64,000 bases of DNA from Pseudomonadota bacterium (GCA_041178425.1 JBEGVH010000009.1:192001-256000); one strand, 5' to 3'. Shown: positions 1 through 64,000, counted from the stretch's first letter. Made by a program: numbers and translations. The notes: generated from the sequence alone by a model not told the origin.

Positions 1-1122
1 AGTCATCCAACCAGCAATTATTGAGCAGCTTGAGGCGCAAAGACGATCGCCTGGCGCTGACCCTTGACTCCAATTCGCTGCGCTTGTTGCCCAACGATAT
101 CCGAGAACAGAACCTGGTGTTCCGACAAAAATATAGGTCGACTCTTCGAAGACCGTAGTAAAAAAGAACGCTTTACTCGCCAAACTGCTATAGCTGGGGC
201 CGGGCGTGCTGAAGTTAGTATTTGCATTGTAAAATCGTAGCAAACGGCCGGTATCGATCAGCAGAGTGATCGAAGGTGTAGAATCTCCTCCAACGGTGAT
301 TCCACCTGCGATCATATATTCTTTTTGAAAAGTCTCTCCGCCGGTACTACCAGACTTGCCCAAATAGACATTCATGTTTTCGGGAGCCACACTACCAAAA
401 TCACTCGTCGTTGTTGGAAGGTTAGCGTCAAGTCCCTTACCGCTGCGAGTACAATTGGTCGCGGCGGCGCCAGAAGTGTCTCCGGTGTTTGCCTTGTATT
501 TGCCAGAAACACAACCTTTCATCTGGCCCAAATTTTTATAGGTAACTGTTAGCTTATCGAAAGTGCCTGTTTGGTTCACCGACATCACGCCAAGAGGTGC
601 TGTTTCTCCAGCGGCGAGTTCCGGGCATCCAAGCCCAGTGGTTCCATCGGGAAGAGTCATCGAAACCTTTTGCACCAGAGTTCCGTCGGCTTTTACACCG
701 CACTGGCAAGTTTGTCCTTCTGGAACGGTGATTGGATTGCCATTGGTATCGATGCATTCCAATTTAGTGAAGAAGTTACTCATATCCACACTCGAATCAC
801 GAACTGTGAGGGCTTTACCCGAGCTGTCGCTAAAGATCGGCACATTCACCGAATGATCTGTAGAGCTTCCAAGCACCATGCTTGTGACCTTAAACGTGAC
901 TTCGTCAGCGGGTCCGCTGCCGATACTGGAATTGAGAAAACCGTTGGCATCAACGGTATTCATTCTGAAGAGGGAATCGCTTCCAACACCCGAAGAGACC
1001 ATTCTTACTTTTAATGAGTGGGTGGTGCCACTTCCACCATCTGACCCACTGTTCGAGCTTTTGCTACAAGCGGCCGCCAATAAGAGCGAAATAATTGCTC
1101 CCATCATGAGATGTTTTTTCAT
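1..1122 (-). CDS. Lipoprotein of unknown function, truncated by window start (absent from the ORF track)
   Basis: Manual translation from ATG at 1122 (RBS AAGGAGG): MKKHLMMGAIISLLLAAAC-SKSSNSGSDGG...; open for 374 codons to base 1; lipobox-like AAAC, Ser/Gly/Thr-rich, several Cys. Confidence 0.85.
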   Translation of the reverse strand, partial: MKKHLMMGAIISLLLAAACSKSSNSGSDGGSGTTHSLKVRMVSSGVGSDSLFRMNTVDANGFLNSSIGSGPADEVTFKVTSMVLGSSTDHSVNVPIFSDSSGKALTVRDSSVDMSNFFTKLECIDTNGNPITVPEGQTCQCGVKADGTLVQKVSMTLPDGTTGLGCPELAAGETAPLGVMSVNQTGTFDKLTVTYKNLGQMKGCVSGKYKANTGDTSGAAATNCTRSGKGLDANLPTTTSDFGSVAPENMNVYLGKSGSTGGETFQKEYMIAGGITVGGDSTPSITLLIDTGRLLRFYNANTNFSTPGPSYSSLASKAFFFTTVFEESTYIFVGTPGSVLGYRWATSAANWSQGSAPGDRLCASSCSIIAGWMT

Positions 1123-1212
1123 AAAACCTCCTTGTTGTTTTATCATTTAGTATTTTGAGGTCACTTTTATTAAGTGCTCAACTCAATAAAAGTTGAGTGA
1201 AGATTTGAAGGT

Positions 1213-1923
1213 CTAGGCTTCTAGAGGCGTTTTCTGTTGAATTAGAACAGTGTCGCCTACCTTAGTAATTCTGTATTTCCATAGGGCCAGCTTTTTGTTT
1301 AGCTTCCAAAGAAATGTATTGATCGTTCCAGTTTCCAGCCTTGTTAGTTTCCAAATTTCGGTTCGGAGTTCTTCGTTGGTGACGGGTTTTGGATATTTCT
1401 TCACAAGCATGGACAGCATTTGAAATTCAATCTTCGATAGATCAACGTCTTGGTCATAGAGGTTGGCTCTCAGATTGTGCGGCAGAAGTCTAAGGCCGTG
1501 CAGCCGTAACTCTGCTTCCTTTTTATTGCCAGCGGCTCGGTTGACTGAATTTCGAATACGGATGATCATCTCTTCGGGATGCATAGCTTTCCAGAGATAA
1601 TCGTCTGCTCCGTTTGAAAGCATCTCGAGTCTCGACTGAAGCGACTCATCGTTCGAGAGTACCAAAACAGGAGTTTTCTCACTTACTGATTTGCAGTAAC
1701 GAATCACATCGAGACCTACTTTGCCTTCGGGCAAGTCCATGTCGATCAGTAGGGCATCGTGATGATGAAGATCTGGGAGCTTCAATTCCTTGAGTTGAGC
1801 AAAGGATTGAAGAGTAGTAAGTTTAAAATGAGGTGTAAACTCCTCAGTAAAAAGAGAGACGAAGCCAGGATTATCTTCAAGCCACAAAATACTGGGCAAA
1901 TCTTTCACTTGCTTTAAGTCCAT
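1213..1923 (-). CDS. OmpR/PhoB-family response regulator
   Basis: Receiver motifs LEDN, LIDMDLP, VLS, GADDYLWK; winged-helix region LSKIEFQML...LNKKL. Confidence 0.9.
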   Translation of the reverse strand: MDLKQVKDLPSILWLEDNPGFVSLFTEEFTPHFKLTTLQSFAQLKELKLPDLHHHDALLIDMDLPEGKVGLDVIRYCKSVSEKTPVLVLSNDESLQSRLEMLSNGADDYLWKAMHPEEMIIRIRNSVNRAAGNKKEAELRLHGLRLLPHNLRANLYDQDVDLSKIEFQMLSMLVKKYPKPVTNEELRTEIWKLTRLETGTINTFLWKLNKKLALWKYRITKVGDTVLIQQKTPLEA

Positions 1924-2036
1924 GGTTGCTTCCCTGAGGTAGGACTAAAGAATGGATCTTAATTCGGATTTCCTCAACTCAAAAAAAAGTGATTTGACCA
2001 TTTTTTAAACAAATAGAGATAATTTAGTGCAGACAA

Positions 2037-3308
2037 ATGACTATGGAAAACCAGTACTACTCACTACCCGATGAAGCCTACTTAGCCACAAGGCAAACTT
2101 ATGTGCAGCGGTTTACGTTGATCTATAGCTCAACGACGCTGGTATTCTCAGCTTATTTTTCACCCCAAGATTTTAATTTTAAAGTGGCGCTAATCATCAA
2201 CGTCCTTTTGTTTTTGATCGGAGCTCCCTACTGGTTTCGTAAAACGAGTATTCCTCATCTCTATCTTAACGTACTCTCACAGGTCTCGAATGCGTTCGCA
2301 TCGATCTGGATTTGCTCTTTCTTGGGCCCAACGTCTCACATCAATCTCGTTGCGATCCCACAGTTTATTTTGGTTTTAATGATGTTTGGAGGAAAGTACC
2401 GACTTCTGAGCTGGACTCTTGGCGCCATTTGCGTATTTCAACTCTCCTTGCCACTCTTTCCCTTTGTTAACAATTGGTATCTGAATAAGCGGATGCCCGA
2501 AGAGCATTTAGTGATTCTGCGAGAGCTAATAGACCTTTTGATTTTAATACTTACTATTTATCAATTTCGCGTGATCTCTGAAGCTTGGAGAGATGCCCTT
2601 GTCATTGTTAAGGATGAAAAACAAAAGCTCCAAACTGAGAGTGAGTGGCGATTTCGACTTCTGAGGATTCTGAGTCACGATATTAAAGAGCCCATGGTGA
2701 GTGCTCTCCAGCTTTTGCGAAAAATTCGCCGAGGAGCCAAAGAAGATCTCGATCCACGTTTGATCAATCAACTTGAGAATTCACAGATGATGATCCGTGA
2801 AATCATTTCGAATGTGGAGTCTTATGCCTCGGCCCACCAAGATTTGCAATTGCCAAGGGTCTGGTTATCTCCTCAAGAGGTTCTTGAGAAGATTATGCCT
2901 TGGCTTAAAAGCAGGCTCGAAGAAAAATTAATTTCGATTTCTGATTCTAACATCTCTGAAAATCATCGTATCTGGGTAAATCCCGAAGCTTTCATCTACC
3001 AGGTTTTTCTTAACATCTTATCGAATGCCATTAAGTTTAGTCCTGCCGGTTCGAAAATCGACTTTTCATCAGAGCAAATGGGCCAGACAGTGATATGGAA
3101 AATTCGGGATCAAGGAAAAGGAATCAATCCTGAGGCCTTCTCCGAACGAAATTTCTCGGAACCTGGGACTCAAGGAGAATCTGGCTCCGGACTTGGAATT
3201 CGCATTGCAAATCTAATTGCGCATAAACAAGATCTAGAACTGATATGGAAAAAAATGGATCAACCACAGACAGGCACCGAAGTTTCTATTGTTAGTCGTA
3301 GCCTTTAA
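2037..3308 (+). CDS. Membrane sensor histidine kinase
   Basis: About 5 TM helices; H-box LSHDIKEP, N-box NILSNAIKFS, G1 DQGKGI, G2 GSGLG; divergent from the response regulator. Confidence 0.9.
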   Translation: MTMENQYYSLPDEAYLATRQTYVQRFTLIYSSTTLVFSAYFSPQDFNFKVALIINVLLFLIGAPYWFRKTSIPHLYLNVLSQVSNAFASIWICSFLGPTSHINLVAIPQFILVLMMFGGKYRLLSWTLGAICVFQLSLPLFPFVNNWYLNKRMPEEHLVILRELIDLLILILTIYQFRVISEAWRDALVIVKDEKQKLQTESEWRFRLLRILSHDIKEPMVSALQLLRKIRRGAKEDLDPRLINQLENSQMMIREIISNVESYASAHQDLQLPRVWLSPQEVLEKIMPWLKSRLEEKLISISDSNISENHRIWVNPEAFIYQVFLNILSNAIKFSPAGSKIDFSSEQMGQTVIWKIRDQGKGINPEAFSERNFSEPGTQGESGSGLGIRIANLIAHKQDLELIWKKMDQPQTGTEVSIVSRSL

Positions 3309-3542
3309 GTGGGAGCTATTGCTTGAGCTCCTCCTATCGTAAATCAAATACGTCAAGCCGAAGAAGGACCAACTCACTTGCTACTAAAAAAAGCTGCCCT
3401 GACTTCTTCCTAAAAAAAATGATTCAAGTGTTTGAGGAACATACGCTCTCAACGGAGTGATTGTAACCTTTAATAACTACAGGCTTCGCTTGCTAAATAT
3501 TTAAGATGTTTTGGATTTTGGGTGATTAGAACCGTAGAAATG

Positions 3543-3576
3543 ATAAAGGCCCCAAGGTTTACCTTGAGGCCTTTAT
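3543..3576 (-). terminator. Hairpin immediately downstream of tRNA-fMet
   Basis: ATAAAGGCC-CCAAGG-TTTA-CCTTGA-GGCCTTTAT near-perfect inverted repeat. Confidence 0.7.
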
Positions 3577-3653
<77 letters not shown>

Positions 3654-3836
3654 ACAGAAACGCGTTAAAGCGTTGGTCGGTTTTACGAGCAGGCCGAGTT
3701 GAAGTCAAGGTGCATTTCGAATAGTTTATTTATACATAGGGTCATTGTTTCGCAATAAAGGTTCATGACTGTTCGTTTGGTTCCTTCTAATAAAAGATTA
3801 GTTTCAATCAAGAACATTAAAAGGACTCATCATTTC

Positions 3837-4502
3837 ATGAAACTCTACCGTCATTATAAACAAAAATACTATAAGCTTTACGGAATCGCAAAACACAGTG
3901 AAACCCTTACAGATGTTGCCTATTATGAATGCTTGTATGAAAATACGGCAGGTCAATTTTGGGTTCGACCTGATGAACTCTTTTTTGGAAACATCGAACT
4001 CAATGGCAAAACCGTTCCGCGATTTGAAGAGGTAAAGCTTCAAATACAACCACCACTGCCTGCTGATAAAAATCAACTCAAAGAACTAAAGCTCTTCTTC
4101 GATTCGCTCGCCGGACATGATCGAGAAAATTCCCCGTTTGAGCAACTACCCGAAGAAAAAACACTCTTTATTTCCAAGGCCCTCATCGAAGATCAACTCG
4201 TTGCTGCACTCATTAGCTACAGATTAACCTCACACATTTTTCACAACGTTTGGGGTGGTGTCACCCCCGCTTTACAACGCCTCGGCATTGCCTCTGATCT
4301 TTTGGGGACGCAGCTTGATTGGTGCCTCGCTAATGGCTACACCCACCTACGCACCCAAATCCCCAATACCTTCACCCCTGCCCTTCATCTCCACCTCACC
4401 CAGGGGTTTACCATTGTGGGGACAGACCCCAAAGATCCCACCAAAGATCCCAATGGGCCAGCCCAAGAACTGCTCATCAATTTTATTAAAAAACTTATGT
4501 GA
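3837..4502 (+). CDS. DUF1653 domain fused to GNAT acetyltransferase
   Basis: N-term YRHYK...YKLYGIAKHSET...YECLY...WVRPDELF...PRF (DUF1653); C-term GVTPALQRLGIASDLL...NTFTPALHLHLTQGF (GNAT motifs A and B). Start moved from 3765 to ATG 3837, with AAGGA upstream. Confidence 0.75.
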   Translation: MKLYRHYKQKYYKLYGIAKHSETLTDVAYYECLYENTAGQFWVRPDELFFGNIELNGKTVPRFEEVKLQIQPPLPADKNQLKELKLFFDSLAGHDRENSPFEQLPEEKTLFISKALIEDQLVAALISYRLTSHIFHNVWGGVTPALQRLGIASDLLGTQLDWCLANGYTHLRTQIPNTFTPALHLHLTQGFTIVGTDPKDPTKDPNGPAQELLINFIKKLM

Positions 4503-4581
4503 TTCCGATGATTTAAGCAGGTCTAACCTTCGACTTGTCCTTGAGTTTTTACTTTAACTTCCCTGCCATCATTGGTTTTAT

Positions 4582-4608
4582 TCAAATATTTCAAAAAAAT
4601 ACCGATAA
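4582..4608 (+). promoter_or_regulatory. Sigma-28 (FliA)-like promoter
   Basis: TCAA-N15-ACCGATAA upstream of the pilin-like gene. Confidence 0.6.
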
Positions 4609-4674
4609 CTAGTCGAAACTTCCTAGTGAAATACTTTGTTCGCTTAGGCCTCGAATTTGGCAAGGATGTGAGAT

Positions 4675-5451
4675 ATGTTTGAAAATCAGAGGGGCGAATC
4701 ACTTGTTTCGGTACTTTTAGCCGCTGCCATTTTAACAATTATCATTTCAGGCATAATCTCGATGCAGGTCAACCAACAAAGAGAAACTCGCTATTTAAGT
4801 GAGAAACTCGCCGTTTTAGGGCTCGAAAGCATTTTAGTTCCCAATCTCTCTAGCGGTTCTATTTGTGTTTTCGAACTCAATAACCCATCAAAACTGACCT
4901 TCAATTCGACGAATACCACCACAGTCGCAGCTGCAAAAATTTTGGTAAGTGCCATCCACGCGGCGCCCTCTTCCTTAGCCCCCATTATTGCAAAGAGCAA
5001 TGATATTAAGCCTATTTCCCCTGAAACTCCTTCGGTTTTTGTAAAACAAATTTATTTAACAGATTTTGTGGGTTCAGGATCGACTTATACAGCTAACTGG
5101 AAAATTAGTTTTGATTCAAACAAGCTGGTCCGTGCCTTGAGCCCAATCTCGATACCCGTAGTTTTAAAGGTCGATAACGCGAATCCAACCTCCACAAAAA
5201 TTACTGGATGCAATAAGCCCAATGAACCACAAACAATCCTTGGCACAAACCCAACATGTCCTTCCGGTCAATCATGGATCGCTCGCCGCTGGATAACGCC
5301 AAGTTGCTCAAACTATGGCGGCGCCTGCACCCTCTACCAGGGTTGGTCGGGAGCGCCACCTTCCTGTGAATCGTGCGTTGACTGGGAAAAATGCCATATT
5401 TGCTATTCCTCAAAATGGGATGCGGCTCAATGCATTCCGAATCCAATCTAG
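4675..5451 (+). CDS. Type IV pilin-like (prepilin-type N-terminus) protein with Cys-rich C-terminus
   Basis: MFENQRG|ESLVSVLLAAAILTIIISG leader plus hydrophobic helix; Cys-rich tail. Confidence 0.7.
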   Translation: MFENQRGESLVSVLLAAAILTIIISGIISMQVNQQRETRYLSEKLAVLGLESILVPNLSSGSICVFELNNPSKLTFNSTNTTTVAAAKILVSAIHAAPSSLAPIIAKSNDIKPISPETPSVFVKQIYLTDFVGSGSTYTANWKISFDSNKLVRALSPISIPVVLKVDNANPTSTKITGCNKPNEPQTILGTNPTCPSGQSWIARRWITPSCSNYGGACTLYQGWSGAPPSCESCVDWEKCHICYSSKWDAAQCIPNPI

Positions 5452-5585
5452 GTCAGACTCAATATTTTTGCCAACATCACCTCTTTGGCGGGTTGCGGGA
5501 ATATTTGAGAGCGAATCTTGCATTTTGAATATTTTGGAGTAGTTTGCGACCCCATGTCTTCAACCTATTGAATCTGGAGCACGAC

Positions 5586-6140
5586 GTGATCATAAAATTG
5601 GCCGAAATTAGCGAAGAAGGTGAAAGTTTTTCTCTCTCTCGTCAGTCGGGTGAACTTAATACCACACTGAACGACCTGATCGGAGAAAATGACTATAATA
5701 TAGAGTTCACCATCAACCCCCTCGATCAAGGCTTCGACTTGTCTGGCTCTGTCAAAACCCAAACACCCGAACTCTGTTCTCGCTGTGGAATTGATATTAA
5801 AATCAAAATAAATAAGTCATTCAGAGAACTTCTACTCCCTCGGCTAAAAACCCCAGAGCAAGGCGATCACTACTCCCGCGTCAATCATTATACCGATTTG
5901 CATGAAGAAAACAGCCCGAGCGTGATCGAGTGCGAAAACCTCCTATTTGATGTGGGCGAGTTCTTTCACGAATTGATTGGCCTACAAATTCCACTTAAAC
6001 CAGTGGGAGAGACGGATGATAAAGGTGACTGCTTAGTTTGTGGTCTCAATGTTGAAACCACAAATTTTGGGTACGATGAAGCTGTTCCGGCCCAAAAAAA
6101 TAACCCTTTTGGCGTTCTGAAGAACATAAAGTTGAATTAA
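5586..6140 (+). CDS. yceD: DUF177/YceD family protein
   Basis: CSRC motif, C-terminal NPFGVLK, position upstream of rpmF; GTG start with GGAG RBS. Confidence 0.85.
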   Translation: MIIKLAEISEEGESFSLSRQSGELNTTLNDLIGENDYNIEFTINPLDQGFDLSGSVKTQTPELCSRCGIDIKIKINKSFRELLLPRLKTPEQGDHYSRVNHYTDLHEENSPSVIECENLLFDVGEFFHELIGLQIPLKPVGETDDKGDCLVCGLNVETTNFGYDEAVPAQKNNPFGVLKNIKLN

Positions 6141-6234
6141 CAGTTGATTTTGCGAAAAGTTTCGTTATTTTACCGAGTTCGTTAGATTTACAAATTACAC
6201 AAAGGCTTTTTATAGCCCATTTGAGAGGTGACGT

Positions 6235-6429
6235 ATGCCAACACCCAAGAAGAAAACTAGTCGTTCACGTAGAGATATGCGCCGTTCACACGACGGATTA
6301 TCCACTCCAGCCATGTCATTAGATGCAAAATCTGGTGAATGGGTTCGCCCCCACACTGCCCACAAAGGCACTGATGGAGCTTACTACTACAAAGGAAAAC
6401 AGATCAGCGCTGCTAAATCTAAAGAGTAA
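6235..6429 (+). CDS. rpmF: 50S ribosomal protein bL32
   Basis: MPTPKKKTSRSRRDMRRSH...RPH...GAYYYKGK. Confidence 0.95.
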   Translation: MPTPKKKTSRSRRDMRRSHDGLSTPAMSLDAKSGEWVRPHTAHKGTDGAYYYKGKQISAAKSKE

Positions 6430-6434
6430 TCTCA

Positions 6435-7433
6435 ATGATTAAGACGCCGTTCCGATCCAGAGTTGCAGGCATTGGTTCTTATCTTCCCGAAAAAATACTA
6501 AGCAACCATGATCTTGAGAAAATGGTTGATACCAATGATCAATGGGTTCGTGAAAGAACCGGAATCGAACGGCGGCACATTGCAGCTGATGGTCAATATA
6601 CGAGTGATTTGAGTTTAATCGCGACAGAGCGTGCTCTTGCCGATGCTCAACTCAAAGCCTCTGATATTGATCTCATACTCCTCGCAACTGTCTCTCCGGA
6701 CCAAGTGATGCCCAATACGGCCTCTGCTCTTCAGCAGAAACTAGGCATTTCCAACATTCCTTGTCTCGATATTTCTGCCGCTTGCTCAGGATTTATTTAC
6801 GGGCTTTCTATAGCCGATCAATTCATCCGCACGGGAATGTATAAAAACATTTTGGTGATTGGTGCCGAAGTCTTACACCGTATCGTTAACTACAAAGACA
6901 GAGAAACCTGTATTCTCTTCGGTGACGCCGCTGGTGCGTGGATTATTTCGCGAACTGATTTCGATGCCAAAGAAGGGATCTTCAGCACCCACTTGCGTGC
7001 CAATGGGGAACTCGGTGAGCTCTTCGTTTTACCTGCGGGCGGCTCTAAAATTCCTTTTTCCCAAGATGCTCTCGAAAAAAACCTTCAATTCGTTACCATG
7101 AAGGGCAGAGAGATTTTCCGTCATGCTGTTCGCACATTGACTGATTGTTGCCATGAAGCTCTTAATGCTAACAATGTTGATAGCTCTCAGGTTGATTGGC
7201 TGGTGCCTCATCAGGCCAATGTTAGAATTCTTGATAGCGTTGCTGATCACTTCGAAATTCCTAAAGAAAAAGTTATTATTAGTTTACACGAAACAGGAAA
7301 CACCTCTGCCGCTTCTATTCCCGTCGCCTTCGACTTAGCTGTCAAAGAAGGAAAGATCAAACGTGGTCAAATGATTCTTCTGGCAGCTTTCGGAGCCGGT
7401 TTAACGAGTGGCAGTGCTTTATTGAGGTACTAA
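6435..7433 (+). CDS. fabH: 3-oxoacyl-ACP synthase III
   Basis: AACSGF, PHQAN, GNTSAAS triad motifs. Confidence 0.97.
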   Translation: MIKTPFRSRVAGIGSYLPEKILSNHDLEKMVDTNDQWVRERTGIERRHIAADGQYTSDLSLIATERALADAQLKASDIDLILLATVSPDQVMPNTASALQQKLGISNIPCLDISAACSGFIYGLSIADQFIRTGMYKNILVIGAEVLHRIVNYKDRETCILFGDAAGAWIISRTDFDAKEGIFSTHLRANGELGELFVLPAGGSKIPFSQDALEKNLQFVTMKGREIFRHAVRTLTDCCHEALNANNVDSSQVDWLVPHQANVRILDSVADHFEIPKEKVIISLHETGNTSAASIPVAFDLAVKEGKIKRGQMILLAAFGAGLTSGSALLRY

Positions 7434-7436
7434 AAT

Positions 7437-8396
7437 ATGCTTTCCCTATTTTTCCCAGGGCAGGGTAGCCAAAGTCCAGGTATGGGCAAATGGCTCTTCG
7501 AAGAGTTTGCAACAGCTAAACATGTTTACGAAGAATCAAGCGACGCGCTCAATTTAAATCTTAAAAAACTATGTTTTGAAGGTCCAGAAGACGAACTTCA
7601 AAAAACAGAGAACACTCAACCGGCCATCTTAGCCACTTCGATCGCATACTATAGAGTGATCAATGAATTGGTCGGCTTAAAGCCGAGTTATGCGCTCGGG
7701 CATTCTATTGGTGAGTACGCAGCTCTTGTTGCATCAGGAGTGATGCCACTGGCTCCCGCAGTAAAAGCCGTTCGCGAACGCGGGCTCGCAATGCAGAATG
7801 CGGTTCCGATTGGTAAAGGCGGAATGTGTGCCGTTCTCAACCTCGAAGACAGCGAAGTTCAAGCCATTTGCCAATGGGCCACTAAAGAATCCGGACTCGG
7901 AGTGATAGAAGCAGCAAACTTTAATACCCCTGGACAAGTTGTTATTAGTGGTATTCAAGCGACACTTGATTGGCTCCAGCAAAATTGGCCAAACTATCAA
8001 GGACCAGGTGCTGGTAAAAAAGCGCGTTGGATTCCACTCAAAGTATCAGCACCCTTTCACTGCTCACTCATGAAGCCGGCAGAAGAAAAGATGGCAGAAG
8101 TTTTAAGCGAAATTCCGTTTCAAAACGCTCAGTGGGAAATTATTCAAAACTTTACCGCCGCCCCTACCGTTGATGCAGTAGCTCTTAAAGAAAACTTAAC
8201 AAAACAAATCTCTGGAACTGTTCGCTGGACGGAAAGCGTTCAAAAAGCCCTGTCTTTGGGTATTCGCAAAGGCATCGAGCTTGGGCACGGCCAAGTCATT
8301 CGCGGTTTAAACAAAAAAATTAGCACTGACCTCGAAATGATCACTGTACAATCTCTGGAAGACCTGAAAAACTTCGAAAAACAATTCAAAGGATAG
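7437..8396 (+). CDS. fabD: Malonyl-CoA:ACP transacylase
   Basis: FPGQGSQ, GHSIGEY, SAPFH. Confidence 0.97.
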   Translation: MLSLFFPGQGSQSPGMGKWLFEEFATAKHVYEESSDALNLNLKKLCFEGPEDELQKTENTQPAILATSIAYYRVINELVGLKPSYALGHSIGEYAALVASGVMPLAPAVKAVRERGLAMQNAVPIGKGGMCAVLNLEDSEVQAICQWATKESGLGVIEAANFNTPGQVVISGIQATLDWLQQNWPNYQGPGAGKKARWIPLKVSAPFHCSLMKPAEEKMAEVLSEIPFQNAQWEIIQNFTAAPTVDAVALKENLTKQISGTVRWTESVQKALSLGIRKGIELGHGQVIRGLNKKISTDLEMITVQSLEDLKNFEKQFKG

Positions 8397-8404
8397 TGAA
8401 TACC

Positions 8405-9163
8405 ATGAGCGATATCAGCGCTTTGCCATTGAAGGGCAAAAATATTCTCGTAACGGGGGGCAGCCGCGGTATTGGCGCTGCCATTGCTAAACATGCAGCC
8501 GAACTTGGGGCTCGAATCGCTCTCACCTACACCTCAAAGCCCGAATTAGCAGAAACCGTTGTCAAATCGCTTCCGGGCGAAGGCCACTTTAGTCAAGCGA
8601 TGGACATCAGCAATTCTATCTCAGTAGAAGAAGGAATGAAGAAGATTTTAGAAACATTCGGAACCATCGATGGCCTTGTAAACAATGCCGGTATTACCCG
8701 CGATCAGCTCCTTTTAATGATGAAAACCGAAGACTTTGACGCTGTTATAAATACCAATTTACGCGGCACGTTCCTCGTTACTAAGTCAGTTTTAAAACCG
8801 ATGATTCGCGCCCGCAAAGGTTCCATCGTAACCATCACAAGCATTATTGGACAAACCGGCAATGGCGGACAAGCCAACTACGCCGCCAGCAAAGCAGGAC
8901 TAGAAGCCTTTTCTAAGTCGGTAGCTTTGGAAGTAGCCTCTCGAAATGTACGCTTAAACTGCGTGGCTCCTGGTTTTATTGCTACCGAAATGACTGACGC
9001 TCTCACCGAAGATCAAAAAGGCACCATTCAAGAAAAAATTCCATTAAAACAAATTGGATCTGCTCTTGATGTTGCACAAGCTGTAGCGTATCTTCTTAGT
9101 GATAATGCAAAATATGTAACCGGCCACACATTAAATGTGAATGGCGGCATGTTCATGCAATAA
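8405..9163 (+). CDS. fabG: 3-oxoacyl-ACP reductase
   Basis: TGGSRGIG, NNAGITRD, YAASK; alternative GTG start at 8396. Confidence 0.97.
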   Translation: MSDISALPLKGKNILVTGGSRGIGAAIAKHAAELGARIALTYTSKPELAETVVKSLPGEGHFSQAMDISNSISVEEGMKKILETFGTIDGLVNNAGITRDQLLLMMKTEDFDAVINTNLRGTFLVTKSVLKPMIRARKGSIVTITSIIGQTGNGGQANYAASKAGLEAFSKSVALEVASRNVRLNCVAPGFIATEMTDALTEDQKGTIQEKIPLKQIGSALDVAQAVAYLLSDNAKYVTGHTLNVNGGMFMQ

Positions 9164-9236
9164 CAATTATTAAACAAAGATTAATAACCAAAAAAGGTGG
9201 TAAAAATCTATGGAAATGGAACTCGGAGGTAAGACA

Positions 9237-9470
9237 ATGACTATCCCTACTAAAGTTAAAGACATTATCGTTGAGCAACTTGGTGTTGATCCTGAGAAAG
9301 TAAAAGCTGAAGCTTCTTTCATAGACGACCTAGGCGCTGATAGCTTGGATATCGTTGAGCTTGTAATGGCAATGGAAGAAGAATTCGACATCGAAATCCC
9401 TGATGAAGATGCCGAAAAGCTTCGCACTGTTCAAGACGTTGCTTCATACCTCGCTTCAAAAGGTAAGTAA
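9237..9470 (+). CDS. acpP: Acyl carrier protein
   Basis: [20 protein letters not shown] before ATG 9237. Confidence 0.98.
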
Positions 9471-9472
9471 TC

Positions 9473-10744
9473 ATGTCTACGACATCCTCTCGTCCGGCTC
9501 GCTCCAATAGACGCGTGGTTGTTACCGGTATCGGAGCTATAACTCCTCTCGGAAACAACCTTCAGGATACTTGGAATAACGCCCTCAAGGGGATGTCAGG
9601 AATTGGTACCATCACTCGCTTCCCTGCCGAACGTTTCGATGTTCGCTTTGCTGGTGAAGTGAAGGGATTCAATCCCGAACCGCATATTAACAAAAAAGAT
9701 CAAAAAAAATTGGATCTTTTCTGTCAGTATGCTTTCGTCGCAACCCATGAAGCCTTACAAATGGCTAAGCTTGAAATCACACCCGAAGTCAGCGAACGTG
9801 CGGGTTCTGTAATTGGTGTTGGGATGGGTGGCCTCCCGTCCATCGAAGACCAAATGGAGACCTTCCTTCAGAAGGGCCCCGGACGCATCAGTCCTTTTTT
9901 CGTTCCCCTTGCAATTACAAATATGGCTTCTGGTCACGTTTCAATTCGTTGGAATCTCAAAGGCCCGAGCTACACTGTCACTTCAGCCTGTGCTTCTGGC
10001 GCTCACTCAATTGGTGAGTCCGCCGAGATGATTCGTCGTGGAATTGCCGATGTTATGATCACGGGCGGCAGCGAAAGCACCGTTTGCCCTCTCGGTGTTG
10101 GTGGTTTTGCCTCAATGAAAGCACTTTCAACTCGCAATGATGATCCTACTAAAGCGAGCCGTCCTTTCGATCGAGATCGCGATGGCTTTGTTTTGGCAGA
10201 AGGTTCAGCTGTTTTAATCCTAGAAGAACTTGAATTCGCTAAAAAACGGGGTGCACCGATCTTGTGTGAACTCACTGGCTACGGCGCTTCTTCAGACGCC
10301 TACCACATGACAAACCCAGCCCCAGGCGGAGAAGGTGCTTCTAGAGCGATTAAAGCGGCTCTGAAGGACGCTGGCCTTACTCCTGAAGCTATTAGCTACG
10401 TGAATGCCCATGGAACCTCAACGCCAGCCGGCGACGGCATGGAAACTCAAGCCATCAAATCAGTTTTTGGTGATCATGCAAAAAACCTTCTCGTCAGCAG
10501 CACAAAGAGCATGACGGGCCATACTCTCGGAGCTGCAGGCGCCATCGAATCTGCGTTTTGCATTATGAGCATTGTTGACCAAAAAGTAGCCCCCACCATC
10601 AATCTTGATAATCCTTCGGAAAACTGTGACCTCGATTATGTTCCGCATGAGGCACGCACGGCAAAGATCAACCACGTCTTGAATAACAGCTTCGGATTTG
10701 GTGGAACGAACGCTTGCCTTGTTTTCTCCAAGCTTGTCGACTAG
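9473..10744 (+). CDS. fabF: 3-oxoacyl-ACP synthase II
   Basis: SACASG, NAHGTST, KSMTGH, NSFGFGGTN. Confidence 0.97.
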   Translation: MSTTSSRPARSNRRVVVTGIGAITPLGNNLQDTWNNALKGMSGIGTITRFPAERFDVRFAGEVKGFNPEPHINKKDQKKLDLFCQYAFVATHEALQMAKLEITPEVSERAGSVIGVGMGGLPSIEDQMETFLQKGPGRISPFFVPLAITNMASGHVSIRWNLKGPSYTVTSACASGAHSIGESAEMIRRGIADVMITGGSESTVCPLGVGGFASMKALSTRNDDPTKASRPFDRDRDGFVLAEGSAVLILEELEFAKKRGAPILCELTGYGASSDAYHMTNPAPGGEGASRAIKAALKDAGLTPEAISYVNAHGTSTPAGDGMETQAIKSVFGDHAKNLLVSSTKSMTGHTLGAAGAIESAFCIMSIVDQKVAPTINLDNPSENCDLDYVPHEARTAKINHVLNNSFGFGGTNACLVFSKLVD

Positions 10745-10879
10745 TGCCAGAGTTTCTGGCCCTTGGAGTATATACCCTGGGCCAATATGGACATTCTTAG
10801 TTACACCTAAAAAAAACCTACGATTGAACCTTTGAATCAGCTATATTGAGGTCCATCTTTTAACGAGATAGGATTTTTC

Positions 10880-12679
10880 ATGAGCTTAATTCAAAACGAT
10901 TTTGTGATTGAGATTGCCACCGTCAACGGCAGTGGTAGCCAATCAGCCAATAACATTATTTTACGCAGTCTTTTTAGAATGGGCATTCCCGTTGGTGGAA
11001 AAAACTTATTTCCATCAAATATCGCCGGACTTCCTACCTGGTTTACAATTCGCGCTAATCAACAAGGATACACGGCTCGTCGAGAAAATGTTGATATTTT
11101 TGTAGCCCTTAATCCGCAAACCCTCGAAGAAGACATTCCAAAAATCAAAAAGGGTGGATGGCTTTTATATCCAGAAGAAACCAAACTTCCGGCCTCAGCT
11201 GAAACCTCCGATCTCAACAAGTTACCAATTCCCTTCAAGCAATTGGTGGACCAAGCGACCGACTCCATCAAATTAAAAAAACTTTTGGTGAATATGATCT
11301 ATGTTGGAATCCTTGGTGAACTCCTTCAAATATCGAGCGAAGTTTTAGAAAAAACGGTGAGCGATCAGTTCGACGGAAAAGCCACCGCTATTGCAAGCAA
11401 TATTAAAACCCTCAATATTGGTCGAACCTACGCAAAAGAAAACCTACAATCAAAAGGGTTTCCTTATCGCGCTGTTACTATTGATAAAAACGTCGGAAAG
11501 ATTCTTATCGATGGCAACACGGCCGGTGCTCTGGGATTATTGTTCGGTGGTTGTGGTTTTGTGAGCTGGTATCCGATCACGCCCTCCACTTCACTGGTTG
11601 AGGCTTTTGCGTCTTATGCAGAAGTTCACAGAAAAAATACTGATGGCACCAATAATGTTGCCATTGTTCAGTCAGAAGATGAACTTGCAGCTATTAGCAT
11701 GGTGGCTGGTGCTGGTTGGGCTGGAGCTCGCGCAATGACAGCCACTTCCGGCCCAGGATTAAGCTTGATGGGCGAAGCAGCAGGGCTCTTTTACTACGGC
11801 GAATTGCCAGGTGTATTGTGGGACGTCCAAAGAGTGGGCCCTTCTACGGGAATGCCCACTCGTACCGCTCAGGGAGATTTACTTTCTGCCTATAGCCTCT
11901 CTCATGGAGACACGAAGCACGTTGTCCTTCTTCCCGGCTCCGCCGAAGAGTGTTTTGAATTTGGCCAAACAAGCTTAGATCTTGCCGAAACTCTTCAAAC
12001 GCTCGTGATTGTTTTGAGTGATCTCGATCTTGGGATGAACTTTTGGATGGCCGACGAGTTTAAATATCCAACGAAGCCGTTTCAACGAGGTAAAGTCTTG
12101 AGCGCTGACGAACTCAACAAAGCAAAAGACTACGCTCGTTATAAAGATGTAGATGGTGATGGTATTCCTTATCGCACCCTCCCTGGCACACAACATCCAA
12201 AAGCCAGTTATTTCTTGCGAGGTTCTGGGCACTCAGAAAAAGCTCTCTACACTGAAAACTCAGAGGCCTATCAAAAAGTAATCGATCGACTGAGCAAAAA
12301 ATACGAAACTGCAAAGACTTTAGTTCCAAAGCCAGAGGTGATCGAAAACGCGAAGGCGAATATGGGCCTAATTGCGTTTGGATCAACCTCACTTCCTATG
12401 AAGGAAGCTCTCGACACAATGGAATCAAAAGGCTTACCGCTCAATTACCTTCGAATAAAGGCTCTTCCTTTTACAAAAGAGGTGGATGAGTTCGTAGAAA
12501 AACAATCAACGATTTTTGTGGTTGAACAAAACCGCGATGGGCAAATGGCCATGCTTTTGAAGACCCACTACCCGCAAGCAGCGGCGAAGATTCGATCCGT
12601 CTTACATTATGATGGCTTGCCAATGACTGCACAAAATATCTATTCCCCATTACTTAACGAAAAAGGGTTATCACTATGA
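10880..12679 (+). CDS. 2-oxoacid:acceptor (ferredoxin) oxidoreductase alpha subunit
   Basis: YPITPS, EDELAA, TATSGPG, QRVGPSTGMPT, VEQN. Confidence 0.93.
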   Translation: MSLIQNDFVIEIATVNGSGSQSANNIILRSLFRMGIPVGGKNLFPSNIAGLPTWFTIRANQQGYTARRENVDIFVALNPQTLEEDIPKIKKGGWLLYPEETKLPASAETSDLNKLPIPFKQLVDQATDSIKLKKLLVNMIYVGILGELLQISSEVLEKTVSDQFDGKATAIASNIKTLNIGRTYAKENLQSKGFPYRAVTIDKNVGKILIDGNTAGALGLLFGGCGFVSWYPITPSTSLVEAFASYAEVHRKNTDGTNNVAIVQSEDELAAISMVAGAGWAGARAMTATSGPGLSLMGEAAGLFYYGELPGVLWDVQRVGPSTGMPTRTAQGDLLSAYSLSHGDTKHVVLLPGSAEECFEFGQTSLDLAETLQTLVIVLSDLDLGMNFWMADEFKYPTKPFQRGKVLSADELNKAKDYARYKDVDGDGIPYRTLPGTQHPKASYFLRGSGHSEKALYTENSEAYQKVIDRLSKKYETAKTLVPKPEVIENAKANMGLIAFGSTSLPMKEALDTMESKGLPLNYLRIKALPFTKEVDEFVEKQSTIFVVEQNRDGQMAMLLKTHYPQAAAKIRSVLHYDGLPMTAQNIYSPLLNEKGLSL

Positions 12680-13710
12680 GTGAAGTAGTTGCTGGACAAA
12701 ATAAAATCGGTTTAACAAAATCTGAATACGCCGGTTCAAAATCTACCCTTTGTACGGGCTGTGGTCACGACTCTATTTCGGCGAACCTCATGACCGCATT
12801 TTACCAACAGAATATACACCCTCACAATGTGATGAAGCTTTCGGGCATTGGCTGCTCTTCAAAAACACCGGCCTACTGGCTCAATCAATCCTTTGGATTC
12901 AACTCTCTGCACGGAAGAATGGCACCCGTTGCCACCGGTGCTAAATTGGTTCGCCCGCACATGCTGGCCCTTGGAGTTTCTGGAGATGGCGATACTGCGA
13001 GCATTGGCATTGGCGGCTTTATGCATCTTCTTCGTCGTAATTTACCGATGGTGTACATCGTGGCTAATAATGGCGTTTACGGACTTACTAAAGGCCAATT
13101 CTCTGCAACTTCAGATCAAGAGATGCAGCAAAAATCTGGCAAGAAAAATCCATTTCATGCCATCGACATTTGCTCCCTTGCTGTCGATGCAGGCTGCGGG
13201 TTTGTTGCTAGAACATTTTCGGGTGATGCCAAACAACTTATTGCCCTTGTGTCTGCGGCTTTTCACCACAAAGGCACAGCCGTCATCGACGTCATTTCAC
13301 CTTGCATCACCTTTGCCAATCACGATGGTTCGACGATGAGCTACACCGCCGTCAAAAATAAAAATCATCATCTTCAAGAACTCGAGTTCATTCTAGAGTC
13401 CGCAGAGTCTAAAGTGGATTACGAAGAAGGAACCACTCAAAGAGTAAAGTTTAACGACGGCACAGAGCTAGTTCTTAAAAAACTTGATTCCCGTTCTCAT
13501 GATGTATCAAATGCAGACGACGCCATTGTATTGCTTAGAAATTCTCGTGCCAAAGGCGAAATTCTCACTGGTCTCTTCTATGCTAACGAAGACGAAAAAA
13601 CACTTGTGGAAGTCTTAAATTTACCTGCAAAATCAATAGGAGATATGAACGAAGCGGATTTGCGCCCATCGGCGCAGACACTTTCGAATATCTTAGAAAA
13701 CTTCCGATAA
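12676..13710 (+). CDS. 2-oxoacid:ferredoxin oxidoreductase beta subunit
   Basis: LCTGCGH, SGIGCSS, GDGD...NNGVYGLTKGQ TPP motif, SPC; ATGA overlap with alpha. Confidence 0.93.
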   Translation: MSEVVAGQNKIGLTKSEYAGSKSTLCTGCGHDSISANLMTAFYQQNIHPHNVMKLSGIGCSSKTPAYWLNQSFGFNSLHGRMAPVATGAKLVRPHMLALGVSGDGDTASIGIGGFMHLLRRNLPMVYIVANNGVYGLTKGQFSATSDQEMQQKSGKKNPFHAIDICSLAVDAGCGFVARTFSGDAKQLIALVSAAFHHKGTAVIDVISPCITFANHDGSTMSYTAVKNKNHHLQELEFILESAESKVDYEEGTTQRVKFNDGTELVLKKLDSRSHDVSNADDAIVLLRNSRAKGEILTGLFYANEDEKTLVEVLNLPAKSIGDMNEADLRPSAQTLSNILENFR

Positions 13711-13722
13711 AGGAGTCTCAAC

Positions 13723-14895
13723 ATGAAACCATTCAGTTCACCGGATTTTTTCAACATTGAATCAATGCTTGAAAGCGAGGAGATCATGATCCGTGATACA
13801 GTTCGCGACTTTGTTAGTCGCGAGGTGATTCCGGTGATCGATGAATGTTTTATGAAAGACGAGTTTCCGCGCAAGTGGATTCCCGAGTTAGGAGCTCTCG
13901 GCGTTTTTGGTGCAACCATCAAAGGCTATGGATGCGCTGGTCTTAGTTACACAAGCTACGGACTCATCATGCAAGAACTTGAACGTGGCGACAGCGGCCT
14001 CCGTAGCGTTGTCAGTGTTCAGGGTGCACTTTGCATGCATCCGATTGCTGAGTTCGGTACCGAAGAACAAAAACAAAAGTATCTTCCTAAAATGGCCAAA
14101 GGGGAGCTGATCGGTTGCTTTGGATTAACCGAACCTGATTTTGGATCAAACCCGAGTGGCATGATTACTCGTGCCGATAAGGACGGCGATCATTACGTGA
14201 TCAATGGTTCTAAGATGTGGATCACTAACGGTGGTATTTCGGATCTGGCCATCGTTTGGGCGAAATGTCCTCAGGAAAACAACAAGGTATTGGGTTTTAT
14301 TGTTGATCGCGATACTCCTGGATTTAGCGTTCGAGACATTCATAAAAAATTTAGTCTACGCGCCTCGGTCACCTCTGAGCTTATCTTTGAAAATTGCCGT
14401 GTACCCGCCAAACAAAAGCTCAATGTGATCGGTTTAAAAGGCCCATTCTCGTGTTTAAACCACGCTCGTTATGGTATCTCTTGGGGAGCTATTGGAGCGG
14501 CAATGGCTTGCTATGATGAAGCTCTTAATTATGCTAAGACACGTATTCAATTCGACAAACCCATTGCCTCTTTTCAACTTGTCCAAGCCAAATTAGTCGA
14601 AATGTTTACCAACATCAGCAAAGATCAACTCCTTGCCTTGCAACTCGGTCGACTAAAAGACCAAGGAAAAACAATTCCTCAGCAAATCTCCATGGCAAAA
14701 ATGAATAACGTTTCAAACGCACTAAAAACCGCTCGCGTGGCGCGCGATATCTTGGGAGCATCAGGTATAACCCATGAATACCAAGTTGGCCGTCACATGA
14801 TGAACCTTGAGAGTGTGAATACGTACGAAGGCACCGAAGACATTCATCGTCTGGTACTTGGTGAGTACATCACAGGACTTCCGGCCTACCGATAG
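13723..14895 (+). CDS. gcdH: Glutaryl-CoA dehydrogenase-type acyl-CoA dehydrogenase
   Basis: ELERGDSG, GCFGLTEPDFGSNP, KMWITN, SLRASVT, NLESVNTYEGT. Confidence 0.85.
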   Translation: MKPFSSPDFFNIESMLESEEIMIRDTVRDFVSREVIPVIDECFMKDEFPRKWIPELGALGVFGATIKGYGCAGLSYTSYGLIMQELERGDSGLRSVVSVQGALCMHPIAEFGTEEQKQKYLPKMAKGELIGCFGLTEPDFGSNPSGMITRADKDGDHYVINGSKMWITNGGISDLAIVWAKCPQENNKVLGFIVDRDTPGFSVRDIHKKFSLRASVTSELIFENCRVPAKQKLNVIGLKGPFSCLNHARYGISWGAIGAAMACYDEALNYAKTRIQFDKPIASFQLVQAKLVEMFTNISKDQLLALQLGRLKDQGKTIPQQISMAKMNNVSNALKTARVARDILGASGITHEYQVGRHMMNLESVNTYEGTEDIHRLVLGEYITGLPAYR

Positions 14896-14897
14896 AG

Positions 14898-15425
14898 ATG
14901 TGCATGGTTCGACGTAGCATTGTTGGTGCGTTTAAGTACCTCATTCTAGTCACACTGATCACCGAGGCTTCACCGGCCTCGGTTTCGCTTTTTGGACTCA
15001 AGCCACTGGGCAAGATCGAGTCAACGATCGAAACTCATTGGCATGAGAACGCCCGACTACCCGCTTCGAGTGATCAACAAACTCCTCCCAAAGCTCCTCA
15101 GCCTATGGACTTTCAAACGACGTTTGGAATGACACTTAATACGGGAATGTCCGATATGGCTGAGGTTTTAAAATGCTCATCAACAATTGATCTCAACTTT
15201 TGGAGCAACCAAATCCCCAAAAGAATCCGCTCGCCTCTTTCTCTTAATATCTCACCAATCTCCACAAAAAAAACAAAAGTTGTTTTTCGAGGTGAGGTAG
15301 GTATGAATCGAACCTTTGCCGTTTCTTGGGAGACTGGACTCATCCTAGCAACCACTCAAAATTCTGAGCTACAGTTATGGACCAATCGCAATAACCCCAG
15401 ATTGCATTGGACCTTTAATTTCTAG
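14898..15425 (+). CDS. Hypothetical exported protein
   Basis: Starts 2 nt after gcdH; hydrophobic N-terminus; ends in aromatic-rich WTFNF. Confidence 0.5.
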   Translation: MCMVRRSIVGAFKYLILVTLITEASPASVSLFGLKPLGKIESTIETHWHENARLPASSDQQTPPKAPQPMDFQTTFGMTLNTGMSDMAEVLKCSSTIDLNFWSNQIPKRIRSPLSLNISPISTKKTKVVFRGEVGMNRTFAVSWETGLILATTQNSELQLWTNRNNPRLHWTFNF

Positions 15426-15613
15426 CCACTCTTGTGCATCTTCTCAATATACTGGCGAATCACCGGGCAAAGTTCTCCGTGGTGAGTGAGTGAGCAGTGC
15501 TTTGCTCGAGCGCCGAGGTCGTTGAAAACAAAAAGCTTCAAATACTCAATTTGTTGACCTGAACAGCGAAGAATCTCTCTCCCTGAATTTAAACTTAAAA
15601 GTGTTGCCCTCAT
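15422..15613 (-). CDS. Small hypothetical protein (63 aa)
   Basis: AAAGGA RBS upstream of ATG; fills an otherwise empty gap. Confidence 0.45.
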   Translation of the reverse strand: MRATLLSLNSGREILRCSGQQIEYLKLFVFNDLGARAKHCSLTHHGELCPVIRQYIEKMHKSG

Positions 15614-15859
15614 GGCATTGAGTCCTTTCCCTGAAACTAACCGTTAGTAACAGGATAGAAACAAACCTTAGACATCCACAATCCAATTGATAATTATTAT
15701 CATTTATTGGAAGGCAAATAAAACTCAACCGAAAGGGAATTGAGAATGAGCCGCCGTCGTAAACTAGGAACTGACCTTTATGTAAACTGAAAATATTTAT
15801 TGTGGCGGGTGGCTTCAGATTTGCTTGAAATACCCGTATATAAGGGACGTTGGAGTCGT

Positions 15860-16684
15860 ATGAAACTTTGGATAAAGCTATTACATCTGCTAATATTGTT
15901 ATTGTTCGCTGGTCCTGCTCCCTCTCACGCAAACGTTTGCCGCCTATGGCTCAACAAAATGCTCAACACAGATCAATACAAGAATCAAAAACTTGAGGAA
16001 CTTCGTGATGTTAGCAGCGAAATAGATCCTATTGCCACATTTTATCAACGAATCAACAAACTCACCGATCCCTCCACTGGACTTGATTACGCCCTCCCGG
16101 GCTCCCGCGAAAACAAAACTTTGATTTTTAAAGATAAAACGCTCTTGGCCTTTCATGTCTTGCGAAAAGACAATTTTTGCTCAGAACATCTAGCGATCTT
16201 TAAAGGCCGGGTTGTTGTTTTGAAGATCTTTGATCACCCCAACCAATGGGAAGGCCACGTCCATGGTTTCGAAAGTCGATTCTACACCGAAATCGATTCC
16301 ATTAATTTCCTAAAGAATGAGAAAAAAATGAGGGTTGTTGATATTATTGACCATTCGTTAAAAGACAAGATTCTAATCAAAGAATTTATCCCTGGCCTTC
16401 CTTTATCGCGCACTCGCAGAGACACGAGGAAAATTGTGCTCAATGAATCCAACATTGTTGGGTTGGCTCTGGATTATTTTATCAGTTCATCTGATTACAA
16501 AAAGATTGATGACCTCTATCGATCGGTGCACGACCGAGTCGATTTGATAAATCGAAGTGATTACACCTTTAAGAAATGGGCCCATCAGAGGCATCTGATC
16601 GCCTATATTGATCTCACAATGCCTCAAACAACTCTCTATTGGAATGGGAACTGGTATATCAACTCCCCTTACTCACTTTATTAA
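15860..16684 (+). CDS. Secreted protein with minimal protein-kinase-like fold
   Basis: Signal peptide ending PSHA; VVVLKIF (beta3 Lys), TEIDS (helix C Glu), LIKEFIPG (hinge), YIDL (catalytic-loop-like); RBS GGAG. Confidence 0.6.
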   Translation: MKLWIKLLHLLILLLFAGPAPSHANVCRLWLNKMLNTDQYKNQKLEELRDVSSEIDPIATFYQRINKLTDPSTGLDYALPGSRENKTLIFKDKTLLAFHVLRKDNFCSEHLAIFKGRVVVLKIFDHPNQWEGHVHGFESRFYTEIDSINFLKNEKKMRVVDIIDHSLKDKILIKEFIPGLPLSRTRRDTRKIVLNESNIVGLALDYFISSSDYKKIDDLYRSVHDRVDLINRSDYTFKKWAHQRHLIAYIDLTMPQTTLYWNGNWYINSPYSLY

Positions 16685-16685
16685 A

Positions 16686-17033
16686 TTAGTCTTTTAATGA
16701 TTCTTGCAATTTGGCATTAAGTGATTCTGCTGATTCAGAAATATGTTTTTTCACTTTTTTCCAATTTGCTTTAGATCCTTCTTCGATTTTATTGATTTCT
16801 GTGCGCAATTCATCTCGGTTGTTTTCGTACTCCTTTACCGTTTCTTTTTTTACCGAGTGCCCTTTTTTTCCAGCTTGAGATTTAAGTTCTTCAATCTTCT
16901 TGTCGATCGAATCGACTCGTGCCGACATCTCTTTTTTAAAGGTCTCATAATCTTTTTGTATTCCCTTGACGGTTTCAGAGGCAAAACTCTGCATACCAAG
17001 AAATAAAGCGATCACCATAATTATCGTTTTCAT
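16686..17033 (-). CDS. Small secreted coiled-coil protein
   Basis: Signal peptide ending SFA; K/E-rich helices; RBS AAGGAG. Confidence 0.8.
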   Translation of the reverse strand: MKTIIMVIALFLGMQSFASETVKGIQKDYETFKKEMSARVDSIDKKIEELKSQAGKKGHSVKKETVKEYENNRDELRTEINKIEEGSKANWKKVKKHISESAESLNAKLQESLKD

Positions 17034-17053
17034 AAAGTCTCCTTGTTTATCAA

Positions 17054-17692
17054 TTAACGATAGCTCTTTTGCAATCGGGGGCCAACTCTAAAAAAGTAAT
17101 AGCCCGCCCCAAAGAGAGCTCCTCCCAAATGGGCCCCGTGCCCGATCGGCAGACCTCCGCCTTCGGCTTGTACAAGAAGGCCCCATAAATCCAACCCAGC
17201 AAAGAGAAGAGCACCAACCAAGGCCTTCACCGGTATCAAACCAAATAATAATATAATTTGCCGAGGAAAAATCAGAGAAAAGAGCAAAATCAGACCAGAG
17301 ATGGCCCCCGAGGCTCCCAAGGCTGAGAGATCGGGCCGACTCATGATTGTTGCTGAAACGATGGCATGGCAAAGAGAGCTAAAGGCTCCTGCCCCTAAAT
17401 AAAAACAAATAAACTCTCGGCGCCCTAATAAGTTTTCGAGAAAATGGCCAAAGTTATAAAGAACATACATATTTAAAAACAAATGTAAGAATAAATTATG
17501 AGAAAAAACCGCCGTAATCAGCGTCCAAAGGCGACCCTCCGATAGACTTTGCCAGCTCACTAAAAAGTTTTCGATCATAAATCCTTCTGGCAAAAACAAA
17601 AGCCCCTGAGTACCATTCATAGAAAAAAACCAGAGACTAAAAATAATAATATTAATGATTAAAATAGTCTTCACCGCTGGAGCATTAAGCAT
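17054..17692 (-). CDS. Rhomboid intramembrane serine protease
   Basis: FSH...HLFLN, GASG (catalytic Ser), AHLGG (catalytic His). Confidence 0.93.
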   Translation of the reverse strand: MLNAPAVKTILIINIIIFSLWFFSMNGTQGLLFLPEGFMIENFLVSWQSLSEGRLWTLITAVFSHNLFLHLFLNMYVLYNFGHFLENLLGRREFICFYLGAGAFSSLCHAIVSATIMSRPDLSALGASGAISGLILLFSLIFPRQIILLFGLIPVKALVGALLFAGLDLWGLLVQAEGGGLPIGHGAHLGGALFGAGYYFFRVGPRLQKSYR

Positions 17693-19514
17693 TTAAACCC
17701 TCTATTTTCAAGCTACTCTCTCTATGATGAGCATTCCATAAATGATTGATTATTTCTTCATCGAGCGTCTCCCTCGCTAAGAGTTCCCTCGCCGCCTCTT
17801 CTATAAATTCTTCATTTTCACGAATCACGTTATTCGCCACAACCATCGCCTTTTCTAAAATGGCCTTTACTTCTAAATCAATTTCTCTTGCTGTTCCCTG
17901 ACTGATTCTCGGAGACAAGTAATCATTGCTCGGATCTAAATAAGGAGCCCGCCGAAGTTCGAAAGTCTCCAATCCCAGTGAATCACTCATACCAAATTGA
18001 ACCACCATCGACCGGGCAATGTCACTGGCCTTTGCCAGGTCATCCGCGGCGCCGGTAGAGACCGAGGTAAAAACCATCAACTCAGAGGATCTACCACCTA
18101 GGAGCACGGCAATTTTATTCATTAACTCTTTTTCATCAAGAAGATAACGATCTTCCATTGGCCGTTGTAGAGTGTAACCCAGGGCACTAAAACCCCTTGG
18201 AATGACACTGATCTTTTGCACCCGTTCAGGAACTCTCAAGGCCAGTGCAACAGTAGCATGTCCGATCTCGTGGTAGGCCACCCGCCTTTTCTCTTGAGGA
18301 CTTATCAACCTAGTCTTCTTTTCGAGCCCGGCCACGATTCTTTCTATGGCCGCGGAGAAATCCTGTTCAAAAACACTTTCGGCGTTTCTCCGAGTGGCCA
18401 CAATTGCTGCTTCATTCACCAAGTTTGCCAAATCGGCTCCACTAAAACCAGAGGTCAATGCAGCGATTTTTTTTAGATCCAGCTTAGGATCGATTTTGAC
18501 CTTCTTGGCATGCACCACTAAAATTTGAAAACGCCCCACTTGATCTGGAAGACTCAATAGAATCTGTCTATCAAAACGGCCTGCCCTCAAGAGAGCTGGA
18601 TCTAAGATTTCTGGGCGATTTGTTGCTGCTAGCATAATCACTCCCTCTGCGGAATCAAACCCATCCATTTCGGCTAACAGTTGATTGAGAGTTTGCTCTT
18701 TTTCATCGCTGGCGCCGCTACCATACCCACCAAAAGCTCTCGATTTTCCAAGTGCATCGATTTCATCGATAAACAAAATGCATGGTGCCGCTTTGCGGGC
18801 CTTTTCAAAGAGATCTCGAACTCGAGCTGCTCCCAACCCGACAAACATTTCAACAAACTCGGAACCGTTAATTGAATAAAAGGGAACTCGGGCTTCGCCT
18901 GCCACGGCTCGAGCTAATAGTGTTTTTCCAGTTCCTGGGGCTCCCACCAATAATACTCCTTTGGGGGCCCGGCCTCCAAGCCTGGTATAGCGCTTAGGAT
19001 CTTGCAGAAAATTCACAATCTCCGACAATTCTTCTCTTGCCTCGTCAATGCCTGCAACGTCATTAAAGGTTGTTTTTATCTCCGTTTCCATACTCGTCTT
19101 AGCCAGCGACTTAGTAACGGAAAGCAATCCCGTCGGAGCAGGGCCTAACCGACCCGAAATAAACTTCCAAAAGATTAAGAGCAACAATATAGGAAAAAAC
19201 CAAGACAGAAAAACCTGCCAAAACCCTTCCGCGCTTTCTGCCCGGATAGTCACCCCGTGAGCACTCAATTCATCCAGGAACTTAGCATCCTTAGGCACTA
19301 CCGATATAAAATTAGGAGCTTCTCTCCCAGAACTTTGTTTAAAGGTTCCTTGAATGCGGTCTCCTACTATAACTACTGATTCGACCGAGCCAAGCTTAAC
19401 GGAATCAAGAAACTCACTATAGGCAATGGTATTGAACACTCGCGACGAAAAAAAATAGAGATTTGCGCCATAAAGAAAAAGTATCACAAGAATAACTATA
19501 CCCCAACGTTTCAT
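17685..19514 (-). CDS. ftsH: ATP-dependent zinc metalloprotease FtsH (probably a paralogue)
   Basis: 2 TM, Walker A GAPGTGKT, Walker [39 protein letters not shown]. Confidence 0.95.
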
Positions 19515-19719
19515 GAAACCTCCTGCAACCACCCTTAACACGGCTCTCTATCGCTTGAAATCGTGTGGGACATCCAAACCCAATGGGAGAGAAACCTCCC
19601 GTTCAAATTACACAGAAATCTTAGCTTTTTCTTTGCAGTCTTGGACTTCATCCGCTAGGTTTTAGGACAAATGACGCCCGAGAAAAAATTCTGTTTTTTC
19701 AATTCAGGAAGGATGACCT

Positions 19720-20799
19720 ATGTCACAAAAACTACTCGATTTAGTAAAACCCGGTGTTGCAACAGGAGATGATGTTCAAAAGATTTTTTCATTTTGCAAA
19801 AAAAATAAATGCGCTCTCCCTGCCGTCAATGTGATTAGCACAGACTCTGTGAATGCTGTTCTTGAATCGGCAGCAAAAGCCAAAGCTCCGGTTATTGTTC
19901 AATTCTCAAATGGTGGAGCTCAGTTTTTCGCAGGCAAAGGTCTCAAGCTCGAAGGTCAAAAGGCTCCTATTTTGGGCGCGGTTGCGGGAGCGCAGTACCT
20001 TCACACGGTAGCAGAACATTACGGTGTACCGGTGATTGTTCATACCGATCACGCTGCAAAAAAATTATTACCCTGGATCGATGGCCTCCTCGAAATGGGA
20101 GAACAGCAATTTGAAAAAACCGGAAAGCCGCTTTTCAGCTCTCACATGTTAGATCTATCTGAGGAGAGCCTCGAAGAAAACATTGAAACTTGCGCCAAAT
20201 ACCTCAAGCGCATGTCTAAAATGGGAATGACACTCGAAATCGAGCTAGGTTGTACCGGCGGAGAAGAGGATGGTGTCGATAATACCGGCCTCGAGAATTC
20301 CGCCCTCTACACTCAACCAGAAGATGTGGCTTACGCGTATAAGGTGTTAAGCGCGATTAGCCCCCGCTTTACTATTGCGGCCTCATTCGGAAATGTTCAC
20401 GGTGTCTATGCACCAGGAAACGTAAAACTCACACCAAAGATTTTAGAGAATTCTCAACAATTTTTATCGCAAAAGTTTGGCGTGGCCAATAATAGCCTCG
20501 ATTTTGTTTTTCACGGAGGTTCTGGTTCGAGCGCTGAGGAAATCAAAGAGTCGATCAGCTACGGCGTGGTAAAAATGAATATTGACACCGACACCCAATG
20601 GGCAACGTGGAATGGTGTGCGCGAGTATTACATTAAAAACCAAGGTTACCTACAAGGACAAATTGGCAATCCTGAGGGCGCCGACAAACCAAATAAAAAA
20701 TACTATGATCCGAGAGTATGGATACGTGCCGGACAAGCCAGCATGATTGACCGCCTAGAGCAGGCCTTCAAAGATTTAAACTCAACCAATTCGCTTTAG
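19720..20799 (+). CDS. fbaA: Class II fructose-bisphosphate aldolase
   Basis: HTDH, GGEEDG, GNVHG, FHGGSG, KMNIDTD, NKKYYDPR. Confidence 0.97.
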   Translation: MSQKLLDLVKPGVATGDDVQKIFSFCKKNKCALPAVNVISTDSVNAVLESAAKAKAPVIVQFSNGGAQFFAGKGLKLEGQKAPILGAVAGAQYLHTVAEHYGVPVIVHTDHAAKKLLPWIDGLLEMGEQQFEKTGKPLFSSHMLDLSEESLEENIETCAKYLKRMSKMGMTLEIELGCTGGEEDGVDNTGLENSALYTQPEDVAYAYKVLSAISPRFTIAASFGNVHGVYAPGNVKLTPKILENSQQFLSQKFGVANNSLDFVFHGGSGSSAEEIKESISYGVVKMNIDTDTQWATWNGVREYYIKNQGYLQGQIGNPEGADKPNKKYYDPRVWIRAGQASMIDRLEQAFKDLNSTNSL

Positions 20800-20820
20800 A
20801 ATTTTTTAGAATTATAAATA

Positions 20821-20850
20821 AAAAAGGGCCGATTCCAATGGCCCTTTTTT
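20821..20850. terminator. Bidirectional intrinsic terminator
   Basis: AAAAAGGGCC-loop-GGCCCTTTTTT between convergent genes. Confidence 0.85.
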
Positions 20851-21505
20851 ATATTTGGGCCGCCTCAATTATTTTTAAGTCAGTCTCGGAAGTCATCGCT
20901 TCTTCCACCATCCTAAAGGCCAGTCGATCAATGTTAGTGGCCATTTTTTTTCTTAAGGTCAGAGGAACAAGATTTTCAATTTTTCGCATCAACCGAATGG
21001 ATTGATGCTCGAGAAATCGATACTCCGACCGATCCCCAATCAGTAATGACGGGCGAAAAATACAAGTACCAGGAATTCCAAGATGAATAACTCCGTTTTC
21101 TGCTTCACCTTTAACTCGGCTGTAGAAAATAAGTGAATCCGTCGCTGCCCCGACGGCCGAAACCATAATAAATTTCTTTGCCCCAAACGTTTTTGCCACT
21201 TTGGCAACATTAATTACACCGTCAAAGTCGATCTTTCTGAAAGCTTCCCGAGATCCAGCTTTTTTAATGGTAGTTCCTAAACAACAAAAATAAATATGTC
21301 CAGAAAAACGCTGATCTTCAGACTGAATCTCATCCACCGACGAAATGAGAATTTGTTCGATTCTTGGATCAGACACTGCGATTTCTCTTCGCGTGATTAA
21401 CTTTACCTTAGAAAACACATCTCTCGATAGAATTTCTCTTGTTAGAGCCATTCCCGTTAATCCGGTTGCACCTGCGACAACGGCGGTTTTTGCACTCATT
21501 TCCAT
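20849..21505 (-). CDS. NAD(P)H-binding oxidoreductase (YraR/TIP30-like atypical SDR)
   Basis: GATGLTG, FCCLGTTIKKAGS, YSRVKG, RPSLLIG. Confidence 0.88.
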   Translation of the reverse strand: MEMSAKTAVVAGATGLTGMALTREILSRDVFSKVKLITRREIAVSDPRIEQILISSVDEIQSEDQRFSGHIYFCCLGTTIKKAGSREAFRKIDFDGVINVAKVAKTFGAKKFIMVSAVGAATDSLIFYSRVKGEAENGVIHLGIPGTCIFRPSLLIGDRSEYRFLEHQSIRLMRKIENLVPLTLRKKMATNIDRLAFRMVEEAMTSETDLKIIEAAQI

Positions 21506-21526
21506 CAAACGAACTCCCTCACCATT

Positions 21527-22183
21527 TTAATTGACCTCTTTAGGGTAAACTGCTTTTGAAATTTCGTACACCCCTTTTGCAGAGCTGAATTTGATTGAAA
21601 CCCAATGTTCTAATTGTTTCTTATTTTTAGTTATTTCGTAGATTTTTCCTAACAATGAAGGGCAATCGGCTTCGGCAATTCCGCTCTCAATCCCCATCAC
21701 TGATGGGATCGGTTCAACGACCAAAGATATAGCTCTGTGCTGATCATCAAAAATGTAAAATTCGGTCCAAAATTCATCTTTCCTTAAGGCCGTGGGATTT
21801 GAATTACCTCTTGAGATTTTCGACCGGCCAGTGACTTCAGTTCTCTTATAGTGAAAGAGAAAAAGATCGCGCCCTTGGCATTTAACGTTGGTGTGCAAAA
21901 GCATAAACTGGCTAAGTTGCGATTTTTGTTTATTTTCTTTTTGCTCCACTGATCTTTTTAATTCTTCAAACTCAGATCCGTTATTCAAGCGTATTACGGA
22001 AATCGGTAGATACGCCGGAGTGCTCTCTTGAGAGATTGTGCGAGCAGCAAGCTCGGTTTCTACGGCTCGTGCCGATTGAAAGAGAAGGGCGCTCGAAAAG
22101 GGGGGAGCCTTTGCCACAAGGTATAGCCCTAACAAAAATGAACAGAGTCCTAAAAATTGAATGATGCCTGAGTATCTCAACAT
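21527..22183 (-). CDS. Hypothetical membrane-anchored protein
   Basis: N-terminal TM segment; co-oriented with neighbours. Confidence 0.65.
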   Translation of the reverse strand: MLRYSGIIQFLGLCSFLLGLYLVAKAPPFSSALLFQSARAVETELAARTISQESTPAYLPISVIRLNNGSEFEELKRSVEQKENKQKSQLSQFMLLHTNVKCQGRDLFLFHYKRTEVTGRSKISRGNSNPTALRKDEFWTEFYIFDDQHRAISLVVEPIPSVMGIESGIAEADCPSLLGKIYEITKNKKQLEHWVSIKFSSAKGVYEISKAVYPKEVN

Positions 22184-22295
22184 GGTTTACGTTCCGATTC
22201 TGATTTAAACTTGTTATTGAATGAAGCCAGACATACAAAAATTCAGTAACAAATTCGCCTTAATTTTTATCAAGGTCAGAGATCGGGAAGCCGTT

Positions 22296-22329
22296 AAAAA
22301 AAACGGGCAGAATTTTTTACTCTGCCCGC
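22296..22329 (-). terminator. Intrinsic terminator after fadA
   Basis: CGGGCAGA...TCTGCCCG stem followed by T8 on the minus strand. Confidence 0.8.
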
Positions 22330-22351
22330 TTCACCATTTTGGAACTAACAA

Positions 22352-23551
<1,200 letters not shown>

Positions 23552-25768
23552 TTAAGCACCATAAACATCTGTGTAAAAACCTTTACCCGCCGATGCGAGT
23601 TGCTGCATTTGAGCTGTAGGCTCATAGAGCTTGCCAAGATTTTTATACTTCTCACAAAGAGTAATAAGATTTTTCAAACCGACGCTATCTGCATACTTTA
23701 GGGCGCCTCCTCGGAAAGGAGGAAAGCCGAGCCCATAGATCAAACCAAGATCGACTTCTATTGGCGAATCGACGATTTTTTCTTCGAGGCAGCGCGAACA
23801 CTCGATAATCATTGGCAACATCATCCGCTCAATAATTTCTTCGTCGGTTACCGTTTTGCTCTCAGTCATGATAGGCTTCAAAATCCCAACAACTTCAGGA
23901 TCGAGCTCTTTTTTGGGAGCCCCCTTCTTGTCGGCAACATACTTATAGAAACCAACACCATTTTTTTGTCCAAAGCGCTTGCCCTCGTACATAACCGCAA
24001 TGGCTGTTTTAAATGTAGCCTTCATTCTGTCGGGGAATGCTTCTGCTAGTACGGCATCTGCATGGTGAGCTGTATCTATTCCAACCACATCCAGAAGATA
24101 CGCTGGTCCCATTGGCCATCCAAATTTCTCCATTAATTTATCAACACGAGTAAACTCAACCCCGTCGCGTAACAGCGCCATAAAGCCAGCAAAATAAGGA
24201 AACAACACTCTGTTAACTAAGAAGCCTGGGCAGTCATTCACGACAATAGCTGTTTTTCCCATCGACGTCGCATAGGCCACAGTTGTTGCAATAGCTTTCT
24301 CACTTGATTTCTTACCACGAATGACTTCAACCAACGGCATTCGATGAACTGGATTGAAAAAGTGCATCCCACAAAAGTTCTCGGGTCTTTTTAAACCTTC
24401 AGCCAATTTGTTGATGGAAATTGTTGAGGTATTACTGGTGATAATAGCCTCTGGCTTGACGTTATTTTCGGTTTCTGTCAGCACGGCTTTTTTAATATTT
24501 TCATTTTCTACAACAGCCTCAACCACGAGATCAACATTTTTAAAATCCGCGTAGTTTAGAGTTCCTTGAATTCTTGTAAGCGTAGCTCCCATTTCAAGAG
24601 CTGACATCTTTCCACGTGAAACTTGTTTATCTAATAGCTTAGTGGCTTCGTTGTATCCAAGCTCGAGAGCTTTGGTATTAATGTCTTTCATGATGATCGG
24701 AATCTTTTTGGAAGCCGATTGGTAAGCGACCCCGCCTCCCATGATGCCGGCCCCTAAGACGGCCGTTTGATTGACTGGATTTGCTACTTTTGAAAGTTTC
24801 TTAGCCACTTTCTTTACGTACTGATCAGCTAGAAAAATACCTACCAGGCTCGAAGCCGCTGGTGTTTGAGTGACTTCCGCAAATCGTTCTGCTTCAATCT
24901 TGAGGGCGTCCTCTCTACCCAGCATGGCCCCTTTCTGCATTACTTCGATCGCAGCAACTGGCGCTGGATAATTGGGCCCCGCTTTTCCAAGCACAAATGC
25001 CTTGGCTCCTTCAAAAACCATCACCGACTCGATAGCATTTAATTTAAGTGGCGCCTTCTTTTCTGCCTGACGCGATTGCCAGGCAATTTTTCCGGTCATT
25101 GCTTGATGAAGAACCTCAAGTGCAGATTCTCGAAGATTTTCTGGCGCAACTACTGAATCAACAACACCTGTTTTTAAAGCTGTTTCAGCGTCATACTGTT
25201 CACCACCAGCAATCCATTCGATGGCATTATCAGCACCCACCATACGCGAAAGTCTTACCGTTCCACCCCAACCTGGAAAAATTCCCAATTTAGTTTCTGG
25301 AAGACCAATTTTTGCATTCGTCGTCATCACCCTGTAACTCGCTGCGAGTGTAAACTCACAACCTCCACCTAAGCAAATTCCATTAATGGCCATGACAGAA
25401 GGAATCGGAAGATCTTCAATATCCGAAAAAATCTTGTCTGTATCAAGGAGCCACTGAGTTAATTCAGCCTTAGTTTTTTTAAAATGAGTGAGAAATTCGG
25501 TGATATCAGCGCCGACTACGAAGACATCTTTTCCACTCGACGCAAGCAAACCCTTAATTTTTTTAGCACCAAGATCATTTTGAATTTTCGTAACGACCTC
25601 GCGTAGTTCCTTCAGAGTCACCGCATTGAACTTGTTAACGGAATCACTCTTTAGATCTAACCGAATCTCTGCGATTTGACCGTCTGCGATTTCATTGGCT
25701 GAATGTAGAATATATTGTACAGCCTGCCCTTCGAACATAGGAACAGACTTAGTGATCGTCAATGCCAT
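23552..25768 (-). CDS. fadB: Fatty acid oxidation complex alpha subunit
   Basis: Enoyl-CoA hydratase GGGCE/LPETKLG plus HAD GAGIMGGG, HFFNP, PGFLVNR. Confidence 0.96.
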   Translation of the reverse strand: MALTITKSVPMFEGQAVQYILHSANEIADGQIAEIRLDLKSDSVNKFNAVTLKELREVVTKIQNDLGAKKIKGLLASSGKDVFVVGADITEFLTHFKKTKAELTQWLLDTDKIFSDIEDLPIPSVMAINGICLGGGCEFTLAASYRVMTTNAKIGLPETKLGIFPGWGGTVRLSRMVGADNAIEWIAGGEQYDAETALKTGVVDSVVAPENLRESALEVLHQAMTGKIAWQSRQAEKKAPLKLNAIESVMVFEGAKAFVLGKAGPNYPAPVAAIEVMQKGAMLGREDALKIEAERFAEVTQTPAASSLVGIFLADQYVKKVAKKLSKVANPVNQTAVLGAGIMGGGVAYQSASKKIPIIMKDINTKALELGYNEATKLLDKQVSRGKMSALEMGATLTRIQGTLNYADFKNVDLVVEAVVENENIKKAVLTETENNVKPEAIITSNTSTISINKLAEGLKRPENFCGMHFFNPVHRMPLVEVIRGKKSSEKAIATTVAYATSMGKTAIVVNDCPGFLVNRVLFPYFAGFMALLRDGVEFTRVDKLMEKFGWPMGPAYLLDVVGIDTAHHADAVLAEAFPDRMKATFKTAIAVMYEGKRFGQKNGVGFYKYVADKKGAPKKELDPEVVGILKPIMTESKTVTDEEIIERMMLPMIIECSRCLEEKIVDSPIEVDLGLIYGLGFPPFRGGALKYADSVGLKNLITLCEKYKNLGKLYEPTAQMQQLASAGKGFYTDVYGA

Positions 25769-25935
25769 ATAAAACTCCCTGTTTTGAGTCTCTATGGTAA
25801 TGCGTAGGTCTTCGGGGAGCTAGGCCGTATTTTTCGTGAAACGCAAGGCGTAAACAATTAGACTTTAGATGAGCATCATCGTATTTGGTAGAGTTTCATT
25901 GAAAAACATCCAGTTGCTCAACTTAGGTTGAGCCC

Positions 25936-25966
25936 AAAAAAAGCGCCTCTTTGAGAGACGCTTTTT
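25936..25966. terminator. Intrinsic terminator after the L,D-transpeptidase gene
   Basis: AAAAAAAGCGCCTCT-TTG-AGAGACGCTTTTT. Confidence 0.8.
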
Positions 25967-25993
25967 AATTTTCTTTAATTTTTATGTCTTTAA

Positions 25994-26788
25994 TTAATTC
26001 ACGATAATGACAGTGCTGTAACCATTGGTGTATCGACCCGTCGACTTTCCAGCCTGATATTTAGGAACGATATCGGTGCCAACTTGGCCAATCAGATGAT
26101 ATAGGCGCTGAGCACGCTTTGATTCTAATCGAACACAACCATGAGAAGCTTTTTGCTTTCCAAGTCGAGAAATGGCTCGCGGCATTTCAAATTCGTTAAA
26201 CGAATGAATTGCAATTCCCCCGTTAAAGAAAATCGTCCAATACATATCGACCAACTCATATTTACTAGACATATGAACCGGCGAGAAGGAATTCACATTA
26301 AAAGTTCCAGAGGGGGTTTCAAAACCAGGTCGTCCAGTTGATGTTTTAAAGTAAAATAGGAGGCCTGTTTTTTTAATCGAAGGCAATGCTCCTTCTCGTG
26401 CAAATACGAGGATTCGTTGGCCAGGACCATATTTAGAACTACGATTCTTATTGATAACCACAGCAATTTTAAAATCGCGATACTTAGGAAGATCTAAAGG
26501 ATTTAACAAATTCACATCTTCGAGTTCTTCTTGACTAGGATCTTCGTAGCCAGCAAAGGAGCGTTCCGGCAACTCCCAATTCACCACATCAAAGTCAAAG
26601 TCAGCACACTTTTGATTGGCATAACTGGTACGAGGGGCAGTCCGACGAACCACCGACTCACAAAGCCCGCCCATATATTCTTTAGCTTGAAGACGATCTC
26701 TAAACGTCATGCCATAATCTTGGTAATCGGCCTGAGCAAACACGGTAAATGCGAGGGTGATGATTGTTATTGCTGATTGTAGTTTCAT
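25994..26788 (-). CDS. L,D-transpeptidase (YkuD family), secreted
   Basis: STG...TPSG, GIAIH...SHGCVRL; signal peptide; RBS AAGGAG. Confidence 0.9.
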   Translation of the reverse strand: MKLQSAITIITLAFTVFAQADYQDYGMTFRDRLQAKEYMGGLCESVVRRTAPRTSYANQKCADFDFDVVNWELPERSFAGYEDPSQEELEDVNLLNPLDLPKYRDFKIAVVINKNRSSKYGPGQRILVFAREGALPSIKKTGLLFYFKTSTGRPGFETPSGTFNVNSFSPVHMSSKYELVDMYWTIFFNGGIAIHSFNEFEMPRAISRLGKQKASHGCVRLESKRAQRLYHLIGQVGTDIVPKYQAGKSTGRYTNGYSTVIIVN

Positions 26789-27136
26789 CGGAACTCCTTG
26801 GATAGTTGGTGTCCCTAAGAGCAAATAGCATTCCAAATAAACAGTTTTAGTATAGATATCGAGACCTCTGTTATTCTCAATAGTTACGCTCGCAACCCAG
26901 AGCTATAAATTGGCGGCGCCCCTATGAAGACGCCTTAATTGGGAATTGAGCCTGAATAATTTACCACTCTTTCAATGGTAAGCACTCGAAAGGCTTATGT
27001 TTCTTTTTGTCAATGCTTCACCTTGGGACCCACCCTTGGTGAACGCCACAAAAACCTTTACAATAAAGGATGAGCGGACGATTTGGAAATTTAATTTTAA
27101 TTTTTGGTGACTCAAGAAGGGACACACAAAGGCTTT

Positions 27137-28090
27137 ATGATTAGGATAAACATCGTCACTATCGCCATCCTGCTCCTGGTTACCGGAGCGACTTTAGATT
27201 TTCATCAAGTCGCTATAGATCGTCCACTTTTTGGAACTCTCAGAAAGAGCGAAAAGGTTAAATCGATCTTAGAGCAACTAAGTTATCATCGGCGACAGAA
27301 TCTCATTGCCCAACTCGATGGAGATATGGGTGATACCCTGCAGAGGACGGGCTCCTATTATACCTTATTGAGTTATCTCGGGGTCGAAAAAGATGACCTC
27401 GAAAGGCCATTGAGACAAGGTTTTGAAAATGACCTTAAAGAACTGATGGTCGAACCAGGCTACTATCGACGTTCAAACGACTTGAAGCACTGGAGCGGCG
27501 ATCCACAAAATTGTAGCAGAGACCAAATGATCTCTCTTCAAACTGCCATCGTAACCACTAGGGACATTAATCGTGGAAGAGAGATTTTTATGGCTTTTGC
27601 CAAACGAGGGTTCTTCAACCAGAATATCCGTCATAACGATACTCTCCCTGGAGACGCCAAGTACGCCTGGAAAATTCCCGATCCACCATCTCCCATGCAA
27701 TTGTCTCTGATGTTGCGAGGTCTAGGAACTTGGACCGTATACCCCATGGTTTTTGTATTAGATACGGCACTGATGTTCGACGTGACTGTTTTTAGAAGAC
27801 TCAACTCAAGAGAACTTTGGGATTCGGATATTAAAAATCTTCCCATCTTGATAGCGGCGAATTCTTATTTGCCAACCCCCTGGTCTGCTATTGCCATTGA
27901 GTTGTATATCGAACAACACCGCGACATCGAACGACGAGTTAACTATTACAATGACCCCTCCAACAATGGCATTCCGCCCCTAGCAAAAATCTATTCTCTT
28001 GCCATAGAAGAACTTGCCCAACCAAACACGATAGAACCACACTCAGAGCTTGCTCATGATCGGCGCCCGGCGAGCCACCCCTTTGAATAA
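27137..28090 (+). CDS. Hypothetical exported protein
   Basis: N-terminal hydrophobic segment; DGDMGDTLQRTG and SRDQ motifs. Confidence 0.75.
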   Translation: MIRINIVTIAILLLVTGATLDFHQVAIDRPLFGTLRKSEKVKSILEQLSYHRRQNLIAQLDGDMGDTLQRTGSYYTLLSYLGVEKDDLERPLRQGFENDLKELMVEPGYYRRSNDLKHWSGDPQNCSRDQMISLQTAIVTTRDINRGREIFMAFAKRGFFNQNIRHNDTLPGDAKYAWKIPDPPSPMQLSLMLRGLGTWTVYPMVFVLDTALMFDVTVFRRLNSRELWDSDIKNLPILIAANSYLPTPWSAIAIELYIEQHRDIERRVNYYNDPSNNGIPPLAKIYSLAIEELAQPNTIEPHSELAHDRRPASHPFE

Positions 28091-28327
28091 ATCCAGTCCA
28101 TCGAAGTTCGTGACGGGAGTCTGCCGTTTAAACTTCTGTGTCTACCAAATTTTGTCAGAATTCTTTTTGCAAACTGCTTGTCTCATTTTCGATCTATGAA
28201 AAAGAAATAAACTACTTTTCATTTTTTGATTTTTTCAATCATCTCAAATTGAAACAGTTTATTAGGCACTCTGTTTGCTCCTGTCTTTTCCTGACAACGC
28301 CGCTCCGGCAAAACAAGAAGGGGTCGA

Positions 28328-30358
28328 ATGGACTTTTCACATCTGTCAAAAATTAAATGGTCACTGTTTTCATCTCAACTAACATACGTAGCCCTTGGCC
28401 TCGTCTTACTGAATAGCTTTAATGTGCAAGCGGGGACTTTCAAAAGAGTTCCTAAACCTATTAATGGTCAATACATAGTGATTTACAATGGCAGCTCGAT
28501 TGGAGACAACGGTAGCGATCTTGATGACAAAGTCTCCAAAGTGCAAATGAATTACGGAGCTCGCATTGGAACCCGTTGGAAGAAACATATCAGAGGATTT
28601 GTTGCAAAGATGTCTGAGAAAGATGCGCAACGATTAGCAACTCAATCTGACGTAGCCATTGTAGAACAAGACAGTATCGTGTATGCCAACACGACTCAAA
28701 ATGGCGCTCCCTGGGGACTTGATAGGATTGATCAAAAAAGTAGACCTCTCGACGGGCAATTCAGCTTTCAAACCACAGGCGCGGGGACAACCGCCTATGT
28801 GATCGACACCGGCATTCGCTCAACCCACCTTGAATTTTCGGGCCGAGTAAAATCTGGATATAGTGCCATTGACGATGGCTATGGAACCGAAGACTGCAAT
28901 GGCCATGGTACACACGTGGCCGGAATCCTCGGTGGAACAACCTACGGAGTTGCAAAAGACGTGACCTTAGTTCCGGTGAGAGTGCTTGATTGTAATGGCA
29001 GTGGTTCTGTCTCTGGTGTAATTTCTGGGATTGAGTGGGTTACAAGTAAACAAAAACAGTTTGGTGGTGCTGCCGTTGCTAATCTCAGCTTAGGCGGTTC
29101 TGCTTCTTACGCACTTGACACCGCCGTCCAAAATTCTGTTGCGGCCGGAGTCACGCTTGTAGTCGCTGCTGGAAACGACGGGGCCGATGCTTGCCTCTTC
29201 TCACCTTCAAGAGTGACCTCAGCGATCACAGTGGGCGCAACAAACTCAAGCGACGCACGAGAAGCGTACTCAAACTACGGATCCTGCATTGACATTTTTG
29301 CTCCTGGTGAAGCGATAACATCGGCTTTCAACACAAGCAATACCTCAACCGCCATCTACAGTGGAACTTCAATGGCGGTTCCACACGTTGCTGGCGCGGC
29401 GGCACTTTACCTCGGGCTCAACCCTGGTGCTACTCCAAGTCAAGTGGTCAATGCCCTTACTGCCAATGCTACAACCAATATAGTTAGTCTTGCTGGAACG
29501 GAATCTCCCAATCGATTACTCTTTTCGGGTTTTATCGGAGCGAATCAGCCGACGATCGACACCATTGCGCCAACCATCAACCTGACCAGTCCCACCGCGG
29601 GAGCCTCTCTTCAAGGAACCGTCACACTACTTGCTTCGGCCCAAGATGAGGCTGGTGGTAGTGGCATGGCTAAGGTTGAATTCTTTGTCGACGGCGTCAG
29701 CGTTGGCACTGTGACAACGAGCCCTTTTCAAATGGCCTGGAATTCGATCAACGCTGCTAACGGAAGCCACAACTTCTTTGCGAAAGCTACAGACGTCGCA
29801 GGCAATCTCGCTACCTCGAGCACCATCAATGCCTTGGTCTCTAACCCAACAACAACTCCAACGCCCGTCCCCGCGTGTTCAACCACAAGTCAGATTCTTG
29901 TTAATCCTGGTTTCGAGAGCGGCTCTCGATCCGGATGGCTTGCCTCCTCTGGAGTGATCACGAGCAGCTCTTCTGCACCGGCTAATTCGGGAATTTGGAA
30001 GGCTTGGCTCAATGGTTATGGAAAGTCTTCAATCAATGCCATCTCTCAAAAAGTCACGATCCCTGCCAACGCCTGCTCTGTGATCTTGAGCTATTGGTTA
30101 CGAGTTGTAACAGCAGAGCCCACCAGCGGGGGCGCGAAGGATACTCTCGTTGTATCTTTAAATTCGGCCAATGGCACCTACTTAAAGACTGTGGCTAATT
30201 ACTCAAACCTCAATGCCTCATCGACTTACCAAATGATGCGAGTCGATCTTTCGGCCTACAAAGGGCAAACCATCCAAATTCAGTTCACGGGCATTGAAAA
30301 TTCATCGAAATCGACCAGCTTCTTAGTGGATGACACCGCACTCACAATAAGTAAATAA
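28328..30358 (+). CDS. Secreted S8 subtilase (aqualysin/proteinase K-like) with I9 prodomain, Ig-like and C-terminal jelly-roll domains
   Basis: VIDTG, HGTH, AAGN, GTSMA; DTIAPT...VEFFVDG Ig domain; NPGFESG C-terminal domain. Confidence 0.93.
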   Translation: MDFSHLSKIKWSLFSSQLTYVALGLVLLNSFNVQAGTFKRVPKPINGQYIVIYNGSSIGDNGSDLDDKVSKVQMNYGARIGTRWKKHIRGFVAKMSEKDAQRLATQSDVAIVEQDSIVYANTTQNGAPWGLDRIDQKSRPLDGQFSFQTTGAGTTAYVIDTGIRSTHLEFSGRVKSGYSAIDDGYGTEDCNGHGTHVAGILGGTTYGVAKDVTLVPVRVLDCNGSGSVSGVISGIEWVTSKQKQFGGAAVANLSLGGSASYALDTAVQNSVAAGVTLVVAAGNDGADACLFSPSRVTSAITVGATNSSDAREAYSNYGSCIDIFAPGEAITSAFNTSNTSTAIYSGTSMAVPHVAGAAALYLGLNPGATPSQVVNALTANATTNIVSLAGTESPNRLLFSGFIGANQPTIDTIAPTINLTSPTAGASLQGTVTLLASAQDEAGGSGMAKVEFFVDGVSVGTVTTSPFQMAWNSINAANGSHNFFAKATDVAGNLATSSTINALVSNPTTTPTPVPACSTTSQILVNPGFESGSRSGWLASSGVITSSSSAPANSGIWKAWLNGYGKSSINAISQKVTIPANACSVILSYWLRVVTAEPTSGGAKDTLVVSLNSANGTYLKTVANYSNLNASSTYQMMRVDLSAYKGQTIQIQFTGIENSSKSTSFLVDDTALTISK

Positions 30359-30379
30359 GCTCACTTTATTTACATCATC

Positions 30380-30422
30380 AAAACAAAGGGTCTGCACAAC
30401 AAGAGCAGACACTTTGTTTTTG
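30380..30422 (+). terminator. Terminator after the S8 protease gene
   Basis: AAACAAAG-G-GTCTGC...GCAGAC-A-CTTTGTTTTT. Confidence 0.75.
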
Positions 30423-30495
30423 AACCTAAAAGCTCACCGACCTAGCTTAGGACGCCTATTTGACAAGGGTTTCAGGCATGCGATAAAATTACGTT

Positions 30496-31149
30496 ATGAG
30501 AAGGATGCTCACGTGTCTCAAGTTGATATGTCTTCTTGGAGCCACATTTTTTCAAAACCGATCACTTGCCATAAGTTCGAGGCTGAACATTCGGGAGACG
30601 ATCGATCAAGCGACAGTGAACGTGGTTGAAATCTATTCTTATGCTCAACACCCACTAACGAGCTCTAAATTAGATCGAGTCATACTTAACAACTGCCAGA
30701 ATTTATCCTACGGACCCGAACATGAGCAGCCAATGATAGGTTTTTCTTTGATGGCATTTCCCGCGGAACTCCTCGTTGACTATTTTCGGACACATCCTAA
30801 TATTTGCCCGTACTCAGCTCGCGAGGCTCTCGCCGTTATCGAAGCCAAGCTTGGTAAAAAAGTGGCTCTGAAAGTGGCCACAAATTATTTAACTTCTTTT
30901 AAAGATTTTCAAAACTACGCCTGGTTCGATGTTGTCTGGGACTTTATTCCTATGCTTCATCTTTATGATTCAACATGCACCCGCGCCCACTTGGCTGCTT
31001 TCACAAATATCTACTGCGGCTATGCTAAAACCGACGATCTCAATCATCTCATCAAACAATACTACAAAAAGTGTAAAAACCGGTTTGTTCAATGCGAGAA
31101 ACACAGAAGAAACTTATTTAATCAAACGGCAACTAATTTAGGAACTTGA
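30496..31149 (+). CDS. Hypothetical secreted Cys-containing protein
   Basis: Signal peptide; TTGACA-N18-TAAAAT promoter ending 6 nt upstream of ATG. Confidence 0.65.
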   Translation: MRRMLTCLKLICLLGATFFQNRSLAISSRLNIRETIDQATVNVVEIYSYAQHPLTSSKLDRVILNNCQNLSYGPEHEQPMIGFSLMAFPAELLVDYFRTHPNICPYSAREALAVIEAKLGKKVALKVATNYLTSFKDFQNYAWFDVVWDFIPMLHLYDSTCTRAHLAAFTNIYCGYAKTDDLNHLIKQYYKKCKNRFVQCEKHRRNLFNQTATNLGT

Positions 31150-31180
31150 CCCCTCCATTGCCTGGAGTTATGCCTTCGGT

Positions 31181-33061
31181 ATGATTGACTCAAATTTAAA
31201 AACCGAAGACGAAGCAACGCCTCACTTAAACCCAAATTCCTCCTTAGATACCAGCAGGGATCCGGAGTTACATTGGTTCCAGACGGTCTACCAGGGTGAC
31301 ACCGTTCCTCAACTCACTTTTCGAGCCATAGCCATGGGTTCTCTCCTCGGCGGATTTATGGCGCTATCGAACCTCTATGTGGGTCTTAAAACTGGGTGGG
31401 GCCTTGGCGTCGCTATCACCGCTTGTATTTTATCTTTTGCTATTTATCGCACATTGATGACAGTTTTTCCCAAGCTTTTTCGTTCAGAGCTTTCGATCTT
31501 AGAAAACAACTGCATGCAATCAACTGCGTCTTCCGCTGGCTACTCCACGGGCGGCACAATGACTTCAGCTATTGCCGCCTATCTTCTCGTCACAGGCCAA
31601 CACATTCCTTGGGGCTTACTCGCGTGGTGGACTTTTTTCCTCGCCGCCCTTGGTGTTTTTATGGCGATCCCGATGAAGCGCCAAATGATCAATATCGAAC
31701 AACTCAAGTTCCCAAGCGGTATCGCCGCCGCCGAAACTCTCAAGAGCTTGCACTCACAAGGAACTGAAGCCGTTAGTAAGGCGCGATCACTGGGTGTGGC
31801 CGGAGCTTTTGGTGCTCTCATCGCTTGGTTCAGAGATGCCGGCAAACCTTTTTCTATTCCTGGAATGATTCCCTTTCCAGGTTCGATCAACGGAATCCCC
31901 TTAGCAAAATACACCATCTCTTTTGAAATGAGTGCCATCATGATCGCAGCCGGTGCTATCATGGGTTGGAAAATTGCCTGGTCTATGCTTCTCGGCGGAA
32001 TCATCAATTATGGATTTATTACTCCATGGATGGTTGAGCTCGGAGCTATCGATGCTACAAAAATTGGATATCGTGCCATTGTTAGCTGGAGCACGTGGAC
32101 AGGGGGCGCCATTATGGTTACCTCAGGCCTTATCAACTTTGCTTTTCAATGGAAAAGCATCGCGCGAGCGTTTGGTAGCTTTTCAAGTGTCTTCAAAAAA
32201 TCTAAGAACACTGACGCCACAAGGGATGCACTCGCTGCCATAGAAGTTCCTACGAGTTGGTTTCTTTTGGGAACTCTTATTTCTGGTCTTGGTTGTATTG
32301 CTATTCTTTATAACTACTTTGGAACTTCTCTCCTTATGGGAATCATCGCAGTACTTCTGACCTTCTTTTTGAGCCTTGTGGCGTGCCGAGTGACGGGTGA
32401 ATCCGATATTGCTCCCGTGGGTGCTATGGGAAAAATCACCCAGTTGACCTTTGGAGCCTTGGCTCCTTCTAATTTGGTTACCAACCTTATGACCGCAAGT
32501 GTAACGGCGGGTGCGGCTGGGAGTTCTGCTGATTTGCTAACCGACTTAAAGAGTGGGTACATTTTAGGTGCAAACCCACGAAAACAGTTTCTCGCACAGT
32601 TTATTGGAATCTTTGCGGGAGTATTGATTGTTGTTCCTGCGTTTTATCTCATTGTTCCTGATGCTTCGGTTTTAGGAACTGACACCTGGCCAGCCCCTTC
32701 GGCCCAAGTTTGGGCTTCAGTGGCAAAACTTCTCTCGGCTGGGATTCATTCTCTTCATCCAACAGCGCAAACAGGAATTCTTCTGGGAGGTCTGATCGGA
32801 ATTATCATTCCACTTTTAGAAAAAGCCTTCCCTAAAATGAGACCCTACATTCCGTCGGCTACGGGCCTTGGCTTATCAATGGTAATTCCGTTCTTTAACT
32901 CACTTTCAATGTTTATCGGAGCTCTCATCTCTCTGGTTCTTGAAAAGAAAGCTCCGGCCTTTGCCGATAAATTTATTGTTCCCGTGAGTTCAGGAATCAT
33001 TGCTGGAGAATCTTTGTTAGGGGTGGCTGTTGCACTCCTAAGCGCCAGCGGCTTACTTTAA
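31181..33061 (+). CDS. OPT family oligopeptide transporter
   Basis: QLTFRA, NLYVGLKTG, LENN, LKFPSG, DLKSGYILGANPR, SGIIAGES. Confidence 0.93.
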   Translation: MIDSNLKTEDEATPHLNPNSSLDTSRDPELHWFQTVYQGDTVPQLTFRAIAMGSLLGGFMALSNLYVGLKTGWGLGVAITACILSFAIYRTLMTVFPKLFRSELSILENNCMQSTASSAGYSTGGTMTSAIAAYLLVTGQHIPWGLLAWWTFFLAALGVFMAIPMKRQMINIEQLKFPSGIAAAETLKSLHSQGTEAVSKARSLGVAGAFGALIAWFRDAGKPFSIPGMIPFPGSINGIPLAKYTISFEMSAIMIAAGAIMGWKIAWSMLLGGIINYGFITPWMVELGAIDATKIGYRAIVSWSTWTGGAIMVTSGLINFAFQWKSIARAFGSFSSVFKKSKNTDATRDALAAIEVPTSWFLLGTLISGLGCIAILYNYFGTSLLMGIIAVLLTFFLSLVACRVTGESDIAPVGAMGKITQLTFGALAPSNLVTNLMTASVTAGAAGSSADLLTDLKSGYILGANPRKQFLAQFIGIFAGVLIVVPAFYLIVPDASVLGTDTWPAPSAQVWASVAKLLSAGIHSLHPTAQTGILLGGLIGIIIPLLEKAFPKMRPYIPSATGLGLSMVIPFFNSLSMFIGALISLVLEKKAPAFADKFIVPVSSGIIAGESLLGVAVALLSASGLL

Positions 33062-33077
33062 CTAAATAAATCATTTG

Positions 33078-33113
33078 TGGCTGTAGCCAGAGATTTTCTC
33101 TCGACTACAGCCA
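33078..33113. terminator. Hairpin between convergent genes
   Basis: TGGCTGTAG...CTACAGCCA. Confidence 0.6.
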
Positions 33114-33132
33114 TGATGGCCATCATCAATAA

Positions 33133-33639
33133 TCAGTGACCACTGCGCTTCATTTGTTTGCCTCGCATAGACCGAATCATCAACATACAGTTAAAAGCAT
33201 CTTCTCTTTGCGACGGTTGTAACACAGAGTAATTAACTTCCAGTGTAAGATCCTGACGAATCTTTAAATGCGCGGCGAGAGCAGAATTAACAGCGGATTG
33301 TGCTGCAGCTGCCTCTTCGCGATTTGAGTTTGCGTCTTTAAACGTATGTCCCAGTGTCAGCATGGCTTTTTTAAGATCGGCTTCCGTTTGGATAGCCTTC
33401 TGTTTAGCCTCGTACACCATTTCTTTGATGGTCGACTTTTGTGAATCACTCAAGCTGACTTTAGCACAAGGCCCTTTCATCTTAGCCGAGTGTTCATCCT
33501 TTTGTTGCTCCCCAGTCTGCGAAGCCTGACTCCCCTGAACTAAATAAGACTCCGAAAACAGGGCTTCCGAAGGTTCTGCCGAAGCGAGAGACCAGACCGG
33601 GGCCAAACAAAACGTTAATGCCAATAGTTTATTTTTCAT
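33133..33639 (-). CDS. Spy/CpxP-like periplasmic protein
   Basis: Signal peptide; LSDSQK and LQPSQR (LTxxQ-like) motifs; RBS GGAGG. Confidence 0.65.
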   Translation of the reverse strand: MKNKLLALTFCLAPVWSLASAEPSEALFSESYLVQGSQASQTGEQQKDEHSAKMKGPCAKVSLSDSQKSTIKEMVYEAKQKAIQTEADLKKAMLTLGHTFKDANSNREEAAAAQSAVNSALAAHLKIRQDLTLEVNYSVLQPSQREDAFNCMLMIRSMRGKQMKRSGH

Positions 33640-33737
33640 AATTTCCTCCTCTGGAAAATATTTGAAGGCCATCATTGAGGAAGAACATTGGCTAATTATT
33701 AAAACGATATGATTGAATTATAAAAATAAGGATTATT

Positions 33738-34883
33738 TTACGCGCCGCCTGGTACGGGCACTGGAGACAATCCAGGTACCCATTGAAAATCGCGCTCGGT
33801 CTCACGCTTTTGTTCTTTTTGTGGTTTTTTGCCTGCCGGTCGTTTTTGATAGGCACGGTAAAAGAACTGCCAAACATACTCGCCAGCCTCTTTATCGAAG
33901 TAAACTATATGATCAAGGTAAAGCCGACGATTGAGGTTGCCAGCATTACTCACTTCTCGTGCCATTCTCTCATCGAAACGGTCTTTCAGGTAAAAGAAGT
34001 TGCCGAAGGTCTTATCTAAAAAACTACCTCCTATTTCGGTGGTCGCCACTTGGCGAGCATAATCGACCGACGCAGGATCGTTAGACATTAACATTTGATG
34101 AAACTCAACAGGAACCATGATTGAAGATCCAGAAACAAAGATCTCGTTTTCGGACCGTTGATTATTATTTAGAAACATTTTTAGTTTATAAAAATTAAGA
34201 TCGAACTTTTCTTTATTGTAATCAAGCATCGGTTTCCAAAAGTCAGCTACGAGATTAGCAGCAAAGATCATCTGAAAAAAAATACTCCTATTGGTTTCAG
34301 TTCCTAAGTGAGAAAAATACTCAATAGCGTCATAACTAATGTCGATAAATGATGTGAGCATAAATAAGCCTAAAGCCTGACTCACAACCTGCGTCTTTTT
34401 CGACCAGGTTTCATTATACACTTTGCGATAGAGCGGCTCTAGCTCTTTACCCTTGACCTCTAAATAATCCATAGCTTTCTTGATGTCGTCTCCACGAATT
34501 TCATAAGAAATAATTTGTTGGTCGAGTTTAGTGCTTGTGAGATGCTCTTCGAGGCCATTGAGTCGATCGATGATTTGATTGGCTTTCTTTTTATCGATAT
34601 TCGCTAATGGGCCTGAATAGGCTAAATCTGAAAAACTTATTCCATCATTGGAACGGTCGCCAATTTCTTTTTGAATTCGATATTTGATATCTCGAAGGGC
34701 GGGCAACGGTGAATTTTTAACAGAGTGGTTTTTAAAATCAGAGTTCAGCATGACCTCACAGGTGAGGAGCTTAGACTTTCTGCCAAAAAGAGAGGGCGTG
34801 GCCCAAATGGTCGAATTGAAGAAAATTCCGCCGACTAAAGCTAGAGCGATTCCAGTTTTATGTAAAAATGCATAGGTCTTCAT
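33738..34883 (-). CDS. Hypothetical secreted protein
   Basis: Signal peptide; single Cys in TCEVML; two moderately hydrophobic internal helices; C-terminal PVPVP. Confidence 0.75.
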   Translation of the reverse strand: MKTYAFLHKTGIALALVGGIFFNSTIWATPSLFGRKSKLLTCEVMLNSDFKNHSVKNSPLPALRDIKYRIQKEIGDRSNDGISFSDLAYSGPLANIDKKKANQIIDRLNGLEEHLTSTKLDQQIISYEIRGDDIKKAMDYLEVKGKELEPLYRKVYNETWSKKTQVVSQALGLFMLTSFIDISYDAIEYFSHLGTETNRSIFFQMIFAANLVADFWKPMLDYNKEKFDLNFYKLKMFLNNNQRSENEIFVSGSSIMVPVEFHQMLMSNDPASVDYARQVATTEIGGSFLDKTFGNFFYLKDRFDERMAREVSNAGNLNRRLYLDHIVYFDKEAGEYVWQFFYRAYQKRPAGKKPQKEQKRETERDFQWVPGLSPVPVPGGA

Positions 34884-35184
34884 AAAAGTTCCTTTTCAAA
34901 TAAATAAACTTTATATGGGCTTTGATTTACAAAACCGACCACAGAAAGGCCATCAATAGTTGACCCCTGAAAAAACTTTTCACCGCTCTGGCAATATTTG
35001 TTTTTTGCATAATGTGAATTTATTTATTCACTGAGTGAATAGAAAAATTAAGGTTTTTTCCGATCGAAATCTGCCAAACGTCTCGAAATCGTGCGTTTTT
35101 AGAGTTCACCCTGTGGACTGGCTCGGTAAATTTCTTCGCAACCTAAAACCTTTGAGTTGACACAAACAAAAACGACCCAAGCAC

Positions 35185-35212
35185 TAAAGTAATTATCCAA
35201 TAATACCGATAA
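35185..35212 (+). promoter_or_regulatory. Sigma-28 (FliA)-like promoter
   Basis: TAAAG-N15-ACCGATAA ending 8 nt before ATG 35221. Confidence 0.65.
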
Positions 35213-35220
35213 TTTAAGTA

Positions 35221-38200
35221 ATGATATTCAGGACGAATAAATTCATTTTTGAGCGCTCTTTGAACCAGTTTTTACTGATGGTTTTGTCTTCTTTTTTTCT
35301 AGCATGCCAAATGGACGTTGCTGTTAATTACTCAGACGCATCCAAATCGTTTCGCATTGCAGGCACAGAAAACCTCGAAAAGATTTACATGAAAGGCAAC
35401 TCCAGTTTTCAAGTTGTCTGGGACCCAAATGATCTTTCGGAAGAAGATCAAGATATTATTTTTGAGCTCTCTCTAGACAACGGCAAAACATTTCAAATTG
35501 TTGGTGAGGCCAAACGTTTCTCGGGTTCAGCCCTCTTAAATATGCCCATCGCCAACACGCCCGGCGCCCTGATAAGGATGCGCGTATCTGCTCAGGTGCT
35601 GGGAACCACCAAGGTTTTTACCATCGATTCAACCGCTCCAGAAATCCGTTCGTCAACTGTCTTAGATGGGAGAGTGAGAGGGGGCGCTGAACAGACCTTG
35701 AATCTTATTTTGGCTGATAGTCTTTCAGGAATCAGCTCACTCCAAGTTGAATTTGAATCGACCGAAAGCCAGGTCATCAAAACCGTATTTTTAAATACGA
35801 TTCCTGCCGGAGACCTTGAGCGGCTTCAATTGAAGTTTTCCTTTCCCCGAGTCTCGAAGGAAGGGTTTTTAGTAACGAAGCTGTTCGATCGATCGGGAAA
35901 TATTTCAATTATCAAGAACCCTCTTAGCATCGACTCAACACCCCCCGACTCACCCAACTTCAATTTTGCAACTCCGTCACCGATTTCCACCAACGACGTG
36001 ACCGTACAGGTGAGTAACTGCGAAGTCGGTACGAAGATACTCTTTACAGAAAGCTCACTCCAACCAGAAACCAACAGCCCAGATTGGAAGACCTGTGAGC
36101 CCGATCAAAACTTTCAACTCACACCCTCGGACGGACTAAAAACGATTCGTGGCTGGTCTATGGACGATGTCGAAAACATCTCAGGGCAGCCCAGTTCAAA
36201 AACCATCGTGCTGGACAGCTCACCTCCGACACTTGCCATATTGAGCCCTAATATTGGAACGGTGATTAAAGGTGGCACTGAATACAGCCTCTCTTGGCTT
36301 GCTTCTGATGCCCTTAGTAGTTTTCAAACCCAACTCGAATTTTCAACCGACGGTGGCCTTACGTTTCAGGAACTCCCAAACGGAACCAATTCCAACACAC
36401 AACCTTGGACTGTGCCACTCATTGATACCAATCAAGCAAAAGTACGGCTACGAGCAACTGATGATGCCAATAATACAAGCTCTGTTGTTTCTACAAACTT
36501 TATTATCGACTCAACTCCTCCGATGATTACAGTTCCATCCTTGTCCAGCCTTCGCGGGGGAGCTGAGGCCGTGATTGAATTCTCAACTTCAGATAGTGGC
36601 AGTGGAATGGTCGGAGGCTTGTCGTCGGTTCGTTTTGAATACTCCGCTGATGGTATAAGCTTTGATCCAATAGCAACCGTCTCAGGACTTGCTTCCTCTT
36701 TTCGTTGGTCAGTTCCAATCACAAACACCGAAACGGCAAAATTACGAATCATCGCCGTTGATGCCATCGGGAATCAAAAAACCGAAACCACGGGCCCCTT
36801 CTCCATCGACTCCACCCCTCCGTCACAACCTACTTTTACCTGGGATACCCAAAGCCCAACGAATAGCCTCATCGTCAGTTTTACGGCCTCTTCCTGCAAT
36901 GATATTGCTGGGTATTATGTTAACCTGGGAAGCCCGCCTACAGGAAATGAAGGGGGCTGGAGGCTCTGTAATACAACGGCTGGAGGTTTATCTTATATAA
37001 CTTCGGGATTGATCGATGGTGATCAAACTTTTTTTGTTTGGGTCAAGGATGCCGTCGGTAATATTAACCCCGTTTCTTCTCAAATGAATTTCGTTTACGA
37101 TACCACTGCACCTGCACTTCAACTTCTGTCGCCGTCGTCGTCTTTATCTCTTGCTGGCGAAAAGCAACTCTCAGTGTCCTGGGAAGCCAGCGACGCGCAC
37201 TTTGGTTTAAAACCAATGAAGCTTGAATACTCCTCAACGGGCACCAGCCCGTGGACAACACTCATCGCTAGTACGGAGAATGACGGAGCTTTTGTTTGGA
37301 CGATACCCTCTCTCGATTCTCAAAATGTTAAATTTCGGCTCACAGCCTCTGACCTTGCAGGAAATATATCACGGGTAGAGAGCCCAACCTTATCAATCGA
37401 CTCCACTCCACCTCAACCGCCATCAATAAGTTTAACGTCTTCTTCTCCCACCGCAAATCGTCGTGTAACGATGACAGTGAATAACTGTAGCGATATACAT
37501 AAGCTCGTTGCCACTGAAGGATTACCTCCCAATGTAGACGACGACGCCCTCTGGCACGAGTGTAGTACCGACGCCAACTCATTGGTTTATGATTTACCTA
37601 CGTCAGAGCAGGGTTCCAGAACCATTAATATTTGGGCTATAGATTCAGTAAAAAATGTTTCCCTATCGTCTACAGATATCACCATTATTTATGATGATGT
37701 CTCCCCTCAATTGACCCTGCAAAGCCTACCAAATACAATCAACAGCGGTACGAATATTACAATCACCTGGAGTATTACTGAGGCCACGATCAGTCCGAGT
37801 AAGTCTTTTTTAATTGAAGTTAAGCAAAATTCATCTGCCTCCTGGGAGACCATCGCAACGGTCGCTTCAACGCTCGGACCGCTCAGCAATAAAACATTTT
37901 CGACGACTTGGGCTGTCCCATCGTGGACCACGAATGACGCTAGAATTCGGATTAGCATTTCGGATCTAGCGGGTAATTTTAGTACCATTGAGTCCAACAA
38001 CTTTTCTATACAGTCAGGGTTTCCCAATCTTAATCTCACCGGAATTCCCGATGTGGTTAAGGGGGGTACTTCACTTAATCTCGAACTGATAGCGACCACT
38101 CCAGCAGGGCAACTCAATGAAGTGGTACTGAGTTATGCCGCCGATGGAATAAATTATACCAATTTGAGTTCCTGGACTCCTAATGCGATAAGTTTTTCAC

Positions 38201-41112
38201 AAACTTATGCCTTTACAGTACCACAAGCAAACACGAGCTCCGCAAAAATTAAACTTACAGCTACCAACTCGATTAACAAAACGGCCTCCAGTGAATCTAA
38301 TGCCTTTGTAATTGACTCTACGATTCCCTTAATGACGGCGAATCAATTCTTTCTCAACGGAGGCGCCACCACCACGACCACTAGCGCCTTCAAAGTTAGC
38401 TTGAAGGCTGCAGATAATCTTACTCCCATCACCGCTTTTTGCCTCAAAGCCAATTCAACGACTGCACCCACGAGCGAAGATAACTGCTGGCGATCAGTCT
38501 CTGCCTCCCCGCCCGGCCTCACACCAAACATAAATCTGAGTCTCGTGAATTTTCCATTTGCAGCGGGTGCATCTCCCGGAAGCTACTCTATCTATGCGTG
38601 GGTTAAAGATAAGGCTCAAAACATTTCGACTTTGTCGAACGCCGGCAGCGGTACCGTCGGACTCGATAAGGCGTCTATTAGTTACAGTCCACCAGTGGCA
38701 CCACTATTGATCAATTTGATCGCCTCAAAACGAAGTAATCCTGGTAACCCTCTCGATCCGATCGAAGATCTTTATGCCCCCGCAGGCACACCAATTTACC
38801 TCCGCTGGAAGGCAACCGATAATCAAACGCTTCCTGCAACTCCTATACAGGTCACATACACCCTTGATGGAGTCACTTTTTCACCAGTGGCAGCTGACCT
38901 TAGTAATGGCGTCAATGGTTCTTGTACCTTCAATGCGACCGATTACACAGGTTGCTTTCAGTTTGATTCTCCAACCACCTCGGCATTTTCTATTCGAGTC
39001 ACTGTAACAGATGCAGAAGGTGTGTCGGTGTCTGCGAGCTCACAGCCTCTAAACAGTAAACCATTGAACATTATCGCCGGCAACACCGATACCGGGCTCG
39101 GTGGTAGCGCCGCCCTAGCTGTTATTTTTCACCGAGAACGAGGTCCTGGAACTTGGAGCGGATCGGGCGGTTTTGTTGTTCGCAACGAAGGCGATATGTA
39201 TCTGATCGACGACCGAGGCCTAATGAAAGTCGATCTTTCAGATGGAATCTACAAACGATTCTTACCATACACTGGCTCCCACCAAGACGGCTCCATCGCG
39301 GCAGCGACCCTTTCGCGTTCACCCGTCAAAATTGCCCTCGATTTTTCTGATCGGTTGCTTATTTATGATAACGATCGAATTAAACGGGTCGATTTTAAAA
39401 CAAACACTATCAGCACGATCATCGGCGGCGGATCGTCAACAGCCAGCGGAACCAGCGCACTACAATTTAAGATCACACCTGTAGGATCTGTGAATGTGTC
39501 CTTCTATCCACTTCCGAACGGTGATATCTGGTTTCAAACAGGAGATGATCATGGACACTCGCGAAGTGGCGGCGCAAAAATGCGTATTTACAAAGCGAGC
39601 CTCAACCAAGTATTCACTCTCACCCCCACCGGCACGGGCTCGCTCGAAGACGCAGCTTTTGATCCGACAAATTACGGCATCTATAATTTTGGAATCGCGT
39701 TTAATCCCTCGACGTCAGAGGTCACGCACCTGAGATCCCGATCGATTATTCCAACTTCGGGCGGTCATATTCCCCGCAGTGTCAGTTACGACCCAGTCAC
39801 AGGCGTTACTAAGACGCCTCATGTTCCGTGGGTGAGTTACTGGAGCGATGATACCACTATCAATAGTCGCTCCGGCGAAATGTATGTGGTAAATAGATTT
39901 ACTTTGAATGGTTTATTTAAATATGTTCCCGCTACGAACAGTTGGACACGCCTCTTAGGGACTGGCACCAAAGGGCAATGCCCCGACGGCACGCCAGCAC
40001 TGAGTTGTAATATGGACATTGCCGACGCTTTTATTGGCGATCAAGATCGCATCTTTTTTCTAGATAGAGGGCGCATACGCACGCTCGATAGCGCGGGAAA
40101 AGTGGTAACACTCTACGGGCAAAATCTCTCTTTTGGTGATGGAGGGAATCCGAGCTCGGCCCGAATAAATGAGATTCTCTGGCTCGATATAACGAATGCT
40201 GGCTCGGTCATCTTTATCGACAATGCTGAATTCAAGATTCGAGAATTTAGCATGGGCAATCCCATCCAACTCCTCGCGGGAACTGGTAGTGATGCCGCCC
40301 CAAATACCTCTGACCCTGCAAACACCCAACCGGTTACAGTCAATTACTGGGGTGGGCACTATCCATTCGTTGCGAATCCTAGCAATGGAAATATTTTTTA
40401 CTCGCGCGGTGGGGGCGTTTTCTCAATGCTCGATCGCATATTGAACAAATGGGTTGATTTTGCCGGGACGGGCTCGACAAATGACGTCAATGCCGACGGC
40501 CTTTTAGGTAATCAAATCGCGATGAGTGGGTATCCTACGGGGCCCAATGGCTTCAACGGCTCACAGGTGTTACGGCACCGCCACGAATGGAATGGCACTC
40601 AATACACCGACGCTTTTTTAAAACTCTATGATGTGAACACAGGACAACAAAGCGCTTTTGCCGGTGTAACAGGTATAGGACTTGCTGGAAGTATTGACAA
40701 TTGTGCCGATGGCACTGCACTCACAAGTTGTGCCATGCCCCACAACCACGGAACGCTCAGCAAAATTCACTGGGATCAAGCAAACAATCGTTGGCTAATT
40801 CATCAAGCCGGAAGCAATCGTATTCGCACAGGTGTTACAGGCGGAACTATGCAGACCCTTGTCAATCTCCCCCATGGATCAAATGCCTTTGTTTATGTGC
40901 CAAAAGCCTCGGGGAACGTAGTCTATTACTGCACGAGTGGAAGACTCCACCGCTACAATCTTACAAGTGCCACTGATGATACTCTACCTTGGCCCGACTC
41001 GACCACCAGCTGCAGCGGATTATCTATGGTTTGGAACGCGAATCGAACTTCAGTGGTGTTTCCAATTAGGAAAAACAATCTCGGAGGGGTTGCAGAATAT
41101 ATTGATCCGTGA
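35221..41112 (+). CDS. Giant surface lipoprotein/adhesin: about 10 Ig-like repeats plus C-terminal NHL-like beta-propeller
   Basis: Lipobox FLAC; repeat linkers F-x-IDSTPP about every 100 aa; (T/L)xAGTG blade repeats. Confidence 0.85.
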   Translation: MIFRTNKFIFERSLNQFLLMVLSSFFLACQMDVAVNYSDASKSFRIAGTENLEKIYMKGNSSFQVVWDPNDLSEEDQDIIFELSLDNGKTFQIVGEAKRFSGSALLNMPIANTPGALIRMRVSAQVLGTTKVFTIDSTAPEIRSSTVLDGRVRGGAEQTLNLILADSLSGISSLQVEFESTESQVIKTVFLNTIPAGDLERLQLKFSFPRVSKEGFLVTKLFDRSGNISIIKNPLSIDSTPPDSPNFNFATPSPISTNDVTVQVSNCEVGTKILFTESSLQPETNSPDWKTCEPDQNFQLTPSDGLKTIRGWSMDDVENISGQPSSKTIVLDSSPPTLAILSPNIGTVIKGGTEYSLSWLASDALSSFQTQLEFSTDGGLTFQELPNGTNSNTQPWTVPLIDTNQAKVRLRATDDANNTSSVVSTNFIIDSTPPMITVPSLSSLRGGAEAVIEFSTSDSGSGMVGGLSSVRFEYSADGISFDPIATVSGLASSFRWSVPITNTETAKLRIIAVDAIGNQKTETTGPFSIDSTPPSQPTFTWDTQSPTNSLIVSFTASSCNDIAGYYVNLGSPPTGNEGGWRLCNTTAGGLSYITSGLIDGDQTFFVWVKDAVGNINPVSSQMNFVYDTTAPALQLLSPSSSLSLAGEKQLSVSWEASDAHFGLKPMKLEYSSTGTSPWTTLIASTENDGAFVWTIPSLDSQNVKFRLTASDLAGNISRVESPTLSIDSTPPQPPSISLTSSSPTANRRVTMTVNNCSDIHKLVATEGLPPNVDDDALWHECSTDANSLVYDLPTSEQGSRTINIWAIDSVKNVSLSSTDITIIYDDVSPQLTLQSLPNTINSGTNITITWSITEATISPSKSFLIEVKQNSSASWETIATVASTLGPLSNKTFSTTWAVPSWTTNDARIRISISDLAGNFSTIESNNFSIQSGFPNLNLTGIPDVVKGGTSLNLELIATTPAGQLNEVVLSYAADGINYTNLSSWTPNAISFSQTYAFTVPQANTSSAKIKLTATNSINKTASSESNAFVIDSTIPLMTANQFFLNGGATTTTTSAFKVSLKAADNLTPITAFCLKANSTTAPTSEDNCWRSVSASPPGLTPNINLSLVNFPFAAGASPGSYSIYAWVKDKAQNISTLSNAGSGTVGLDKASISYSPPVAPLLINLIASKRSNPGNPLDPIEDLYAPAGTPIYLRWKATDNQTLPATPIQVTYTLDGVTFSPVAADLSNGVNGSCTFNATDYTGCFQFDSPTTSAFSIRVTVTDAEGVSVSASSQPLNSKPLNIIAGNTDTGLGGSAALAVIFHRERGPGTWSGSGGFVVRNEGDMYLIDDRGLMKVDLSDGIYKRFLPYTGSHQDGSIAAATLSRSPVKIALDFSDRLLIYDNDRIKRVDFKTNTISTIIGGGSSTASGTSALQFKITPVGSVNVSFYPLPNGDIWFQTGDDHGHSRSGGAKMRIYKASLNQVFTLTPTGTGSLEDAAFDPTNYGIYNFGIAFNPSTSEVTHLRSRSIIPTSGGHIPRSVSYDPVTGVTKTPHVPWVSYWSDDTTINSRSGEMYVVNRFTLNGLFKYVPATNSWTRLLGTGTKGQCPDGTPALSCNMDIADAFIGDQDRIFFLDRGRIRTLDSAGKVVTLYGQNLSFGDGGNPSSARINEILWLDITNAGSVIFIDNAEFKIREFSMGNPIQLLAGTGSDAAPNTSDPANTQPVTVNYWGGHYPFVANPSNGNIFYSRGGGVFSMLDRILNKWVDFAGTGSTNDVNADGLLGNQIAMSGYPTGPNGFNGSQVLRHRHEWNGTQYTDAFLKLYDVNTGQQSAFAGVTGIGLAGSIDNCADGTALTSCAMPHNHGTLSKIHWDQANNRWLIHQAGSNRIRTGVTGGTMQTLVNLPHGSNAFVYVPKASGNVVYYCTSGRLHRYNLTSATDDTLPWPDSTTSCSGLSMVWNANRTSVVFPIRKNNLGGVAEYIDP

Positions 41113-41114
41113 AT

Positions 41115-41480
41115 CTATTTGGCATCCACTTTTAAACATTGGATATCGATCACTTCTTGTTCGGCAGTCTCAAAAAAACCATCGAGTTCTGGAAGAAAAA
41201 TACCAAGACCAACGGAGGCATTACTCTTGCCGATATCGCACGTAACACCAATAATGTCTTGCCCGTGCATTTGTGTGTATCGTTGTTCACAATTGGAATA
41301 GATCTGAGGTTCACCCGATCCGCGAACTTCCACAGTGCTTGGAATCCCCCCTTCGACCGAGGCCCCTTTGGCGCGTACAAGTACGGTTAATTTTTTATCT
41401 TCGCTCGAGCAATCAAAGGCTTTCGCCATCGCCGTACTGCCCAGAACAAAACAAAGAACTGCACAAATTGAAGCTTTCAT
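41115..41480 (-). CDS. Small secreted protein
   Basis: Signal peptide ending AMA; RBS GGGGG; 4 Cys in the mature part. Confidence 0.75.
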   Translation of the reverse strand: MKASICAVLCFVLGSTAMAKAFDCSSEDKKLTVLVRAKGASVEGGIPSTVEVRGSGEPQIYSNCEQRYTQMHGQDIIGVTCDIGKSNASVGLGIFLPELDGFFETAEQEVIDIQCLKVDAK

Positions 41481-41667
41481 AGGCCCCCCTTGAATAGCGT
41501 TCTGCCTATCTAGCGCCGTTTACCAGCTATGACAATCCAAAATCTAGATCCGAGGGTGTAATTTATCCTCGCCCCCTTTCTCACCGTCCTGCTAGTGTTG
41601 ACAGGCGAACGACCCATCCACTATCTCTTTTGGCTCCAAACTCGTTGGATCGTAGGAGACTAATATT

Positions 41668-42186
41668 ATGAATTTCTCTTTGGTTTTTGCCGTTGTCGTA
41701 GGGCTCACTTCTTTTGCCAATGCGCGAACCTTCTACAAAACTCAATGGGCTCAGTCTTTTAGCTATTCAAATGCTATTGCTGAAACAGCCGTACAAAAGT
41801 CACTAGAACTGACCGGCACGGCCACATATTCCGACGATTTTGTTTTTTGCCAAATCACGTTGGATGAAAAACGCATCCCCTGCCAGATGTTTACCGACCG
41901 CCCAGGAATTACCGCTTTTTTTAAAACGTCGGAATACATCACTCTTTTGAAAAACCACTCAAAAAAATTAGACCCCTCTGGACGCCGAACGCTTGAAATT
42001 GTCATTGCCCATCTAGAAAATGATGCGGCCGAAAAAAAGGAAAACGACAGAGAATCCTATGAAGGGATTCTCATAAAGATCTTGTTTTCTAAATACAGTG
42101 ATCGAATCACTCAATTTCATGACCCGGCGAGCGACTTTGAATCGGTTCACCGCCGAAGCTCAGCCACTTTAGTAAGAAGCTACTAA
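41668..42186 (+). CDS. Hypothetical secreted protein
   Basis: Signal peptide ending ANA; RBS AGGAG; TTGACA upstream. Confidence 0.75.
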   Translation: MNFSLVFAVVVGLTSFANARTFYKTQWAQSFSYSNAIAETAVQKSLELTGTATYSDDFVFCQITLDEKRIPCQMFTDRPGITAFFKTSEYITLLKNHSKKLDPSGRRTLEIVIAHLENDAAEKKENDRESYEGILIKILFSKYSDRITQFHDPASDFESVHRRSSATLVRSY

Positions 42187-42203
42187 GCTCTCACGCTGAT
42201 TCG

Positions 42204-44597
42204 CTACTCCAAAATTGGCTCGTTAGTAATAAAAGCATTTCTCCAAGGGACCGAGGGTAAGACCTTCGAGTCTTCGGCAACATTCAATGGAACCAAGCTT
42301 GCCATCGTTTTTGGGATGATTCGCACCTTAGTTTCTTCACATAGCTGTTGCACAGAGTTCTCTTCGTAGCGAGACGTTACTAAGACCGCTTGTTTTGCAA
42401 GACCATGCTTTTTAATAATTTCAAGCCCTGTTACACCCTGGCCAATCAGTTCAAAATCAATCAAAAAGAAACACTTCTCCAATTCCGCGCTGGCCTGTAA
42501 ATGAAACCACTGCTCGAATTCCTGAGCTGATGTAAAACTAACCTGTGGTAGAAGCACTTCTGGAGAACGTAATTCTTCTATGCGCTCCCTCCAAACCTGA
42601 TGAATCGAAATGTCATCATCGATGGAAATGACTTTTATTCCCTTTTCAAATAGCAATTGATCTACAAACCAGATAGGCATTGCCGCCTTCGGAAAAATCA
42701 ATTCGATGGTTGCTCCAGCTCCTGGCCTATTGATGATCTTTAATTGCCCCCCTGAAGCATCCATCGTCTTTTTTGCGTGGTAAAGCCCGAGTCCTGAGCC
42801 ATTACTTGCTCCTACCTTGCCATCACTCAGTCCCCACTCACCCAAACCAGAAATCACCTTTTCAGGTATTCCCGGTCCGGAGTCTCGCACAGAGATGACG
42901 GCCTCATTCCCACGAGAAAAAACATTCACAATAACAGGTCCGGCAGAACCACTCATGGCCTCAATCGAATTATTAATAAGATTCGAAAGAACCCGTTTAA
43001 GCTCCATGGAACTGACACAAATGAAAAGGCCATAGGCATTACTAATATCAATGCTGATATTAACTCCCTGGCGTTCTCTATACTCGGTTCGTTTTTCAGA
43101 AACGATGCTATCAACAAGTGAAGCTAAAAGGACTTTTTCTTGTTTGGAACCATCCATCGCCATTCGCCGGCGCGGATCTTTTAACCTTTTGCTCTTTGCT
43201 AATAGCTCATTTGCGATATCATTTATTCGATGAACTGCATCTCGTATTAAAATTCGTTTTTCCTCGGGAAGCTCCGAAGAATGACCCATGATCAGCGATA
43301 ATGCACTCAATGGACTTCGAATATCGTGCGCCACCTGAGCCGCCGACTCACCCACTGCCGCCTGAAGCTTGAGTTTATCTTTTTCGGCGCGCAGCCGCAG
43401 ACTTTCGAGCGTCTTTTGTTGGGCCATTTCAAGCGCTTCTTTTTTTTCTTCGATCACCAATGCGTATCGCTTCCAGAGTGTCACCAAAAACAACAAGGCT
43501 TCTATTAGAGTGATGGGAATAAATGCCGCATCGATGACATCCGAAAAAGGCATGCTGACTCGGTCGTTAAGAAACCCCAAACCACTGATCAAGAAATTGA
43601 TCCCCACAAATAAAGAGAGCCAGCGATTCTCTTTCGAACGATAGGATTGGCTGAAGGCAATGATGGCAATTAAAAACTGAATCGTCACGCCGACGGAATA
43701 AATCAGACCAAAGGCTTTTGGCACAGAGCTGACAAGCACAACCACGCCGAAGACTACGCTTAAAACTGCGAGAGTCTGTATCAACATTTTCAATGATCTT
43801 CTAACAACGACAAATAGCCGTTCTATGAAAACTAAGATCAAAGCATTGGCTATTCCAAATGAAAACATCGAAAGACCCGGCGACCACATTGAAAAAAACT
43901 GATACCCGTAGCCTTGTATCCCTAAAAATAAACCCATGGTGGCAACTAAATAGCCACCGTAGAGAAGATAAATAGTTTCTCGTGTGGCAACAAAAGTAAA
44001 AAAAGCGAGCATTGCAATACAGAAAAAGAAACTATAGCTAATGGCACTCAGCATATACTCTTTCGACGTAGAGTCTACAAATCGATTCCACTTTACCATC
44101 TCGGGACTGTAGCTTGAACGTTTTGAAGAGCCGGCGACCCAAAAGTACAAAGTTTCTTGCGGTTGAAGGTTAGAAAGCAATATTGCCGTTTTACGAAACT
44201 TAATTTTTTCATCCGAAGAGTCTCTATACCCATGCAAAGTGGCCTTGAAGTCGCCTTGTTGTTGACGAAACATTTTAAACGTTTGCGCTAACGGAAACAG
44301 TAAAACCCACTCAGAGCTTTTCTGACTCCAATCGCCTAGGTTTAAGCGATACCAGTTGCCCGAAAAAGCTGCCAGTTTCTCACCTTCAGGAGAATACGCT
44401 TGAGTCCATTGGGTTTCATACTCCAAGGCTTCGGCTCGTTGAATAGCATTCGTCGATGGCAACAACTCAAGCATGGGTTTAAGGTCAACAACATCTGTTT
44501 GTGAGTCTTCGGCCAAACCAGAGGATGAAAGGGATAATGACGATAAAATAAAAACGAGAAAGGCTGTTAAAACGATTTTCCCTGCACTGATGAACAT
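42204..44597 (-). CDS. 7TM-DISM-type hybrid sensor histidine kinase with degenerate receiver
   Basis: Periplasmic domain, about 7 TM, AHDIRSPL, NLINNS, DSGPGI, GSGLGL; C-term IDDD...LIDFEL...LVTS...PK. Confidence 0.88.
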   Translation of the reverse strand: MFISAGKIVLTAFLVFILSSLSLSSSGLAEDSQTDVVDLKPMLELLPSTNAIQRAEALEYETQWTQAYSPEGEKLAAFSGNWYRLNLGDWSQKSSEWVLLFPLAQTFKMFRQQQGDFKATLHGYRDSSDEKIKFRKTAILLSNLQPQETLYFWVAGSSKRSSYSPEMVKWNRFVDSTSKEYMLSAISYSFFFCIAMLAFFTFVATRETIYLLYGGYLVATMGLFLGIQGYGYQFFSMWSPGLSMFSFGIANALILVFIERLFVVVRRSLKMLIQTLAVLSVVFGVVVLVSSVPKAFGLIYSVGVTIQFLIAIIAFSQSYRSKENRWLSLFVGINFLISGLGFLNDRVSMPFSDVIDAAFIPITLIEALLFLVTLWKRYALVIEEKKEALEMAQQKTLESLRLRAEKDKLKLQAAVGESAAQVAHDIRSPLSALSLIMGHSSELPEEKRILIRDAVHRINDIANELLAKSKRLKDPRRRMAMDGSKQEKVLLASLVDSIVSEKRTEYRERQGVNISIDISNAYGLFICVSSMELKRVLSNLINNSIEAMSGSAGPVIVNVFSRGNEAVISVRDSGPGIPEKVISGLGEWGLSDGKVGASNGSGLGLYHAKKTMDASGGQLKIINRPGAGATIELIFPKAAMPIWFVDQLLFEKGIKVISIDDDISIHQVWRERIEELRSPEVLLPQVSFTSAQEFEQWFHLQASAELEKCFFLIDFELIGQGVTGLEIIKKHGLAKQAVLVTSRYEENSVQQLCEETKVRIIPKTMASLVPLNVAEDSKVLPSVPWRNAFITNEPILE

Positions 44598-44684
44598 TTC
44601 ACACCTACATTCCGACGGTAAAACATACGTTTTTTCACGCCATCGGCCCTAAGATTTGCAATGACAATGCCATGACTTGCAGCC

Positions 44685-45719
44685 CTAGGGTTTCTTAACC
44701 GGCACAAGCGGGGTATCTATTTGAACGCACAACTGTGTGGCCAGTTGGCCTCCCAACCTATACTTAAGGGTGTCGCTTTTAAAATTGTCTACAGATTCCT
44801 GCCAAGGCACGCTATCAATGAGAACGTGGCCTAGAAAATCCTGACTCTCATAAATAGCACCAATACCCGAAATGGCCCATTGAACAATGGAATCCGAATA
44901 TCCTCTCGTTGTAAGTTCACACCCAACGTAAAGCGCCGAAAAAAAGTGATACTTTCGACTCAATCCTATTGTTTGTCCGCGGATAGTAACGCTTTGACGG
45001 CCCATATAAATGGGCCTTAGTTGTGGAAAAAAGGTTTCAAAGCGCCGCGAAAACAAAAGTGCCAATCGGTTTAGTCGCTCATATTGCTTTGTTTTATAGA
45101 GCTTTTCTTGAATCAGTGGCCAAGTGACATAACTTGAAAATACCGCTAAACCGAGGAGCGTATCCCGAACACTCCCTTTACCTATCACCCGAAGGTAATG
45201 GTCAAAATTGTCTCCAATCTCTGAACTCGAATGCGTAGTGAAAACATCGGCGAAAGCAAATAACACCTTATCTAGCTCAGGCCGAGCAATAATCTGATCA
45301 GATATATGTCCGTAGAGAGCCGTGCAAGGATTGCTATCGTTCACCTTGCCATCATTGATCCGAGTGCATTTGGGGCTCACAATCTCGAAGAGATCTTCGA
45401 TAAAATGCTCGCAGAATTTCACCTGACGTCTGAAACCCTTCTGAGTCGCCAGTAAAACCGGTGTCTGAACGGCAATGCATGCATCGATGCCTACTTCTTT
45501 GTAGGTAGCCATGGGATTGAAGCCCTCGGGTTCGTAGTTCTCTGTGATGGATTTTTGTCTTTCGGCAAGTGCTTGGCAGAGTTCACTCCCTCTGGAATAT
45601 CTTTGATGAGACGGGATTCGTTCTTGGGCCTCTTCGCATTCGGAGGCCATTCCAAAAGAAGGCGACAGTAAGAAAACAGCCAGTATCCAATGCAAAATCA
45701 AGGGTTCCTCCGATATCAA
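44685..45719 (-). CDS. Hypothetical secreted protein
   Basis: Signal-like N-terminus, paired Cys, KYHFF motif; start uncertain. Confidence 0.7.
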   Translation of the reverse strand: MISEEPLILHWILAVFLLSPSFGMASECEEAQERIPSHQRYSRGSELCQALAERQKSITENYEPEGFNPMATYKEVGIDACIAVQTPVLLATQKGFRRQVKFCEHFIEDLFEIVSPKCTRINDGKVNDSNPCTALYGHISDQIIARPELDKVLFAFADVFTTHSSSEIGDNFDHYLRVIGKGSVRDTLLGLAVFSSYVTWPLIQEKLYKTKQYERLNRLALLFSRRFETFFPQLRPIYMGRQSVTIRGQTIGLSRKYHFFSALYVGCELTTRGYSDSIVQWAISGIGAIYESQDFLGHVLIDSVPWQESVDNFKSDTLKYRLGGQLATQLCVQIDTPLVPVKKP

Positions 45720-45905
45720 TCGAAGGCGCAGACTATCACAGATTCTGTCAATTTTACATTAAATCTGTTTAGACTGATGTGTTTCTTACCGGCCCCAAGG
45801 TTGTTAACCCATCCCAAAGAAGGGGGGTGACATTTTTTGTTCTAAAAAACAATTTTTGATTACTAAAAGACCGTTATCAAAAATAAGAGACCTCAAAAAA
45901 AGTAC

Positions 45906-46511
45906 CTAATCCAAAACAATTTTAGCTTCCACTTCAACAGGAATGGAGCCCGGAACAAAGCGAATGATCTTTGCTTTCATCTCTTCGGGGGTCAAACGCG
46001 GAGGAAATGTAACTAAAGTAAAGAGATGACCATTATTAGTTGAACTGCGATGGTGCCTCCAGCCGCTAAAGAGCCAGCTTGAAACTTTTTTAGAATTAAA
46101 AAAGACAACTACGCATTTCTTTGTTGTGCTATGACCATCTAATTCTGAATACAAAACAGAATCAGCCACAACGAGTCGATCAATTTGGCTCCAATCATAG
46201 GCCGAAACACCCAGCGAAATAACGAGGTTCAAAGAGAGCTTGTCGGATCCAAACTTCATCAAGGGCAGGCCTGGGTGATGTTTTAAATAGTCAACAATTC
46301 TGAAAAGCACAAGGACACCCAAACCACTCACAGCGAGAAAAATAAATCCGAGTCCCTGAAAGACAAAGTGACCTGCCCCCTGCCCTAGATAGAAGAATAA
46401 CAGTCCGAGAACAAAGACAACAGCGATAATAAAAATCGCGGTAATGACAGTCTCTTTTTTGCTTCGATAAATAACGAGTTCGTTTTCGTGTAATACTAAT
46501 GATGCTTCCAT
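45906..46511 (-). CDS. Hypothetical membrane protein (2 TM)
   Basis: Two TM helices; TATACT ending 6 nt upstream of ATG 46511. Confidence 0.7.
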   Translation of the reverse strand: MEASLVLHENELVIYRSKKETVITAIFIIAVVFVLGLLFFYLGQGAGHFVFQGLGFIFLAVSGLGVLVLFRIVDYLKHHPGLPLMKFGSDKLSLNLVISLGVSAYDWSQIDRLVVADSVLYSELDGHSTTKKCVVVFFNSKKVSSWLFSGWRHHRSSTNNGHLFTLVTFPPRLTPEEMKAKIIRFVPGSIPVEVEAKIVLD

Positions 46512-46732
46512 GTTCTTAGTATAGAGCAAATCAACACCATCAAAGATGTTGTAGAACAGAATTTTATTTTTGTCTCAATTTCAAACGATGTTTGGATCAA
46601 GCTGGGATTTATGAATCTGGTAAGAGGGAACTTTTAATGAGAAGTAATTATTTTAAGAGGTAGTAAAGACTTTAATTTATAAAAACAAATCCGATAAGAA
46701 TCTAGATACTTCTCTTATTCTGGAGACTTTGG

Positions 46733-49006
46733 TTGCTTCAAAAATTTGTTTCTTGTTTATTCCTTGGTATCGTTCTTTTCCTCGCCGCTTGCGAGAGGCC
46801 CTCCCTTTCCAGAACAGGACTTCGTCTCATTATTGATACCTCCACAAAGCCCTCTGATTCTCAAAGTGCACAGCAAAAACAGGCCGTTCTCAATGCTTAC
46901 GATGGCGGTAACGCCATCGACCCGTCCCTTATCTGCTTCGCCGTTAATATCAATGGTCAAAGAATTCAAAGAACCAACCCGGCTAGCAACCAATCGCAAA
47001 CGCTTACCTCTTCGCCAAATCCTTCGACCCCAGAGACACCATTCACTTGTGATGTGGATCGCGGTATTTTTAAATCACTCGAATCAAACGATGCATTGAG
47101 TGTCACTGTGGCCTCGGGTCAAACTCTAAAGATTGAGCTCTATGGCTATTTACGGACGAGCACAGAAGAAACTTGCCCCACCGACATCGAGACTCATTGG
47201 AATTGGCCTCTCAACAAGATTTATCGTATCGATAGTAAGAATAACATCTCCACCGACAGTGCCAACGTTGATGTTGTGTTTCAACCCGAGTGGCCACAAT
47301 CCGATCAAAACATCGTGGTTCAAAATCAGTGGCCTAAGACTTGCCTTCCTAGCCCCTCGGACACAGCTATTTTGTCGTACCTTAATCCGAATGATTTCGA
47401 CTTCGATTCTGTGCACGTCTTTTTTAAAGAGGGGAAGGCCTTATTAAAGCCGAGTCACTCTTTTCAATTTACAGATGCAGAGACGACGTTTAGCAATCCC
47501 AGCAATGGAACTTTCGACAAGGTTCAATGGAGCCCTTCTAAGTCTGCTCTTATTCTCGATCACGAAGCCATAAACAACGCCACCGTTGCCTACGAAGTGC
47601 GCCCCTCAGGCAACTACACCTCCAAGGTCTTTGATGGCGGAAGCGTGCTCCAAAGCTGGACCCATCTTGGCTGGGTGTCACGACTGCCTTTTGGTAAACC
47701 ACTGCCAGATACTAATGAGTCGGAAACTCCTTCAAACTATTCTGATTTAGTAGACTCGAATCTCATGGCGAATATCGTTGGAGTATGGCATATGGACAAC
47801 CACAACGAAGCCCTAAATGCCACGTCAGTCCCTGGTCGGTTTCATGTAGCAACTCATTTTAGCGGGTCAACTAATAGCTATCGGCGAATACCAGCTCCCA
47901 CGAGTCTTCCTCTTGGCAATACCTCGCGAACAGTGACCGCATGGATAAAGGCGGATTCTCCACTAGTATCGACCTGGGGTTCGATCGTTAACTGGGGCCA
48001 GGGTGACTGCTCAAATCTCATGTTTGGCTTGGGCACCCAATCGGCAAAACTCACGATCTGGGGTGGATGTTACGACTACGATACAGGCTTATCTATTCCA
48101 ACCAACCGCTGGGCATTTGTGGCGGTGGCTTTTGATGGAACGACTGTTCGCGCATACGTTGACCATCAAATGGCCTCTCAAAATAAGCCCAATTACAACA
48201 CACAGCCGAGTGACCTTTTTATTGGTGGTGAGTCAATCAATAACAGTACTATCCGGGCTTCCTTTAAAGGCGCCATTGACGAGGTGGCGATTTGGTCACG
48301 AGCCCTCACCGACGAAGAAATAAGACAAATTTATCGCCGCGGAGCGAACCGTATTAACTTTCAGGTGAGGGTCAGCGATACCCATTCAATAGACTCCGCC
48401 GTTTCGCCCTGGCTAGGCGCTGACAGATCAGGGAACACCTCATTCTCTGAAATCTATAATTCCCTCTCAAACTCGCTGTTGGATCATATTAAAACAACTT
48501 TTGCTCTGATGAGTTTTGAGAATTTTGAATTAACAACCGCCTTGAGTACTAAGAGGTACTTTCAATACAGAGTTACCCTCGAGAGCGATGATCAAAGCAA
48601 TCATTGTAACTATGGAACCACCAACACCTGGTGCTCGCCTGAATTAAGCAAGGTTATGATAAATGAAGTCTCTCAATACACAAACTTATCCACTGTCATC
48701 AATACCAATGCATTGCCAGTTTCCAACCCCACTGGTTTTACTGAGCAGTTAGGAACCGCTGGATGTCCTGCGCGGATTGTCTATACACTCTCTCAAGACC
48801 GACAGGTTTGGAATTATTGGAATGGAACACGCTGGACAATCGCTGATGGCAGTGTGGTTCAAACAAATTCATCGCAAGACCTCGATACCCATATTGCGAG
48901 CTTTATGCCGACGAGCTCTTCGAAGAGTTCCCTTTACATTAAAGCGTTCTTACGCTCAAGCGGACAAAGCCCTTGTGAACTGAGTAGGATTGAAGTCGCG
49001 CAATGA
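46733..49006 (+). CDS. Lipoprotein with LamG/concanavalin-like jelly-roll domain
   Basis: Lipobox LAAC; TVTAWIK, WAFVAVAFDG, FKGAIDEVAIWSRALT; TCCGATAA at 46690. Confidence 0.85.
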   Translation: MLQKFVSCLFLGIVLFLAACERPSLSRTGLRLIIDTSTKPSDSQSAQQKQAVLNAYDGGNAIDPSLICFAVNINGQRIQRTNPASNQSQTLTSSPNPSTPETPFTCDVDRGIFKSLESNDALSVTVASGQTLKIELYGYLRTSTEETCPTDIETHWNWPLNKIYRIDSKNNISTDSANVDVVFQPEWPQSDQNIVVQNQWPKTCLPSPSDTAILSYLNPNDFDFDSVHVFFKEGKALLKPSHSFQFTDAETTFSNPSNGTFDKVQWSPSKSALILDHEAINNATVAYEVRPSGNYTSKVFDGGSVLQSWTHLGWVSRLPFGKPLPDTNESETPSNYSDLVDSNLMANIVGVWHMDNHNEALNATSVPGRFHVATHFSGSTNSYRRIPAPTSLPLGNTSRTVTAWIKADSPLVSTWGSIVNWGQGDCSNLMFGLGTQSAKLTIWGGCYDYDTGLSIPTNRWAFVAVAFDGTTVRAYVDHQMASQNKPNYNTQPSDLFIGGESINNSTIRASFKGAIDEVAIWSRALTDEEIRQIYRRGANRINFQVRVSDTHSIDSAVSPWLGADRSGNTSFSEIYNSLSNSLLDHIKTTFALMSFENFELTTALSTKRYFQYRVTLESDDQSNHCNYGTTNTWCSPELSKVMINEVSQYTNLSTVINTNALPVSNPTGFTEQLGTAGCPARIVYTLSQDRQVWNYWNGTRWTIADGSVVQTNSSQDLDTHIASFMPTSSSKSSLYIKAFLRSSGQSPCELSRIEVAQ

Positions 49007-49061
49007 GCAAACGTTCGAAAGCTTTTGATGAGGTGCCCTTGTCGAATACTTTCACTCGCAC

Positions 49062-50177
49062 CTAAATAGGTTTTTCCTGCATAATTTTTTGTCTTAGTGC
49101 AGCCAATCGCTTCGATGTCTCTCTCTTCATGGCCTCGAGCCTTTCTAGTCGCATCTGCTGTTCTTCGATCATTCTATTGACATGGTTGAGCACGAAGGCA
49201 CGCTCTTCAGCTTTTGAAGGTAAATCTGTCTCTCCGAGTGAAAAACTAAATTCATACATATTATCGGTGAGACTGACTTTGAGTTTTTTTGCAGCACTTT
49301 CAGTGATGCGAATCACTCCGGCGCCACCCTTGATAATTTTAACGGCGTGATCAAGCCTGCGGGCCGCAAACGATAACATACCTATTGAGTGCTGAAGACT
49401 ATAAGAGACACCATTGACGAACTGCTTTTGCTCGACGGTGCTGAGTTCATTTAATTGCGGAGACAAACTTGCTTTGTAGGCGTATTTAGCGTCTTGAAAA
49501 TACGTGCCGATTTCTTGAAAACTGAGGTAAAGCTCATAGGGATGAGTGGTAGGGATATCTCTGTTAGTCATCACCACGAGCCCCTCAAAGAGGGACGGAT
49601 CGCCTGTTCTTAATTTATGGGTGTAGCTCGCATGCCGAATCTCATGGTAAAGAAAAACATTGGGCTCGCCCGAGATCGCCACCAAATGAGGAATTCCAAT
49701 TTCGTTGGTGGCCGACTGAAAATAAGCGGTGCTACCGTCCATGAGTTGGCGTGGATTATAGGTAAGACTCACTCCCATGGTTTTGTGAAGCTTGGCCGCC
49801 ATTCGATTGAGAACTGAGCCTTGATCATCGGGAACAATTACGAGCTTCGAGCTCTTGGTCAAAACAAGATAACGCTTTTGCACGTCTTCGAGCACCGTGA
49901 CACCATTTTTTTCAAAGGCCCGCCGTGCGTTTTCTAATTGTTCTTCTGGTTTCAATTTTACAAATAATCGATACTCTTCAGACTGAAGCAAACGATATTG
50001 ACTTTCAAAGAGCCGAAACAACTGAGGATTGTCACGCAGCAAGACCTCAGCTTCCAACATCACTGGCGTAGGAATAAGCGTCGAATCTCGCAGTGACATT
50101 TGACACTGATCGGGCCGAGATTGGGAATAACCCCTCTGCAAGAAAAATAAAACTACACAAATCACAAAAAACTTCAT
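49062..50177 (-). CDS. Secreted HExxH (zincin-like) protein
   Basis: Signal peptide MKFFVICVVLFF; LYHEIRH plus downstream FQE; ATGA overlap with the upstream gene. Confidence 0.7.
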   Translation of the reverse strand: MKFFVICVVLFFLQRGYSQSRPDQCQMSLRDSTLIPTPVMLEAEVLLRDNPQLFRLFESQYRLLQSEEYRLFVKLKPEEQLENARRAFEKNGVTVLEDVQKRYLVLTKSSKLVIVPDDQGSVLNRMAAKLHKTMGVSLTYNPRQLMDGSTAYFQSATNEIGIPHLVAISGEPNVFLYHEIRHASYTHKLRTGDPSLFEGLVVMTNRDIPTTHPYELYLSFQEIGTYFQDAKYAYKASLSPQLNELSTVEQKQFVNGVSYSLQHSIGMLSFAARRLDHAVKIIKGGAGVIRITESAAKKLKVSLTDNMYEFSFSLGETDLPSKAEERAFVLNHVNRMIEEQQMRLERLEAMKRETSKRLAALRQKIMQEKPI

Positions 50178-53100
50178 ATAGCCCTCTTGTTGAGAGATTT
50201 GCTGCATGCACCTTTACTCGATGGCCGATTTGAGGCCCGAGACTCTTTTTCTAACTGCTCTTCCATTTCAGTGATGATTTTTTGATAATTACGCCGAATC
50301 TCATAGTTCGCATCATCTATCATAAACTGACCAGGATCGCGCGGAATCAACCCTTTCTTGAATGCCCTATAGAGACGACGATAAACAATAAGTCTTTGCT
50401 CGACATTGTTTGATTTTAAAAGGGATAGCATTCGTCCATCCAAAGGTTCGCTTATCGCTACCCGTTTTTCTATAGTATCATTCACGATCGAATTTTCGGC
50501 GAGACTAAGAATTTGCAAGAGATCTAAGACCGCAGGTCGCCCCCAAAAGCGGTTTGTTTTTTTAGGATTAGGATCAAGAAAATCGTCAAACCTAGAAATC
50601 GCTTCAAAAGAGGTCTTTTCGAGTGGGAGCTCTTTTTCGCGAGTTGTATGATCCCAAATAAACGATGAAAGCTCTTGCCATTTGTGTTGTTCGAGAAGAG
50701 CGATCAATTGAGCTAAATTTAGATCTTCAGATGTTTTTTTGGCTACGGTCGATCTTGCCGATTTACCCCAATTAACCGAATTAAAAACGCTCGAAAACCA
50801 ATTCTTCTTTTCAACCACCTCAGGTCTAAAGAGCTCCCTATCTGAATCGGCTAGGGTTCGCCCCTGCAAAAGGTCAGAGGAGGAAAGAGATAGTTTAGGT
50901 CGAAACACAACCATGACCTTCAAGAGAGTGATAGCATCCATCTTTTTTGTGCTAAAAAACTCACTGACTTCATTGGCAGTCCAGTCCTCATGGGCTATAT
51001 AGCGCTTCACCAACTGAAGGTTTGCTAGTTTATTGGCTCGCTCAAGAAACGTTAGCAACAACTCTTTATATTGCCTTGTAGTCATAAGCTTTCGAAACGC
51101 ATCGAACCCATCACCCAACAAAAAAAAGGTCGAGTTGGAGAAACGATTCAATTCTCTGTTGGAATCGATTTTCCACTGTTCTGGCCAATAACCATTTTTT
51201 TTCGCTAAAGCTAGTTTTTCATCGAAGTTCAAACTCTCAAGCAAAGGGATTGTCATCTCGAAAGTTAAAAGGGGCTTCAGAATTTCCTTCTCTTCATTCG
51301 TCAATTTTTTAAAGTTTTCTGGAAGAGCAAAAAACGCCGCCGACCTCGAATCATGAACGCCAAACCTAATTCGATTGATTCGAATTTTTTCTGCTAAAGG
51401 TATATTCTCGTTACAAGATCTCATGATTTCGGCATCGCTAAGCTGGCGATGGGCACGTAACAAACTTACGGCAAAGGAGGATTCCCCTGGCCATCGCTCT
51501 AAGACCTTTAACAAATCTGGCCATTGAGGCAAGGCCTCAAGTCGTTCCATCGAGTGAGCCTCTAGCAAACCCTCCATCAGAGCAATGAAGGCCTTGGATT
51601 TTCTCTGAGTCTCGCTGAGCACTTTTTTTGGACTAGGGCTTAAAAACTCGTTGAGTCGTTTTAGATAGAGCAACGGATTAAGTTCAGACCTCCGAGCCGA
51701 GGCCATCGATTCTTCACTGTATTCGACGAGGAATCGATCGATGAGGGCCAGCAAAGACTCCGGGTTGGTTGTCGACAGGGAGGTGACAAGATTTCGAATG
51801 GATCGACTGTCAATTTCTCCGTGCAACCAATAATTCAAAAGAATATGGGATAATTCATAATTGTTTGCATCAACACGAACAGCTTCAAGATTTTGGACCA
51901 ACGGATAATGGTTAATAATGATATCAACATTGTAATAATTAACGAGGGCATCCATCAACTCCCACTCGTCCGAAGAGAGCCCCTCGTTGGCTGAGAATTT
52001 TGAGTTTTGTAACTTATCGAAGTCGACTATTCTAAGATGGGAAATGTCTTCAGCCAGTCTCAGCGACAAAATATAACCTAGGTAATCGTTGTTTTTCTTT
52101 TTAGCGTAACCATCAGCGACGGAGATCCTGCCCGAAGTGTAAAGACCTCGGCCATGAACGGCGACCCCTTGTTCCGATGAACTTAAATAAAATCCATTTC
52201 TTAAAATTGACGTGACAGCACCGAGATCATCCACCCCATGATAAAGGCGGTGATTTTGATCGGTGTGTTTCTTTTTGAACTGATCCACAGTCATCAAATA
52301 TTCAGCGGGCAGTTCCTTTTTAGGCCTTTGCCACAATGGCCTGATAGGAACAAAGATTTTCAGTGGGCGTCCCATGTTGTTGGAGACCTCCAGAAATTTT
52401 TGCACTACGGGGTCATCAGGTTGCCGAAATAAGCGATTATTCCCAGCACTCAATCGGGCGTTGAGTGCAATTTTCACAAGTTGTTTTTGGATTGCGGCTC
52501 TTTGATAGTCTTCAACATCGGCTAAGGGATAGGACAAGTCTTTGAGCAATACGTCGCTCGTTTTTAGATTCAAAAACGGAATCTCTACCATTGGTCGCAA
52601 CCCACGCAAGGCCTGCTTGAGATAATTATCAGTTCCGCTCTCTTCAAATTCTGGTGCCAAGTAATCGTATTCGCCACGTATAAAGGAATCGATGGTGTCT
52701 GGTGCCCTTGAGGGGTTTATAAATTCACCCATCGTCAAATCAAAGGCTAGCATATCGAGAGTGCTCCCCCCCTGCGAAATGGCACGGTGGAGTTGTGACT
52801 GAACTTCGTGTACTTCACCAACGGTCGTCGTTAACCTTTGAAACCACTGGTCTGCCGGCTTCCCTTTCTGCTCATTCTGAAGTGTCTGGGTAAAAATCGA
52901 TTCTACTTGTTCAATAGCTCGATATGAACGATCGGATCGCACATAAAGGTCGAAGTCGCTTCCCACTCCTAAAATCAACGATGAATCAAAAGACGACTGG
53001 GCGAGAATTTTGTTAAAAACCTCATTCGTTTTTACATCGGGATTGTTTCGCCATTCTTGATGAAGTCGATCATAAATAAACCCCAACATAGTTCGCACAA

Positions 53101-53491
53101 TTCCCGGGGCCAATATTAGATGAGCCTCAGGATCAATAGCCTGCAAGCGTTCTTGAGCCAGAGTTAAAAGAGAGATTTTCTTTCCATCTTCGTATTTTAT
53201 AAGCAAATGGGGTATAAGATGCTTAATAACGGCGGTTAATTGACTTTTAACCCGATAAACTTCCGATGCAGGAATTTGCGACGGACCCAGTCTCCGGTAC
53301 TCACGTGCAACAAACAAGTTCGGAAATTCTTTGTGTAGGTCAATTGCTCCACCCAGTTGATTGAGAATCTCATTACGGTCGCCCTTTGCAAAGGAGAGGG
53401 TGGCCGCCCCAACGATGAGCGCCAAAACAAAGAAGGCTATATTTCTGAATCCTCTGAGGACCATGAGCGGGCTCAACATTTTACCTTTCAA
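50174..53491 (-). CDS. Secreted multidomain protein: class II nucleotidyltransferase-like plus PARP-like ADP-ribosyltransferase domains
   Basis: LAPGIVR / SDFDL / STLDMLAFD / LRGLR; LYHG...SILRNGF...GRGLYTS...ADGYA. Confidence 0.7.
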   Translation of the reverse strand: MKGKMLSPLMVLRGFRNIAFFVLALIVGAATLSFAKGDRNEILNQLGGAIDLHKEFPNLFVAREYRRLGPSQIPASEVYRVKSQLTAVIKHLIPHLLIKYEDGKKISLLTLAQERLQAIDPEAHLILAPGIVRTMLGFIYDRLHQEWRNNPDVKTNEVFNKILAQSSFDSSLILGVGSDFDLYVRSDRSYRAIEQVESIFTQTLQNEQKGKPADQWFQRLTTTVGEVHEVQSQLHRAISQGGSTLDMLAFDLTMGEFINPSRAPDTIDSFIRGEYDYLAPEFEESGTDNYLKQALRGLRPMVEIPFLNLKTSDVLLKDLSYPLADVEDYQRAAIQKQLVKIALNARLSAGNNRLFRQPDDPVVQKFLEVSNNMGRPLKIFVPIRPLWQRPKKELPAEYLMTVDQFKKKHTDQNHRLYHGVDDLGAVTSILRNGFYLSSSEQGVAVHGRGLYTSGRISVADGYAKKKNNDYLGYILSLRLAEDISHLRIVDFDKLQNSKFSANEGLSSDEWELMDALVNYYNVDIIINHYPLVQNLEAVRVDANNYELSHILLNYWLHGEIDSRSIRNLVTSLSTTNPESLLALIDRFLVEYSEESMASARRSELNPLLYLKRLNEFLSPSPKKVLSETQRKSKAFIALMEGLLEAHSMERLEALPQWPDLLKVLERWPGESSFAVSLLRAHRQLSDAEIMRSCNENIPLAEKIRINRIRFGVHDSRSAAFFALPENFKKLTNEEKEILKPLLTFEMTIPLLESLNFDEKLALAKKNGYWPEQWKIDSNRELNRFSNSTFFLLGDGFDAFRKLMTTRQYKELLLTFLERANKLANLQLVKRYIAHEDWTANEVSEFFSTKKMDAITLLKVMVVFRPKLSLSSSDLLQGRTLADSDRELFRPEVVEKKNWFSSVFNSVNWGKSARSTVAKKTSEDLNLAQLIALLEQHKWQELSSFIWDHTTREKELPLEKTSFEAISRFDDFLDPNPKKTNRFWGRPAVLDLLQILSLAENSIVNDTIEKRVAISEPLDGRMLSLLKSNNVEQRLIVYRRLYRAFKKGLIPRDPGQFMIDDANYEIRRNYQKIITEMEEQLEKESRASNRPSSKGACSKSLNKRAI

Positions 53492-53886
53492 ACGATGAAT
53501 TGGGCTCGAGTGCTAACAAAACTTTTTCTAACGCAAGAATTATTCCAAAAAATAACCCGCCAAGACGCTCTCCTGAGCGACCCAACTGTCAAAAGAAAAG
53601 ACAGAGATGAGTCAAAAAAGGCAAACACCATCTTTTTTGCGTACTCCCTGCAGGGGAGTTTTTTAGCTCAACTTCTGGACACTTGCCGCAAGATCCACAA
53701 AAACACCTTTTGTTTACGACAGATAGCCTGTCTACTTTTTTTGTGTCCTTTTGAGACTTCGACACCGAATCTAGGTGGCGTTTCATCAATTTTTCCCATA
53801 GCATCCAATTTGTTTGATTTAATGGGCGGCTTTGGTTTTGCTTTTAAACACTATGAGCCATTAATACCTAGAGGAGCGTTGCGCCT

Positions 53887-56136
53887 ATGTTAAAAACAAA
53901 AATCACTGGTGTATCGATCGCTTTAGGGAGCTTGATTCTAGCGGCCTGTTCGCAAGGGCCCTTTGCGCTCGAATCCCTCGAGGGTCTCCAGCGAGGTTTA
54001 GCCAGTGAGGACGCCAATGATTCGAACCTCACGAGGTTAGCGACCGACTGTAATGTGAACCATGATCTCCCTCTACTCACTCACTATGATCTTAAAACGC
54101 AACAATTTAAATTGGATGGTGTTGATCCCGTACCGCAATTGGCAAACCTCAATGCTTTGATCGAATATCAATCCGGTGTGCCCTATACCTTTTTTTGGGC
54201 TAATCAGTTTATTCCTGGCCAAGGCAAAGCCTTAGCCACGAACTTCGACGATCAAACCTTCTCTGACGATGAGGTAAAATCGGTTCTGCGAGATGTTTGC
54301 CGAATCACAGGTACGGCTTTTCATTTACGTCAACCCCGAACGATTATAACCAACCGAAATAGTCTTAAAAAATCGCTCAAACGAATCGCCGATGGGCAAG
54401 TTGTCCATTCCCTGGTCTTCAGGGAAAATTTGTTCACTATTATTCTTCCCCCAAAATGGAATCCACAAGCTGCTTATAAATATCCTTTATTTATTAATGG
54501 CTTTTACGGACTGAACGCCAACCTGATTCGTCAAGAAGGCCCAAGCCTCATGAAACTCGTTGCTCAGTCCTACTCGGTTGATCGACGAGGCGCGATCGGA
54601 ATCCTATGGAATGGCGGCGGTGCCGCAGCTTCTTTCACGACGGCGGATCAAGCTTACATCGACTTGAATGACTTTTTAAAAATAGCCATTCCCGAACTCA
54701 ATATCGCCGCTAACCGAGTAATTACCTTTGGCGGTTCTCGAGGGGCCTACACGGCTTTAAGTATTGCCTCTCATCCAAAGGTGAGTGCCATTAACGTAAA
54801 GTATGTTCATGCGATGAACCCCTTTAACGATGTGAAAACAATTGACGAGCTCAAGGGCTCAACCATTTTTCAACTGATGAGTATTGGTGATCAACAGTCG
54901 GGATACTATGGTACTTGGGAAAAAGGCTTTAGAATGCCCGATGGAACGCCTCCGCCGACCACAGATGAAAGCGTTAATCTGGATCGTGCCGACAAATTAC
55001 AGAAATTAAAGGCCAACAATACAGCGCTTAAGTTTTTTGTTGGTACACATGATTTTATTGTTCCCACGATGGTCAAAATGCAGTTGTTCGAAACTTATTT
55101 GGCGAACGGACTGAATGCAGAGATGTCTCTCTTTTATCTGAATGGCCATACACCCGATAGACACCTTCGCGATCAGGAACTCCTGTCGGTGCTATTAAAA
55201 ACAAAAAATCTCAAGAACTCTATCAGCCTTGTGACCAAAGGAAAGGTGAACTCGTTCTTGCTTGACGAAAACGGCGCCAACCAAAATCTCAATCTTACGC
55301 AAACAAACGAGACTCCCCTCATCATAGAAATACCTCGTTATTTAAACGACAACATCAAGGGCCATCTCTTTGCCAGGGGAAAACCAGGCTCCAGCTATGT
55401 TTTAACTTTTGTGAATTCAGTGAATGAGCGCTTCGAACTACCTTTTACATTAGATCAAAAAGGCTATGTCATTCGGCCTCTCGAGACACTCTTTTTGCCT
55501 TATGGCGAATTGGAGTTAGAGAGCATTAAGCCTATGGGCGCGTCCAACAGCCTGAAGGGGTTCAAAACTACACTCCCGCTTCATACGCCCCTAAAAATGT
55601 TTCACTCGTCTGAACGCACTCGAAGTCTCCAGCAAACACCCTGGGATTTGAGCATTCAATCACTTAGGGGAAACAATGAAGCACTTGCTCTAAAGTTGAA
55701 TGGTGTGGCCGTTGGCTCAAACAATGGGTTGGTTGTCTTTCCGGATGGTACCTATGTACCGCCACAACTTTCGATCGATCAAAGTTGCGCGTCTGAAACT
55801 CATTGCGTCGTGCAAACCAAGGCAAAAATAAGCACTCAGCACATTGGTAAAAGCGGATCGCTCTACGCCTATGTGATTGGCACCGCGGGCCGCAAGAATT
55901 ATTACGATGGCAAAGGGAATTGGATAAATGAAGCCAATTTAGTCGACGGTAAGCCGATTGCTTTCTACACCGGTCCACTAAAAACCGTTCATATTGATAG
56001 CGTGGCGGAGGGTGATCTCAGGGGCTCCGTCGGGCTCTCTATTTTCTTTGGCTATGGTCTTGGAACAAATGCTTACACCGAAATGATCGACTCTGGCCGA
56101 TTCCTCCAGAGCGTTCGATCAAATAACAATCAATAA
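53887..56136 (+). CDS. Lipoprotein with alpha/beta-hydrolase domain
   Basis: Lipobox LAAC; GGSRG nucleophile elbow, GTHD, GH; RBS GAGGAG. Confidence 0.75.
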   Translation: MLKTKITGVSIALGSLILAACSQGPFALESLEGLQRGLASEDANDSNLTRLATDCNVNHDLPLLTHYDLKTQQFKLDGVDPVPQLANLNALIEYQSGVPYTFFWANQFIPGQGKALATNFDDQTFSDDEVKSVLRDVCRITGTAFHLRQPRTIITNRNSLKKSLKRIADGQVVHSLVFRENLFTIILPPKWNPQAAYKYPLFINGFYGLNANLIRQEGPSLMKLVAQSYSVDRRGAIGILWNGGGAAASFTTADQAYIDLNDFLKIAIPELNIAANRVITFGGSRGAYTALSIASHPKVSAINVKYVHAMNPFNDVKTIDELKGSTIFQLMSIGDQQSGYYGTWEKGFRMPDGTPPPTTDESVNLDRADKLQKLKANNTALKFFVGTHDFIVPTMVKMQLFETYLANGLNAEMSLFYLNGHTPDRHLRDQELLSVLLKTKNLKNSISLVTKGKVNSFLLDENGANQNLNLTQTNETPLIIEIPRYLNDNIKGHLFARGKPGSSYVLTFVNSVNERFELPFTLDQKGYVIRPLETLFLPYGELELESIKPMGASNSLKGFKTTLPLHTPLKMFHSSERTRSLQQTPWDLSIQSLRGNNEALALKLNGVAVGSNNGLVVFPDGTYVPPQLSIDQSCASETHCVVQTKAKISTQHIGKSGSLYAYVIGTAGRKNYYDGKGNWINEANLVDGKPIAFYTGPLKTVHIDSVAEGDLRGSVGLSIFFGYGLGTNAYTEMIDSGRFLQSVRSNNNQ

Positions 56137-56139
56137 ATG

Positions 56140-57027
56140 CTAGGTGTGATCTTTTAAAACAAAAATAGGTTGCTTACTGCCTCGAATAATTTGGCGAGTA
56201 ACACTACCACCCATCAAGGCCTTAACCGCACTACTTTTTGCAGCAACCACCAACAGATCGGCTTTAATTTTGTTGGCTGCTTTTAGGCAGAGTTTACTCG
56301 TCGATAGAAACTCTGACTTAACGACAACAGAGCAGGAAACACTATACCGTCGGGCCTGCTCTTCAATGGACGCTTTTATTTTTTCTATTTTTCGTCGCTC
56401 CTTCAAAATCTCTGGGCTAGATTCATCGAGAGACCAACGATACGTAACTGGGGCTGCATGAAACACTGTCACTTGTGCTTTATGCTCTTTTGCTAACTTG
56501 AGCACAGATGAGAGGTGCTTTTGTGTTTGTGGCCCCAAATCGCAGGCAAAGAAAATCTGCTTTAACCTTTTCGGTAGTGGATTTTTTGGGTGAACAATCA
56601 ATAGATTGATCTTGCTACGGTGGATGGCAGTTTCAGCAAAGCTACCTAATAAAAACCGACTTAACCCTTTTTTGTTATGACTGTAGAAGACGAGAAGTTC
56701 ACTCTTCTTTTCTTTCGCCAGACTCAAAAGCGAATCCACCGCTTTAGTCAATGATGGGTTCGACGCTTCGACGACATGTACCTGCTCTTCTTGAACCTTA
56801 ATTTTTGCCGACAGTAGGGACTGTTTCATTAAGTGTCGTGGGTCCACAGATGGGCGCTCTTCTGGGGGAACTTCAAAGGCGAGGTGAAGTTCGGATTCGT
56901 ATCGGGTAACGGCATATCCAATGTCTATAGCCTTTTTTTCTTTTGCAAAAAGATGGAGAAACGCAAATAGCTCCCTCAGTTTTTTCTTTTTCTGGTAAAA
57001 AGGTTCTAAAGCCCAAAGTATTTTCAT
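56140..57027 (-). CDS. Tandem-domain universal stress protein
   Basis: LLGSFAETAI and MGGSVTRQII in two USP halves. Confidence 0.88.
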   Translation of the reverse strand: MKILWALEPFYQKKKKLRELFAFLHLFAKEKKAIDIGYAVTRYESELHLAFEVPPEERPSVDPRHLMKQSLLSAKIKVQEEQVHVVEASNPSLTKAVDSLLSLAKEKKSELLVFYSHNKKGLSRFLLGSFAETAIHRSKINLLIVHPKNPLPKRLKQIFFACDLGPQTQKHLSSVLKLAKEHKAQVTVFHAAPVTYRWSLDESSPEILKERRKIEKIKASIEEQARRYSVSCSVVVKSEFLSTSKLCLKAANKIKADLLVVAAKSSAVKALMGGSVTRQIIRGSKQPIFVLKDHT

Positions 57028-57317
57028 ACTCACCCCCACTAGACCCGAATAAACACATCTCGTTTTGTATCTGATCGATATAAATCAAAATGGGCAATTT
57101 AAGGTTTATTCATGAGCGAGCCCGTCTCGAGGCTCAGGAGTTTTTGTTGAGCCGGTGGCAGCGACATTTTTCGCCTTCACGCATGTAAAAAAACTAGGCC
57201 CTGGTTAGCTGACGGGTGCACACGATCGCCCTCGAATGGGCACATCAATTGCCAAAGAATCAGTGGACTCCCACTCATGATAATCGGAGTCGGCAGGACA
57301 TATTTTGGAGGTCTTGA

Positions 57318-58247
57318 ATGAATCAAAGAGTTGAAAAGAAAATTGTTAACAGAGCACCAAAAAGAACATTATTGGCAATCGCGATCTTCTTCCTTTCTTT
57401 AACCTCATTCCTATCTCCTGTTGCAATAGCCAAGGCTGTTAAACACGATCGCGCTGCTGCTAAAGGCTGCATCAGCAAACTTAGTTATGACGAAGCGCTG
57501 AGTGCGCTCGAGCGATTTAACCTCACCACTGTTAATGGTTCACGCGAAGAAATCACTGCCCTCGGTACGGGTTTAGTGTGGATTGAGGAACTCAACGATG
57601 GAAAGCCTTTAGATATGGCGATTTATCGAGGTCCCAATAAATATCCGTTCATTTTTAAAAATAAAGGTACTCACAGCCAACAAACTCCTGCAGGCATTAT
57701 TATCTCTCGTCGTGGAGCCATGAAGTTTGGTTCGAATGTAGCGCAACTTATACACGAGTTGGGCCACTTGGTTGGCAACCAGGGTGGATATGCCGACTAT
57801 TACCACCATGTGGGAAAAGCTCCATGCGTTGTTTCTGGATACAGCGACGATCGTTTCAATGAACAGTTCGCCGAAGTCTTCGCCGCTTTCGTAACTCGCC
57901 CTAATCTGATTAAACGAAATCCCTCGGCCGCTTGTAAAAAAGCTTGGAATTACTTTTCTAATGTTTTGTTTAGCACTGGTGATAATGCCATGGCCTGCAT
58001 AAGAGGAAAAACAAAAGAACTTTTGGCTCGTCGGGCTGAGCTAGACGCGCAGAAAGCAGACGCCAAAGACGAGAACAACAGCGAGCAAGATCAGTCTCCT
58101 ACCCAAGAGGCTCAAATAGCGCCCATTGATGAATTCGATAAAAAACGACGAGAAGAAGAATATGAACGCTCCATTGAAGAAGCCATCAACCTAATGTTGA
58201 GAGATACGACTGAGTTTCAGCCCTTAGTTATTTCAGACGACGAGTGA
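57318..58247 (+). CDS. Secreted zinc metallopeptidase-like protein
   Basis: IHELGH...SGYS...NEQFAEVF gluzincin pattern; acidic tail; RBS GGAGG. Confidence 0.75.
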   Translation: MNQRVEKKIVNRAPKRTLLAIAIFFLSLTSFLSPVAIAKAVKHDRAAAKGCISKLSYDEALSALERFNLTTVNGSREEITALGTGLVWIEELNDGKPLDMAIYRGPNKYPFIFKNKGTHSQQTPAGIIISRRGAMKFGSNVAQLIHELGHLVGNQGGYADYYHHVGKAPCVVSGYSDDRFNEQFAEVFAAFVTRPNLIKRNPSAACKKAWNYFSNVLFSTGDNAMACIRGKTKELLARRAELDAQKADAKDENNSEQDQSPTQEAQIAPIDEFDKKRREEEYERSIEEAINLMLRDTTEFQPLVISDDE

Positions 58248-58269
58248 GTTTTTATCTCTCATTCATAAC

Positions 58270-60378
58270 TTATCGATAACAAATAACTTCGACCGAACGA
58301 CTTCCAAAAGAACCTCCGTTCGGCGAAATCTCGGTGACGTAACCCGATCCATTAGTGTAATCGGCTTGTCGCCGGCAAAAACGTCGACCACAGGTATTCG
58401 TAAAACGTAATGATTGATGAACATTAATATTAGGATAACTTGCTTCTTTAGTTGGGTTCGCACCGTCGATACAGGCAATAGAGACTTCGTCGATGGTGGT
58501 TTGAATTCTCCTGACCACTGAGCCCGCTTCAAGCTGATTAAACACTTCTTCATTGTAGCAATTAATAAACGTTTTACCATTGCCTCGTTCGACCATTCGA
58601 CCAGAGGTGTAGCCCTTCCCTAAGCCTCGACAGTATCGACTCGAGCACGTAAAAATCCAACGAACTTGCTTTAAGTCGCGTTCGACTCCGTTACTGGATT
58701 CTGGCAGACTTTGTCCAACAGGTACTACCGAATCGGCACACAAAGTATCAAGTCGACCATCTTCTACTTCTTCCGCCACTATTGCTGGAGGCAGAGAGAG
58801 AAGTTTTTGCCGACAGCTATCGGTGATGTCTGGTGGCGGTGAAGTTTTTCGGCACTCAAGCACTAAACCAATGTTACGTTCGACAACTCGACCTTCGATA
58901 TACCCTTTTAAGGGGTTCAACATTTTGCAGTACCGATTTCCACACGTATTAAAGAATCGAATCAGTTTGGGATCATCAGTCGGCATATTATCAGCCAACG
59001 TTGGCGTCACTGGGTCGATACAGGCTAGAGCCAAAGCATCATCGCTATTGAGAGATTCGGTTGAAAAATAGGAGCGACTTGCTTTCAAAACCTCCTCTTG
59101 AGTACAGGCCGAGATACATTTTTTTGCAGCAGCATCATAACGATAACCACTACCACACTGACTACAACTCAAAACTCCAGAAGAACTTAAAATGAGCTCT
59201 TGGCCACTGGGGCAGGAACAACCATAGGCCGTATACGTTTGACCTGCAATAGGACAAGAGCATCCCGAAGTGTTGGTTGAGCAACTGCCCGTCACCCATC
59301 GCAAAGGATTCACCTCGCAAGTAATTGAACACGTGGTGGTCGTCGTACCCGAGACCCCAGAGCCTTGGCACTGAGCAATGCTGCTCGTCGGCGGTTTGAG
59401 TTGTGGATCACAAGTCGTTACCTTACACCCCCCCGCACCGTCATCGACGGTCCCTGTCGCGCACTCGCAAAGACCCGAGGTAGAATTAAGAACCTTGCCG
59501 CTAGGGCATGCACATCCTGAGTAGTTCCACGAGGTGCAATTAAATCGTTCCCAATTATAAGTGTTGTTATTGCAGTTGACTCCACAAGTCCGGGTGGCTG
59601 TTCCTGCGCCATAGGAGCAAGCCTTTGATTCGGAGCTTGATGGTTTTTTGGCGGGGTCACAACTGTTGGCCACACACGTTTTTGTTGTTGAATCATGATG
59701 TTGCCAGTCGGGACAAGTACCACAGCTCGAACCAATAGGAAATTTGTTTGGCGGACACTGACATTGCCCACTAGAATCCATCGATTGCCCTGCCAGAGCG
59801 CAAGTACACTGCGAATAATTCCAAGGCGACCAAGTGCCGTATTCCCACTGGGTATTTAACGTATTGCAAATCTCGGTTCTCGCACGAGTCGCAAAATGAA
59901 TTCCATCCGCGCAAATCTTCCGCTCGGTTGTACTCTGCCGCTGCGTTAGATCACACTTAGGACTTTCGCAGCGACCGTTGATGAGTGTTTTTCCAGCAGG
60001 ACACTGACAGATACCCGTCAGTGGATCAGGAATAAGAAGATTATTTGCACAGCCACAATCTGAAATTGGAGAGGACTGCCACTCCCCTGGTGTCCATTGT
60101 CCATTTACGCAATAATACTCTCGCGTTCGTTTAACTGAATTTTTTAGAGGTCGGTTTCCACCATCAACAGGACACAAGATTAATTCTGAATCAAAGGGTT
60201 TTTTGCCGCTGCAAACCAAGCTACTAGGGCTACTCGAGCCCCCCCCGGGCGACAAAGATTGCAGGTTTGTTCGATCCACTGCGAACTGCACTTCGGAGCA
60301 ATTTTGAAAGAGATTAAAGACAACCACTAATACAATGATTGGAAAAAGCACTGCGATCTTCAATGAATACTCCCCCAT
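58270..60378 (-). CDS. Cys-rich surface lipoprotein with EGF-like stalk and three C-terminal repeats
   Basis: FQNC lipobox-like motif; about 55 Cys by manual count; CxC-P modules; RBS GAGGAG. Confidence 0.8.
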   Translation of the reverse strand: MGEYSLKIAVLFPIIVLVVVFNLFQNCSEVQFAVDRTNLQSLSPGGGSSSPSSLVCSGKKPFDSELILCPVDGGNRPLKNSVKRTREYYCVNGQWTPGEWQSSPISDCGCANNLLIPDPLTGICQCPAGKTLINGRCESPKCDLTQRQSTTERKICADGIHFATRARTEICNTLNTQWEYGTWSPWNYSQCTCALAGQSMDSSGQCQCPPNKFPIGSSCGTCPDWQHHDSTTKTCVANSCDPAKKPSSSESKACSYGAGTATRTCGVNCNNNTYNWERFNCTSWNYSGCACPSGKVLNSTSGLCECATGTVDDGAGGCKVTTCDPQLKPPTSSIAQCQGSGVSGTTTTTCSITCEVNPLRWVTGSCSTNTSGCSCPIAGQTYTAYGCSCPSGQELILSSSGVLSCSQCGSGYRYDAAAKKCISACTQEEVLKASRSYFSTESLNSDDALALACIDPVTPTLADNMPTDDPKLIRFFNTCGNRYCKMLNPLKGYIEGRVVERNIGLVLECRKTSPPPDITDSCRQKLLSLPPAIVAEEVEDGRLDTLCADSVVPVGQSLPESSNGVERDLKQVRWIFTCSSRYCRGLGKGYTSGRMVERGNGKTFINCYNEEVFNQLEAGSVVRRIQTTIDEVSIACIDGANPTKEASYPNINVHQSLRFTNTCGRRFCRRQADYTNGSGYVTEISPNGGSFGSRSVEVICYR

Positions 60379-60549
60379 TGAACTCCTCTTATTCTAGTGA
60401 TTATTTCTAGCAATTCCCAATAGAATTTTAGGCGATATTCTTGCTTTGTCTCAAATTAGGATTTTTATAGCCAAGAAAACGATTTTGCCCCACCAAGGTC
60501 TCTTTTTGAGTATTCTAGAATGAGACACGGAAAACCAGAAGGGGTCGTC

Positions 60550-61509
60550 ATGCCTAGTCCGGATTATCGTTTTTCTATCATCCGCTTCGTTCTAATAACG
60601 ACATCCCTATCGATCCTAGCCTGCCAGAAGTTTGTTCCGTTCGCTCAAGAAGCGAGCTCGAACTGGAATAGCCATTCAACATCTAACTCAAACGCAATTG
60701 ATGACAGCAATACCAATACTAATTCTTCCTCCTTTGGCAGCGGCGGTGCAATAGAACCCGGGGCGCTGGGGCGTACCCCCAAAGGCGCAATCATCTACAT
60801 ACCGCAGGGCTATCGAAGTAGCAAATCAGCAAGTTCAGTCCTTGTTTTGTGGAATAGTAGCTACCAACATTGGAAGGCCTGGGCGGATCAAACAAATTTT
60901 ATTCTTATCGATACCAATCCCCTCGACACAAAAGCAACCACAATCTGTAACGGTGGCCAGACTATGCGAAGCAGTTATGTTGACCAAAAATATATTTTGA
61001 CCCTGCTGGCCGAGGCCCGTGAGTTAGTATTGAAAGGCTATAATGTGGATCGTTCAAAAATATTTTATGCAGGTTGGTCTCATGGGGGAGACCTCGCCAT
61101 GAAGTTTGCGTCGCTTCCTCAAGCCGATAGTCTAGCCCCCGATGATCGCAACGACGTCTTCTGCTCCCCTCACCCTGATGAGCTTTTGGAGCTTCAGAAG
61201 GCCGCTCATGTTGGCCAGCAAGAGGTAGCGGGCGTTTTGGCCTTTCCTGGCCAATGGGGATTTAATCAAATCAATATGCTTAAGCAAACATACCAACTTA
61301 AGTTGCGTCAGTCGTGTTTTGCCTTTGTGGCCGGCGGCAACGACAGCGGCTACTCGCGCTCGCATCAAATCCTTGCCAACGAACTACAAAAGATTCCTGG
61401 TTATTCAAATCGTGTTTACCAAAAGGTTTGGCCAGGCTATGGACACAACCTCAACAGCAACACCGCTGCCTTGAACGAGGCGATGAATTGGTTATTACAA
61501 TGTCAATAA
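60550..61509 (+). CDS. Lipoprotein alpha/beta hydrolase (esterase-like)
   Basis: ILAC lipobox; NVDRSKIFYAGWSHGG; GGND; GYGH; alternative start at 60520. Confidence 0.78.
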   Translation: MPSPDYRFSIIRFVLITTSLSILACQKFVPFAQEASSNWNSHSTSNSNAIDDSNTNTNSSSFGSGGAIEPGALGRTPKGAIIYIPQGYRSSKSASSVLVLWNSSYQHWKAWADQTNFILIDTNPLDTKATTICNGGQTMRSSYVDQKYILTLLAEARELVLKGYNVDRSKIFYAGWSHGGDLAMKFASLPQADSLAPDDRNDVFCSPHPDELLELQKAAHVGQQEVAGVLAFPGQWGFNQINMLKQTYQLKLRQSCFAFVAGGNDSGYSRSHQILANELQKIPGYSNRVYQKVWPGYGHNLNSNTAALNEAMNWLLQCQ

Positions 61510-61595
61510 TTGTGGATCAGAACTCATAAAAATTATAAAAAAAGATTCCAAGTCCTCCACTCATCGGGCTATAAAGGAGTCCTAGGAGAAATACA

Positions 61596-62120
61596 ATGGA
61601 CGCGCATTATTCTAAAGTGATGAAAGCTCGAGAAGACGTAACTGAAACCGGGACCAAACTTTATTTTGCTTATTCAGGGGTTCTTGATCGTGAGGCCTTC
61701 GAACAGTGGCGTATGGAACACTCCTACCACTTTTTTAATCTCCCTGAGGGAAAAGTCGTTGCTGCTGAAAATCTTGATTTGATTTTTGATTTTCCCTCAC
61801 GTTGGTGGGGTGGCCGTGTGGCTGGTCTTTGCGATAAAACAGGCAGTTCGGTCTACGGATTACTTTTTGAAATTCCAGCGAAGGAATGGCCGGTGGTGCA
61901 ACACAAAGAAGGTGTCGTAACAGGAATGTCTATCGAACGCAAAGTGACGGTGCACGTCGACGGCCAAGCTATTGAGGCGACAGCCTTTACAACGAACCCT
62001 CAAAGAGCAAGTCTCGTTGGTCCGATTAGCGAGAACTACCTTGAAGCTCTTGAGCGTGGCGCTCGAAGTGCGGGGCTACCTGAGGCTTATGTTGTAGGTT
62101 TGGCTGAGCGAGCGAAGTAA
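61596..62120 (+). CDS. Gamma-glutamylcyclotransferase family protein
   Basis: YFAYSGVL, WGGRVA, VYGLLF, HKEG. Confidence 0.8.
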   Translation: MDAHYSKVMKAREDVTETGTKLYFAYSGVLDREAFEQWRMEHSYHFFNLPEGKVVAAENLDLIFDFPSRWWGGRVAGLCDKTGSSVYGLLFEIPAKEWPVVQHKEGVVTGMSIERKVTVHVDGQAIEATAFTTNPQRASLVGPISENYLEALERGARSAGLPEAYVVGLAERAK

Positions 62121-62159
62121 ATAAAACAGGTGTTCAAACTACATTTGTGATTACTACCT

Positions 62160-63422
62160 ATGAAACAAAAGCGTTGCCTCCTATGGTTTACAAAAGATCT
62201 TCGCATTCATGATAACCAACTCATCAATTGGGCTGTAAACGCTAATTGTGAGGTTCTGGCGATCGGGTTTGCATCGACCGAGAAATCGGTTTTTGCCAAC
62301 AACTTTTATAATCAATCCCTCCTTGAGTTGAGGGATCGATTCCGCAACCAGGGCGTTCCCTTCTTTATTTTAGACGGTTCGCCAATCGACCAAATTCCCC
62401 AGTGGGTCGCAAACAATCACATTGATTATCTGGTTACCCAAGCTCCTTTTAACTCGAGGGAGCAGGTTACCTTAAACGGTTTAACAAGTCGCCTTGATCA
62501 AATTCAGGTCATTTCAATTTATCAACAAACGCTTTTAGACTTTGAACATCTGCCCTTCAGTGTTGCAGAACTTCCTTTAGTCTTTACTGATTTTCGAAAA
62601 GACGTCGAAAGGCAACCTCCAATCCAATCGCCCAAGCCTTCCGAGCTACATTCGCTACAGGGATTCGAAGCCTTAAAGCCGAACGACTCGTTAATTTATG
62701 ACGAAGTTATTAATCCTCCGCAAATCGAATGGCCCTTTGATCTTATTCCAGGAGAAGAGAGCGCCTTAAAAAGAGTGCATGAGTACTTTTGGGAAACTCA
62801 ATCCATCTCAACCTACAAAGAAACTCGCAATGGCCTCCTCAATAAAAATGATTCTTCAAAAATCTCTCCTTACTTAGCTTTGGGAGCTCTCTCCCCTCGA
62901 TTGCTTTTTTATGAGCTTAAAAAGTTCGAAGAAATACACGGAGCCAATGAATCAACTCGATGGTTTTTCTATGAGCTTTTATGGCGTGATTATTTTAAAT
63001 TTCTTGCTTTAGAAATTGGGCCAAAGCTTTTTTCTCCCAACGGCTTGAGCACCCCAACCAAAACATGGCTCAGCGATACTGAGATTTTAAACTCATGGAA
63101 AAACGGCGAAACAAAGGTGAATTTTGTTGATGCCAATATGCGAGAGTTAAAGCTCACCGGATGGATGTCGAATCGAGGTCGACAAAATGTTGCTAGTTAC
63201 TTAGCAAAACACATCAATTTAGACTGGACTTTAGGAGCCAGACACTTCGAACAAAATTTAATCGACGATGACACCGAAAGCAACTGGGGCAATTGGCTCT
63301 ATTTGGCCGGAGTGGGAACAGACCCCAGGAATCGACATTTTAACATTCAACGCCAACAAGACTTGTACGATCCAAACGGCGATTACTGTAATAGATGGTT
63401 ACCTCCCGCGAGCCTTCGATGA
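62160..63422 (+). CDS. DASH-type cryptochrome/photolyase
   Basis: WFTKDLRIHDN, YKETRNGL, ELLWRDYF, TGWMSNRGRQNVAS, GVGTDPR. Confidence 0.92.
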   Translation: MKQKRCLLWFTKDLRIHDNQLINWAVNANCEVLAIGFASTEKSVFANNFYNQSLLELRDRFRNQGVPFFILDGSPIDQIPQWVANNHIDYLVTQAPFNSREQVTLNGLTSRLDQIQVISIYQQTLLDFEHLPFSVAELPLVFTDFRKDVERQPPIQSPKPSELHSLQGFEALKPNDSLIYDEVINPPQIEWPFDLIPGEESALKRVHEYFWETQSISTYKETRNGLLNKNDSSKISPYLALGALSPRLLFYELKKFEEIHGANESTRWFFYELLWRDYFKFLALEIGPKLFSPNGLSTPTKTWLSDTEILNSWKNGETKVNFVDANMRELKLTGWMSNRGRQNVASYLAKHINLDWTLGARHFEQNLIDDDTESNWGNWLYLAGVGTDPRNRHFNIQRQQDLYDPNGDYCNRWLPPASLR

Positions 63423-63527
63423 AGCCTCACCAAGGCCGAATTGGAAGATGAAAGAGACAAAATCCTGCCCCATTGTTTCTTTTTGAGATTATTGTGAGAT
63501 TCAAGATGAGATTGATCCATTTCTTTC

Positions 63528-63554
63528 TCAATCTATTCCGATAAATACCGATAA
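63528..63554 (+). promoter_or_regulatory. Sigma-28 (FliA)-like promoter with tandem -10 boxes
   Basis: TCAA-N15-ACCGATAA, plus a second TCCGATAA at 63537. Confidence 0.65.
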
Positions 63555-63568
63555 GATAAAGTGAGCAG

Positions 63569-64000
63569 TTGGGGGCTTTTATCTTAAGAACCGTGAGGGA
63601 ATTAAATTATCATTTTAGAGATGATGGGGCGATACCCATTACAGGGAATCGTTGGAATCGTTCTGTAAAAATAAACACAAAACGTTTAGTTTCTCATTCT
63701 GCTGGCGTATCTATTATCGAACTCATGCTCATGCTAGGGGTCATGGCGATCGTTTCCCTGGGTGTTGCTTCCATCTTCAACTTTGGCTTTGAAGGCCTTC
63801 GGCATATGCAAGGAGGTACTGAGACTTTATCGCTTGAACAATTGATCGAAAGAACGCTTGCTCGCCCCCCCCTCTGTTAGCGAAAAGCAAAGTAATATTT
63901 CTAGAGTTTGTCCCGTAGGTCTCAGGGATATAGGTAACTACAGCGGTACAAAAAAAGATTTAAATGGAATCTACGACGCTGGAGGATCAAATGTCGTTGC
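63569..64000 (+). pseudogene. Type IV pilin-like gene frameshifted at a C8 tract (phase-variable, pseudogene or sequencing error); runs off the window
   Basis: SAG|VSIIELMLMLGVMAIVSLG prepilin motif; TAG at 63878-63880; the +1 frame is open to 64000. Confidence 0.65.

Follow-up and report, generated by a model that had tools for sequence, protein, structure and literature searches.

The open reading frame at 50174-53491 on the minus strand of a 64,000-nucleotide window from a Pseudomonadota bacterium (GCA_041178425.1, JBEGVH010000009.1:192001-256000) raises the question of what an apparently secreted protein would do with two enzyme domains, a nucleotidyltransferase (NTase) and an ADP-ribosyltransferase (ART). 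The initial annotation proposed a two-warhead predation effector. The region is a single ORF of 1105 aa when counted from TTG 53491, the numbering used here; ATG 53479, which by eye lies 3′ of an AAGG stretch, is the likelier start and yields 1101 aa. All features described here are on the minus strand. The leader (aa 5-35, 53387-53479) displays by eye the n/h/c pattern of basic residues, a hydrophobic core, and S-F-A at 33-35, with probable cleavage after A35. Hydropathy over 19 residues reaches 2.15, with all ten top-scoring windows of the protein beginning at residues 8-19, and the N-terminus is hydrophobic in 110/150 homologues of the main family. We consider the leader probably a Sec-type signal peptide, as originally annotated. 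The genome carries one copy of the ORF. A downstream gene (49062-50177) that has a leader, a CQMSL motif, and an HEIRH (HExxH) motif overlaps the ORF through ATGA; it is no conserved partner of the NTase-ART ORF, and promoter and terminator scans gave matches at chance level.

The first domain (aa 45-372, 52376-53359) consists of a head, neck, and short body. Foldseek of the AlphaFold model placed CCA enzymes at the top (prob 0.99, E 0.011), and VIA ranks 1-7 were class II NTases throughout (Z 7.2-9.7), the best being CCA/CC/A-adding enzymes led by 4wby (Z 9.7, rmsd 4.0, 200 aligned). Comparison with 29 housekeeping PolyA_pol proteins by hhalign gave E 3.7e-4 at a probability of only 36%, with E 0.38 in the reversed control, and profile alignment to PolyA_pol set GGVVR on GGCVRD, QGGSTLDxLAFD on RRDFTINALFYD, and EDxxKQTIRGLR on EDxLRILRAIR. 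As modelled, the domain is a class II CCA-type fold with a head-neck architecture and motifs A-E in order, in line with the motif order first read from the sequence; nucleotide addition to an RNA 3′ end is a predicted activity. Pfam PF01743 had no match in the query at E up to 1, and a genome-wide PolyA_pol family search found three other places only, which are separate housekeeping genes.

Since the catalytic columns of both domains are near-fixed across 149 aligned homologues, the motif resemblance goes beyond chance. The first half of motif A, ILAPGIVR (53093-53116), has P129 where the family form SGGVVR has G, a change unique among the 149, and R133 is kept in 145. Between GGxVR and GxGSDxD lies an insert of ~37 aa (52976-53092), helical in the model and missing from CCA enzymes; the R133-D179 spacing has a mode of 47 in the family vs about 10 in the CCA profile. 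GVGSDFD (52949-52969) holds the predicted metal-binding D179 (52955-52957) and D181 (52949-52951), and E226 (52814-52816; Asp in 147 and Glu in 2 of 149, on a strand in the model) is the putative third catalytic carboxylate; the three carboxylates are conserved in 147, 146 (plus one Glu), and 149 of 149. The ribose-selection motif RRD of CCA enzymes is replaced by QGGSTLD (52754-52774), of which G241-G242 occur in 149/149. The EDxxR amino-acid template is altered in DNYLKQALRGLR (52595-52630), where the query reads DNYLK and the family EDxxKQxxRxxR, with E in 69, D in 74, and K in 105 of 149, then one extra residue; R296 is found in 149 and R299 in 147. Like class II tRNA nucleotidyltransferases and bacterial poly(A) polymerase (PF01743; 4wby, 3h37, 3wfo, 1miv, 3aql), the domain has the head-neck fold, the same order of motifs, a DxD with a third carboxylate, and the LRxxR helix, but it differs from them in the insert in motif A, QGG for RRD, and EDxxK(Q) for EDxxR. 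Unlike them, the ORF is without the flexible loop, has an ART in place of the body and tail, carries an added signal peptide, and has no Pfam match.

The ART domain (aa 411-545, 51857-52261) was delimited by Pfam, VIA, and alignment and contains H418 (52238-52240), Y451, Y462, and N534. Pfam PARP (PF00644) matched at 22.5 bits (E 9.3e-5), below the curated cut-off of 26.7, which L022, a divergent family member, does reach. A sequence search of the PDB returned weak PARP matches alone (E 0.02 and 0.006) and no NTase. A separate model of the domain had a pLDDT of 92.9, and all 50 of the 50 VIA rows listed were ART folds, each moderate alone, with 9k3a_B the best solved match (Z 7.8, rmsd 3.4, 123 aligned). 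H418 (148/149) and Y451 (146/149) lie on strands 1 and 2 of the model. Y529 occupies the position that lines up with the catalytic Glu of strand 5, an assignment made from sequence pattern and model strands rather than by residue-level superposition; across 145 homologues this slot holds H in 74, Y in 33, I in 12, F in 7, V in 7, A in 5, and E in 4. In 105/149 the acceptor loop spans only some two residues. These features support an H-Y-type fold without the catalytic Glu and a predicted mono-ART-type active site, which agrees with the PARP/diphtheria-toxin type and altered Glu position that the initial annotation had proposed. PARPs lacking this Glu are described as active mono-ARTs in PMC7913519. 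Fold, HG(T), GxGxY, and the second Tyr are common to the H-Y-x ARTs (PARP10/14/15/16, diphtheria-toxin-like, Tox-ART-PARP/HYD1/HYD2, ART-PolyVal, and the cyanophage A4 pre-ejectosome protein 9k3a_B). In contrast to these, the third position is H, Y, or hydrophobic in this family (Ala in a second family described below), there is almost no acceptor loop and no receptor-binding or translocation domain, and an NTase always precedes the ART. The structural comparisons bore out both folds, and every motif quoted in the initial annotation is present, with D179, D181, and H418 correctly placed; its list missed E226, the insert, and a C-terminal Cys motif.

By its sequence, this copy is a divergent member of the family. 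Its branch is the second-longest of 149 (1.40 vs a median of 0.58), and in addition to the unique G129P it carries R343L and T420V in near-fixed columns (R343 in 134 and T420 in 145 of 149). An active family with a partly or wholly degenerate query copy would fit the long branch and these substitutions; however, the frame is unbroken over 1101 codons and D179, D181, E226, QGG, D246, R296, R299, K340, N344, N352, H418, Y451, Y462, and N534 are all retained, and we regard degeneration as very improbable.

The two domains behave as one module. AlphaFold models aa 38-554 confidently as a single unit (pLDDT 90.6, pTM 0.92), both catalytic sets are intact with order and pairing fixed in 142/149 aligned homologues, and the N352-H418 spacing is kept to 54-90 aa. 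Distances for the NTase correlate with those for the ART (rho 0.36 against a 200-permutation maximum of 0.12), and the nearest NTase neighbour is within the ART top three for 80/146 proteins vs about 3 expected; the halves are co-inherited. A search of proteins <600 aa gave 4 matches, none of which is a stand-alone ART. At 50% identity, the ~500-aa pair forms 263 clusters. The same pair, order, and catalytic residues recur in a second, deeply diverged family (114 matches), whose NTase barely aligns with that of the main family (prob 65, E 6e-5), whose ART does so at prob 99.3, and in which 93/106 members have hydrophobic leaders. Co-inheritance is expected for any fused neighbours and is no proof of a common target. 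A joint reaction is nonetheless made more likely by the single rigid modelled unit, the co-inheritance, and the pairing in two families that barely align. The 'two warheads' of the initial annotation therefore stand as folds, while their coupling had been understated.

Beyond the module, the private tail (aa 555-1092, 50216-51829), described in the initial annotation as long and helical, had no detectable relative in our searches; homologues have swapped tails of 0-1563 aa that are HEAT, ankyrin, or unclassified. The ORF ends in a C-x3-L motif, CSKSLNKR (50183-50206), a candidate lineage-specific delivery or processing signal. Such a Cys motif is found in 47/110 leader-bearing homologues vs 1/110 in a control window and in 75/106 vs 0/106 in the second family. 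Enrichment across genome G000 is weak, with 41/702 vs 32/702 by regex and 11/702 vs 5/702 by score matrix.

Named hosts are Bdellovibrionota, Holosporales, Ca. Berkiella, Elusimicrobia, and unplaced Proteobacteria, which we take to include predators and intracellular symbionts. The distribution is patchy: 19/300 genomes of the phylum were positive and 281/300 had no match, among them all 18 of one well-sampled genus from the same taxonomic family. A distinct clade of the protein family occurs in Holosporales, Ca. Berkiella, and Alphaproteobacteria, which together with the 281/300 genomes makes 'predation effector' too narrow a term and the gene no core function, even though the family does occur in predators. 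The presence in predators and intracellular symbionts and the HEAT or ankyrin tails are consistent with a putative effector role, as originally suggested. Tandem copies were observed at two loci. No conserved partner or immunity gene recurred in the 1.5-4 kb flanks of 35 loci, and the module begins past aa 150 in only 5/149 homologues; this layout does not match a classical polymorphic toxin system with a C-terminal toxin and adjacent immunity gene. NCBIfam, PHROGs, and PADLOC left the query unmatched, and none of the curated families reached its cut-off. Scanning with the query's own peptides gave 122 pattern matches in genome contigs and 159 in viral contigs, none confirmed. Phage tblastn returned short, weak PARP-like pieces only, and phrog_23333, a phage PARP, was present in 0/101 genomes. 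BFVD had nothing at E ≤0.001, its top rows being single-domain matches, either to ART-PolyVal or to tRNA NTases. The fusion is undescribed in the literature we searched, although it could be listed among the supplementary domain architectures of PMC3482391 and PMC9503650.

Computation shows the folds, the conservation of catalytic residues, the obligate pairing, the range of hosts, and the patchiness. What we infer on top of them, with an even chance of being right, is an accessory exported effector that would be delivered into the cytoplasm of another cell and there apply two coupled, active enzymes to one target. The Sec leader would export the protein from the cytoplasm of the producing cell and keep it apart from that cell's NTP and NAD+, so that an immunity gene would be unneeded. 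A Sec leader by itself gets a protein only as far as the periplasm. A second, lineage-specific step would put the protein into the prey or host cytoplasm, through the C-terminal Cys helix in Bdellovibrionota and other signals in symbionts, and the variable tail would aim or scaffold it. With NTP, metal, and NAD+ at its disposal there, the 500-aa module would act as a single enzyme on a single target. Under the exported-effector reading, the chances are about even that the target is an RNA end, such as a tRNA-like acceptor end, on which untemplated nucleotides at the 3′-OH and ADP-ribose at the terminal phosphate or hydroxyl would block translation. A relay is a more tentative choice, in which the NTase would build on the adenosine ribose of either NAD+ or transferred ADP-ribose to give a nucleotide-capped ADP-ribose mark, and double modification of a protein or small molecule is doubtful. 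Among precedents, RNA ends are ADP-ribosylated by PARP10/11/15 and TRPT1 (PMC6582358), the NTase OAS1 adds a nucleotide onto the 2′-OH of ADP-ribose (PMC7913519), ModB transfers NAD-RNA (PMC10468400), and Men-type NTase toxins lengthen the acceptor stem of tRNAs (10.64898/2026.10.19.760177). Counting against the exported-effector reading, all fold scores are moderate (Foldseek E >0.001, Z 9.7 and 7.8, Pfam PARP below cut-off, no Pfam NTase), the tRNA-gripping body and tail domains of CCA enzymes are short or missing, and RRD and EDxxR are changed. The organism itself is probably predatory, judging by its lineage.

The protein could instead carry two independent warheads on one carrier, with the NTase blocking RNA ends or nucleotidylating protein and the ART modifying another target or draining NAD+. 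Each fold is known on its own as a toxin or anti-defence enzyme, and a few members have single-domain decay: in P0070 and L021 NTase residues are gone, the ART Tyr is missing from P0105 and P0148, and P0131 is an NTase without ART. Some also fuse extra domains, such as the ABC1-like kinase in P0043. Independent warheads of polymorphic and polyvalent proteins are usually shuffled, however, and the fixed order and pairing in 142/149 and in the second family, the constrained spacing, and the single folding unit make this possible but unlikely. Somewhat improbable in our estimate is a single-chain writer of a new composite mark, whose NTase would extend NAD+ or target-bound ADP-ribose and whose ART would attach the product, with delivery through an undescribed C-terminal Cys-helix signal in Bdellovibrionota and adoption by endosymbionts of protists, which would turn it on their eukaryotic hosts. 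If true, its product would be a nucleotide-capped ADP-ribose or de novo RNAylation, perhaps resistant to ordinary ADP-ribose hydrolases.

Soluble chemistry, in which an NADase and NTase would make an ADP-ribose or oligonucleotide derivative that serves for signalling or scavenging, either inside lysed prey or in the periplasm, is harder to reconcile with the big HEAT and ankyrin tails, which suggest macromolecule binding. NADase-type ARTs (MbcT 6fkg, Z 6.5; NatT 8qnl, Z 6.0) do tie with transferases, the acceptor loop is minimal in 105/149, and the invariant GG for RR may leave space for a small bulky substrate; yet RES-type NADases are just 6-10% identical and the HG-x-GxY pattern is PARP-like, and we think this reading improbable. 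Repair of the producer's own RNA, by CCA-like end restoration and KptA/Tpt1-like phosphate clean-up with the leader as an anchor or false call, is extremely unlikely. A Tpt1 structure matches at Z 6.0, but the second catalytic residue is Tyr here and His in Tpt1. The hydrophobic leaders in 110/150 and 93/106 homologues, the separate housekeeping CCA-type genes, and the absence of an RNA ligase or recurring neighbour in 35 loci also argue against repair, even if CCA-adding enzymes and KptA ARTs are both placed in RNA repair by PMC7824862. The phage anti-Gabija NTase Gad2 is a conflict protein toxic in bacteria (10.1101/2023.05.01.538930). Its NTase is class II-like (prob 80, E 1.4e-5 vs the CCA profile; ESM Atlas feature match 0.84), but it lacks the ~37-aa insert, QGG, and a leader, and profile-profile comparison with 8 Gad2 sequences over the NTase gave E 0.089, so we rejected it as the same family. 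The Gad2 C-domain resembles this ART faintly (E 0.0037, reversed 0.17) and that of the second family at E 0.54. MenT-type NTase toxins, through tRNA-end extension, and T4 ModB, through NAD-RNA transfer, may be likened to this module by function only, each having another fold or partner; MenT-type folds are absent among the fold matches listed, which excludes nothing. Legionella SidE combines an ART and a second enzyme within one effector. In none of MenT, ModB, and SidE is a class II NTase known to be joined to an H-Y ART.

To our knowledge, little is known beyond hydrolases of how Bdellovibrionota shut down the prey cytoplasm. This family offers a testable candidate for a cytoplasm-acting enzyme common to Bdellovibrionota and intracellular symbionts of protists, and its C-terminal Cys motif gives a further, independent starting point for finding a delivery signal of predators. 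A CCA-derived NTase and a non-Glu ART are fixed together in two old families and point to undescribed chemistry, which would widen RNA-end and ADP-ribose biology.

The predicted exported fusion of a class II (CCA/poly(A) polymerase-type) nucleotidyltransferase (NTase) and an H-Y-type ADP-ribosyltransferase (ART) is encoded by 1105 uninterrupted codons at 50174-53491 on the minus strand of the window. It is a single copy in the 3.06-Mb source genome and resembles it in GC content (0.435 vs 0.443). Residues are numbered here from the TTG; the ATG at 53479 is the likelier start. Every motif named in the initial annotation was found in the query, and its coordinates for the DxD (52949-52957) and the ART His (52238-52240) are correct. 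By hydropathy, the predicted leader has a basic N-end, a hydrophobic core and then S-F-A35, and the ten most hydrophobic windows of the protein all lie within it. The downstream gene (49062-50177, minus strand) overlaps the query stop through an ATGA, carries a leader and an HExxH motif, and possibly encodes a secreted zinc peptidase. It has a paralogue with 31% identity at C9:70377-71528 of the same genome, and its adjacency to the module is not conserved across 35 loci compared.

Searching 1.84 billion representative proteins, we found 263 homologues at E <=0.001 (224 at 1e-10), the weak end of which may include ART-only proteins. Analyses of this first family drew on the best 150 of the 263 matches, and the module alignment holds 149 of 152 stored proteins after removal of two duplicates and one fragment. 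The NTase and ART catalytic sets are both intact in 142/149. Of the other seven proteins, four lack a complete NTase set (one is truly decayed, one has DxE, one has DxH and one is truncated) and three a complete ART set. The two halves share their history (rho 0.36 vs <=0.12 in 200 permutations), with concordant nearest neighbours in 80/146. A search restricted to proteins under 600 aa gave only four matches among 8000 scored candidates: two stop within the ART, one stops just before it, and P0131 joins the NTase to a different ending. L021:724-2664 and P0070 retain the two-domain frame and have lost NTase catalytic residues. Tails range from 0 to 1563 aa, with HEAT repeats in six and ankyrin repeats in five of 35 proteins scanned; the query tail matched nothing in our searches. 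In L027 and L028 (Elusimicrobia) and P0043, the module is embedded in a protein of 2949 aa that also has HEAT repeats and an ABC1-like kinase, and the surroundings are runs of large genes with leaders.

A second family of 114 proteins (P0155-P0268) was reached through a weak match in the phylum (L023:414-3461); 106 were aligned, leaving out eight partial matches. Its motifs are GGTsRD, SDxD, a third Asp, QG, RxxR, HGT and GxY, and a nearly invariant Ala fills the Glu slot after a YPY motif. The ART profiles of both families align at prob 99.3, and the NTase profiles at prob 65 only (E 6e-5; reversed 0.094). Since both families carry the pair, the pairing predates their divergence. Source names are mostly Bdellovibrionota, with up to four paralogues per locus-tag prefix, and the query genome has no separate member.

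The AlphaFold2 model of aa 38-554, built from 100 sequences, has a pLDDT of 90.6 and a pTM of 0.92, so that the two domains are confidently placed relative to each other. Structure searches with it, the check proposed in the initial annotation, matched both class II NTase and ART folds. Foldseek placed CCA-type enzymes at the top (prob 0.99 but E 0.011), and VIA-align gave class II NTases at ranks 1-7 for the first half, led by 4wby (Z 9.7, rmsd 4.0, 200 aligned), and matched the second half to ART folds. With the ART modelled alone (pLDDT 92.9), all 50 rows listed were ART folds. The best of these was a cyanophage A4 pre-ejectosome protein (Z 7.8, rmsd 3.4, 123 aligned), followed within about 2 Z units by diphtheria-like domains, MbcT, PARPs and Tpt1. 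Its matching region, PDB 9k3a chain B residues about 1271-1602, thus itself appears to carry an ART fold. As no individual score is high, the fold assignment rests on the consistency of the lists and on the conserved residues. Pfam gave PARP below its cut-off (E 9.3e-5) and no NTase, and NCBIfam, PHROGs and PADLOC gave no match to the query.

Conservation of the NTase residues is high (R133 145, D179 147, D181 146, D246 146, R296 149 and R299 147 of 149); position 226, Glu in the query, is acidic and G241-G242 is kept in 149/149. Against 29 housekeeping PolyA_pol proteins of relatives, the NTase profile scored E 3.7e-4 and prob 36 (reversed control E 0.38), pairing GGVVR with GGCVRD, QGGSTLD with RRDFTIN and EDxxKQTIRGLR with EDxLRILRAIR; the DxD motifs were left unpaired owing to an insertion of about 37 helical residues within motif A. 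In CCA enzymes, RRD selects the ribose and EDxxR templates the base. Since the metal site is retained and both these motifs are altered, we infer that the family NTase is not a CCA-adding enzyme. The genome encodes CCA/PolyA_pol-type enzymes separately, with three matches (C21:33271-33630, C34:6166-6540 and C31:3-368, one at a contig end) vs two in most relatives. In the ART, H418 is kept in 148, Y451 in 146 and N534 in 145 of 149. The usual catalytic Glu is replaced, as the annotation had read: the slot holds H 74, Y 33, I 12, F 7, V 7, A 5 and E 4 (n=145). It probably lies within the active site, which fits two members where Y451N co-occurs with G at the slot. Among PARPs, those that have L, I or Y in this position are active mono-ARTs (PMC7913519). 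The module would work like a class II NTase plus an H-Y mono-ART.

The module is patchily distributed, as the proposed phyletic survey revealed: 2/60 relatives by single-query search, 19/300 phylum genomes by profile search, and, also by profile, 0/18 genomes of one well-sampled genus in the source's family. None was found in the viral contigs searched. The phylum sample of the source genome includes loci labelled as Bdellovibrionota-level taxa, so the source probably belongs to that phylum. The 16 titled loci comprise five Bdellovibrionota-level taxa, two 'Deltaproteobacteria', one 'bacterium', two Elusimicrobia, two Alphaproteobacteria, two Holosporales, one Ca. Berkiella and one Gammaproteobacterium, with three tandem copies at one locus and two at the Berkiella locus. 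In a midpoint-rooted FastTree of 149 tips (25 labelled), a clade of 53 (support 0.98) holds the Berkiella, Holosporales and Alphaproteobacteria members, and the other 96 include the query and every tip labelled with its phylum. Bdellovibrionota are predators; Holosporales and Berkiella live inside protists.

A crude hydropathy rule finds a hydrophobic N-terminus in 110/150 first-family and 93/106 second-family proteins. Across 35 loci no neighbour recurs, save a few HNH/HTH, ATPase and transporter pairs (names by eye). Both chemistries need cytoplasmic substrates. Together with the leader in most members and the lack of an immunity neighbour, this makes action in another cell the simplest account, which would require a further step from the periplasm into the prey cytoplasm.

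Within their final 25 residues, 47/110 leader-bearing first-family members (control window 1/110) and 75/106 second-family proteins (control 0) carry a C-x3-hydrophobic motif; in the query it is CSKSLNKR (50183-50206, minus strand). By clade, it occurs in 50/96 on the query side vs 3/53 in the symbiont clade, kin not being independent. An internal disulfide is not required, because 18/52 and 25/75 carriers have no further Cys in the stretch from residue 30 up to the C-terminal 25 residues. Enrichment across the proteome is weak. A C-terminal helix C-x-x-L-[LF]-K-x-L is seen in Bdellovibrionota members of both families and in other leader-bearing proteins of the genome (C6:79461-80627, C14:20524-22134, C14:82110-83120 and C21:92773-93738). 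This helix, of which our literature search found no description, is a candidate delivery or processing signal. A similar Cys motif directly follows the signal peptide (CRLWL, CEVML, CQMSL) of the leader-bearing genes at 15800-16684 (plus; kinase-like by eye), 33738-34883 (minus) and 49062-50177 (minus), none of which matched NCBIfam.

The family falls outside CCA/PAP enzymes, H-Y-E toxins, PF00644 and classical polymorphic toxins. In ESM Atlas, the leads were a rotifer PARP cluster (0.91; 131/256 features) and Gad2 (0.84; described in parts of 10.1101/2023.05.01.538930 and 10.64898/2026.09.15.751885). At prob 80, the N-domain of Gad2 (L074:764-1966, phage SPbetaL7) belongs to the class II, CCA-like NTases; it fails to align with ours, and Gad2 was rejected as the same family; its strand-helix-strand C-domain is faintly ART-like (E 0.0037 vs the first family, 0.54 vs the second). 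Within the relevant sections of PMC3482391, PMC9503650 and PMC7824862, ART toxins, NTase toxins and RNA-repair enzymes are treated separately, not fused. Our full-text search, covering main texts of papers outside subscription, found no paper on such a fusion, and the annotation likewise knew of no characterised protein of this architecture.

The annotation proposed a two-warhead fusion. Both folds and their pairing are supported, and single-domain decay in a few members would suit independent action; fixed pairing, shared history and the rigid two-domain model argue against it, and we consider independent warheads unlikely. The same three observations favour a joint reaction, to which we give an even chance; the single-domain decay and the divergence of the query count against it. 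A soluble-product enzyme is less probable than independent warheads. That the query is a degenerate copy would fit its second-longest branch and its G129P, R343L and T420V changes, and seems improbable; self RNA repair in the producer is more improbable still.

For a joint reaction, the first-choice target would be an RNA end, because the NTase descends from tRNA-end enzymes and there are precedents by analogy: Men-type NTase toxins extend tRNA acceptor stems (portions of 10.64898/2026.10.19.760177), and non-Glu PARPs and TRPT1 ADP-ribosylate RNA ends with phosphate (PMC6582358). The NTase pocket appears remodelled, since RRD is replaced by an invariant QGG. A bolder option, which this change would support, is an NTase-ART relay on NAD+ or ADP-ribose, analogous to OAS1, able to put a nucleotide on the 2'-OH of ADP-ribose (in part of PMC7913519), and to ModB, which transfers NAD-capped RNA (in part of PMC10468400); we consider this relay unlikely. 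Altogether, a real and apparently so far undescribed module of putative effectors is shared by the two families, which together count some 370 divergent members; if the relay chemistry were true, the module would be categorically new.
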